In this document: positions 1 through 64,000 of the stretch, piece by piece
Position numbering within the stretch: the first letter of the stretch is position 1
How the letters are laid out: every line of letters begins with the position of its first letter
From: Calcarisporiella thermophila CBS 279.70
Lineage: Eukaryota; Fungi; Calcarisporiellomycota
Direction: 5' to 3'
NCBI RefSeq assembly: GCF_041956535.1
Contig: NW_027192192.1
Span: 623,796 to 687,795 of the forward strand
DNA: 64,000 nt
Made by a program: the position numbers and the translations under genes
Notes under the pieces: model-generated
What the model saw: the letters and a program-made list of their open reading frames with translations, nothing else
Database searches by the model: none
Told to the model about the DNA's origin: nothing

Positions 1-1022
1 AATTCGTAGAGACATGCAGCCTTATTTGCCCCATATCCAATGAAACGTTCATCACACCAAGGTGCATTTCGTGATTTATAAATGACGTATGGTTCATAAT
101 TAAATTGATATGCCTCGACACGATACGGTTCGCGACTATTGTACCATTTTGAATAATTCGTAGGCTGGTGGCCTTTCTGCCACCTACGATGAAACATATC
201 AATTCTTCCGTCGTGAGCAAGTTGGATAAGGCTCTCTTTGTTCGCCGGGAAAGTCGTCGAGTCAAGACCATCTTCTTGCGCTACGAACTCAAAGGCGGGT
301 AAAACAAGTGCAATTTCACCCATTGCTAATCTTCTTTGAATATCACTGTTTTCACGAATGGCGCGCCGGAAATCAGTGCACACGTGAAAATCTACATCCA
401 GCATTAATGTGTAATCTGTCCGCGCGTAAATCCGCGCAACATTTCGCCACATATTAAATTGGCGTTCGAATGGATCCATTACTAGATGTATATCAACGAA
501 TTCAACCATAAACGGGTTATCGGCATACAAGTCACGAATGCTGTCCAGCAGCTTTTGTTGTGAGGAATCATTTTTGACATGAATGGCGACAGAAATTGGC
601 CCTATAGTTAAACATACAGAAGATCGGTACTTTTTATAAAATTCATAAAAGTAAATATAACTTTTACCTTGATAATTCGTTACTAATCGACTAAAAACTT
701 CAAATCGATCTTGAGTAACTTGTGTTGCAATAGTAATATCTTCTCCATCTGGTATCTTACGCGCTTTCATATAGTACGGTATTACTTTAGAAGGGCCCAT
801 CGCGCTTGAGAATGCCTTGGCCATGTAAAGATCTTCAGACATTTCATTAACACTATTTCCTTCTGTTGAGAATGGATGTTGATCCCGTATCTTGAGTATT
901 TCAGTTGGGCGGTAGAATGCGAGCAATTGATGAGCAGTATATAGGAGAGAAGCCATTATATAGAGAAGAAAGAGGTACTTTAAAATTTTGCTAAAGGACT
1001 GTGGGATTTCTATGCGCTTCAT
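1..1022 (-). CDS. GT49-family glycosyltransferase (LARGE/B4GAT1-like), type II membrane protein; 3' end runs off the window
   Basis: Manual translation from ATG 1022: MKRIEIP..., N-terminal TM (YLFLLYIMASLLY), DITIATQVTQDRF, GPISVAIHV, FNMWRNVAR, DxD motif MLDVDF, ALVLPAFE, YEPYVI, PWCDERFIGYGANKAAC. Intron ~602-667. Absent from the ORF track because no stop lies inside the window. Confidence 0.85.
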   Translation of the reverse strand, partial: MKRIEIPQSFSKILKYLFLLYIMASLLYTAHQLLAFYRPTEILKIRDQHPFSTEGNSVNEMSEDLYMAKAFSSAMGPSKVIPYYMKARKIPDGEDITIATQVTQDRFEVFSRLVTNYQGKSYIYFYEFYKKYRSSVCLTIGPISVAIHVKNDSSQQKLLDSIRDLYADNPFMVEFVDIHLVMDPFERQFNMWRNVARIYARTDYTLMLDVDFHVCTDFRRAIRENSDIQRRLAMGEIALVLPAFEFVAQEDGLDSTTFPANKESLIQLAHDGRIDMFHRRWQKGHQPTNYSKWYNSREPYRVEAYQFNYEPYVIYKSRNAPWCDERFIGYGANKAACLYE

Positions 1023-2333
1023 TATTGTAATAATTGAATTTAGAATATATAAGAAATAGTATAGAGGAGGGATAGAATATAATTAATGCGGAATGAAAGA
1101 ATGAGGGAGAGGGGGGAAATAAGGTATACTTATACGGAATTAAGCGTGAAATGATAAATGATGCAAAAAAAAGGAAGAGAAGAAGAGTATACCAGATTTA
1201 TAAGGGACTGATGTAAAATGGGAAGGAAAGTAAATCAATATAGGTATTAAGAGACTTAAGAGGATATATGAACAAAACAGGATATTTGAAAGAAATGGGA
1301 CGGTCCTAGCCAACACCCAATAAATGAACAGATCTAGATATATTTAAGAAGACTCTTTAGATTTTTTTCAGCTGCGACTATCTGTAAAATAGAGCAAGTG
1401 GCTTTATCAATTTCAATACCACCTAATGTTTTGAGAGTACCAGCACTTTTGGCAGTTCTCTGTCCCCAACATACTTTTACAAACTCTAGGCCACTTCAAC
1501 AAGCTAGCTTTACTAATAAATGATTTCTTTCACCTTTTTTCTATTCAAATTTTACAAAATTAGAGTCGAATATGAATCAATGGTTTTGACAAAGCCATAG
1601 CCTATCCCATTTTATCGTTTTCTAAGTTCAGTAAATTTCATATTTCTTTAAAAAAGAATCTATTAGATTATCTTCAGCTCTAGCCATCAATCATTGATAG
1701 ATTTTGAGAATTTTGAAGTTTGAATAATGTGCCTAATCTTTAATTCTGTCATAAGCTAAACTATTGAGCCTATCTAAGTATCTATAAAAGGACTTTCAAT
1801 CCAGCATCAAAATATTATTATCCATTATTTCTTTTTCCCATTTTATAATCGCTTTTTTTGCACGAAAGAAACCTCAAAGAGTAATCCTTGCTTTGATCAC
1901 AATCAATATTTTAATTTATTTACTCGCGCAATTATTACTCCTTGATTCTCTCTCATTTTGACAATTACTTTTTTTGTTTTTCGAGCAATGGTTAGCTTTA
2001 CAATTCTGGCTGAATACTTCCAGTTTATTTTTCTTTGTATTAGAAAAATATGTCTCTCTATTCATAAATCTCAAAGATATAAATCAAAATCACTATTTCA
2101 GATATATCCTATAATTTTAATGATCTGTAATAAAAGCGGATGATATATGAAGATTACAACCATAAACATAAAAGAAACATAATATAACTTAGATATAAGC
2201 ATGAAATATTCGTTAGAAATTCGGCATTTCCTGAAAATTCAATCTTGTGACTTTCTTTTGGTGGCTTAAGCCTAATATTGCAAAACAAAAACAAAGGGAT
2301 ACTTGCTTTTATTTCGATTATTTTCAAACAATC

Positions 2334-3275
2334 ATGCCGGTGGAGGAACTAACAGAATCAAAAAAGCGAAAATTGCACGAGGAAGATGATAAAGCTCATG
2401 ATAAGAAAAAGCAGAAGTCGGAGAAAAAGAGGAAAGAAAAACACAAGGACAACGAATTGAAGGAAAAGAAAAAGAAAAAAGAAAAGAAGAACAAGAAAAG
2501 CAAACACAAGGATGAGGTGGCTTCAAATAATGCACAGATATTGCCAGAACAAGCATCACCACTATATCAATCGACAGTGAAACTTTATATCCATCTCCCC
2601 CCACGATATGCGATCGATCCGCTACAAGGCATTTATGAACAATTAAATGCGATGTTGATGAAGTACTTTAATTTTGGTAATACCTAATGCATATAATTCT
2701 AACAATATTTTCTCTACTAGATATGTACCCCAAGTAGAAGGAGTCATCCTTTCATATGACCAGGTTAAATTCTTAACTCGGAAGGCAAGAATTATTAATG
2801 AGGCCCCATTTTGTCATTTTTGGATATCTGTCAAGCTACTCCTTTGGAGGCCTTCCATCGGCATGCGTTTAAGTAAATTACCTTTGTTTTTTCAAGCAGT
2901 TGATAGTTCTTTATATCAATAACTTGTTATGTAAATATAGCTGGGACAATCAGCGTGCAGTCTCCTGGTCATATTGGCCTTGTTCTCTACGGAACATTCA
3001 ACGCTTCGATCCCTCTTAACCAAATCCCAAGCGATGTATATGAATGGCGCCCCGGAGATGATAGTATTGATGCTAAGGGCGAATGGGTCAACAAATTAAC
3101 AGGGAAAGGACTTATTGATGAGGGCGATGGAACTTTGGAATTCACAGTAGTCATGTAAGCATTTCGCGACTATTCCGGCTGCTATTTAGTTTTTTTTAAC
3201 TGATTATCTTATCACATATATAGTGTCGAACATGGAAATAATACACTTCAAGTTACAGGATCATTGAAACGCTGA
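2334..3275 (+). CDS. RPA43: RNA polymerase I subunit RPA43 (Lys-rich N-terminus), 4 exons
   Basis: KLYIHLPPRY...EQLNAMLMKY, GVILSYD, PFCHFWISVKLLLWRP, QSPGHIGLVLYGTFNASIP; spliced across ORFs 2247, 2674 and 2955; ends LQVTGSLKR*. Confidence 0.9.
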
Positions 3276-3469
3276 CATTGTATGATCTATATTATTCTCA
3301 TTTTATTCTTTATTGTGTATTATTTTTTTCTTCCGAAATAAACTCCATTTTCTAAATTTAATTTTTCTTTTTTCGCATAATTAGGTGGCTTTTTGTGTGT
3401 CGTTCATATCTATTGATTTTGTTTTATAGTTTCATCATCATCAAAATTGTTTCTTTACTTCCAAACGAA

Positions 3470-4857
3470 ATGCTAGCTGCAGAGACGACAAAGGTTTGTA
3501 TAGATTTTTTATACCTTTAAAGTGTTCCTCCTACTGTTTGTTTGTTAAGATAACATCCCGCTAATAAAAGGAGTTTGCCACCATCCAATAGGTTAATCTC
3601 AATGGCTATGTGGGTTTCGACACAATAACTAGGCAAATTGAAAAAAAGCTTTTAAAGAGGGGGTTTCAATTTAATGTCATGGTGGTTGGTAAGTTCAAAT
3701 TCCGTTTGGTTCAATCTATTGCGATGAAATACCGAGACCCCACCACTTTTTATAGGTCAATCAGGCCTGGGCAAATCCACACTTATCAACACCATCTTCG
3801 CTGCACATCTAATCGATAGCAAAGGGCGCATATTGGCCTCGGAACCGCCGCGTCAGACTACTGAAATACAAGTTGTGTCGCATATTATTGAGGAGAATGG
3901 TGTGCGTTTGAAGTTAAACATCGTGGATACTCCAGGATATGGAGACCAAGTGAATAATGAGAATTGGTAAATGAATTTATTTTAAGAAAGTATGGCACTT
4001 GACTTGAGCAGTAATGCATTTCTAGTTGGGAACAAATCATAAAATACATCAAAGACCAGCATTCAGCTTATCTGCGAAAAGAGCTCACTGCGCAGCGTGA
4101 TCGTTATATTCAAGATACTCGTATTCATTGCTGTCTCTTCTTCATTACACCTACGGGCCATTCTCTTAAACCAATTGACATTGTTGTCCTGAAGAAGCTG
4201 TCAGAGGTGGTAAACGTTGTGCCAGTGATAGCCAAAAGCGATTCCTTGACTATGGATGAACGTATTGCATTCAAAAAGCGAGTAAGCTATCATCATTTTA
4301 TTGAAACTTCTTTTTTATACTTGTTCAAATGCAATTGATATTCAATTATCTTATTTCTAGATTAAGCAAGAGATGGCATTTCACAATATTAATATATACC
4401 CATTTGAAAGCGATGAAGATTATGAGCAAGAGAGAACGCTTAATGAAAGCATTAAGGTAAGTTAAACATTCGATATGATCATTGGGAGATATAGATTGAA
4501 TCAGAAGTAAATTAGGCGATGATCCCATTTGCGATTGTTGGCTCGGAGCGCAGTGTCGTTATTGATGGCAAATCTGTGCGCGGCCGCCGTACAAAGTGGG
4601 GCATTATTAATGTTGAAGATGAGTCGCACTGCGAGTTTGTACACTTACGTAATTTCCTCACAAGGACCCACCTTCAAGATCTTATTGAGACGACAGCTCA
4701 GATACATTATGAGGCATTTAGATCAAAACAGCTTATGGCTCTGAAGGAGGCGACAGGACCAGCTCCTTCACAGCTACAACAGCAACAATTTGGATCTGCT
4801 GCTCCTCCTCCACCACCACATTTTTATAACGCTGCACAGAACAGCAGGGTTCATTGA
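3470..4857 (+). CDS. CDC10: Septin, Cdc10/AspD group (no C-terminal coiled coil)
   Basis: [71 protein letters not shown]. Confidence 0.92.
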
Positions 4858-5303
4858 ACAGGATAAAATTTACAATTTTTTTATTTGGTGTTTCTGTTTA
4901 ATTTTTTTCAAATTTTTATAATCTTAAGTTTGTGAATTTTTGATATCATCCATTATTTCTAGTTTGATTCCGTTGGTTTTTCAATTTTATTACTTTGTTT
5001 AACACCCTTTTTTGTCATTTTATCCTCTCATTCCCTTAGTTACTCTATCATTGCATTTTCGTTATGTTTTGTTTGTCCATACTATATCTCTTTGATTTTG
5101 AGCATTAAAGGGTATATTGCGTAGTCCAAAATTATTACCAGTTATACAAAATAAAAAATCTGTCCATTATCATAAAAATGTCCATAAGCCAATCGAAAAT
5201 ATAAGAAAAATAATTCAATTGTTTAGTGCCACTGTATAGCGTCTGTTTTTAACTTAAATCTAAACAAATCGCCTCCTAGTTTAACCTGATGACATACCGG
5301 GTT

Positions 5304-7510
5304 TCAAGAATTTTTGGATATAATTTGGTGTCGTCTCTCAATAGGACATTCTCGCGTCTGTAAAGAGTCGGTGCGAGGATAAAAGTGCCAGGGGTTTATA
5401 TGGCTGTCAAGCGTACATGGTTGCTCCGTTTGACCAAATTTTCTCACTCTTTCTGCAACAGAGTCTTTGATTGTCCCTTCAATGGATAATATTGCTTCAC
5501 TTTTTTTCGCTGCTTCAGGAATATTGTTACAAGTGTTCTTCACCCACGCTATAGACTCTATTCTGTCGGGTCTCAACGCTATCTTATTTTCCGTAATTTC
5601 AGACTTCATTCGAAGATTGGGTGCATTATAAAAAAACACCAAAACTCCAGCTACGGCTGAGACAAAAGACTGAAAAGTAAGGGCAGCTGAGAGGTTATTA
5701 GGAGGAGTGCCGTTAGGATCACGTAGTTTATCTTCGATAACTATGAATATCACGGCGAATATTTGGGATATCTGCCACAGGATAGAGGTTGAAAGGGATT
5801 CAGAACAAGGGTAGGTGCCTAAAAATAATAATCTTGAATTATTATTTTTTCTTTAACGAATCGCTTAATCCAATTACATTCTGCTCCAAGCTCCAGTGTA
5901 ATTGGCACCTGTACCATTGTAGCAATCCCATTGAAAGCTATATTAATCAAGATAGAGCAAAAAGAGTTTGGACCAATTGTCCAGCAAAATGCGATATAGC
6001 TCACTGCCATAAGGGGTGCAAAGACTTTGAGAAAAGTCTTATGTGAACCAGTTCTGTCGACGATAGGGCCCGTCACAACTATTTTAAGTGGGCTGATTAT
6101 TACAATATTTTAGGAAAAACTATTGTGTGGCAATATTGCTTACGCATCCCAAGTGCTCCAGCTCCAATCATTACAAAACCAATTACCCCAACTGATTGAT
6201 CACTGTATCCATGCGGTGATATTATCTGATTCATCAATGTGGTGAAGGCTGTACTTAGACCCATGTTAATGCTGAATATAGCGACCAACAGCCAGAAGCT
6301 TCTATTCCGAATAATCATTTTAATGCCATCGCGAAATGGTAGTCGTTTAGCTGGGTCATTGGGATTTTCGGTGTGTTCCAATTGAGGGCGTAGTGGCATG
6401 AAAAAAGTAAGTAGAGTAGCAGTTAGAGCGATCAGCGTAAGAGTCAGTAACTACGATTATTGAAAATGTTAGAAAATTAGATACGATTCTATAAATTCCA
6501 TAAAAATACCATGAACGGAATGCTCTCAGAGTTCGGAGCGAGATATGGTATAAGTAAAAGTGCAGCTGACATCCCGACAGGAAGTGCTACAATAATTTTA
6601 ATTATTAAAATGCATTGGTGTTCACAAAATGAAATACTTACTAGCAACCATATTAGCTGTTACTCTCGATTTAGAGTCAAACCATATTCCAACAAACTTA
6701 GTTTAAATGTTAGCATTAGAGTAGTTCTGTAATACTGTAAGGAAACTATAATAAAATCCTTACTCTGGTCGTTGCATTTAATGCCAAAGGATTTGTGCAA
6801 CTACATATTAACTATTTGCTTAAAATAGTGTCAAGTGAATGAATGATACATGCAATCATTTTTTTTTACCTGACCAATAAATAGCATAGCATATCGGAAA
6901 CCGGGATCTTGTAGATATGTAGAAAAGTATCGAATACCACAACCGGTTGAACTGAACAAACCAGCAAAAGTCATCTGAAATTATACTGCGTTAATATAAT
7001 CATTATTATTTTTTTCATCCAATGGGCACAAATATTTACCACTTTCTTGATTCCATATCGATCATAAATATAAGAGGTAAACGAGCTTATAATCACATAC
7101 ATTATTGCTGTCGCATTGCCAAGCCAATTAATGGCGGTAAATGATACATTAAAGAACTTCACTGAAGATGCGCTCACAACGGCGAAAGAGAGCCATGTCA
7201 TGCTACCACATGCTGTCACTAGCACTATTACTATCAGTCCCCACCAAGCGGCCAAAGTTGTTTTGGGTGGATGATATCTTGGTGGTATTGGTGTATCTAA
7301 ATCAACTGAGGAGTTGGGTGATATAAACTTTTGAGATGATAAAGGATGTAGCTCCGAAGAAAGAATAAACGTAGGGTTTAAAGGAGGAAACATGGAATCT
7401 CTATCAACCGCCGGCCTCGATATATTGTCAAGAGGGTCTAAATCTGAGCCTTCGCTTGTATAGGAAGAGTTTTTAAAAGAATCATAATATAATATGTCTA
7501 CGCAAGTCAT
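5304..7510 (-). CDS. MFS transporter, FLVCR/MFSD7 (SLC49)-like
   Basis: MTWLSFA, AINWLGN, YIYDRYGIK, GPIVDRTG, VPITLELGAEC..YP motifs; many hydrophobic segments over several exons. Confidence 0.8.
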
Positions 7511-7995
7511 CTAATAATATGAGCTTTTTCAAGCAAACAAAGAATAAGGAGCTGGAGAACTATGCAAAACGTTTAAAGAACATAGCGAGACCCTGTTATA
7601 GAAAACAATATAGCCTATACTTAATGGCAATGATAATTCATAGGCTATTGTGTATCTAATCTTTTGTAGGTGAAAATTGATAGTAAAACTAGAAGGTAAG
7701 CAAATTAATAAAATAGAAGAGTTATAAAAAATATAAAAATGAAATAAAAGTTTGTCTACTTTGCAATATTTCATCAAATGAGCGTATTTAGAAATTATGT
7801 TTAGCGATCTCATAGCCGGAGTTAAAATTTAATCAGTAATCGGCTATAATCTAAATGTTAATGCTGAATTTTCAGAAATTAAATTGCAAGTATTAAAGAT
7901 TGGCCGAATTCAGTCATATAAAAAATATGGAGATAATAAATGCGTATATTTTTAAATACAAAAAGTCTTTAACCACAATGCGGGACAATGTGCGA

Positions 7996-9106
7996 TCATC
8001 TTACTCGCTTCCCCATTACTTTTGACAAAATACTCATCGATTTTTCTTTTTCTTCGTTTGGATCAGTGACATCAGGATCAAACTATTAGTAAAAAAATAT
8101 AAATATTGAGCTGCAAAATAAGCATATCCAAGTGCTTTACCTTTCGTTTAACGCCTTTAATCTTTGGCTCCCCTTCTAATTTTTTGTCAAATTTGCCCAT
8201 GCTTGCAGTTGAAAGCTTAGACACCGCTATAGAAGCTTGTAATTGTTTCTTACGTTCCTCTCGAGGATTCAGTCCTTTATTAATGGCCGCTGCTTCTTCC
8301 TCATTTCGCCGTTGTCGTTTTTTATTTTTATCGATTCGTTCCTTCTTGGCTTCCTTGCGTTTCTCATATTGATCTTCCATAGGATCTAATAACACAGATA
8401 TATGAGTGATAACATAACACCAAATCGGATAATACAGCCAAAACTTGCCAGCATTGCCGGGCACTTCAATGAGCCAATCTTTGGTATCGTCATTAGCACG
8501 GCCATAGCCCCACTGAGGCTTCCATTCTCCCGTTGCTTCATCAAATACCATGCGCTCCTTCTTCTTCTTCTGTATGCCTTTGGATTTGGCAAACTTCTCC
8601 CATCTAGTAAGAGGTTTGGCTTGAGGAAGCTAATATGGCAACGAAGAAAAATTAATCAGAGCTGAATTATTGTTAAACTGACTCGACTTACCGGCTTTTC
8701 GCGAGGAAGAACTGTTGTACGTTCCGGAAGTTGTGCCAAGACACCATCGTCATTCGAAATTATAGGCTGAGAGAAGATCTTATTTACCAGGAGCTGCGTA
8801 CCATCGCGGGTATACTCCTTCAAATAAGCCTCCGTTTGATTTCTAAAAATAGCTTTAAAAATTAGCAATTTCCATGTAATAGATGCTAAATATTAAAGGC
8901 ATACCTTAACCGATCCTCATCGAGTGAATTGAGATCATAAGCTGCAAGAAGAGCCAGGTCAAATTCCAGTGGTATATCCTTCTCTACTTCTATTGTTTTA
9001 CTATAGGGATGAAAATTAACATATATCAAGTGAGACAGCAATATATGGACTTAGTGTACACCTACTATTTAGCTTTGTGAGCTTCGAGTGCTGCTGATAC
9101 ATCCAT
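7996..9106 (-). CDS. RRS1: Ribosome biogenesis regulatory protein Rrs1
   Basis: LEFDLALLAAYD, TRDGTQLLVN, LPREKP, TRWEKFA, FDEATGEWKPQWGY, STASMGKFDKKL. Confidence 0.93.
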
Positions 9107-9324
9107 ATTTTAGTTTATTCAAAGAGCAACGACACCGCCCTTTTCCATTTAGTGACTACAATGGGCATGTGGCTTATTATTTACAGGTTGACTTACGAAA
9201 TTATCAGTCACACTGTGTTGACAGTTGAAAAAAACGGGGAGGCAAAATAATTCTGTAATATCTCTTTATCTTTTATTTTTCCGCTTGCACATATTTTCCT
9301 GCTTAACTTAAACATCGGTATATA
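9107..9324. promoter_or_regulatory. 218-bp bidirectional promoter shared by RRS1 and DDX21, with a Homol-D box (CAGTCACA 9205-9212)
   Basis: Head-to-head ATGs at 9106 (-) and 9325 (+); CAGTCACA, AGTGACT (9151), GTGGCT (9169) and TGAAAAAAA (~9226) read directly. Confidence 0.6.
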
Positions 9325-11489
9325 ATGCCTAGTCTTATTAGCGAGCGTGAGGAAAATACGGATATGTCAGTAGGAGCTTCCTTAGAAAAGATCTCGAGCA
9401 AAAAACGAGAAGAGAAGAAAGAGAAAAAAGAGAAAAAGGAAAAGAAGGAAAAGAAGGAAAAGAGGGAAAAGAAGGATGACGGGGAGGAAAAGAAGAAGAA
9501 GCGTAAGCATGTTTCATCGGATTCTGAGAGTGAAGTGCCAGCAGAGAAGAAGAAGAAGATAGACGACGATGCATGCTTGGAGATAAAGAAGTCTAAAGAA
9601 CCAGCCGCCGACGATAAGTTTAAACTTACTAACTACAGAATTTGTCCTTCCACTCTCGATGCCCTCGAAAAACGTGGTGTCAAAGCTCTGTTTCCAATTC
9701 AAGCATCTACGTTCGACGCAATTTTTGATGGGAAAGATGTACTTGGCCGAGCAAAAACAGGAACTGGAAAGACGCTTGCATTTGCCCTCCCAATTACAGA
9801 ACGATTAAAAGCAGAAGGGGACCAATGTTTCCGCAAAAGAGGGAGGGCTCCCAGAGCAATTATACTTGGTAAATATCTACAAAATCAATGTTTATATGCC
9901 TCCCCAAAGTAACTTATTGTTGATCTTGTATAGCCCCGACAAGAGACCTTGCCAAGCAGGTTGCCAGTGATTTCCAGAGCATTGGTTGTGGTATGGTCGT
10001 CCTCACGATTTATGGTGGAGTACCATACGAGCCTCAATATCAAGCAATGCGAGATGGCGTTGACGTTGTAGTCGGCACTCCTGGCCGAGTGCTTGATCAC
10101 ATTGACCGTGGCAATTTGAGATTAAATGACGTGCGGTTTATTTGCCTAGACGAAGCAGACCAAATGTTAGATATTGGATTTGCTGACTCGATGGATAAAG
10201 TATTGCAGCATATACGTGACCAAAAACAGTCAAGACCGGATGCTCCTCCACATCAAACTCTCCTTTTTTCGGCCACCGTACCTGCATGGGTCAGGGAGAC
10301 AATCCGCAAATATCTCAAGCCGGATTATGCGAGTTTCGATTTGATTGGCTCTGAGCAGCAAAAAACGAATGAGAATATCAAACACTACTCCATTGCAAGC
10401 AGTTGGAATTCACGCCGGGATATAATTGGTGACGTGGTAACGGTATATGGCGGTGGAGACGGGCTAGCAGTTATTTTTACAAACACTAAAGCGGAAGCAA
10501 ATGAACTTGCGCTAAATGACAAACTCAAGAACGATTGCCAGGTGCTTCATGGTGATATACCCCAGGCAACGCGCGAAATAACACTCAAAGGATTCCGGGA
10601 GCGCAAATTTAAGAGCATCATCTGTACAGATGTGCTGGCTCGTGGTCTCGATATTCCTGAAGTGGACTTAGTTATCAATTGTCAACCGCCAAAGGATGTG
10701 GAAACCTATGTGCATCGCTCTGGGCGATGTGCTCGCGGAAACCGCCGGGGTGCATGTGTCACATTCTATAAACCTCAAGAAAAGAATTTAATGCGTAACA
10801 TTGAACGTGGAACTGGGCTTAAATTCATTGAAGTAGGCGCCCCACAGCCTGAGGATATTGTGCGAGCAACTGGTGAAGGTGCAATGCGACAACTCTCAGA
10901 AGTAAAGCCCGAGGTGTTGCGTTATTTCCGCGATTCTGCTCAAAAACTAATTGATGATAATGGAGCTTTGGATGCTGTGTCGGCCGCATTGGCATATATA
11001 TCTGGTTGCGCAGCAGGTGTAAAGCCACGCTCATTATTAACGGCGAATGAAGGGTGGATCACCTTTGTTTGGCGCAATGCGAACCCTATTCAACACTCAG
11101 GATATTTAAGGGGTATATTTAAGCGTCGCTTCCCTGAACTACAATTTGAAGATACCAAAGGATTCCGGATATCTAAATCGATGTGTGAAGTTGTGTTTGA
11201 CGTTATTGAAGACAAAGTTGAGATCCATGAGGATGGCAAAATATTCTTTGCTGGGACAGAATGGATGGATGATAACTTTATGAAACTTGAGGTTGCTAAG
11301 CTCCCCTTACCTGAACTGGTGGAGCAGAATTATACCAATAGCTCATTCAACGGTCGCGGAAATAGCTATAGCGGTAGCAAAGGCTATGGTGGGAATCGAG
11401 GAAGTGGGTATGGAAGAAACGGCTATGGCAATGGTGGTGGTCGTGGAAGGGGCGGATACTCGAGAGAACAATATAGCAAAAGATACTAA
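9325..11489 (+). CDS. DDX21: DEAD-box nucleolar RNA helicase, DDX21/RH7 type (GUCT-like domain, Gly/Arg-rich tail)
   Basis: LFPIQ, AKTGTGKT, APTRDLA, DEAD, SAT, TDVLARGLD, HRSGR, PRSLLT, RGG-rich tail; one intron ~9868-9932. Confidence 0.88.
9408..9475 (+). repeat. 9-nt coding tandem repeat (EKK)n in the DDX21 N-terminus
   Basis: gaaaagaag/gagaaaaaa units encoding EKKEKKEKKEKKEKKEKREKK. Confidence 0.8.
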
Positions 11490-11920
11490 ATATCCAAAGT
11501 ATTTTTTATGTATTTATTAGATAATCCTAAATATTTACATTGCCCGTACCTTTTTTTTTGTTTCACATTTCACTACATGCAAATTCAGAATACTAAATAA
11601 ATTTAGACAAGCACAAAGCAATAATAGTGTTTAAAATATTTCGGACTGCTTCACTTGTTCAATCCTTCTGACATCTTTTTCAGTAAGATTGCCAAGGTAA
11701 CTTTACTAATTATTAGATTTAAAGAATGTCAAATATATAAGAAAGAAATAAAATACAATAGAGCAGGGCAGAGAAAAGAAAAAGGCTTAGAAAATACACA
11801 TCAGAAAAAAAAAGAGCATATATAAATGAGAAAAATCAAGAAAACAATTACATAAAAATAATTTTAGAAAACGTAAACTCAGAGCTGGAAATATAAATAT
11901 ATTTGAGAGACGGTTAAACG

Positions 11921-14900
11921 TTAACGACGAGAAGAATGTGATGTGGGATCCGAATCCGGGTCAGTCATGATGGAATTCAGTTCATGGACGACATTACGGG
12001 CACGTGCAAATCGTGTCCGGCTAGTTGTTGTTCCCGAAAACCTTACTGTGCTAGAGTCGCTCTGGTTAAGAGGGTTAGGACAGTAATCTGGGGGCTCTGA
12101 CACGACAGTATTGTTTTCTAAAGCAGGATCTACAAAACTAACAGTCGATCCTACCTGATCCAAAGCAGACTCTTCGTTGAATGCTAAGGAGTTATCCTCA
12201 TTTGTATGTTCGATCTTCAACTGCTGTTCATTCTCAAGTTGATTCTCCAATATAGAACTAGCGGGCTCGCATGGGAATTCAAAATTTTTGCTTCTGCTTG
12301 AAGGATCGTCTGAACTGGATACGGTATCTTGGCCTAATTGACTGGATGATAAATCGTTGCGCCATCCTCGCCAGCGCCAATAACGTATTCGAGAATTTCT
12401 TGTGCGGAAATATGAAGGGTGAGCAAGATGACGACGATGGTATTCATCGTGTTCTCCTTTAAGTCGGCGAATTATACACCGCGAAGTACAGGGCTGATTC
12501 CCAAATATCTGTGACCATCGTGGACGACCTTGTCCATTTCTAGAACTCAGTAATCTACGCGTTTTCAGAATTGGTGGTATAGCAGCTAATGGTGCTCTCA
12601 TCATCCCTCCTTCACCACCACCACCACCACCACCACCACCACCACCACCACCACTTTCGCTACTACTTGTACGATTGTGTGAGCCCACTGTCGAATGATC
12701 TTGTAATCGCGCACTACGCAATTTTGGGGGGCGATTGGCAGCAATTGTGCGCCAGCGTCGCCTTTGCATTTCATCGCGTGCAGACAGCACTAATCCACTA
12801 GCTAAATAGCGCAGACGACTTGCCTCTTGTTGAGCGTCCTCAGCTGCTTCATGTTCCGATAGTGTCATACGTGGTACTTCTTCAAGCTCTAATAGACCTT
12901 CATCAGTTGCAGCTCCAGCAATAGCATCCTCTTCTGAAGTCGTATATGCGGCAGGTGAGGTGGATGAATAATCATAGAGACCATGAAGTCGTCGCCTTCG
13001 CCCCTCATGATCTTTTGTAGCCCACGTATCATACCACCAACACGTATTATCCGATCGCCAGAACGAATAGAGTTGAAACCATACGCCAAAGAGGGGAAAT
13101 CCGACCAGTATATAGAGCAGCAGCCAAAGTAGGTATTTAAATTGAAGTCGAATTAGGAATTGTAATGCATGGAGGCCCAAGAGTGAAATAAAGCTCCATG
13201 TCACGGCCACGTGTGGAAGTATAGGATTGGGCATTAAAGCACGTATGACGATGCTATACAGATAGAGAATAAATGCGGGTCCAAGTAAATGCCCCAGGAG
13301 ACGAGCAAAGGCGAATAGCTTAAGTGGTAGCCGTCGTCCAAGAGGAAATATATAAATGTAAGAAACGGGAAGCTGAAGCTGCTCAACTAAGTGATGAAAA
13401 CGAGCATTAAGCTGTCGTATCTGTTGGCTCTGTAGAACTCCGAAATTAGTCGTTAGAGAGGTGTATGCAATAACACTTGGCGCAAATCCCAATTTATGAA
13501 AAGGATGCGCTTTAAGCAAAGCAGTAGTCAGGTAAATATCTTCGCCCTGCAAAAGAAGATTTTGCATATGCATAGTGGTTGGCTGGGGTACGGCAAGCTC
13601 GCGAAGCACGGTCGGATGCGCAGCACATAATGTAAAACCAGAAGGGAGGCTAAGGACGACATTATTTTCCTTTTGAGCAGGATATTGTTCAGCGGAATCG
13701 CTTTTTTCGTTGTAAATAGCTGAGATAGCCTCTGCCGTTTTGGGGCCATCCCGTTTAAGCATGCTCTGTTTTAAATGTGTCTCTTCATCCGTATCGAATC
13801 GAACGCGATACATAGCGAATGCGCTAATTATATTGCCAGCCCCACTCCCAATAAGCATCGTAGCATCAAATGCACGATTGACAAACGTAAGCCACCACTC
13901 ATATACTTGAAGAAGAGTAACGAGATTTTCCTCTGGGTTTGCGATGCGTAGATCACCACTAAGCGCCATGAGATGACTGTCCATTTCAAGTCGGGTCACC
14001 ATTTTGGTCACCGCATCAGGTGTGAGTTGGGTATCTGCATCCACAACCATCAAATATTTGATATATCGAGGATCAATACCAAGCACATCAAAGCACTGGT
14101 GGTAGAGCTCGTATTCAAGAGGATTAATGCAGTTCCGCGGGAGATTCATGCACCGTTCCAAAAAAGCAAGTATCAATAACAAGGAATCTCGTTTGCCACG
14201 ATTGCCAGACATAGCGCGACGAAATTCTGATCGACTGCCTATTTTGACGATAACCATATATGGTACGCGATGGGAACCAGTTTCGTAGTACCCGGAAAAG
14301 ACCTTCGCAAAGTTGATTCGCTTTGAACCTTGACCAAGTGAATTATATGGACGCGGTAGCGAGTCGCGATTGCCACTGTAGCCAAGGATATCGAGCACAG
14401 TATTCGCCGCATCTTTGCCTTCACTAGTCATTGGAAGCACAATCCCATCACACACAAAAACCATAAGTTTTTGGGCGTCTTCATAGGTGGTGCGAGCCAA
14501 ACTTTCAACATTAGCCTTGATCATGTCATATGGCTCAGAATAACAAGGCACCATAAGCATGACATAGGGAAGAGGTAGTGAAGCAGGCAGTACGGATTCG
14601 CGAAAGAGTGATTTACGAACAAAAGGAATGTAGAACAGAGATATCAGAAATTTCAGCAAGCAGAGCAATAGGAAAGATCCCATCGTCACCCATAGAACAT
14701 AATTAAGACGCCGGCATCCTTGGGGAATTGAGTCTTGCAAAATCCCTCGAAAGAAAAGTAAATCCATACATCTCAGATATATGTCGGGGTTAGTGACATT
14801 TGCAAAGGAGTTTGTAGCGTCTTGGCCTTTATAAGTGAGTAGGACGGTGGTGACATCGTAAGGCAGGAACATTGTCTCGTTCACCAATAATTTTCTCGAA

Positions 14901-16103
14901 ACCCGTCCGTTTGCAACGTTTACAAGAGTGGTTGCTATACGGAGATAATCTGTAATATCATATACACGATTGTACAATATTGTGTATGCACGTTCGTCCA
15001 GATTACTAAACTTTTGTCGAATAAGATCTCTTGTGAAGGTAATTTCTGACATGATAGAAAATAATCGTTATTAAGAGTCTACCCGGGTTCATAACAACAC
15101 TATGTAATAAACTCACCTCCAGTGTAGAGCTTGGAGAGGTCTTCTCTCGCATTAGCGTCGTAAAAGCATGGTTTGCCACTCTTTTTTGGATCATCAGGAT
15201 CTGGACATGCAACCAGACGTTGATTTACAACTGAGTAGCCTGAATCATTAGCAACCCGTAGTTCTAGCCAGCGATCAGATACTTGGTGGTTTTGGATACA
15301 CCTTTGAATATTCGGATCAGAAAACTCAGTCGACCCTGGTTGTCTGGCTAATAGTGTGAAGGTGGGGAAATTGAAAGAGAGATCTTTTCCTGTATGCTCT
15401 CTAACAAAATTAGCCACTTCTGATTGCTGATCTTTGGCGCGAACGGCTTTGCCATTAACGAAGGATATTCCGAGGGAAGGATTGTCAATTATATCTTGAT
15501 ATTTGTAAACTTGATGAGAGCAAGTTCTTAATGAAAACAGCTCTAGCCAAACTACTAATGCGAGCGACAGGAGTAGAACAAGCACACAAATCAATATTTT
15601 TTCTCTCCAATTTTGTCGAGAATCTAAAAGAAAAAAAAATAAGAGGAGGACTACAGTTAAAAAAGTAAATATTGCTTACCCGCATTTTTTAAACCTAGAA
15701 AGTATGAAAGGAAACAATCTGGAATAAGTACTGTCACAGCCCGCGAGAGAAGAACCCAAAAGCGACGAGTAAGACGATGCCCGCTTCTAGCGCTGTTCAT
15801 TTTTCCATTTCCCATAGATTTCATTTGCTGGTTGTATATGGATTGTTCATTCATCTGATTGTGTAGCTTGGTATCGGACATAACAGAATCATCAATAAAA
15901 ATTGTGCTCCCTTTATTGGTGCTCGTAATGGTAGTATTTGCGCCGTCACTAGCCAAGGAAGAGCCTGAATTTTCTTTTTCGCAGCCGGAAGATTCTAAGG
16001 AGAGGAAGGAAGCACTTCGCCAACGACGAGCCTTAGGAGGGCTGAAACTGGCATCATGATCGTTAGGATTGTATTCAAACGGTTGATCGTTCGGTTTTGC
16101 CAT
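11921..16103 (-). CDS. Chitin synthase-like GT2 protein (division 2, class IV/V/VII-like) with degenerate catalytic motifs
   Basis: VPCYSE, FVCDG, GNRGKRDS, MVVDADT and LQVYE retained; GEDI instead of GEDR; SQQIRQL instead of SQRRRW; C-terminal TM block; 3 exons from ATG 16103. Confidence 0.85.
12614..12654 (-). repeat. (GGT)n microsatellite encoding poly-Gly
   Basis: Run of cac/acc repeats on the + strand within the chitin-synthase-like ORF. Confidence 0.9.
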
Positions 16104-16508
16104 GCGGCAAACCAATATAATGTGTGATTGTTGTTATCTTTTAAAAATTGGAGAGCAAGAAATGGAATATATATTAGAATAAAACTGTTTATGAGAAAAA
16201 TAAAAATTGCAGTGTTCTTATGAAATGGAAGCTAAGGAAAATACTGGTTATAAAAATTCGGTGAAAATTAGTTACGCTATTTTATGACGTATACAATTTT
16301 AAAATAAAATATGTAACTTTAATGCAAGAGCAAAATTGCGAGAAGCCGAATAGCATGGGTAAATAGAGAAAAATAGGCAAATAAGAAAAAATAAGCAATG
16401 AAAAGGTAAAAAAATACAAGATATTCAATAAACGATAGAGTTAACTCATTTTTGAAATCTAAAAATTTAACAGGTTTATCAAAATAATCAAAGATAGTAG
16501 CAAGTAGT

Positions 16509-18168
<1,660 letters not shown>

Positions 18169-19263
18169 TATATTTTAAGAGTTTTTACATTCAAAACACT
18201 TTCCCTCCGAGATACTTTTTTCCTTGAAGAATGACTGGTAAGGTTCGCAAGAAATACGCAAAACAGATTTTGTGGGCAGATTTAATGCGGATATTTAGCG
18301 ATATTTACGGAGATAGGATAGAATTACTCACATAAATTATTAATACGGAGAAAAAAACAGCTAACAACTTTAGCATTTTGGTTCGGAAGGATAATCTTCC
18401 ACTAAGTTCGTGAGATAGATGTAATGTCAGCGATGAGTGATCGAAATTTATACTAGTAGGCGCTGGGATGTACCCTACATTCACAGTAAATGGATTCGCA
18501 TCTATTTTTAACTGCGTTTCAGCATCGCGGAGCCATCAGAAACTTTTACATGATGATTACGCAGAACTGAATTTAGTTTAAAGCCAGAGTTAAAATGCAA
18601 GCATGAAACGCAGACTTCGAATTCTGGCATTTGTGTCGTTGAGCTTAAAACTCTCACTTCAGAATTTGTTTTCATACCTAATCCGGCTCCATTCTTGTTA
18701 GAAAAATAACATAATATTATATATGACTAGTGAAGTTGAACATCGCTTCAGTATAAAGATCATGTTAAAATCCAAAAGACACTGTCCGCCTTAATAAATT
18801 ATTAACATATTGTTCAAATTCATAGCTATTAAAGATCTCTCAGTTCTGAGTCTTACCATAGCGCTATGGGACATTCAAAGTTTAATATGCGTACAACTCC
18901 AGTCAAGGCTATTGATATACAGTTATTTTTTTTAAACTATTCAATCGAATATAGCCACATAAGCTGCTCTCAATGTAATCAAATTTTTATGAGCATATCA
19001 AACTACGTCTCTTAGTCATTTGGATACTTATGCGAAATACTAATAGCAGCTAGCTGAACATGTCCACCTGAAACACCGTTTCCCTCAAAATTTCTTATTT
19101 TTTGGTGGTGATAGAAAAGCCATGTAATATACATGTAAAACAGGTGTTGGCAGATTTAACACAAATATTTATAAGCGTAGTAAAGCAGTTAGAATTGATT
19201 TATTCACAAATAATGATGAATATTGAACAAATTCGCTGTTTAGCTCTTCATTCGACTTAATGC

Positions 19264-19948
19264 TTAATCTTCCTTTACAGCGCGAGCAAGATCTTGCAGA
19301 CCATCACGGCGCTTGTAACGGGAATCTTCAATGACAGCTTGGTCAGTGCTTGAGTATTCAGCATTCCACTAAAGAAAAGAGTGTGAGATATGTTAATAGA
19401 TTAAAAATTACAAGCGAACACAATAGATGCCAACCTCGACGTATGTACTATTGTCACTAGTAACGCGATTCAGCTTGATCGTGTGTAGAGCGCTCATAAA
19501 TGAAACAGGCGGGTCGCTCTCAATATACTCAAGCGTAAGGCGGTGTTCGAGTTCTGGTAGAAAATTAGCCACTAGGAATAAGATAGAGAATAAGTCGAAT
19601 TTTATTTACCAGATAGCTCCACCAGCTTAAGTTTCTGAACAGTGCCATCCTAATATCACAGATGAATATATGAGCATTACGTATTGGTATCACTAAAATT
19701 TCTAAATTCAACCTTAAAGCGAACAACACGCGTGCCACCAACTAAACAGGATAAAATAATGTTATATCTCAACACGATTAAATTCACAATTTTTTCCTAA
19801 TTTTACCTTCAAGTGGACGGCTATCGCCTTCGAGCTCGCAGCTCTTCACAATTCCCCACCACGAGAACTGCGCGTCTTTCACCTTCGCCCACAGTTCATC
19901 AATGGGAGATTTAATGACAATTGATTCATGCACTGAAGTAACAGACAT
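19264..19948 (-). CDS. Small SRPBCC/Bet v1-like (polyketide cyclase/dehydrase) ligand-binding protein, 5 exons
   Basis: Spliced: MSVTSVHESIVIKSPIDELWAKVK...VGGTRVVRFKDGTVQKLKLVELSELEHRLTLEY...TYVEWNAEYS...LQDLARAVKED*. Confidence 0.8.
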
Positions 19949-20125
19949 AGCTTGGAAGATTTTAGAAATTTCGAGTAGAACAAAAACTCGAGGGAAAGAA
20001 AATAATCCTAGGGTATAGACGCCTTTTCTCCTACCTGTGTGAAAAAAAATTGCCACGCTTCGAAAAAGCAGTCACTCCAATTTACCTTTAAATGAATTTG
20101 TTATAAAAATGGAGACAACCAATAG

Positions 20126-21231
20126 ATGTCTGATAAGTCAAAACAGCACATTGCAAGATTACCGCTCAATCTTTCATTCTCGAAGTCATGGCTTGAATAT
20201 TTGTTCAAGTTCGTATCCAATTCCGAAACGATCCACGAGGGGATATATATAGCGGACGCAAGAATGGTGTTTGTGAGTGATCCATTTTCAATACAAGAAT
20301 TATGGGATCATGGAAATTTCGGCAAAGGCAATCTTTCGCGAAGCAAGCCAGATTATGAAAAACGGATGAGTAGGATAAGCGGAGATATGAGTATGCTCTC
20401 GTGTTGTTGCCATGAATATACCAAAGATGTAACAAGGTACATTTTTCAAACTAGTGGATTCTGTGGAGAATGCGAAAGAGTGCTTGTGCTTAAATTTGGT
20501 GGAGGCCTTCTTTTTAACATACTCACTCGGTTGTCTGCGCGTTTATGATACGATGGGTGTACGTATATATAAGATTGAATCGCTGTCCTATTGCCTATTC
20601 ACAATATGCTCGTAGAATATTATGTCAATAGAGAAATGTTGGTCGGAATTTTCACACAAAGAATCCCATTTATCCTTGGAAAATGTGCCGCCAGCCGCTG
20701 CACCAAATAATCCATTTATTACTTCATATGTTGCTTATCATTACTATCGCAGTCGGCGATGGGTAGTTCGCTCTGGCTTATCTTATGGAGTTGACTATGG
20801 TAATTAGAATCTCGTGTGCTGAAAATTTTCTCAATTCTTAATTTTGTACTTATAGTTTTATATAGAAAAGGACCCGAGTACGATCATGCCCCGTAGGTTA
20901 CCAAATCGTAAATACTAGATATGAATTGTAGTTCATGAAATATTTAGATATGCTGTAGTGGTCATCCCGGTTGAATCTGGAATATCCCATTCCCTCTATA
21001 CATGGCACTGGCTTGCTACTCTTAGCCGCGTATCTGGGCAAGTAAATAAGGTATTTGCCTTTTTTCTTCTATTTAAACTCTACCTAGCTAAATCTGTATC
21101 TCTGATAGAGTGTTGTGATATGCTATGTGTACATTCCTTCCATCAAATACTCTTCACCCTTATGTCTCGATCAATATCGTGTCAGAGAAGTAATGGTGAA
21201 ACGCTGGATTCCCGAGAGGAACCGTGATTAA
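20126..21231 (+). CDS. SEN2: tRNA-splicing endonuclease catalytic subunit Sen2
   Basis: [65 protein letters not shown]; the Tyr/His/Lys triad appears present. Confidence 0.88.
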
Positions 21232-21510
21232 ATTAGGATCTAACATCAAAAATAAAAAGCATTTAATTTCTTTAAAATAAAAATAAAAATAAAAAGCTAC
21301 AAGGAAAAACACAAATATAGTAAAGTAATCGAATAAAAGAAATGATAAAAAAAATCAACAAGGTATATCCCTTTAGGTTACATGCGAACGAAAAAAAAGT
21401 TTATAAAATGATGAAAGTGATGGAATTACATAGATTAAGATAACTGGAAAAAAAAAAGTTAAAATTTAAAATTTATCAAAATATATAGAGGAATGGTAAT
21501 TTGTTTGTAA

Positions 21511-24417
21511 TCAAATCTCTTTTCCGTGAACTCGCACACGATAAATACAAGTATACTCCTTATTTCCCCAATTGCTTTTTATCCGGAACTGCACTGCCCG
21601 CACTGCCAATTCTTTTCTATGCAAGTGCCGTGGTACACTGAAGCTTTGTATAGGTGACCGTGCGTGAATATCATAATCAAATGAGGCCAACATAATTGTG
21701 CGAGCAGTTTGAAGTGAGGCATCAAGAGGTTCTTCCTTTTCCGCTTCCAATGCTTCATGCTCATGTGATCCTTTTGTTGTTTTGGGTTCGGTTTTTACTT
21801 GTTTCCGTGGATCCTTATCCTTTATTCCCCACACTTCAATGCGCTGTGGAGCACTCCCTAGATCAATTGCTACATCTTTGTTCACGTGCTCAACAGTTAA
21901 ATCCGTTACTACGATCGGCCGACTAAGGAGGATACCAAGATTTCCCTGGGATCCGTGAAATGGCCAGCACTGCCCAACATGTGTATCAGGATGAATCGCA
22001 GCGACCGGTGGCATTCCCTGTTTAATCCCGACGCTGAAAAGTGAAGCAGAAATTTGTCCAAAAAATCCGCCTGGACGTACAGAATAAGTTTTGCTTGTCA
22101 TTGTAGGAATGATACGAGCTCCTCCTGATGCAAGTGCATAATCCGGCATGCCAAGTACGTCAGAGGAATATCGCAGCAAAGCCTCATCGATCATCTCCGA
22201 GATAATTTCTGTAGCATCATCGCCTAGCTGCATTTTTGCTCGTTCGACGGCCTCTTGATGCTGGACAGGTTTCTGGTTTTGATGTTGAATCGCCTGCGTT
22301 TCCAAGTCTTTTCGCAGACGCTTCACTTCTTCGCCAAGTATACTCATAAAATCCTTCTTACTAACAATAAGCCCATTCTCTCCTGTCATGTCATCGATAG
22401 ATTGTCTGATAAAGGTAGAAATTGACTGCTCGTTGTTCTGGACGAAATCTTTCCAAGACAGCGAAGGGTGCATAGAATTTACATTGTTATGTTCAGCTTT
22501 CCTAATGTTTGCAAATTCTTTCCGGAGCTGGTCCACGCTTGAATCCAACTTCTCATTCGTTGTGAACATGTTTTTGAGTTGCAGCCAAAACTCCGGTTCT
22601 ACCTCCAATTTACCCGTATGTGAATTCATTCGCACGATTAGGTGGTTTGGCAGATACTTCTCAATTGCCATTGACACTCGACGAGCAATTGCTTCTCCGC
22701 TTGCAATATCGTCAACATACCGGTGAAGTCCCTTTAACTCTCCTTTCAAATTATCAAAGCTAGTATGAAGCGATCGAACCTCCTTAGACGTTTTCCCAAA
22801 ATTATTCTCCAATGCATCCATTTTCGCCCGCATCTCATTAATATCGTGTTCAGTTTGCTGCATTGACTGCCGTATTTCATTGAGAGCAACCCCGTCCGTA
22901 CTATGCACGTGCCGAGCTGTGTTTTGCATGCTAGCCGACAGCTCCTGAAGTTTAGTAGCGAGAAGTGCTACCTGTTGCGCACGTTCATGAGCCTCCGCTA
23001 TACTCTCTCTCTCGAAGTCTTGACTTCTCTTGACAATATCGTTCGATGTCTTATATAACTTTTGTAATGACAATTCAAGTGCCATCAAGCGATCGGAGAG
23101 TTCCTGCACTGTGCTAGGCGGAAGATCTGGAGCAATAAAACCATTTCCGGGTCCTCTTATAAGCGGCCAAGCTGATAAATTGATCTTTGGAATACGGATT
23201 TCGGGGAAATGATCAAGCATACCACCGTGCTTTCGATATATCTCGCGAGATTTTTTCATGAGTTCCTCATTAAATCCACCTAATATTGCGAGAAGCATAA
23301 TGACTAGCGACACGAATAATAAAATTGTAAAGGAACCAGCGCGACGATTTGAATCCGAAGATGAGATCTGGTTTAATAAATTACTCAAAGTTTTGCTCAG
23401 AGTGGAAAAGCAACGACGGATGAATGCGCCAATATAAAGCAGAGGGTGAATGGTCAATGCTTTAAGGAGTTTGGTAGTGTTTTCGAACAATCCTCTGCTT
23501 ATTTGGCGAAGCAGCCAAAAAGTCATCATAACTAGCTTGAACACTTGAGCAATCCCCCAATTGATCAGCCTTTGAACAGGTCGCCAAATTGGAACTTTGC
23601 GCACAATAACACGATGGCCTTGCTCGTCACATATATATTCTTCGTCCAACTCTTCATCTTCGAAGCTATCGTTCCCAAGGTCACTATATTCCTCATTAAA
23701 TGGTTCCCCATGATCTCCATTTTCTTTTTCACGATATCCATTGAAATAATGTAGGTGCTGTTGGGAGCCCTTGGCTCGGTTATATGCATGAATGTTCCGT
23801 AATACCTCCTCATCAAGATAATCTCCATCATTTAGATCCTCATACTCGTACTCAGTATTCTCCTCTTCCTCCCCATCCCAATCCTCTCCGCTTGCTTGCT
23901 CGTCTTGTTCGGTTTGAACACCATTTTCTCCAACTACCTGACGACGACGTGCTTTTCTACGCCGACGACGACCAATCACGCGGTCCACCGGCAGTTTTGA
24001 AACAATCTCAGGATCAAGTTGACTTAAATCTCTTAAGTAATATTTGTTTTTGCCCATCTTGAACAGTTCGCGAGAAGCCTCTTCATCAAAGTCAGAGTCT
24101 ACTAGGGCTGGATCGTCTTTGTAAGAAGGGTCGTTAGTACGGCGACGCCGTCTGCGAGCTAGATATTGTTGCTCATCAAAATTCCCATCTTCATGGTCGA
24201 ATTGGTTATGGTAATAGCAATCCGGTTTTGGTGAAGATGAACGGCGCCAAATTTGTGAACCCTTTGATTCAGATTGATGGTGAGCTCGGGAAGGCAAGAA
24301 AATACCGGACAGAAATTTAGATCGCGCAAAAATATTTGCGAAGTTGGATTCTCCATTAGGCTCTTCGGAATATCCAGATGGAGGAACATCGGCAGTATAA
24401 GAAGTTTCATCCTCCAT
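21511..24417 (-). CDS. SUN-domain inner nuclear membrane protein (Sad1/UNC-84 family), single exon
   Basis: TM segment, coiled coil, C-terminal PDYALASGGA, GQCWPFHG, TVEHV, SNWGNKEYTCIYRVRVHG. Confidence 0.92.
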   Translation of the reverse strand: MEDETSYTADVPPSGYSEEPNGESNFANIFARSKFLSGIFLPSRAHHQSESKGSQIWRRSSSPKPDCYYHNQFDHEDGNFDEQQYLARRRRRRTNDPSYKDDPALVDSDFDEEASRELFKMGKNKYYLRDLSQLDPEIVSKLPVDRVIGRRRRRKARRRQVVGENGVQTEQDEQASGEDWDGEEEENTEYEYEDLNDGDYLDEEVLRNIHAYNRAKGSQQHLHYFNGYREKENGDHGEPFNEEYSDLGNDSFEDEELDEEYICDEQGHRVIVRKVPIWRPVQRLINWGIAQVFKLVMMTFWLLRQISRGLFENTTKLLKALTIHPLLYIGAFIRRCFSTLSKTLSNLLNQISSSDSNRRAGSFTILLFVSLVIMLLAILGGFNEELMKKSREIYRKHGGMLDHFPEIRIPKINLSAWPLIRGPGNGFIAPDLPPSTVQELSDRLMALELSLQKLYKTSNDIVKRSQDFERESIAEAHERAQQVALLATKLQELSASMQNTARHVHSTDGVALNEIRQSMQQTEHDINEMRAKMDALENNFGKTSKEVRSLHTSFDNLKGELKGLHRYVDDIASGEAIARRVSMAIEKYLPNHLIVRMNSHTGKLEVEPEFWLQLKNMFTTNEKLDSSVDQLRKEFANIRKAEHNNVNSMHPSLSWKDFVQNNEQSISTFIRQSIDDMTGENGLIVSKKDFMSILGEEVKRLRKDLETQAIQHQNQKPVQHQEAVERAKMQLGDDATEIISEMIDEALLRYSSDVLGMPDYALASGGARIIPTMTSKTYSVRPGGFFGQISASLFSVGIKQGMPPVAAIHPDTHVGQCWPFHGSQGNLGILLSRPIVVTDLTVEHVNKDVAIDLGSAPQRIEVWGIKDKDPRKQVKTEPKTTKGSHEHEALEAEKEEPLDASLQTARTIMLASFDYDIHARSPIQSFSVPRHLHRKELAVRAVQFRIKSNWGNKEYTCIYRVRVHGKEI

Positions 24418-24562
24418 CGTCAGTATTGTTGATAAAAACTGTCGCCCCCCTTATCGTTGTATTTTTAATGCTCGATTTGATAAAGATAATTGTCTGAATT
24501 AAAAATGATTGATTTTGAACACTTTTGTGTGGTTTATCCTTGAATGCGAATAAACTCGATAT

Positions 24563-24574
24563 TGTGACGTCACA
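24563..24574. promoter_or_regulatory. Perfect palindrome TGTGACGTCACA (ATF/CREB CRE core) upstream of the SUN gene
   Basis: 12-bp palindrome containing TGACGTCA, ~145 bp upstream of ATG 24417. Confidence 0.45.
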
Positions 24575-25721
24575 CGTTGGAATTTGCTTAACAAATTATT
24601 CGCGGTTATTTAAGGTACCTGAATTGAATTAAATTAATTTAAAAAAGCCTATAGGAAATTTTATATATGCTAAAGATGAAAAATCCGTCTGCTGGAAAGC
24701 CTATAATAGAGGAGGGAGAGATTAGAATCCCAAGCTGCTATCAAGAAATATAATCTGGAAATCCAAGCAGAATTACTCCAATATTATCACTAAGGTAGTT
24801 TAGAAAATGCACACATACAATTCTTTTAAAGGCACCGACTATTCAGCGCGATAATTATGAGCAAAAACTTGTTGAGGACTCCGAAAAAAGCTCAATGCTC
24901 ATAGTATTAAATTATTAATGGCATTATAATAATTTGATTTATTTTAATATAACTCGATCTATATTTTGATAATTAAGTAGTGGTGATAGCATAAGTACGG
25001 CTGTGAAGGCGGATATGAATGGATCCCTAAATTAAGAACACAATATCTGTTAGTATAGGCTGTATTCAGCAACAAAGGAACAGCATTGGTAATGATAAGA
25101 GACGATATACTAGTCGTGTCGACTGCACTTGTTTCAGCATATTTCAAAAATATAATACACGCACACACGTTATTTTTAGTTTTTTTTATGATAATAATAG
25201 TTAATTGTCAAAGACGTGAACCTTTAAACATGTCTTAGTTGCTCACGAGATTCAAAGCCAAAATGAATAGATTCTTTTTTCTGTTCGAAATAAATTGAAG
25301 TAGGTACGCCAAGTAAAGGATATAATGACCGTTCACGAACTTGGGGCGGATTAGCAATGTGCCTCCGTTCTGATAAGTATTCTGAACGCCCCATCTTAAT
25401 TAACGCGTTTTTCCATCGATTCAGAAGCCAACGCAATACGGACTATCTGCGTTCATATCCGCCTCCGCGAAAAATATCCCTCTTAGCTACATAGATCTTT
25501 TGCCTCAGAGAAGAGCGAGGCGGAAGGCATAACAGAGCTTGGTTAGAGATTTTGGTTTATCTCCAATAATCATTTATCAAATTCCAGCTATCGAATCAAA
25601 ACCCGCCCCCTTGATAACAGGTAGATTGCAGAGATCTAGCCTTAATTTGTTGCTTATCGATTATAAAATTTGACAGCCGAGTACTTTTGCTCGCAATTGC
25701 TTTTGCCTTATCAATTTGAAA

Positions 25722-27081
25722 ATGGGCATTCTCGAAATCGTCCCGGCAGGCGTGATTACTGGAGACAATGTTCGTAAACTTTTTAACTATGCACGTGAAC
25801 ATGGTTTTGCGATCCCGGCAATCAATTGCACTTCAACCTCTACCGTTAACGCTGCACTAGAAGGTGCACGCGAAGCCAAGGCGCCTGTGATTATTCAGGT
25901 AGCTCATGTTACAACAGAATCTTTGTACTCTACTAATGTTGTTCGATATTTTCTTTTATAATTTTCAGTTTTCAAATGGAGGAGCTGCTTACTTTTGCGG
26001 AAAAGGTGTATCCAATGAAAATCAAAAAGCGTCGATCTTAGGTGCCATCGCTGGGGCTCATTATGTACGTGCAGTTGCAAAAGAATATGGCATGTAAGTT
26101 TTGACTCTGCTCATTTCAAAACTATATGGCAAATACACATGAATGATTAAATTCTTTTTCCTTGTAGCCCAGTTATCCTTCATTCTGACCATTGTGCCAA
26201 AAAATTGCTGCCCTGGCTTGACGGTATGATCGCTGCCGATGAAGAATATTTCAAGCAGACCGGCGAGCCCCTTTTCTCTTCTCACATGATCGACTTGAGC
26301 GAAGAATCGAAGGAAGAGAATATTGCTTTGAGCCTCGAGTATTTGAAACGCCTTGCACCAATGCAATGTTTACTCGAGATGGAGATTGGGATAACAGGTG
26401 GCGAGGAGGATGGAGTAAACAATGAATCGGTGGAAAACGCTGCGCTCTACACCCAGCCTGAAGATATATGGGATATTTACAAAGCGTTTTCTGCGGTTAC
26501 CGACCTGTTTACTATTGCTGCAGGCTTTGGCAACACCCATGGAGTCTACAAGCCTGGTAATGTAAAGTTGCAACCAGAGCTACTGGGTATGCCTATCAGC
26601 TTTAGTCATAGATTCTCTTACATATAAAACTAATGCATTTGGAGATAATTAAAGGCAAACATCAGCGCTATGTTCGGGATAAACTTGGTGAGGAAGCTCA
26701 CGAAAAACCTGTTTGGTTCGTATTCCATGGTGGATCAGGATCCACGCAAGAAGAGATTGCTACTGCTGTTCGCTATGGAGTTATTAAACAAAACTTGGAT
26801 ACCGATTTGCAGTGGGCGTAAGTTACTATCTCTACTACGTTTTGATTAAAACTATATGGCTTAGCAACAACATTGGATTGTTTAGATATATGTCTGGGGT
26901 CAGAGATTATATCCAAAAGAAACAAGACTACCTTAAGACGCAGGTTGGCAACCCCGAGGGAGATGAAAAGCCTAACAAAAAGTACTACGACCCGCGGGTG
27001 TGGGTTCGCGAAGGAGAGAAGTACATGTTACATAGAGTAGTGGAAGCATGCCAACACCTTGGCAATTTCAATGTTCTTTAA
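25722..27081 (+). CDS. FBA1: Fructose-bisphosphate aldolase class II
   Basis: AIPAINC, HSDHCAKK, FSSHMIDLSEE, EIGITGGEEDG, FGNTHGVYKPG, FHGGSGS, KKYYDPR. Confidence 0.97.
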
Positions 27082-27400
27082 TTATTTCATGGATTTAAGT
27101 CTTCATGGTTACTCAACTATGTGACTTAAATGGTGAAAACGATACTTTGCTAAAAGATTCAACCCTTAATAAAGTTCCAAATGGTGAATATTCTGCGCCG
27201 CAATAGTCACGTTCAATCAGACAGGCCACTTGAGAATGGCAATTTTTTTCTCCGACCTCTTTGTGAGATTTTCAACGAGGTTTTCTCTTTTCCCCGTTAT
27301 TCCTATTTCTAATTGATCATATATATATTTCTTTTTTTTTTAATATTGTTCCTAAATTCCTTTTTTTTCGATATTCTCAATATCTCTAATCTCCTCAGCG

Positions 27401-30367
27401 ATGGACATATCTACTAATTTTCATCTCACAAACAACGGAAATAAATCGCCTCACAGCATGGAAGCATTCGACAGTGATCAGGTTTATTTTCCCACGCATT
27501 CTCCCCGCACGACTCCTCCTAGTTCACTTGTACCCACAAAGCGTAAGGACGCTTATTCTCCTGTACTTCAGGGTCGAGGTGCTGTTACTAGTGATCTTCC
27601 TCCGATGGAAAAACTCTCTTATGAAATATACGACTGCTCTGGTCATTCCTCGCTCTATCATCCCCGCAATATTCGCGATAATCGCCCCCATGACCAGTCG
27701 TCACGTTGGTCCTCACCAAGCAATAATCAAGCACAATTTATCACGATCAAACTAGATAAATTGTCCATAGTCCGTATCCTTTTCACCCTTAGTTACTATA
27801 TATGATTTTTATAGTATATTCGAAGACTCCATTCATTCTATACCTTAACTCTGTCTTTTGCCTTTTCTCTGACTTTAGAGAACATTACGTTTGGAAAATA
27901 TCACAAAGGTATGCTTCCGCTTATTTTCTTTTGATTACCTAAATTTGATGGGTTTCTTTCAGTTCATGTATGCAATTTGAAAGAGTTCCGAGTATACGGC
28001 GGCCTGACACCTGACAATATGAATGAATTATTACATAGCGGTAATTAGTAGTCTCAATTAATTTTGTTTATCTCAGGAACCCATTCTTTATGTTGATTAT
28101 TATAGGCTTAAAAAATGATTGTGAACCCGAGACTTTTCCACTTAAGCATATGGCAAATAGCGTGGTAATTTTCCGTCTTTCAAAAGAAAATTTCTGCAGC
28201 TTTGACCTAACACTTTATCTTAACATTTTATCCTCTTGCAAAAGATTGTTCCTTGCCAATACATAAAAATTGTCCCATTGATGGCTTGGGGTGCTAACTT
28301 TAATTATAGCATATGGTATGTTGAATTGAATGGCATATCTGATCCCTCCATCGTTCAGAAGGCATATACCGATTACCAGAATGTGAGCAATACCCATAAT
28401 ATATCCCATTTATTGGAGCTAATGTTTGACATGCATCAGTTTCAAGAAATACAAGCGATTAAGCTGTGTCTTAAACATTTCCGTCAACGGAATTACATGG
28501 AAGAGTTTCAAGCTTTACAACAACGCACGCAAGTTCAGCTAGAGGATCCATTGCTTACTCGGCTTCACGAGGAGCTAGTGAGCCAAGGCAATTTTGAAGC
28601 CGCAGAATCTATTATGTTGGAAGCCAATGACCGGAATTTATTCGAAGACTACATCGGAGATTGTGCTTACCAACCTTTCTGGAAGCGAATTGAGGCAACA
28701 AGTGCAGGTTAATCCAATATATTTTTATAAATTCAAAAGTTCTATCTTTTTTCAACTAATCAAAATAAAATAGATGGAGACTCGCCCTGTATGCGTGGTG
28801 GTCATCAGATGTGCATCGATATAGAGGCTGGAAAGATCTATCTGATGGGCGGATGGAGTGGAGTCGAAGATCTAGCTGACTTTTGGGTGTATGATATTCA
28901 AGAGCGGACCTGGTTCCAAATTAGCTATGATACAAGAGAGTGAGTTGAAATTTACTATTATTTTTCACTTCAAATAATTTATTTATTTCTATGGCATTCA
29001 ATAGACAAGGGGGCCCTTCACCACGATCTTGCCATAAACTTTGTTTGGATCCAGTTCGTAAACAAATATATGTGCTGGGTCGATACGTTGAGGAGAAACA
29101 AAGAGCCGATACATATCTAAACAGTGATTTTTATCGCTACGATATCATAATGGACTCTTGGGTAAAATTATCGAATGATACAAAGGTACGGCATCTTTCG
29201 GAGAAAACTTCTGCCCAAACAGCATTTATTACCTCTTTCTTAATAAAATAGATGGATGGCGGACCTGAACTGATTTATGACCACCAAATGTGCATTGATT
29301 CCGAAAAAGGCATTATGTACGTATTTGGTGGGCGAGTTGTAAGTGCAGGACAGAGCGGACACCGGTATAGCGGTCTCTATACCTACGATATCAACTCAAA
29401 TAGCTGGCGCTTACTCAGGATGGCAGAAGGCCGTCCCATTTCGCCTTCTACCCCGGGTCAACAGCACTTGGACAATGCACTCAAGTCTCGAATTGGACAT
29501 TCAATGCTCTATGATTCGAATAAATCCCTACTATACATCCTTGCAGGACAACGCGGAAAGGACCATTTATCTGATTTGCACGCTTATGACCTTAATGCGG
29601 ATGTTGTGCGCGAGATTACACGCGATTACACGAAGCATGGAGGGCCTGAGGCAGGACATACTCAAAGAGCAACATTGGATCAGGATAGAGAAGAAATTTA
29701 TGTGTTGAGCGGACTGATGCGAGATAGAGAGTCTTCGAAAAAGGGTGTGCGCAATAGTTTCTGGGTGTATTCGCTACGGCGAGATCGGTGGTCATGTATC
29801 TATCAAAACGGGCAATCGCCTGAGATGGACGCAATGCGTACTTGCGAACCAGTTCCAAGGTATGCACACCAGATAGTTTACAATAGCCAGAACAAGGTAC
29901 ACTATCTCTTTGGAGGAAACCCTGGGGAAGCAAAAAATACACAATTGCGCCTGGACGATTTTTGGGAACTGCACCTTATAAGGTAATTTTAATGGCAAAT
30001 TCGTCATATGAGCACCTATATAAAACGACTGAACTTTTATTTAAGGCCATCCTCAAAAGATATTCTTCGTCGCGCACAATTTCAAATTCGAGAGCAACAA
30101 TTTCGTGAATTGGCTTTTAATGCTACAACTCAAGCAGACCGAATGCAAGGACTCGATTTTCTGCAGACCCGCGTTTCAGCGGTAGTTAATAACGCGGACG
30201 AAAAGGAGCGTGCAGCGTTTCACTCATTAGTTACATATCTTTTTATGCGCCCAGAGGAACGGAATTTTTTCGAGGAACGCACGCAGCTATTTGAGAAGCT
30301 TTTGTCGTACTTTCCCGAAGGAATGAAAGAGCCAAAAGCGTCGTTAGTAGATGCGGTCAAGTTCTAA
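27401..30367 (+). CDS. MKLN1: Muskelin (discoidin-like N domain, LisH/CTLH, Kelch repeats)
   Basis: DQSSRWSS, TFGKYHK, HVCNLKEF, GANFNYSIW, CLKHFRQRNY, MRGGHQMCID, PSPRSCHK, PRYAHQ, RLDDFW. Confidence 0.9.
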
Positions 30368-31298
30368 AATGAAGCAAAACACGGTGTCTGATATTTTGGT
30401 ATATTACATTCTTTCTATTTTTTGCTTGATATGCGGGATACCATTGTCTGTTGATTAAACACCTGTTCCTAGCAGAGTGTTTATATGTGCATGGTTTATA
30501 ACTTTCCCCTGTTACTATTATGCAGCTTTGTAGATTAGTCAAACACTATATTTGTATTTTTCCTCTCACTCTTAATTAATATTAAATAGTAATTAATGTA
30601 AATAATGCTTGGAACATTTATGTGGCAGAGGGGACGTCATTTCATATTTGGTGATGATTTTAGAAGAAGCATGAATAAGAACTTGTGAGGCAACTAACTT
30701 AGAGTTCAGCATGGGAGCAAGGTAGAAAGCTTATAGGAAAACTGGGGAGAGTGCTTATGCTTATCCTTTTAGAGATATACTGTGCATATTTCTATTATCG
30801 GTTGAAGTGTGGGTGGATACGCAGTATGCATAGTGAGATTAAAAAGTAGCATAAAACACGTAAAAGTTGAGTTTTGTTTTCTTTTCTTTCCTCCCTTGCA
30901 TATGAAAACGTAATCTATTGTCAATAGTGCCTATGTGATATAAGACTCTACAGAATGAGGATTAGAAATTGAACTAAAGTATAATCATATAAGTAAAATC
31001 ATATACGGATGCTAAACACTTATAATTATTGTTTTTTATTGTTTTGGATAGAAAAATTTTTTTAAATCAATAAAAAGACATGAGATAAAGTGTATATGAA
31101 GTGCTGTAGTAAGAAAGAAATACAAGCGTTTTTTGCGTTTGAGCAGATGAAAACACAAACTGAATAAACAGTCCAAAGAAATAAAAAAAGAGACGCCAAA
31201 GATTCTGGTGGTGTATGTATATGTTTATATATATGTAGGTAACTTTTCAAATGAGGAAGGGAACGCAGTGTTTGCTTTCGCCAATGTATGAGTACTTG

Positions 31299-31445
31299 CT
31301 AGTTTGAACACGCAGCATAGGTCGGGTGTTGTCTTCCACACTTATCGCAAGCAGGACAAGAGGGGTCACGCCATACTTTATCTGCTTCATTCTTTCCCTG
31401 CCATCCCATACCTCCCAAGTGTGTAGCAAATGACGTAGCACTCAT
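31299..31445 (-). CDS. Putative 48-aa Cys/His-rich microprotein
   Basis: MSATSFATHLGGMGWQGKNEADKVWRDPSCPACDKCGRQHPTYAACSN*; GC-rich island in AT-rich DNA; TATAAATA ~140 bp upstream. Confidence 0.55.
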   Translation of the reverse strand: MSATSFATHLGGMGWQGKNEADKVWRDPSCPACDKCGRQHPTYAACSN

Positions 31446-31964
31446 GTCTTAGCAGAGGTTATTGTTTACAAATATGAGCAGGCAATATTCCTTAGTACAC
31501 AGACTCCACTATAAAAGAAGTGATAGAAGAGATTTGTTTTGTGAGGATTAATGAGAGAGACCCATGATGAAGAAAGGGATTCCTTATATTTATAATGATT
31601 GTGGTAAAAAAGTTATGCGTAGCTGTGTGAAAAAAAAGAAAAACAACCTTATCGCAATGTGCGCATGGAAACTTTAAAGCACAGACGCTACCATTTCAAG
31701 GGGTAATTGAACCTTTTCGTTCCGCCCTAGTTAGTCCGAAGAGGCTTATTGCGAATTATATTTGAACTACGCCTTTTTCACAAAATAATTGCACCTTATA
31801 ATACAATGGGTGGCTAATCATGGCCTAATAAGCGTCTCGTTCAATTCGATCTAATATTATATCCGAGGAGTTCTATTATTTTATTTTCGGATGAAAGCAG
31901 GATTGATAAAAGAAGCTTTTGAAAAAGGTTTAAGGCTTTAAAACGCTTTAAAAACAATATTCAC

Positions 31965-32723
31965 TTATGAGGATTTTTTTCCCATCTTCTTTTGAAAAGG
32001 TATCCCAAATCCACTCAGGAGAAGCCGTCCATCGAGATTTGTGTACGCGGTTGTGTTGAAGACTACGTGGAATCCCGTCATCCGCGGATACATATCATAA
32101 TTAGATTCGATATCAGGGAACAGGCTGAGCGCAGATGCAGGAAAACCCATCGCAATATTTCCATTCCCATCCCCGGCTGTGATGGGTAGTCCCTGCCATT
32201 CCTTCATCCGCGGTAGAACAATCTCCACTAGCTTATCCAGAAATGTATACATTTTATCGCCTTTGAGAGTCACTTTACATCCAATCGGCATTCCTTCACG
32301 AAGCTTCCACGTCGCCGCTCCAGTTCGTGCAAATACGATCTCTGGTCGTACTCCAGTGATCGACTGGATCGCCATGATGGCCGAAAGAAGATTGGTCTTG
32401 CTAAGGATCGCTTCTTTTACCATGCAATGTACGTCAATCTTTTGAAGTTCTGGAACGGTTCGGGAGGACTTGGGAGGTGGTGTCGGCTTGAGAGGCTTAT
32501 TCCCGCGACGAATTTTGTTTGCTTTAGATTCCGTTACAGGGGCATCGGGTTTAGGATGCTCATAAGTGAGGTACATTAAATCATCTTGAAGGGTAGTATA
32601 ATAGTGTTCGCGAAGTCTTGTTAATCCAACTACCCCTGATGTGGAGAGCGACGAGTAAAAACGTTTAGAAGCTGGGCTCGGAGCCGTTCTAGCTAGATTA
32701 CATAAGAGCGATCGCGTTGCCAT
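31965..32723 (-). CDS. MRPL7: Mitochondrial ribosomal protein uL5m
   Basis: Arg/Ser-rich presequence, LQDDLMYLTY, WKLREGMPIGCKVTLKG, IVLPRMKEW, LLSGFGIPF. Confidence 0.92.
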   Translation of the reverse strand: MATRSLLCNLARTAPSPASKRFYSSLSTSGVVGLTRLREHYYTTLQDDLMYLTYEHPKPDAPVTESKANKIRRGNKPLKPTPPPKSSRTVPELQKIDVHCMVKEAILSKTNLLSAIMAIQSITGVRPEIVFARTGAATWKLREGMPIGCKVTLKGDKMYTFLDKLVEIVLPRMKEWQGLPITAGDGNGNIAMGFPASALSLFPDIESNYDMYPRMTGFHVVFNTTAYTNLDGRLLLSGFGIPFQKKMGKKSS

Positions 32724-33799
32724 GCGACTACTATTCAAGAATTTCGATTTTTTGGTTTTTCTTAGTGTTCTTGTTTACCCAAATGTGTTTTGTATTTTGT
32801 GACTATGTCTAAGCCACGACTTCGCTTGTATATGGTGGCAAAACAGAATTTTAAATATCAAGCTAGTTGGAAGTAAACAGGATGCTCAAGCTAGAAAAAA
32901 AGTATTTCATTATACTATTCTATCGCTACCCCAATACCAAATATAAAAACAAAATAACAAAAAACAATTCAGGCTCTCAAAAAAATCTTTATACTTTTTA
33001 TTCGCTTATATTATTTTGTTCTAATTAGTGCTTGTAATTCGAAACCAAAACTATTAGTCAATTACTATATGGGTGGAAAATGCCTTTTTATCTTGAAATT
33101 ATGAACTACATAGAATACAAGTTGATCATTCGCTTCACTTTCCCAGACCAGATATCTCATTATTGCCTTATCTTCTCTGATACTGAGGAGGTCAAGATTA
33201 CTTACTATTGATATTTTAGCTTTCGCCAGTTTTGATTGCTCCCAATAGTCCAGTCGGATGAAATGAATCAAACTCGATTCCATCTTCCGTTACTAACCGA
33301 ACTTTACACAAGAATTGAGTATAATTAAATCAATATATATATTCATTATTATGAAGTATCGGCTCAAGCATATTTTGCTATTAGGGTATCAGTGAAATGC
33401 TCAGATTATATAGGAAAGGGAGAAATTAGCCAAAAGCAAACACTCACCATATTATTTGCTTAATCCACATGATTAGATAGCATGTATGAAATTCTATCGG
33501 AGTAAGCACGCATATAATTTGAGATCAATATTTTAACTGGTGTATTTTGAGATCACCTTTCTACTTGACCCCTTTTAGCAATTCTTTTTTAAAAAATCAT
33601 GGGTAGATACAAATGTTCTATTAAGCGAGAATGTGTTCAAATATAATATAATGAAAGCATATCAGATTTAGCAATTATTCCATTGTTTGGGGCTTCGATT
33701 TGTAGGTCAGAATGAGTATGAGAGAGTCATAAATTTCACGCCTAGTGCTTTGTTAATTTATTTTTTTTCTCCTACTAGTATTGGGAATTTTTCATTATA

Positions 33800-35346
33800 A
33801 TGGCTTCCTCGGTCCTTAATATTGCTAAGGCTGCGCGACAAGCTTCAACCTCATTGCAGTCAGTAACACCTACTCAGAAGAGTGAAGCACTTTTTCGTAT
33901 TCGAGAATGTCTTGCTAATCGCAGAGAGGAAATCTTAGCAGCAAATAGACTTGATAAAAAAGTAAGCAATAATGTCATTATAGCTTCCATTAAGCGAGAT
34001 TTAAATGTCTTTTCGATTAATTTAGCTTGCAGAAAAGCTAGTTCAAGAAGGGAAACTCTCATCTTCCCTTTGCAAGCGTATTGACCTCGAAAAGGGAGAC
34101 AAGTTTGATTCTATGCTTCAAGGCATTCTCGATATCGAGAAATTACCGGATCCTACTAATCAAATAACACTTGCAACTCGACTTCATGATGGGTTAGATC
34201 TCTATCGAGTTACCTGTCCCGTTGGCGTTCTGCTTGTTATATTTGAAGCAAGGCCGGAGGTTATAGTCAATATTTCTGCCCTTGCTATCAAGTCTGGTAA
34301 AGAAATTTTCATTTAAATTTATTTCAATTAACTGAGTATGCCATTATATTGCAATTTAAATAGGAAATGCTGTCATTCTTAAAGGAGGAAAAGAAGCTCT
34401 TCATTCTAACACTATATTGCAAAAATGTATCGAAGATGCGCTAATTTCTCTAAATGGTGGAGTGCCTGCTGCCTCAGTACAAATTGTATCTTCTCGTGAC
34501 GAAATAACCACGCTGCTCGATGCCGACCGTTATATCGACTTAGTGATTCCCCGGGGATCTAATGCACTTGTTCGTTACATTCAGAACAATACACGAATCC
34601 CCGTTTTGGGTCATGCTGATGGACTTTGCTCAATCTATGTGCACCAGGATGCAGATGAGAATAAAGCGGTTCGAGTCGTTACCGATGCAAAAATTAATTA
34701 TCCAGCCGCATGTAACGCGGCTGAAACCCTTCTCGTGCATCGTAATGTCGTAAAATCTCTACTACCGAGCATAGCAAAGTCACTTATCTCAAGTGGTGTG
34801 CGATTAAAGGCAGATGAGATTACATTACCTGTGCTCCAAAATTTATTCCCAGATGCAGTTGATGCAGCTACTCCTCAAGATTTTGACACAGAGTTCCTTG
34901 ATTTGATAATGGCAGTCCGTGCCGTGGATAGCCTCGAGGATGCGATCGATCATATCAACTTACATGGGAGCAAACACACTGATTGTATTCTAACCGAGAA
35001 TGAGGCTGCCGCACATCAATTTATGCGATCAGTAGATGCCTCAGGAGTATATTGGAATGCTAGCACTCGTTTTGCAGACGGATTTCGCTATGGGTTTGGT
35101 GCCGAAGTAGGGGTAAGTCTGTGAGACTAATAAATATCTTATGGTCTGACTTCATCGAGAATATTATAGGTTTCCACGAACAAAACTCATGCGCGTGGGC
35201 CAGTTGGCTTAGAAGGATTAACAATATATAAATATCGTTTGTACGGCAATGGGCACATTGTTGGGGAATTTAACGGAGGTTTAAAGTTTTTACATGATAA
35301 AATACAACCTAATGAATATCAGAGAGACGTTAATGTTAAATTTTAA
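33800..35346 (+). CDS. PRO2: Gamma-glutamyl phosphate reductase
   Basis: [69 protein letters not shown]. Confidence 0.96.
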
Positions 35347-35451
35347 GGATATTTTTAAAGATTATTTTTTATTAATAAACTTAAAAAAAATGGAACTAAA
35401 CTTTTTCAGGTAAAAAGGAAAATCAACATAAATATCAGACATAGAAATCAC

Positions 35452-37137
35452 TTAAAGCTCATCATGGACAGCCTCATCCTCCTTGGTAGCCTTCTTTTCC
35501 TCCTTCTTAGGCTCCTCTGCTTTTTCCTCTTCTTTATCTTCTTTCTCCTCTTTCTTCTCTTCAATTTCGATTTCCACCTTGTTAACGGCGTTGTCTTTCA
35601 AGAACTTGGCGAGACTCTCGAGAGAACGATTGTCGTTGTAGTCGACGATTTCTTTATCTTTGCCAGCTTTACCAGCCTTGAACAATTTAATTGTTGGGAA
35701 TCCAGAGATTTCAAATCCAGCATTGGCAGGAAGATCATTGGCTGTAGCATCCATCTTGGCAACTACGATTTTACTATTAGCCGGGTTTGCACGAACCTTG
35801 GCACCAAGCTCACTCCAGGTAGGCTCGAGGCGCTTGCAATGGCCACACCAAGGTGCATAGAACTCGACTAGCACATCCTTATCCTGATCATATACAATTT
35901 TTTCAAACTCTTTGGCTACAACAACTGTCACTGGCCCGTCATTCTTCTCAGGGATGGGTTCAGACTTAATGGATGGTGGGATTTCACCCTTGCTGAAACG
36001 AGTAACAAAATCATGGATAGACTCTGTGGTGATAGCCTTCTCTTGATCAAATGGATACTTAGTAGAGTCGGAGACATTTTGAATCGCGAAAGCAGGCCAT
36101 TTCTCCTTAAGGTTCAGACTCTCCGCAGCCTGTCCAAATTTGTTGGAATCCACCCAGATAAAGTTTATGCGACCCTTGAATTCACGCGCAATAGGCTCCA
36201 GAGCCTTGGTCAATTCCTTACGTGAATCCTCATTTTCAACAAAGAGGAATGCGAGTGGAAGACCTGTTTCAATATAGCTGCCATAGTTTTCGGGGCTAAT
36301 TTCATCAAGAAGCGGAACGGAGTTGGTCTTGATAAACTTCTCGAGATCGGCAGCGTCAAATTTGCCTTCGAAATTATTCTTGCCCTCGTCGAACTTCTTG
36401 AAGAGAACTGCTGCTGGAGGCTTAACTCCATATTTTTCGGCTGAAGAAGCATCGTTAATGGAGCCGAAGACAAAGTCATTACGCAGCTTCTTAGCTAGAG
36501 TTTCAAAAGTTTCTTGTTCAGATTTGTCAGAATCGCTGAAGAAACCAACCACAACAACTCGATCAGAATCTTTGAATGTTTCGAGTTTCTCAGAGGTGAG
36601 TTCTGAAACGGGAGGAAGTGTTTGCCTATAGGTGATTGTAGAAGAAAAATTTAACGTCCAGTTCAGATCTCAAATAAAAATATATAACTCACTTCTTCAT
36701 GAAACTAACGAGACCATCAGCCTTGCGTGGTCCGCTGTATTCAACAATTTCACCGTCTTTACGGAAAAGCTTCAGAGTAGGGAAGCCTTGGACTCCATGC
36801 TCAGAGCAAAGATCTTGCTCAGCAGTACAGTCAACTTTGGCAAGCTTAAGATTTGATTTTTTCAACTCTGTAGCTGCCTGCTCATACTCTGGAGCAAGAC
36901 GTTGGCAGTGACCACACCAGGGCGCATAAAACTCGACCATAATACTAAAGATAGATTAATAGATGAAAAAACCCCGTGTATTAAGCACTTAACTTACAGA
37001 TTTTCCTCTCCAACAACCGACTTAAATGTGTCTTTCGTTAGAGCCAGAACATCAGAGTTTTCCTCGCCAAATACAAACGAAGGACCAGCGGCAGCAAGAA
37101 CGCTAAGGAGCAGAAGAGAATTGCGAAGAAGCTTCAT
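35452..37137 (-). CDS. PDI1: Protein disulfide isomerase
   Basis: Signal peptide, two FYAPWCGHC thioredoxin sites, b-b' domains, C-terminal HDEL. Confidence 0.97.
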
Positions 37138-37500
37138 TTTCCAAATAATTAACAATATAGCAAACAATTTAAGAGAAGGTGTAAGGCTAATAAGAGAAAA
37201 AAAATAGATCGAAAGAATGTATGAAGAAAAAGAGAAAGGAGAATCACGGCCTCGCCCTCTTTATGCACGTAAGTCTTTAAACTTCAAGCGACTCTTGATC
37301 TCCTACGTTCCCGCTCGGGATTGGACAATATTTTTAATGTGGCTTGTGTGGCTTGTCAGGGGTTAAGAGTAATCCCTGACTCATCGGAGCTGTAAATAAA
37401 TAAAATTGCGTAATTAATATCGAGATTTTAAGCCCCCTAATTTATATTCTATTTGCTCCTTCGTATCTCGTTATTCATCTTGTAATTTATGATCAAAAAA

Positions 37501-40065
37501 ATGTCAACTATACAAGGATCCACCCTTATTGCACGAGCTCTTAAAACACTAGGTGTTACAGTTGTCTTTGGCATTGTTGGAATTCCTATCGTAGAGGTAA
37601 TGAGTCTATAATGTGGCATCTCAAAAATTGACTAATACAATAATGCTATCAATCATTTTTGACTTATTAAAATATTTAATTTTCTCCAAAAAGGTTGCAG
37701 AAGCGCTTATCGCAGAAGGAATTGAGTTTATTGCTTTCAGGAATGAACAATCTGCTAGTTATGCTGCAGGGGCATATGGTATACGCTTAATTAGCTATAT
37801 TTCCAAACGTATTTTATTATAGCTTATATTTGAACTTAGGATATCTGACCGGAAAACCAGGCGTACCTAATATTTATTTATGATATATTTGTATATTGCT
37901 ATTTTACTCGTATTTTCGCATCTATTAGGTCTGTCTTGTTGTATCTGGGCCCGGGGTTATTCATGGTAGGATACAATAACTCTGTATGTTCACTACTCAT
38001 GCAGCTATACTAATATGCAACGCATCTTGATATATACAGCTTTAGCTGGAGTCGCCAACGCGCAGGTAAATTATTCCTTTGGTTAATTGTTTTATATGTA
38101 TTAATGATTATTCTCTTGAAATTTTCTAATAATAGCAAAATTGTTGGGTAATATAATAACCGCACATTTCTTTTTTTTACAAATGCGGGATTTTAAATTT
38201 TACTTCATCTTTTTCTTAAAATAGCCTTTATTATTATTAGGCGGTTCACCCGAAACTGATGAAGTATATACATTTATTGAAAAAAACTTATTTTTACTAT
38301 GTTTACATTATTTGCGTTAGAATGGCACGGGTGCATTTCAAGAACTTGATCAAGTCGAAGCCTGTCGTCATTATTGCAAGTAATAGAATCGTGTAGATTA
38401 TCAAAATTTATTTTATTTCGCCTAATATCTTAAATATATAGATTTGCCTTCCGCCCTTCTAGTCTTGGAAATATGCCAAGCGTCATTGAAAAAGCGTTCC
38501 GAACATCGTTTTATGGTCGTCCAGGGGCATGCTATGTAGATTTGGTAAATAACTTTTATATACTTTTATTTCTTAACCATCTAATTTTGTTTTCAAATAC
38601 AAATTAGCCAGCGGATTTCATCAAAGGAAATATTGCTAGAGATGCTGTTATCTATAAGCCTCCGGTTCCCCCGCCACCTAAAACATTGGCTCATCCAACT
38701 GCGGTTGAAAATGCAGCGCGTCTTTTAAAGACAGCAAAAAGTCCAATTATAATTATTGGAAAAGGGTAAGTTTATTGATATAGATATGATATATGTTCAT
38801 GACCGAATTATAAGTTTCAACATGCAGTGCTGCATATGCTCGTGCCGAAGAGGAATTAAGACGGTTTGTGGATGTAACAGGATTTCCATTTCTGCCTACT
38901 CCAATGGCCAAAGGAGTGATTTCAGACAAGCACCCGCTTTGTATAGCGTCCGCGCGCTCCAAGGCACTGGCTGAAGCCGATGTGATACTTTTGCTAGGTG
39001 CAAGGTATATTTTACTTTACCAATTTTGAACTCATAAATTCTTGACGTATTGTAATTTTACTATGTAGATTGAACTGGGTTCTCCACTTTGGTCATCGCT
39101 TCAATCCGGTCGTTAAAATCATACAAGCCGATGTACATCCTGAAGAAGTGTCGAATAACATGAGATCTGCGGTATCGCTTGTTGGTCATCTCCCTTCCAT
39201 CGTGGAACAATTACATCATAGCATCGTCCCTTATAAATATTCACCTAAGACGCATTTTCTTCAAGGATTAATTGCAAAATCTAGAGAAAACGAAGAAAAG
39301 CTCAATAAGCTTTACCTTGATGATCATCTGCCAATGAGTTATCATCGGGCCTACTGGGAAATAAAGTATAAATTAGCAGAATTGTCCCAGGGTAGCGAGG
39401 GGTTAATTTGGGTAAATGAGGGAGCAAATTCGATGGATATCGCGCGTGTAGTATTTGAGATGACTGAGCCGCGGTCACGCTTGGACGCTGGGACATTCGC
39501 GACGATGGGTGTTGGAATGGGATTTGCTATTGCAGGTAAATTTTATATTTAATGAGTGACTGGAAATAGCAGTTATATATATCTGCTATCCTTAAGCCCA
39601 ACTTGTACATCCTACCAAGCGCGTCGTAGCTATCGTGGGTGATTCGGCATTTGGATTCAGTGCGATGGAACTAGAAACTGCAGCTCGTGCGAAAATCTCA
39701 CCAATTATAATAGTGATTAACAATAATGGAGTATACTATGGATTAGACTCAGAGTCCTATGCAAACACCAATCCTCTCCCTCCAACTGCTCTTCTGCCCG
39801 AGGTGCGCTATGATCTTATTGCAAATGCTTGTGGTGGTAAAGGGTGGTTGGTACACACTCCTCAAGAGTTACAAAAAGCACTCCTTGAAGCATGGAAAGT
39901 GCAAGAAAAACCTGTATTGTTAAATGTCATGATTCAACCGGGCGGAAAAAAGAAACTGGTGGGAAGCATTTTTAACCATTGAAAAAGTACATTAATTTAT
40001 TTATTAATATTTTGATACAGGAATTCGGCTGGCAAACTAAGAAAAACAATTCAGCGAAACTTTAA
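37501..40065 (+). CDS. HACL1: TPP-dependent 2-hydroxyacyl-CoA lyase / oxalyl-CoA decarboxylase family, peroxisomal; many micro-exons
   Basis: [53 protein letters not shown]...NNNG; C-terminal AKL* (PTS1). Confidence 0.9.
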
Positions 40066-41124
40066 AGCGTTCTGAGCTAATATAGAGCATTTTTATTCTA
40101 TTTATATATCTCTATGAAATGAGTTATTATTTACTGTAATTCTGTTTCATTAAATATCTCAATAAGTCTGCGAACATTACCTTTTATTGTATTTATTATA
40201 TATGGTATGAAATAAACCACGTATATTAAATCTTCCAAACACTTGCTATATATAATAGCTCTAAATATATTCAGCTATAATCTCACGATAACTAGAAGGG
40301 GAAAATTTGGGTAAATTGTGAGAACAGATTATTCGAAAAAAATTCCAATTTCAAAAAAATAATTGAATAAAAATTACGAATTAAATAAATTTGGGATTGA
40401 AATTTTGAAAATTTTGAAAAAATATTATTTTTTTTCAATATTTCTATTTTCTTTTTTTTTCAACCAATAATCACCACATGAATTTCTGATTGTTCGTTAA
40501 TTTGAAAACCCTACAATTCGTGTAGGTTAGACTTCGAGGCAAGATTATAATGACACAGAGTGGTAGATTGCATGTTTAATTATTAGCTGTGAGCTTCTCA
40601 TTACATGCTCTATTGATAAAAGCTACCAATACGAGGAAATATTTCTTATGAAAAATCCTAGTTTTGATCCAGTAGAAATATTTAGAATTAATAGGCGTGT
40701 TATTGTTCTCTTATTTGATTATCTGCTTATTGTGGTTATTTAGTATTCCCATTTCCTCGAGTGTCATTCACACCATATTTTTGGTGTTTTCTGGTTCTAT
40801 AGTTCAAGTTGGGAATCGTGTTGGGATCGCTACAAAATCGACTCTAGAGGTTTTTTAAGGCGATTATTTCGATTTTTTGCGGATTCTAAAAGTTGGCCAG
40901 TTAAAATGCAGAATTTCGCTTAATTTTAAGCAAATAATCCGAATAAGCGGCAGCGTGAACTCCCCCTATAAACTATCATCGCAGTGAAAAATCATGAAAT
41001 GAATTTATTTCATGCACTATACAGTTTAAAAGTATAATATAGAGTTATACCACGGATATCATTTTATTAAGGAATGAAAAACTCTGTACATGACGGTGTT
41101 TGATGCTAAATAACGGTGTTTGAT

Positions 41125-41781
41125 TTAGAAAAATGTGGCAAACAAGCATGTAGCAAAAACGACCATCAAGGCGGCAAAAGTTCGCTGAGGACCAGATGCA
41201 GCATTTGAGTTGACAGCAGCAGCCGAAGCAGCACCAGCGGACGCTGTGGGAACAACGCTCGGTGTGATTGCACGAGGAACTCCACTAGGTAACTGGTTAG
41301 GACTGGCAGGTACCGATGGGGCTGCAACTGCCGAACTGTCTGAAGCAGCATTAGACGGAGCAATAGCAGAGACTGTCGAGGACAGTGGAGAGTTGGAATT
41401 GACAACCGTGGTATTTCCAGGACCAGCCTGGGCGCCACCAACTATCACGGTTCCACGCATGCCGTTTTGGCAATGGTTACCAACTTTACAGAAGAACCAA
41501 TATTTGCCAGGTTTCTTAAATGTAATGTTGAAAGTTTTGCCTGGTCCAGTGCTTTCGGAATCGAAGCCTTTAAGTTTGGGAGAGCAAGAGTCGAGGCTTT
41601 CTGATTGAGTAACAGAGTGCTGACCATTAATGAAGCGGAAGATGATTTTATCACCGACATCAACATTGAGAGTAGAGGGTTCGAAAGTGAATGGACGTGG
41701 ACCGACTTGGACGTCAACTTCCTTGGCTAGAGAAAGAGTGAAGAGCAAAACAAGCAGTGCAGCGAAAGCAAAACGGCTCAT
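41125..41781 (-). CDS. Secreted, probably GPI-anchored cupredoxin (type-1 blue copper protein)
   Basis: Signal peptide MSRFAFAALL, HSVTQS, FFCKVGNHCQNGM (His, Cys, His, Met ligands), Ser/Ala/Pro-rich stalk, hydrophobic C-terminus. Confidence 0.88.
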   Translation of the reverse strand: MSRFAFAALLVLLFTLSLAKEVDVQVGPRPFTFEPSTLNVDVGDKIIFRFINGQHSVTQSESLDSCSPKLKGFDSESTGPGKTFNITFKKPGKYWFFCKVGNHCQNGMRGTVIVGGAQAGPGNTTVVNSNSPLSSTVSAIAPSNAASDSSAVAAPSVPASPNQLPSGVPRAITPSVVPTASAGAASAAAVNSNAASGPQRTFAALMVVFATCLFATFF

Positions 41782-41823
41782 GATAGTAGTTTTTGACGCG
41801 TAAATTGATGCAGATGGTTTAAC

Positions 41824-41936
41824 AGGGTTGGTCAACAACCGAAAATGAGAAAAGCAGAGGGGTAAATAGAAGGGTTGGTCAACAACCGTAAAGGATGGAG
41901 TATAGAAGAAGGGGATAAGAGGCTGGTCAACAGCAA
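41824..41936. repeat. Three spaced 17-18 bp palindromic repeats (AGGGTTGGTCAACAACCG x2, AGGCTGGTCAACAGC x1), 47-49 bp period
   Basis: Copies at 41824-41841, 41871-41888 and 41920-41936, read directly. Confidence 0.85.
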
Positions 41937-42457
41937 AAGGTATTGATGAAAAGGCAAAAGATTGAAAACGAATTTATCAAAATGTGGTCTCTTAAATAAT
42001 AGCTGAAGACGAAGATTTGCAGGACGGTTACACGTTCTCACCCATTTCACGCTGTCCAATCATTTGCACACCACATTTGTTTCATGGACACAAAGCTAGC
42101 GAAGAAGCTAATAAGTCAGCCATTGATAACAGCTTCAATAAAGCAGGCGAACCCTAAGCGTATTATAGATTTGTCACGTCACTAACTTATTTTCCCCTAG
42201 TGAACCTCTAGACTTTACACTCCGATGTGACTGGACTCCCAATCGTTATAATGGCAAAACCGCGTTGAGCTATTTTAGCTTCGCGACACTATAATAAGCT
42301 GGAATTTAGCCACATTTCACCGTTGGGTTTCAAAGGAAATTTAGATCAGTTCGATTGTGCTCGGATCTCTTTGATAGTAATTCTAGAGTACCTTGTGGCG
42401 CGTGACTTTATATAAGGCGTTAGTCTTTCTATGAATACTCAATAGTAAATAATTTCA

Positions 42458-43863
42458 ATGAGTGCATGGCATGATTCACCGTCTCTCCCTCCCTATCTTG
42501 AACCCCCTCCTCCATACTATTATTGCGAGGCAGAAGATCGTCAACTCGAACTTACAAGTAATGATGTTAGGCTGCAATCAATTGCATCTCTCTCTCTGAG
42601 AGAAGTTTGCAATTGGCTCTCCGCAACTGATATTTCTGAGGTCGCCAGAGTGTGTCGAGAATGGTCAGATTAATGCACGCATTATAAATGCATTTACTCC
42701 GATCATAATCCTATGAACATTTCATTAGGGATACAGAAATCACTCGTTTGCGGTGGAATAATATTGTAATACTTGGCAAATTGGATATCCCCATAAGCGT
42801 GTTCAAAAACCTCCTGCAGAATTTACCTAACTGTCGTGAAATAACTCGTCGCTGTGTTGCTACGGTTGATATTAGCAATGTGGAAGAGACTCTTTACTCC
42901 ACTTTGCCTGAGACATGGTTAGCCACCCTCTTAGCAGAATTGCCCAACCTTAGAAATCTTAGATGTTGCAGAGCCACTTTCTTTAACTCAAATGTGATCC
43001 GTTTGGCCACCAAATTTTCGTCCGGTAGTCTGATGGAGCTCGACCTGACTGAATGCAAGAGCTTAACCGAAGCCACTCTTAAGGCGTTAATTAGTACATT
43101 TCCCAAACTTAGAAAATTGATCTTAGATGGAACATCTGGCATCACGGATTCATCGCTAGAGTGCGTAGCTAGAACATGTCATAATCTTGAATTTTTAAGC
43201 CTCGCACATCCCTGGTCTCTTTGCGACAACGCCATTTATGCTATAGCTAATTTTTGTTGGCAGCATCTTCGATACATAAATATTACGGGTGCAGTACGAG
43301 TTACCGATGCAAGCGCTATTTTATTAGTCCAACGTTGTGTTTTACTGGAAACAATTATCCTAAAGGACTGCTATCTACTAACAGATGCAGTGCTTCTTGA
43401 AATGACTTGTTCAAGCTGTTCAAATACCCTGCAGCACTTGGATGTTTTTGGATGCAAGTCAATGCAACTTGATGCCAATATTATATATCAGCTTGCATCC
43501 AATTGCAAAGGCCTCGATTCATTTTCGTTTGATCTTTTGCCTCTAATCCAACAGTACCATGTGAATACCAAAACACTTTTGAGTGCCTTTAGTAGTTTGA
43601 GGAATCTACGCACCATACATATACATAAGATATATGATATATCTTCGAACGTACAGCCTCTTATGCGACTTCTTTCAGAATGTCCCCGTCTTGAAGAGGC
43701 CAACTTTTATCGCACAACTACTGACTCGGATTTCATCCTTGGAGGATATGCGGAAACGAGCAAGAAATCTTCTCTGACTGATACTGCCTCTCTCAAAGAG
43801 CTCCATCGATTAAAAAGTGGCCGCAGTATATCTATCATTCTAAAGCTTGAGGAAAATTCGTAG
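42458..43863 (+). CDS. F-box/LRR (RNI-like) protein
   Basis: F-box-like LREVCNWLSATDISEVARVCREW, intron 42665-42728, then Cys-containing LRRs (LDLTECKSLTE, ITDSSL, VTDASA, LTDAVL). Confidence 0.8.
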
Positions 43864-44162
43864 AATCTCTTCCCTAAATTCTGTGATGTTTATGTACTAC
43901 TATCTTGATTTTTGGCCCTAAATATCTAACTCATATTATCTTCACACCAAAATTCAAGGAATTTTCCTCTTGTAAATTAAAAGTTTAATTCAAAGTCGTA
44001 ATCGTTACTACTAAATGTATTCATAAGTATCCTGGGGCCATTCTCTGCTGATAAGTTTCTAACATCAATGAAATTTAATTCATTTCGTAATATAGATTTA
44101 TTATCCTGAGTGACTGCAAACCAATTTATATAGACAGTCGTTTAAGCCACACGACAACGGCA

Positions 44163-45364
44163 ATGGAAAGAGAATATGAATCTGATATATTACATGCGCG
44201 TTCAAAGCATGCGGAAACAGACGAAGAGGAAGAAATGTTTCTCTCAGAGATACATATTCGACCTGAGAATGGAATGGTTGACGGAAGATACATAATTAGT
44301 AATTTCTATATCACCGTTCCTAGCCAGTACATTAAATCAGGATATAATCTTCCCACTTCTATATCTATTCGCCATGCGATGGGAAGCTCACTATCTCAAG
44401 TTGGCACACAGGTAGTTGCTATATTGTATAATTGATGCGAATTTCATGATGTAATTCTCCCGAATAATAAGGTATGGTCAGGTGCATTGCTTCTCGCAGA
44501 TTTTCTTTTAAGTGTTCCGGAGGTAATTCGCAATGAATACGTGGTAGAGCTTGGAGCGGGAACCGGATTATCGGGATTATGTGCTGCTCTCTGTGGAGCA
44601 AAAACGGTATTTTGTACAGGTAACTATTCGTTTATATATTTTTTGTACTTTTATTTCCATTAATTCTATTATTTAGACAATGAGAATAGGATCCTAGAAA
44701 ATTGCCGCTGGAATGCTGAATATGTAAGATCAGACGTGAAAAAGCTTTGTAAAAATGTGGGTAGTATTAAGGTGCGCTATCTCGACTGGCTCGACAAAAA
44801 TAACCCTCTTCTGCGGGGTGAAGATCCTGTAAAAAAGTCACTTTTCAGTTGGACGCAAGAGAACCTACAAGAAGTGGCTAAGGCTAAAGTGATCCTTGCA
44901 GCAGATGTCATATATGATGATGTTCTGACAGACGCATTTATTTATTTCATCACCCAACTTCTCAGTCTACGGCAAGATCGAGTGCTATATATATCGATGG
45001 AAAAGAGGTATCTCAGTATAACTCTCAGTTTCGTTATTATATATGGCTTATATAGTATGGTTTAGGATTAATTTCTCATTGGATCAACTAAAGGAAGTAG
45101 CAGAAGCGTATGAGCACTTTTTTAATGCTTTGCAGAATAGTGACCTCAAAGCGGAGCAAATAAACATCGACTTTCCCAAGGTATGATAAAAAACCTGATA
45201 ATTATTTTTAACTGGTAACTGATTATGAGTTTATTTACAAGTGGTTTGATTATATTCGGACAAAGGAGTTAGTAAGTTATATTTATTTTTTCAAAAACGT
45301 TATATACTCCTAACATTCCATTACATTTCTAAAGGAGCTCTGGAAGATTAGCTTGAAAGGTTAA
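44163..45364 (+). CDS. METTL22-like protein-lysine methyltransferase (family 16)
   Basis: VGTQVWSGALLLADF, VELGAGTGL, LDW, ILAADVIYDDVLT, EKRINF, ELWKI. Confidence 0.82.
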
Positions 45365-45475
45365 AATGATAAAAATTTTATCTTTAAACAAGTGAATATT
45401 CATTAGATTTGACAGTCACATAAATAAAAATGTGTTATATTTTATTTTAAATCTTTTTGTAAATATTTAACTGCC

Positions 45476-48400
45476 ATGTCATCTATATCGGTTGACACAG
45501 AGTTTATTGCAGTTGGCTGCAATCGCATGCCGCAAGTGGCTGCATGGTCTATAGATGGGATATTTGCATTCGGGGCTCACAATACTGTAGCGATTTCTTA
45601 CCCACAGGTGACTTCATTCTCAATTATAATCGGGGAATCGAAATATTAATTAGTATATTTTTTAGGATCCTACATGCCGAGGTGTGTTGGAGACATTAAT
45701 TGGCCATCAGGATCGTGTTAGTTGCGTGGCTTTTCTTCAGCGAGGATCTGAACTTGAGCAAAAGAGTGTCGCTCTTGTTTCTGGATCTGTAGATAAAACT
45801 TTACGAGTATGGCGACATGTGGAAGGCAATGGGTGGGTCTGCTCGGCAATACTGCAAGGACATCTCGGTACGGTCACAACTATTGGAGTATTGCGCGCGC
45901 GATCTTTGTTGGTGGAAAAAGATCTGATTGTGTCGGGTTCGGCTGATGGTACAATTCGTGTATGGGAACGCGAATTAGTTGACAAATTTAAGGATAAGGT
46001 TGAATGCGTTCAAGTAATTGAAGTGGGTGTGAAATATCCACTAGCGCTTGCGCTTTCATATCTCCCTAACTCAACTATTCCGGTTCTTGCTGTTGGGAGC
46101 ACGGAAAAGAAAATTGGTGTGTATATTCAGAAAAATGGATGCGTATGTATAAGTATTCTGGGTTAATCAGAGTAGATGGTTGACTTGCCAAATTTTATTT
46201 AAATAGTTTCAGCAGACTTTGACTTTACAAGGGCACGAAAACTGGGTTCGTTCCCTATCATTTGCTGTATGCACTTCCCCTGACGTACCTCTCGAAACGA
46301 GTTCGGAACATTCACGGCTACAAGAGAATGATCTTTTACTTGCTAGCGCTTCCCAAGACAAATATATTCGTCTCTGGCGATTTACAAGCAAAGGCTTTGT
46401 AAAAATCGATGAATCTAAGTCGCGGAGCGATTTTAATACGACGACATTAGAGAGCGAAGGAAATTTAACACAATCAATGTTAGAGGCATTAGAAGAGAGT
46501 ATCCTGTAAGTATTTGTTTCATTTAATTCAGTATAATAAAACGTATTTTTACCGTTGTGGTAATAGCCTAGGAGACACTACGCAACTTAGCACAAAAGCG
46601 CATATAATTGAGGTCGAAGCCCAAAATAACGAGTGCGTTATCAGATATATTGTATTTTTACTATCAGGATACTTTTGTTAAAATTGACAAATACTTTCTT
46701 ATAGAAAACACCGCTATTCAGTTATTTTTGAAGCTTTGCTTATGGGCCATGATGATTGGGTTTACAGTATCGACTGGCAAAAACCAACAATGTTGACAGG
46801 TAATATTTTTTTTTCTATTACTTTACTTTATTTTATTTTGATCGTTTCGCGCAGATTCAGATGGGAATTCAAAATATCATCAACCTATGGTTCTACTTTC
46901 TGCTTCGAGTGATCGCTCTATGATGCTTTGGAAGCCAGATCCAGAAACGGGTATTTGGATAAATCAAGTAATGAGAATACCTTATATTCTTGATGTAGTA
47001 TCAGAACTAATAAAGATACTGCTACTAGGTACGCGTAGGAGAAGTCGGCGGAGCGGCTCTAGGATTTTATGGCGGTTTGTTTGGTCCGAATGGCTCATGG
47101 ATTATTGGGCATAGTTATCATGGGGCATTTCATTTATGGCAAAATGTAGGAGGGGAAAAGGGTAAACGTTATTTTTTTTTGGAATGAAGCAATATTCCTC
47201 TCTCTTCATATTTCTATATTTATTTTTTTAGACTCCCGACTATGGGCACCACAAGTCGTTTCTAGTGGTCATTTCGATAGTGTTCAAAATTTGGCATGGG
47301 ATCCGAGAGGCCAGTTCCTTATATCCGTAAGGTAAATTTAGCAACATGCCTTTTGAGTGTTCCTTTGCATTTTATGTACAATTTATTTTACAGTCATGAC
47401 CAAACTTCACGCTTGTTTTCGCCATGGATTCGTACTCTATCAGATAATGCTACTCCATTGAAAACTTGGCACGAGATTGCTCGGCCTCAAGTTCATGGTT
47501 ACGATCTCCAGTGTCTCACTTTTATAAACTCTTGGCGATATGTCAGTGGGGCAGATGAGAAAGTTATGAGGGTTTTTGATGCGCCACGCACTTTTGTGGA
47601 AAACCTGGCAAACTTAACAGGATCAATAGAACCTTTAGACATTCTGGTAAGCACCGGTTTTAAATAAGAGCCAGTGCACTGTTTCACTAATGCTACTGCG
47701 TCTTAATAATTCCAATATAGAATTCAAGGCCTGTGGGTGCTAGTCTTCCTCCTCTAGGTCTATCCAACAAAGCAATTTTTGAAGGGGATATAGAAGAAAT
47801 AAAAGATGCGAAAGATGAATTTCACAGTCGGCAGTTATATACCCATGCATCGGCTACCCCTACTTCCTTAGTTGAACGCATGGTGCGACCGCCATTTGAA
47901 GAGCACTTAATGCAGCATACTTTATGGCCAGAAATCGATAAGCTTTATGGGCATGGATTTGAAATTTTTGCGATGGATTCAACTCATGATGAGAAATTAG
48001 TAGCTTCTTCATGCAAGGTATTATATCATCTTGTTTTTCATTATATTTATTTTTTACTTGTTATTCAATACCCAAAATAGGCTGCAACACCTGAACATGC
48101 TGTAATTCGATTGTTTGATGCAGCAACCTGGAAGGAGCTTCCTAATCCATTAAAGTCCCACTCCCTCACTGTTACAAAAGTTCGGTTTTCGCATGATGAT
48201 CGCTGGCTTCTGTCAACTTCTAGAGACCGATTCTGGACACTTTTTGAACGAGATATGGAGGAAAATGGTCCGTAATTATATATTTTGTTATATTTTCTTG
48301 CATTTTATTTAATTTACTCTTTTTAATTAGCTCCAACGCCGTATAAACTTGCATTTAAAGAAAAGGCTCACGCACGTATCATATGGGATTGCGCTTGGAG

Positions 48401-48927
48401 TCATGATGATACCTTCTTTATTACAGGTTCCCGAGATAAGACTGTAATATTTCTTATTCTTATATTAACACAAGGGATGCACAATTTGACTGTATTTTCT
48501 ATAATTTAGGCTAAAGTGTGGTGTAAGAATATTGATTCAAATGACTGGAAAGCAGTAGCAACGCTTCGCATGCAACATGCAGTCACTGCTGTTAGTGTCG
48601 CCCCCTGTCTTGTACGCAAGAATTATGTACTAGCTTTGGGTCTAGAAAATGGCGAAGTCCATATCTTCGAATCCAAAGAGCAAGATTTGAGTGCTTGGAC
48701 GAGCCTGACGAACGAAAATGATACAAAGTATGCAGTTCTTGGACTTATTATTATTGTTATCAGATCACTCATATATATATCTTTACAGGCTTTTCCACTC
48801 CGCAACCGTAAATAGCTTGGCATGGAAGCCAGTTTCTGATGAGCAACTAGGCTCTGTGAAAACTCTACTCCTGGCAAGCGGTGGTAGTGACCATGCTGTC
48901 CGTTTAATGAAACTTGTGGTTTCATAA
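45476..48927 (+). CDS. ELP2: Elongator complex subunit 2 (WD40)
   Basis: [70 protein letters not shown]. Confidence 0.95.
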
Positions 48928-49171
48928 TTGAAATAGACAATTTCAACTATAAAAGAAAATATAATCAAATAAACATGAATTTTAGAAAAGGCTTAGATCA
49001 GTTTTTATTACTTTTAGCTGTTAAGCAAACGATCGAAAATGGTGGAAGTTTTTTCGATAATGTTACCGTATTTTGGGTATATATTTGTTAAAACCTGTGA
49101 CTGCTTTCACCCTGAAATATTAGGTTTAAATACTGCGTTTTTAGGTGGAAGAAATTGTGTTATCTTCTATA

Positions 49172-49987
49172 ATGAGTGAATCCGTAAAGACTGGCGTTTT
49201 AATTCGCGATAAAAGTAAGTAAACATAATCTAAGCTTATATGATTTAATCTGCATATCTTCATATCTCCGAATCAACTTTCTTTAGGTATTGATCTTATT
49301 CTTAACTCGCTGCGAGTTAAAGAAGGTATTTACTTTCATTTCGATCACCATCGTGTCAATTAAAATTAATATTAACTACGTATACTCTCACAACAATTAA
49401 GAATCCCAATCGGAAGAAAAACTTGTTCGCATTGCCGCAGAAATTGAAGCGCGTATATTCGAAAATTGTAAAAGACAGATAACTCCTGATTATAAAGACT
49501 CAGTACGTAGCCATGCACTGAACCTCAAGGAAAAATCTAACAATAATCTTCGATTGCGTGTGATCAATGGCAATATTTCCCCGAAAGCGTTCGCCGACAT
49601 GGACAAAAATGTAATTAAGTGAATTGATATTATCTGAGATTTTCACTTAAATAATGTACATTTCAAAAGGCTATGGCATCAGAAAGTAGACGGAAAGAGA
49701 TTGAGACTTTAAGGAAAGATTCTCTGCAACGCTCGTTGGGAGTGGACGATCTTGAACCGGTAAACTTTCTTATCTTTAGATTTTTTGTTTTCAAATTTTC
49801 TAATATAAACATACTATTCTCTTAGTTTGAATATGATGACACCGCACCTCTCTCTATGGGCCCACGAGGAGGATCCATGCTGTGGAGTGGTGGTGACCCG
49901 GTAAATATAACTGACTTCAAACAGATTTTCCAGGCTTCCCCACCTAACACGACAAACAATCCTGTATTTTAGGATGCCAAACCATAG
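49172..49987 (+). CDS. Stand-alone TFIIS central-domain (domain II) protein
   Basis: Manual splicing: IRDKSIDLILNSL...IAAEIEARIF...YKDSVRSHALNLKEKSNNNLRLRVINGNISPKAFADM..AMASESRRKE. Not in the ORF track. Stop at 49972, or at 49987 if a last intron is used. Confidence 0.78.
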
Positions 49988-50234
49988 TGTAGATCACCTA
50001 GGATTATAATTATTTTATTGATGGACTTTTTAATTTTAACGTTAATATATTGGAGACCGGTTAAGTAGTTTTACAAACTTTTCTCGATAAAACAAAATAA
50101 GATAGGTTGCTATCATTAAAAATAATACTCTATTTCGTGCATTGTATCTTTAAATACACAACAAACTCTTCATCCGAGAAAAAAAAAAGAATATCCCAAT
50201 TCAATCGCAACTCTACTTTTTAAAGCTCTCCGTT

Positions 50235-53200
50235 TTATTGATGCACAATTGCAGGGGGGCGATTATTAGCGAAAAGAGCCTTTGTAACAAATTCAATTCC
50301 CCACGCCAGGCCAAAATCTAGGAGCATAACAATGGTGAGGCGCTCAGAGAACTATGGAATTGTTTTGATACAAGTTAGTTGTAAGTCTCCGCAATCTTCT
50401 GTAAATTAAAACAGCTCGATACTAACCCCAGAAGGAAAAGGTACAAGTTTCAGACTCTCGTTCATCTCCGGCATGAGTTCCGTTGCACCAGCCAGCGCGA
50501 TACCGCCAACCACCACTAATCCCCAGTACAGCGCGCTGTTATCTTTAAGTCTTTCGCGGAATGGATGCCCCTAAGTTATAGGAAATAAAGAGTATTAATC
50601 AATAAATAACCAAATAATATTAAATAATATCAAAATTACCTGATAGTTGATAGCAAAGGTCGAGACCTGCATCGACAATGAAATGAGGTAGATAGCTGAG
50701 TTGAGTAGACCTGGCTCAAACTCCTTCTCCAAGTCAACTTCCTTTTGACTAGAAAATATACAAAGTCATTACAAACTGAAACATCAAATATTAATACAAC
50801 TACTTACGGCTCTAGCGATTTTGCAAGATTGCCGATATACACAAGAGATGCTATGTGCACAGCAAATTGTCCGAGCACAGAGAGCAATATATAGAAATTG
50901 AATATGTTTGTCTGGGGCCGCTGTTTAGAAAGTTTTTCAAGAGGCTATAAAAACAATTAGCTTACAATTCACTTAATAAGCTAAATTAATATAATACCCT
51001 AGCGCGCGAAATGCATAAAAAGCACACCGACATAAGAATACCGGATATCGTTGCTTGCCTAATATGAATGAAAATTTGTTCAGTATTTACCTTAGGGGTA
51101 CGAATAACAATGCATACCGATCACCAAATTTGATGCCATCAAGGTAGAGCACACTTAAAGTGTAAGCCGAGATAAGACAATTCAGAGCAAGGATTTTGTA
51201 CATTTGAATAGTCGCAACAAGTGTGCAACGGCCCTGGCGAATAATGTTTGGAACTATAATACACATTAAGAAAAAACCAAAAATATACTATCACCAAAAT
51301 ATAAACACTTACTGGCCATTACGTTAGAAAGTTTTGATGTGAATGGAGCGGCTACTGATGCATCCCCCAATTTGATGGTTGGCACCTCGTCATCCATGCC
51401 ATCAAGTAGTTGAGATGTAAGTTGGGATGAATCAAACGCAGGCTGACGCCTCTGTGGCCCACGCTGCTGCTGCTGCTGCTGCTGTTGTTGTTGTTGAAAT
51501 TCGGGGTAGAGATGGGCAATAGCGGGTGGGGGTGGAGGGCAAACAATATTGAAACGCTCGGAGAATTTACGCTGATTCTCGTATAATTCTTTGAGTTTCT
51601 GAATTCGCTGAGCTTCCGCGATTTTTTTCAGATCTTCTGGCTTGCCATCAAGTAGAGCTACGCCTACATGTGCTTGCTTTAGCGCACCGACATCGTTAGT
51701 ACCGTCACCGCACATAAGAGTGGTATAGCCAAGATTTTTAAGTTCCATTAAAATATATTCCTATTTCAATTAACGTTAAGGTGCCATAAAAATTAAATTT
51801 TTCAAAGACGAAGTTTGTTACCTTTTGAGATGGAGAGACGCGAGCATATACCCAGGTGTGTTCAAGGATATCTTTGATTCTCGCACTGCCTTCGAATTTA
51901 CTGAGAGCATGTCCAGTAAGACAGAGATCGTAATTATCAAAGATCTTGGGATCAATAGGATCTGTAGGAGTAATTGGGATCTCTACTGACTCATCAATTG
52001 ACTTGAGGACCAACTCTAATTATGAAATAAAATCAATAGACAGAGTATGTAAATGGAATTTACCGTATATTGATATAGACTAAACAATCACTAACCGGTA
52101 TTTTCGTTGGCCTCATCAGGGTAATCCATAATGAGGACATCACGATCGATTATTTCTACTTCACGGGCTACGTGGCATGCCGTTAGCGGATTGTCGCCAG
52201 TAATCATAATGACTCGATGGGAGGATTCATTGAGCATTTTAATTGCTTGTTTCGAGTCCTCCTTTAATGGGCAAGAGAGAACGAGAAAACCGGCAAAAGT
52301 CAGGCCACTTTCGACAGATTCGCGTGAAAGATTGTTAATCTAAAATACACGTTAAGTATGCGCAAGTATTCAATAAAAAATTAAATGAAATTACCTGATC
52401 CATGCTCATTGAATCTTTCAAAAACTTGAACCCAAGGGCCAACACACGGCTTCCGCGCTTTGTAAAATATTTAAAGGTATCTTCATAGTCGGAAGGAATC
52501 GAGGTAAACATGTTCTTAAGTGTTTCGGGGGCACCTTTTATGGCAACAAAGGTCTTGGTAGAGTCATATAGAGGGGAGACAAGGGTGGACACAGTTGACA
52601 TGCGCTTCAAGGCAGAAGAAAACTGGAAACGGCGGCGAACTTGAAGATTTTGTTTATATCCTTTAGGGTTATCTTTAGGTTCAACGATGTCGTTTTTGCC
52701 CAACTTCCATCCTAACGCTTCCAGCGTAACTTTCTCCATTGGATCACCTACAATTCCATCTTCTAATAAAACTAACGCCTGTGCGGTTGCCAGCACATAA
52801 GTAGTTTCTGCAGGAGTGTCGACAGCTTTGACTAAACTCTTTCCATCTTTACGCCTGTGGGGTACAGATGAATCAATATTGAGTATGCAGTGATAGAGAG
52901 ATGTGTAGCATACTTAATTCCGGCAATTCCTTCAACTATCAAGCTTTCGCCAGTCAGGGTTCCAGTTTTGTCGAAACAGCAAACGTCAACCTTGCCGGCG
53001 GATGGAATACGGAAAGGCTCAGTACAAAAGATAGCTTTTCATTTGCAATTTAAATAATAAGTATTGGTAATTAATTTCTCATGATAGTCTCACTAACCAT
53101 AGCGTGCAAGAGCAACCAGGGAGGTATTAACAGCGAGAGAGAGCTCCATAGGAAGTTCAGGAGGAACGACCGATGTGATAATAAGGATGCAATCTAATAA

Positions 53201-55014
53201 AAGTTTTGAGCGCTTTCTATCGGACTTGACACCTAGTATCATCAATGGTTTAGAATTTAAGCTTCAAGATGAATATTTAAATAAATATGTACCCTCTGTC
53301 CAGACATAAGCAGATGCGATAATGGCGAAGATCAATAAAAACAAGATGAAGAGTAGTGCCTCAAAATTATTGGCCGTTACACGCTCGGTCGAAAACATCA
53401 TTGTGCGAACGAGTTTTCCTTGGGAGGTCCCGAATCCAGTGCGGACGACGTACGCAAGGCAACCATTATCAGGAGCTTTAATTGAAAAAAATAAACGAAA
53501 TTAGAGCAAATGTGTTCTCACGTGAACAATACAGAAAGTTAGATTGAATCTCACCAACTAATGTGCTGTCGGCTGAAGGCGTTACTTGGAGTACTTTAGT
53601 ACCTCCGTAGAGAACATTGTTTTTATCAGCACCAGTTAAATCCAAGAGATCATTAGGATCGCGCAGAGCAATCGATTCTTTTAGGAGTGGAGTGGATTCA
53701 CCGGAGAGCATTGCTTCGTTGACAATACAGCTGCCATTCACAATTACCATATCACAAGGAACAGCAGAGTCCTCCTTTGTTCGCACTATAAAGAAATTTA
53801 GTAAGCATACTAACAGATCGCACTTGGTCTTCGCAAATTTACCCATAGACACGAGATCGCCTGGAACAAGCTCATCGCTTTGAATCATAGTCCAACGGTT
53901 TTTCCGGCGAACATAAATTGGGAAAGGTTTTATCGACATGCTACGGAACTCGCTTAAAGTTCGAAGGCGCTAAAATGTTCCATGATAGGATAAGTATCAA
54001 AAGGCCATTATTAAGTAAAAATAATTGCAAAATTTACTTGGAACACCACAGTGGATTCGAATACTATAAGCATGAACAAAGTGAAAAGGGAGTAGTACCA
54101 ATAGTCATCTAGACACCAGAGTCCAACGCAGAAGAGTTGGAACACAAAGAAAGGGGCAACAGCATGCTCCTTGAAGAGCTCTTGAAAAGTCGGCATGGGA
54201 ATATCAAAACTAGAAAATTTAAAAACGTCAAGACAGGTCAACTAATTGTGTAGGAGTGTGTAATACCGGTTCAAGCTATATTTTTCTGTCGCAAGTTGGA
54301 TTTGTTTATCGTTTTCTAGGCCTTTTGCATTTTGGAAGGTTGAAAGAGGGGGGTTGAAATAAGACGGGTACTTCAGCTTCTCAAACTGCTTCTTGTCTTC
54401 ATTATATATGTACTTTTTGCGTTGAAAATAGAATGAAAGTTCGCCCTTTTTTTCATCGCCAATCGGCTAATAATAAAAGTGTAATAATTAGAAAACCAAG
54501 CTATCACACGTTGTATATAAAATAGATTACCTTTCCGTGGTGAATTTCACAAAGTGCGCCCTTTCCTTTATGTTTGGCAGGGATAAACATTATCAAGCCA
54601 GCTTTATAGGGATCTTTCTCCTAAAAAAATCACACGGCATTAGTGAAATTTTACAAAACGGAAAGGCATTTAATTACAGAGACGCAAGTCAACATGGCCT
54701 TGATAGGGATGCTCCATTGGCACACAAGAAAGGTGAGGGCATTGAGAGTGAATATGGAACCAAGTGAGAGAAAGGTCCATTCTCCAGATCCAAGAAATCG
54801 CTCGTACTGGAACAGATAAATATAGAGCCATGAAGGATACAAAATCATGACGAATGGCCACACATAAGCATGCAACTTGCGCGGCAGCCGTGTGTGTAGC
54901 GATGCAGACCTGATTGATTTCGAGGCCACCAATGAAGACCTTAACATAGATCAATAGAGAAACGTCATTAGATAATCTCCCTTGGCATTCTAAAGAGATG
55001 ATGAATACTTACAT
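50235..55014 (-). CDS. SPF1: P5A-type ATPase (Spf1/ATP13A1)
   Basis: [63 protein letters not shown]; start at 54947 or at split AT|G 55014. Confidence 0.96.
51463..51497 (-). repeat. (CAA/CAG)n poly-Gln tract in SPF1
   Basis: ctgctg.../ttgttg... on the + strand; [11 protein letters not shown] in ORF 51266..51748. Confidence 0.85.
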
Positions 55015-55252
55015 CGTGGTGACTTTGTAGGATGAGGAGAAGTTATGGCTTCAAGTCTCTGTTAATGGTAACGAGAAATAAGAGATGAAAAGTAAAATAA
55101 CAGTTTGGATTGAGGAATTAAATTTAGTGACGTTTAATTTGCAAGCAGTAGAAAAGTTTCATAAAATCGTCGAAAAAAGAAGCGAAAAGCCAAGACGCAT
55201 GTATACAAGAGAAAAGAACAAGATACCAGAAAAAGTATAGAATAATGATAAC

Positions 55253-56263
<1,011 letters not shown>

Positions 56264-56791
56264 TGCGAGAGGGTAATCAAAAAGCAGAGAGGAGAGGAGG
56301 CGGGAGTGAGGGGAATGGGAAAAAAAGTGGAGTTTCACCTACACACTGAGTGAAATGACTTAAATTTTACGACAATTACACGAAATTTTCATCCGATTGC
56401 GGAAGAAACTTATTTTTCTGCTGCAGCCATACGCACAAATGGGGACGGGCGCAGCCAATTTCGCGACAAGTCCTTTCCTTGCCTGCCGGCCACGAGCTGG
56501 TGCGTCGTTGCTCTCTACACAGGCTCACGGGCAACCAGGAGGCCAGTCACCGTGATAACTCTGCTTGAAATTGACGAGTTTGAACAGGCGTTTGGATAGA
56601 ATCCTTGGATTTGAAACTAATATAGTCCGTTGGGCGTCAATCGAGACCAAAATGATAACGGCGCAGAGGCCAAGATACGGGAGGGTTGTTTTTAAAATAA
56701 ACCGAAGTCAAGGGACGCAACTGCTTGAAAGCTAAGGCACCACATCACCCTAGGAAATCCCGTGAAATTACTCACAACTTTATAAACCTCA

Positions 56792-57825
56792 ATGACACTG
56801 AAAGCTAATAACATACCGACTCGGATGAAGGTATCCCGAATGGAGAACATCATTGAAGAAATGAACTAATTACAATTCTGCCTGAATATTATGGCCGTCT
56901 TTTGCCTCGGTAGCAGCCCCGCTTCATATGGTGGTGCCTGCACCTCGGCACTTTAATCTGGAGCTTGTCCTTTTTCTTGAGTGTGATATTAATGCGCTCC
57001 AAGTATATACTTTATCACATTGCGTACTTGTTCATAGTCATTACTTATGCCTTCGTTACTTATCACTCATTCGGTGTAAGTAGTACAATTGATATTTATT
57101 ATGCAATTCTAACGAACTTTTGTCAATCAGTTACCCAAAGCATCCATGCAGTACCTGCAAAATATACTTTTGGATGAAAATACACAACACTTGATTCTCT
57201 CGCTTTACTTCTTATTTTCGAAGGCAGTAACAAGTGAGTAACTCTACCATTTAGAGTATATCTGGCAAATATATTAATGCAACTCTCTTTCAGTAACTTT
57301 GTTACCTTTCGCCATCTTCTCATTCTTCCATACGATAGATTATGCTTGCGTCCACCTATTCACCACATTTTTCTCGGAGCCATCCATGAGATCACATGAT
57401 TCCAAATCACTTCCCGTTAGGTTAAATCAAACTCTTATAAATTTGGTCCACAGCAATCACAAGAATGCCATCATATTTGTGTCATATCTAGAAGTCGCTA
57501 TAGCCATACGTCTGGTACTCGGAGCTCTTGTGTAAGTTATGTTTATTCATGGTCAAAATCAATGAAATTAACGCTTTTATTTTTCAGCTTCCGAAATTCA
57601 TTAGTAGCCGTTGCATTCTACGCCCACTTTTTGCGAATGCGATACCTCATGAGCCCACAGACGCGCTCTGCATTCAACCATATTGGAGACAGACTTGACT
57701 CCTTACTCTCTCCATCTAAGGATTCATCCTTAACTGGAAAAATCTATAGTCAAGCCAAATACGTCATGTCGCGCTATTGCGAGAGCACGGCTCTGCAGTT
57801 CCAAGCCATCAAGCCTGGTCAATAG
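56792..57825 (+). CDS. TMEM33/Pom33 family ER/nuclear-pore membrane protein
   Basis: LLDENTQHL, LLPFAIFSFFH, YAHFLRMRYLMSPQTR. Confidence 0.82.
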
Positions 57826-58048
57826 TTACACTTGGTGTCTATGTGTAGCGGCTTGTTATCCATTTGGCAATAATAGTCAGTGCCAGGATTTTTTTGTCAG
57901 CAACCGATATGAATATATTTTTGTTCCACAATTTTAATGTGGCTTAATATGGTAACTGGTGGTTTTTCTCCACTTTTACCGTCAAATTTCCATGGTGAGC
58001 GTTTTCTAAACTTGCCGTTCTCTCAGCGATATCAATTAAATTCAAGTG

Positions 58049-59970
58049 ATGGTAATCATTTGGAATTAGTACACTTCCTATAATCTGATCCTATAATGTC
58101 TTCTTCTGACTCCACAGTCGACTTACGAAGTCTCCATCACACTTAAAGCCGTTAGCCAAAGCTCTCGAATCACGCTCGAGGTTAATGGCAAAGTGATCAT
58201 AAAAAAGCTCATTGAATACTCCTGCCAGCGCATGGGCATTTTTGAGACATGGAAATATGGCCTGTACGTACATTTCCAAGCTTCGTTACTAACATATATC
58301 AACTGATTTATCTATGTTCAGATATTCAGAAACTTCGAAGACCTGGCTCCTTGATAATCATACCATAAGCATGCATTCCAGACGCGCCCTGGTAAGTAAT
58401 TCCGCATTCTATCGGAAGATAAACCCAAACGAGACTTATAGATACATCGCAATAGTCCTCTTTAACTCTTCAATTCAAGCGTGGGTCATATTTTAATAAT
58501 GCGCTTTGCACACATTCACCTACAATTAAGCAAACTATTAAGGCACATAAGTTTTACGCCGCGCACAATATCAGAGCAATTTTTAGCAGTGCGAAACAGT
58601 TTTTTCCTAAGAAATATGTGCCAAATAGCATTTATCTCGCTGCCGTCATCTTCGATAGTAATGATCGTATTCTCCTTACTCCACAACGATTCCTTCCTAC
58701 AGTGCCAATTGTTTTAAATGACCCAGCATACAACTGGCTTGACGAGTCCAATCCCGTTTTTATCTCTTTCTTGAGTCATTTTAGGAGTTTTGGTGACACT
58801 TTTTCTTACAAATTCTCAGAGGATCTCAACCCACCTCCGCTGAAGAACAATGCTTCCGCAATATCTGACAATTTGAATCAGGAAAGAAGATTATGTAAAG
58901 GAATGCTTCTTGCTGCGGATCGCATGAAGCTAATGCTTCAATTAGAGGATATCGGATTTGCTTACGACAGTGTAATTGAGCTTAAAGATTCTGTAAAATT
59001 TCTAGTGGTAATCCGATTCGTCGATGAAGCCACCCAGAATGTGGTGGCAAGCGAGCTGCTTAGACGACACCAATTGGTATGGAAGTCCCCGCGGGGATCA
59101 CTTATACGAGAACATAGGATGTTTTCAGAACTTCTGAACGAATATACATCTTTCTTTGCGTCGCGAAATTTTAGCGAAAAAGGCCTTTATTTAGGGTTTA
59201 GATCTATGCTATATTCGACTTTCACTTCATGGAATCTGATTTCTATTCTATTTTCTCATCTCAGTCTATTTCATCTGGCCATATCACCAGCGGGAACGTA
59301 CATTCTTGTTGCGAAGGGACGCAAATACATGATTCCGATGATCAGTATTCGCTATGAAAGTGATACTTTATCGCCAGAGGAATTGAAATGGCTACGATGG
59401 GTGTGCTCTTTGACCAAAAATGAGATCAGAGAGCAGATACATATGATTTCCTCTAACCCCTCAACTCGACTTGGTGGGTTCCAGAAGGATTTCATTAGCG
59501 CTTATTTCGATCTCCAGAGACACACGGTAGGGATTTCTTTTCTTCAGCTATTCCATACCCATACTCATTGAACAGCTTTTGTGAAGGGAATTGAGTTCGA
59601 CCCTTCTGATCTTTACTGCGATGGAGTTCTTAACATCTGTTTTCCATCTCTAAAATGGTGCGAATTTGCCGATGCAAGCGGAGCCTTAGATGCCGAAAAC
59701 CCTTCCTCTTCTGCTAACGCGATAATGATTGTGAAGCATTTTCAATACCCATCAGAGCCCTCCTCGCATACTCTCAACGATGAAGTGTTTTCATACTTTC
59801 CTATTAAGGCGTTTGAATCGTTGTGTTCAGCGTCGGATGTGCTACAAGAGGACGAGTACGGATTAGTTTTCAATAAGGCACAGTGGTCGAAGGAGCGCGT
59901 GTGGTACGCGCGTATTTCTGAATGGGATTTGCAGCGAAGTAGGAGTTGGCATGGGAATGGGACGCTCTAA
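58049..59970 (+). CDS. Uncharacterised protein: ubiquitin-like/FERM-F1-like N-terminus plus ANKFN1/WAKE-like C-terminal region
   Basis: Manual splicing of 5 exons (ATG|intron 58052-58117...). Motifs CQRMGIFETWKYGLY..WL, IYLAAVIFDSNDRILLT..FLP, LEDIG, GLYLGLF, SPEELKWL, PIKAFE. Family assignment is from recalled motifs only. Confidence 0.6.
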
Positions 59971-60355
59971 ACCCTATAAAGAAATAGAATAGTCTTTATT
60001 TACAATAATTTATATATTTATGATTGTATTATGTTTCAGGTCATTTTAGTGTGCGATTCCCTAAAAGGTGTGTAACCAAGAGGTGCATTATAATATAGTC
60101 ATTATTTTGTCGCAATATTACCTGCTTACCTCAGGAAAATAGCCAGCGTGAGTAACCAAGGAATGAGAAGGACTAATTTAACCCTCGAATTACAACGAAA
60201 CAACTCTAATATACGCCCGATCATTCATTTCAGGCTCCGAGGTCATTATTTCAATTAATGATTTTCTATTTTTCTCTGTTTCGAATTTGTTCTCACTTTT
60301 CACTTTATCATTCTCCCTTCTAGCTCATCAGCTAAAGCAGCTAAAGCATTTGAAA

Positions 60356-61895
60356 ATGAGCTGTACTATGGCAGATCCCGCCATTTTCTCAACTTACCAA
60401 GAAATCTTATCCGGAAATGTCGTCTGGTTAGTTGAATTCTATTGAAGCTATCAACTATCATAGCTATTCAGTGGTTACTAATGTGACATTTAAACAGGAT
60501 GATTCTAGGCTATAGTGGGACTCGAGATGTGATTTCTTTCTATTCCAAGGGAACAAATATGGATGAGTTTCGTAGAAATCTGAATGAAGACGTGTTGTAT
60601 GGATTCGTGCGGATTGAGGGAAGGTGTGCTTTTATCACCTATATGAGTGAGCAGGTTAGCGGAGTGAGAAGAGGTAATGGTCGAATTTTGAGTCGTCCAT
60701 CTTGGTACTTATTCTGATAACTTTCTTCATCGACCAGCTCGGGCTCTCGTCCACGGTAGAAGCATAAGTAGTCAGCTTAAGGTATAGCTAATATATACAA
60801 AAAATAAAATATCGAATTAGAATTAACAGAATGCTTTTTTTTTTTCCTTGCAACTCAAGGATTATGATGTTCATTTCACTGCTACTAGTTTGGACGATGT
60901 CAGTGACAACAGTTTGCGCCATCGTCTGAAGCTTGTACATTCAAACAACCGACGTTCCACATCCTCTGTCCAAGAAACACCGCCACTCTCCCCTGTAGCC
61001 TCGCCCGAACTCCACTCATCACGGGTAAGTGGCCAAAGTCCACCGATGCAAACAGCGAACACTCCGGTCAATACTATGGAACATTCCCCTACGTTGCCGA
61101 GATCACCGACAGCCTATACAGAGGAAGATAGCGAGGAGGAAGACCTTGAAACGTGGATGGAGGAGGAAAACCAATTGCTGGAGATGTATCCGGATAAACG
61201 AAAGTCTAAACAAAGATATTCTAAGGACAGTGGGGCATCCATAGAGAATTCACCTGGGCCAGCACCCCAACATCCACCCCCGGTTCCAAATGAGACTATC
61301 CCGGTGCGTCGAACTGATGGTGAAGAGAAAAAGCGGTCTCCCACCGCACGCAGTGAAAACAAGAATAAAGGGAAAGCTCTGCAGCCACCACCACTGGCAC
61401 CCCGTCCTCCTGAGACCCTTCAGAAAGACCCCAAGAGTATGCAGACGAAACGCTCGAGCAAAACGAATGGCTGGAAGGAAACAAATACAAACGCTGCTTC
61501 AAACGCAGTGGATATAAACGTAATGGTCCCGCTTATCCTCATATAGCTGATTCTTACTCATTTTTGTAATTTCGACTCATTAGGACCCAGACCAATTATG
61601 TGGATATATCTCATGCCAGGTACATCATGCTAGCTTCTGGAAGCGGCGCTGGTTTATCTTGAGTAATAAACGCATGCGATTGTACCGCGATTTTATGGAC
61701 GCGTGGAGAGAAAGAGATCCCACGAGAGTTGTTGATTTAAATAACATACGTCAGGTTGAGGCGGCCGAGGAAGAAGTGTTTATGCCCAACTCATTCCGAG
61801 TTAAATTCGATGATTCATCGCTTTACTTTTTCGCCGACAGTCCCAAAGGGCGCGAACTAGTTGTAGAATATCTCAAGAAGCTTTCGGTTTGTTGA
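60356..61895 (+). CDS. ADF-H (drebrin/coactosin-like) plus PH domain protein
   Basis: N-terminal WMILGY...LYGFVRI...FITYMSEQVSGVRRARALVH; Pro-rich linker; C-terminal CGYISCQ...WKRRWFIL...PNSF...FFADS. Confidence 0.75.
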
Positions 61896-62140
61896 GTTTA
61901 GATAACTGTTTTATTTATTTCACCCAACAATTAGCGATATGTATGCTCAGTAATTCTAATCATAAATTGTACCTTAATGCCTCTACTAATTTTGGTAAAA
62001 ATAATAAATTTAATGGTCTTTTGATTGTCAATCTGTCATGACGGAGAATCACGTCACAAGCAAGCCGCTTCCATATTCCCTATAAAATCCGCATCGACCA
62101 ACCAGGATATTATTACTGGACAGCCCTATCGAATCCCGAA

Positions 62141-63219
62141 ATGACAGAAAGCCAGATCCCGGATGCCTCTTCCCCAGACAACTTGGCGGTATATGTGGAG
62201 CACCTTAATTTCGATTTTGGAGGTCCTGCTATCCTCCAGGATGTAAACCTCGCTCTCCCCCGAGGATCACGTTGTTTGCTTGTCGGTGCTAATGGGGCGG
62301 GCAAAACAACGCTACTACGTATCCTGGCAGGTAAACGGATGGTGAAATCTACCGTCAAAGTTCTCGGCACGGGATCCTTTTCCAACCCGCCACCTGTAAT
62401 TATTGCTAAATCTCGAATGCAGGCACTCTTCTAATTATTATTGCATTAGATGGGGGTAACCTACCTAGGCACCGAATGGGCGTCCAATCCCGTGACTCGC
62501 AGTGACATTCGGGTAGATCATCTTATCCGCAGTATCGGTGGTGATCGCTATCCCGAGCGCCGTGATCTTCTCGTTAGTATCTTGGATGTCGATGAGACCT
62601 GGCATATGCATGAAGTTTCTGACGGCGAACGCCGCCGAGTTCAACTCGTACTTGGTCTATTGAAACCATGGGATTTGCTGCTTCTCGATGAAGTGACGGT
62701 CGATTTGGATGTACTAGTGCGCGCCGAATTTCTGCAGTTCTTGAAGCGTGAGACAGAGGAACGGAATGCGACCATTGTGAGTATGGGTGTATAGGGTGCG
62801 GATTTTACCTCTTTCTTATAGATCAATCTGTACGTGGTTAGGTATATGCAACACATATTTTCGACGGCATCGGCGAATGGCCAACGCACTTTGTGCGGAT
62901 GGTAAAGGGCACTGTAGTGCAGACTCATGAAATAACCAATTTCCCCGAGTTTGATGCATTCCGAGAATATCATCAGAAGCATCGTATTGCCGACTCTCCA
63001 CTGATGGCGATGTGTTTAACTTGGCTCAAACAGGTACGTTTAGTGCAGTTAGAATAATTTGAAGGGCTCTTTCTAATACAAGCGACATAGGATCGGGCGT
63101 TGCTTCGACGCGAGAAACTAAAGAACAAGGACGAACACAAACCGACACGATGGGAGGAATTGAGCGAGGATATGAAGACGTTCGGCGATCGCTATTATAA
63201 TTACTGGAAGAACTACTAG
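62141..63219 (+). CDS. CAF16: Soluble ABC ATPase, Caf16-like
   Basis: [50 protein letters not shown]. Confidence 0.88.
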
Positions 63220-63438
63220 ACCCTTAGAGAATGTAGATAGAACTCCACTTGGCTGTTTTATTTTTATTACAATAAAAAGCATAGAAATATACATTATATT
63301 TAAACGCATAAGATTCGTCTGAATGAAAAATAAAAAGATATATTTTCTAATAAATTAACGGAAAAAACACAGGCATTTCATAACCAAACGAAGAGTAAAG
63401 AAAGAATATAACAAAACGCGTCTTTGTTTTTTATCAAA

Positions 63439-64000
63439 TTAAGGGGAGATACCCGAGAGCTCACGTTCTAAATCTTCATCCATAGGTATTGCAGACGTTT
63501 GGACGACTGCGCTGGCAATGCTCTCCTCCTGCTCCATCGCGTCAAACTTGCCATCTACTGGATCGGTGTAACTTGTAGCTGATGCAGGTGTCGGATGGTC
63601 TTGGCTATCGCTTGGAGATATGGGACTACAAAATGAATATGTCAATTAAGTTTCAAATCGTGTCGTTTAGCTCTAACACCCACTTTTCCCTACGAACACC
63701 CGTCACATCCAGACGCAGGCTATTTCGCTGATTACGGAACTTGCGCACCTCGTTTGCAATCATTTCTAGCATAAATGGTATTAGTGGGGGAGAAGAACTG
63801 CTGGCCAAATTTTCCTTAACCTACCTTTCATCTCGTTCATGTCATTGGTGGCCTCGAACGAGAAATCAAAGATCTCATGGTGAGAAGGCTACAGAAGCAT
63901 AAGATCAGCCACCGAATTCATGATCTTAGAAAAAGCAGAACATACCTCATCTTCCTCAAAGTGGAATGGAGCTAAGTACGGGTGTTCCAGTGCCTGCTGG
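63439..64000 (-). CDS. MAP kinase C-terminus, Mpk1/Slt2-like (5' part outside the window)
   Basis: QQALEHPYLAPFHFEEDEP, FDFSFE, MIANEVRKFR, C-terminal DLERELS. Confidence 0.75.

Follow-up and report, generated by a model that had tools for sequence, protein, structure and literature searches.

The proteins called ANKFN1, NMF9 or mWAKE in vertebrates and WAKE or Banderuola (CG45058) in Drosophila act in sleep timing, neuroblast polarity and vestibular function. No domain has been assigned to their most conserved region (PMC4488434, PMC9210315). The first glycine of its GLYLG strand is needed in mice, and holozoan homologues also bear CRIB and RA modules (both PMC4488434). One fungal case, from Mortierella verticillata and with only the non-motif domains, was described by Zhang et al. 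in 2015, who suggested horizontal transfer (PMC4488434); Mortierella and Hesseltinella were listed in PMC9210315, which also put forward a Trypanosoma candidate, and were excluded from its analysis, and NCBI has named several Mortierellaceae proteins after ANKFN1. The original prediction for the locus described here, that it could be a fungal member of a family known mainly from animals, was correct, but since both papers had already reported fungal cases such membership is not in itself new. What appears to be new is the breadth of the fungal family, its predicted fold and its link to MHYT proteins, none of which was reported in the papers we found (PMC4488434, PMC9210315), with the caveat that AlphaFold-derived catalogues (TED, ECOD, InterPro) may already label the fold.

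The window, a stretch of 64,000 nucleotides from Calcarisporiella thermophila, holds at 58049-59970 of its plus strand an intact fungal gene, single-copy in that genome, of the ANKFN1/WAKE/NMF9 superfamily, which encodes a ubiquitin-like domain, two tandem Nudix-like repeats and a helical hairpin. Its six exons are joined by removal of five GT-AG introns of 58-69 nt, four of them with a branch-point-like motif, to give one open frame of 534 codons. Exon 1 (58049-58051) is the start ATG alone, followed directly by a GT donor and a 66-nt intron (58052-58117) with a CTGAC branch and a CAG acceptor. An ATG abutting a GT donor is found at 57949, 57992 and 58049, and each could be a one-codon exon 1 joined to 58118 after removal of an intron (166, 123 and 66 nt, respectively), with an identical protein as the product; the choice of start, judged from sequence alone, is thus ambiguous among the three, and the protein sequence is unaffected. 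Exons 2 (58118-58263) and 3 (58322-58391), separated by the intron 58264-58321, encode the first part and the middle of the ubiquitin-like domain, and exon 4 (58456-59195; profile E 2e-31), after the intron 58392-58455, encodes its last strand, a linker, repeat 1 and the start of repeat 2. Then follow exon 5 (59265-59526; profile E 5e-14), the intron 59527-59586 and exon 6 (59587-59970), in which repeat 2 ends and a shortened C-terminal hairpin of helices precedes a TAA stop. Intron 4 (59196-59264) is 69 nt long, in frame and without a stop, has the unusual donor GTTTAG and interrupts the GLYLG-LF motif; the 23 residues that its retention would add are missing from homologues. An alternative intron at 59474-59575 was rejected, as a conserved helix would be lost.

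The last 468 residues of the model are 100% identical to the NCBI protein VTP21DRAFT_4357 (Calcarisporiella thermophila, 468 aa), whose annotation independently has introns 3-5 and starts at an internal methionine (58371, in exon 3), and which therefore does not have the ubiquitin-like exons, being short of the first 66 residues (window 58049-58370), i.e., exon 2 and most of exon 3. That these exons belong to the gene is supported by homology, with no RNA data: a profile made of homologues only ranked these two exons above all others among 3175 six-frame pieces of the window, both in register, exon 2 at E 1.4e-7 and exon 3 at E 0.012, and in two relatives the ubiquitin-like domain and the core lie in one unbroken genomic frame. 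The queries of the searches were individual exons, the natural frame 58456-59526 or VTP21DRAFT_4357, and joined exons served only for checks of frame and identity. The Calcarisporiella copy is a divergent one (branch 1.39), with a family Trp motif lost, a short hairpin and an intact frame. The upstream gene ends near 57825; the downstream neighbour (window 60499-61895) opens with an ADF-H/cofilin-like domain (Pfam E 0.001) and continues as a stretch rich in Pro and Ser, and beyond it, at window 62141-63148, is a single-domain ABC ATPase gene (Pfam AAA_21 and ABC_tran matches), which we take to resemble yeast CAF16.

Homology of the core to the C-terminal region of ANKFN1/WAKE/NMF9 was supported by profile searches in both directions and by predicted structure. 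A fungal-only profile retrieved fish ANKFN1 (E 2e-14) from 5.8e9 proteins, and an animal-only profile (103 animal cores) gave the protein of this locus 36.9 bits, where 500 shuffles reached at most 3.5; when the fungal and animal profiles were compared with each other they aligned over 394 columns (probability 99.8%, E 4.8e-29). The structure models used had pLDDT values of 85 and 82, and with the former, a model of the Basidiobolus homologue, three ANKFN1 clusters ranked first in the structure atlas (TM 0.58-0.59, ~400 residues). Profiles were needed for this detection because direct BLAST against fish ANKFN1 was weak (E 0.005). In Pfam searches of the exons and family members the core matched no family, a single-sequence PDB search gave no match, and an atlas feature search returned nothing for the ANKFN1 core and only a weak Nudix lead (0.83). 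A profile match to Rrn9 (E 0.003-0.007), confined to one short stretch, was dismissed as chance. The three conserved non-motif domains of the animal group are present and in order, and the GLYLGYLK-type signature, with its invariant first glycine, reads GLYLGLFH once intron 4 is spliced. No ankyrin repeats or FN3 domain were found in Pfam searches, the 534-aa model leaves no room for them, and the C-terminal RA of ANKFN1 proper (the ancestral type) is missing, the protein stopping after the hairpin. The gene is thus a homologue of the ANKFN1/WAKE core and not ANKFN1 proper. On the following points the original prediction held: its quoted sequence blocks were located in the place and order given, removal of 59196-59264 within the GLYLG-type block agreed with the NCBI model and with homologues, and the core homology and the lack of ankyrin and FN3 were borne out.

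The prediction had also likened the N-terminal ~70 residues to a FERM-F1/RA-like lobe, and this held in part. The domain (58118-58494, plus strand; residues ~2-86) has a beta-grasp fold according to profile matches and the predicted structure of the Basidiobolus homologue, and FERM-F1, RA and other ubiquitin-like folds tie, leaving its type (FERM-F0/F1, RA or RBD) unresolved. RA, RBD and RA_2 were among its best Pfam matches, all sub-threshold (E 0.005-0.05), and for Pfam RA/RBD the best homologue reached 17.9 bits, under the cut-off of 21. Profile-profile comparison gave no indication that it is specially related to the C-terminal RA of ANKFN1 (Prob 1.7, E 0.03). The match was limited to one 80-residue beta-grasp domain, so that the trilobed F1+F2+F3 arrangement is lacking; without F2 and F3 lobes or a PH domain, this is not a FERM protein.

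The core itself is predicted to have a recognizable fold. Repeat 1 (58612-59157, plus strand; residues ~126-307) has, as shown computationally with a predicted model, a Nudix fold: the top 50 structural matches of the core were all Nudix-fold, AraR first, and repeat 1 satisfies the ~130-residue criterion for that fold. Foldseek rows for PPX/actin-fold proteins (rmsd near 20 A) were discarded as chance. The core is internally duplicated, as shown by a repeat of 92% probability with a score of 47 against 15 in shuffled controls. From this repeat, and from the matching secondary structure of the two halves in the models, we infer that repeat 2 (59167-59829, plus strand; residues ~311-488), which opens with the GLYLG signature strand and spans introns 4 and 5, is very likely Nudix-like as well. 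A conserved Nudix box, GX5EX7REUXEEXGU (PMC5389931), is absent: the box helix conserves neither RE nor EE, and Pfam NUDIX had no match in the core. There was no sign of a conserved acidic cluster that could bind metal, and where all groups share an invariant residue (Pro, Leu, Phe, Gly) its role is structural. By analogy to AraR, NrtR and DBC1, the core is likely a binding or allosteric module and not a Mg-dependent pyrophosphatase, its activity being untested. Literature searches for ANKFN1 or MHYT together with Nudix returned nothing relevant, and the Nudix assignment of the WAKE/ANKFN1 core seems new, within the possible limits set by the catalogues named above.

Fourth in the atlas results came a cluster of MHYT-domain proteins from Basidiomycota, which matched 359 core residues at TM 0.50, with all later rows at 0.30 or less. 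MHYT domains lie in the membrane, and in a bacterial regulator the domain has been shown to sense CO via copper (PMC11347149). An Aspergillus protein, AFUA_5G11310, has been named an MHYT domain signalling protein (PMC3576715); the fungal carriers appear to be uncharacterised. The Calcarisporiella genome has three MHYT genes, all on the minus strand (L016, G000:C18:~462100-464600; L017, G000:C9:~89600-92000; L018, G000:C4:~1291600-1294200), and the cytoplasmic tail of each is a homologue of the ANKFN1-like core. A core profile free of MHYT proteins matched one of them genome-wide (E 1.3e-11), in the same open frame as its MHYT repeats, and scored all three at 25-37 bits. In profile comparisons the tails matched repeat 1 (97.5%) and the start of repeat 2 (78%), each best with its own repeat and above shuffled controls. 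It is thus shown computationally that the same core is used behind MHYT domains in fungi, which provides the first output domain proposed for these proteins. The C-terminal hairpin was not detected in the MHYT copies of this genome. Low-sensitivity scans, of metagenomes and prokaryotic genomes with MHYT-tail patterns and of viral contigs with the core, found nothing.

These tails also bear on a rival reading, in which the core is an active atypical enzyme (e.g., a hydrolase or isomerase of nucleotide sugars, dinucleotides or inositol pyrophosphates) with its site between the repeats, and the ubiquitin-like, RA and MHYT modules regulate it as MHYT does GGDEF/EAL enzymes in bacteria. In its favour, the usual fusion partners of MHYT domains in bacteria are enzymatic or DNA-binding outputs (PMC11347149), deviant boxes are known in some Nudix enzymes (PMC5389931), and repeat 2 has polar residues (the IR Arg, the EEW Glu and the Asp of the DxY strand) that are near-invariant in ubiquitin-like-type and animal proteins. 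Against it, the MHYT tails do not conserve those three residues, and neither the structural character of the all-group invariant positions nor the lack of a visible acidic cluster favours catalysis. We consider an enzyme unlikely, though it remains possible. A non-catalytic signalling module is the favoured reading; the fold is one used elsewhere for ligand sensing, and catalytic residues are absent.

From 1.8 billion representatives, 28 relatives were recovered. With later hits added, named members span two phyla and no fewer than 18 fungal genera, including Rhizophagus, Gigaspora, Acaulospora, Entrophospora, Ambispora, Paraglomus, Geosiphon and Cetraspora in Glomeromycotina; Mortierella, Entomortierella, Actinomortierella, Gamsiella, Lunasporangiospora and Linnemannia in Mortierellomycotina; Umbelopsis, Phycomyces, Radiomyces and Cunninghamella in Mucoromycotina; and Basidiobolus, Piptocephalis and Thamnocephalis in Zoopagomycota. 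One metagenomic homologue (ENA ERZ25039493 contig_51639) is intronless and of 1526 aa, with a 640-aa low-complexity N-terminus ahead of the ubiquitin-like domain, on a contig that looks fungal (lumazine synthase, Atg6, P-type ATPase). In the tree, Glomeromycotina, Mortierellomycotina and Mucorales with Umbelopsis formed three fully supported clades; the backbone was unresolved, Zoopagomycota were not grouped, and choanoflagellate sequences were not included. Two further metagenome contigs (L002, an ENA ERZ27250257 contig, and L021, Ga0209960_1003134), one GC-rich and the other with 27% GC, carry copies that form a clade of their own with full support, marked by a very long insertion within repeat 2. 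Their neighbouring genes encode PCIF1 and a RING-B-box-coiled-coil-filamin protein. Such neighbours are not typical of fungi, and the contigs are therefore probably from protists. Relative to the original prediction of a free-standing, ancient opisthokont core, the core proved to occur more widely, with MHYT fusions and copies on protist-like contigs, and has a recognizable predicted fold.

The published suggestion for Mortierella, that fungi acquired the gene horizontally from a holozoan protist, drew on a single fungal case (PMC4488434), and it may be said for it that the ubiquitin-like type of gene was not found in Dikarya in the searches done, that the backbone of the tree is unresolved and that a choanoflagellate reference is lacking. 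Against it stand the number of genera and phyla, the three supported clades, the more distant MHYT-fused paralogue family in fungi and the related copies on protist-like contigs, and we regard it as very unlikely. Based on the breadth and the three clades, vertical descent is the likely course, although an ancient transfer is not excluded, given the state of the backbone, the ungrouped Zoopagomycota and the missing choanoflagellates. The origin of the core would then be placed not in Holozoa, with possible transfer, but at least as far back as the ancestor of opisthokonts.

Taken as a whole, we lean, with reservations, towards a signalling adaptor in which the core would be an output module joined to varied inputs: a ubiquitin-like domain in early-diverging fungi, CRIB and RA with ANK-FN3 in Holozoa, and MHYT in fungi. 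The ubiquitin-like domain may bring the protein to membranes via a GTP-loaded Ras/Rap-type GTPase, a step for which there are no binding data and on which we would not wager either way; more doubtful is the step in which the core and hairpin would relay the signal through contact with a partner protein, with a small phosphorylated ligand as a possible gate. Binding of a GTPase or ligand and the lack of activity are thus all inferred, and do not have the computational support of the homology, architecture, duplication, repeat-1 fold and MHYT link. A second rival, a pure scaffold, would have the Nudix-like fold as a platform and the ubiquitin-like domain making non-GTPase contacts (self-association, lipid or proteasome-type); it remains possible but is unlikely, since the core occurs again and again in the company of modules for GTPase binding (CRIB, RA) or sensing (MHYT) and RA-type families are among the best sub-threshold matches of the fungal domain. 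Returning to the adaptor, a bolder and less probable version is possible, in which the WAKE/ANKFN1 core is an ancient tandem pseudo-Nudix ligand-sensing module that binds a small metabolite, e.g., a nucleotide derivative, is older than the split of fungi and animals and perhaps pre-opisthokont, and was wired in fungi to GTPase-binding and to copper/gas-sensing MHYT domains; if so, a metabolite-gated adaptor would underlie the sleep, clock and vestibular phenotypes of animals. The fold assignment, with a catalytic site that is predicted to be dead, opens concrete tests (ligand screens, pocket mutants), the compact fungal versions without ANK/FN3 should be easier to express and to solve, and together the fold and the MHYT link make testable the biochemical role of a well-studied, unexplained neural protein.

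Among known systems, the fungal beta-grasp domain was compared with FERM F0/F1, RA and RBD domains (IDOL, ERM, talin, kindlin, SHANK3 SPN, RalGDS, Grb14), without its subfamily being resolved. The closest parallels for the core are the non-catalytic Nudix domains of AraR (5bs6, 5dd4), NrtR (3gz5), the MutY C-terminus and DBC1, from which it differs in its tandem duplication, helical insertions, lack of a DNA-binding domain and only 8-15% identity. Fungal MHYT domain signalling proteins (PF03707) have a tail homologous to both repeats, in register, but are membrane-anchored by MHYT, have no ubiquitin-like domain and have a strongly diverged repeat 2. The published homologues of Mortierella verticillata and Hesseltinella vesiculosa (ORX58682.1; PMC4488434, PMC9210315) are of the same family with the same core, and were called core-only and possibly transferred; the ubiquitin-like domain was likely hidden from earlier work because the curated M. 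verticillata model starts inside it. Relative to ANKFN1 and WAKE, at ~20% identity, the fungal protein has an N-terminal ubiquitin-like domain in place of ankyrin repeats, FN3 and a C-terminal RA, but the whole non-motif core (domains 1-3 of PMC4488434) is common to them all and colinear over ~400 residues, GLYLG strand and C-terminal hairpin included.
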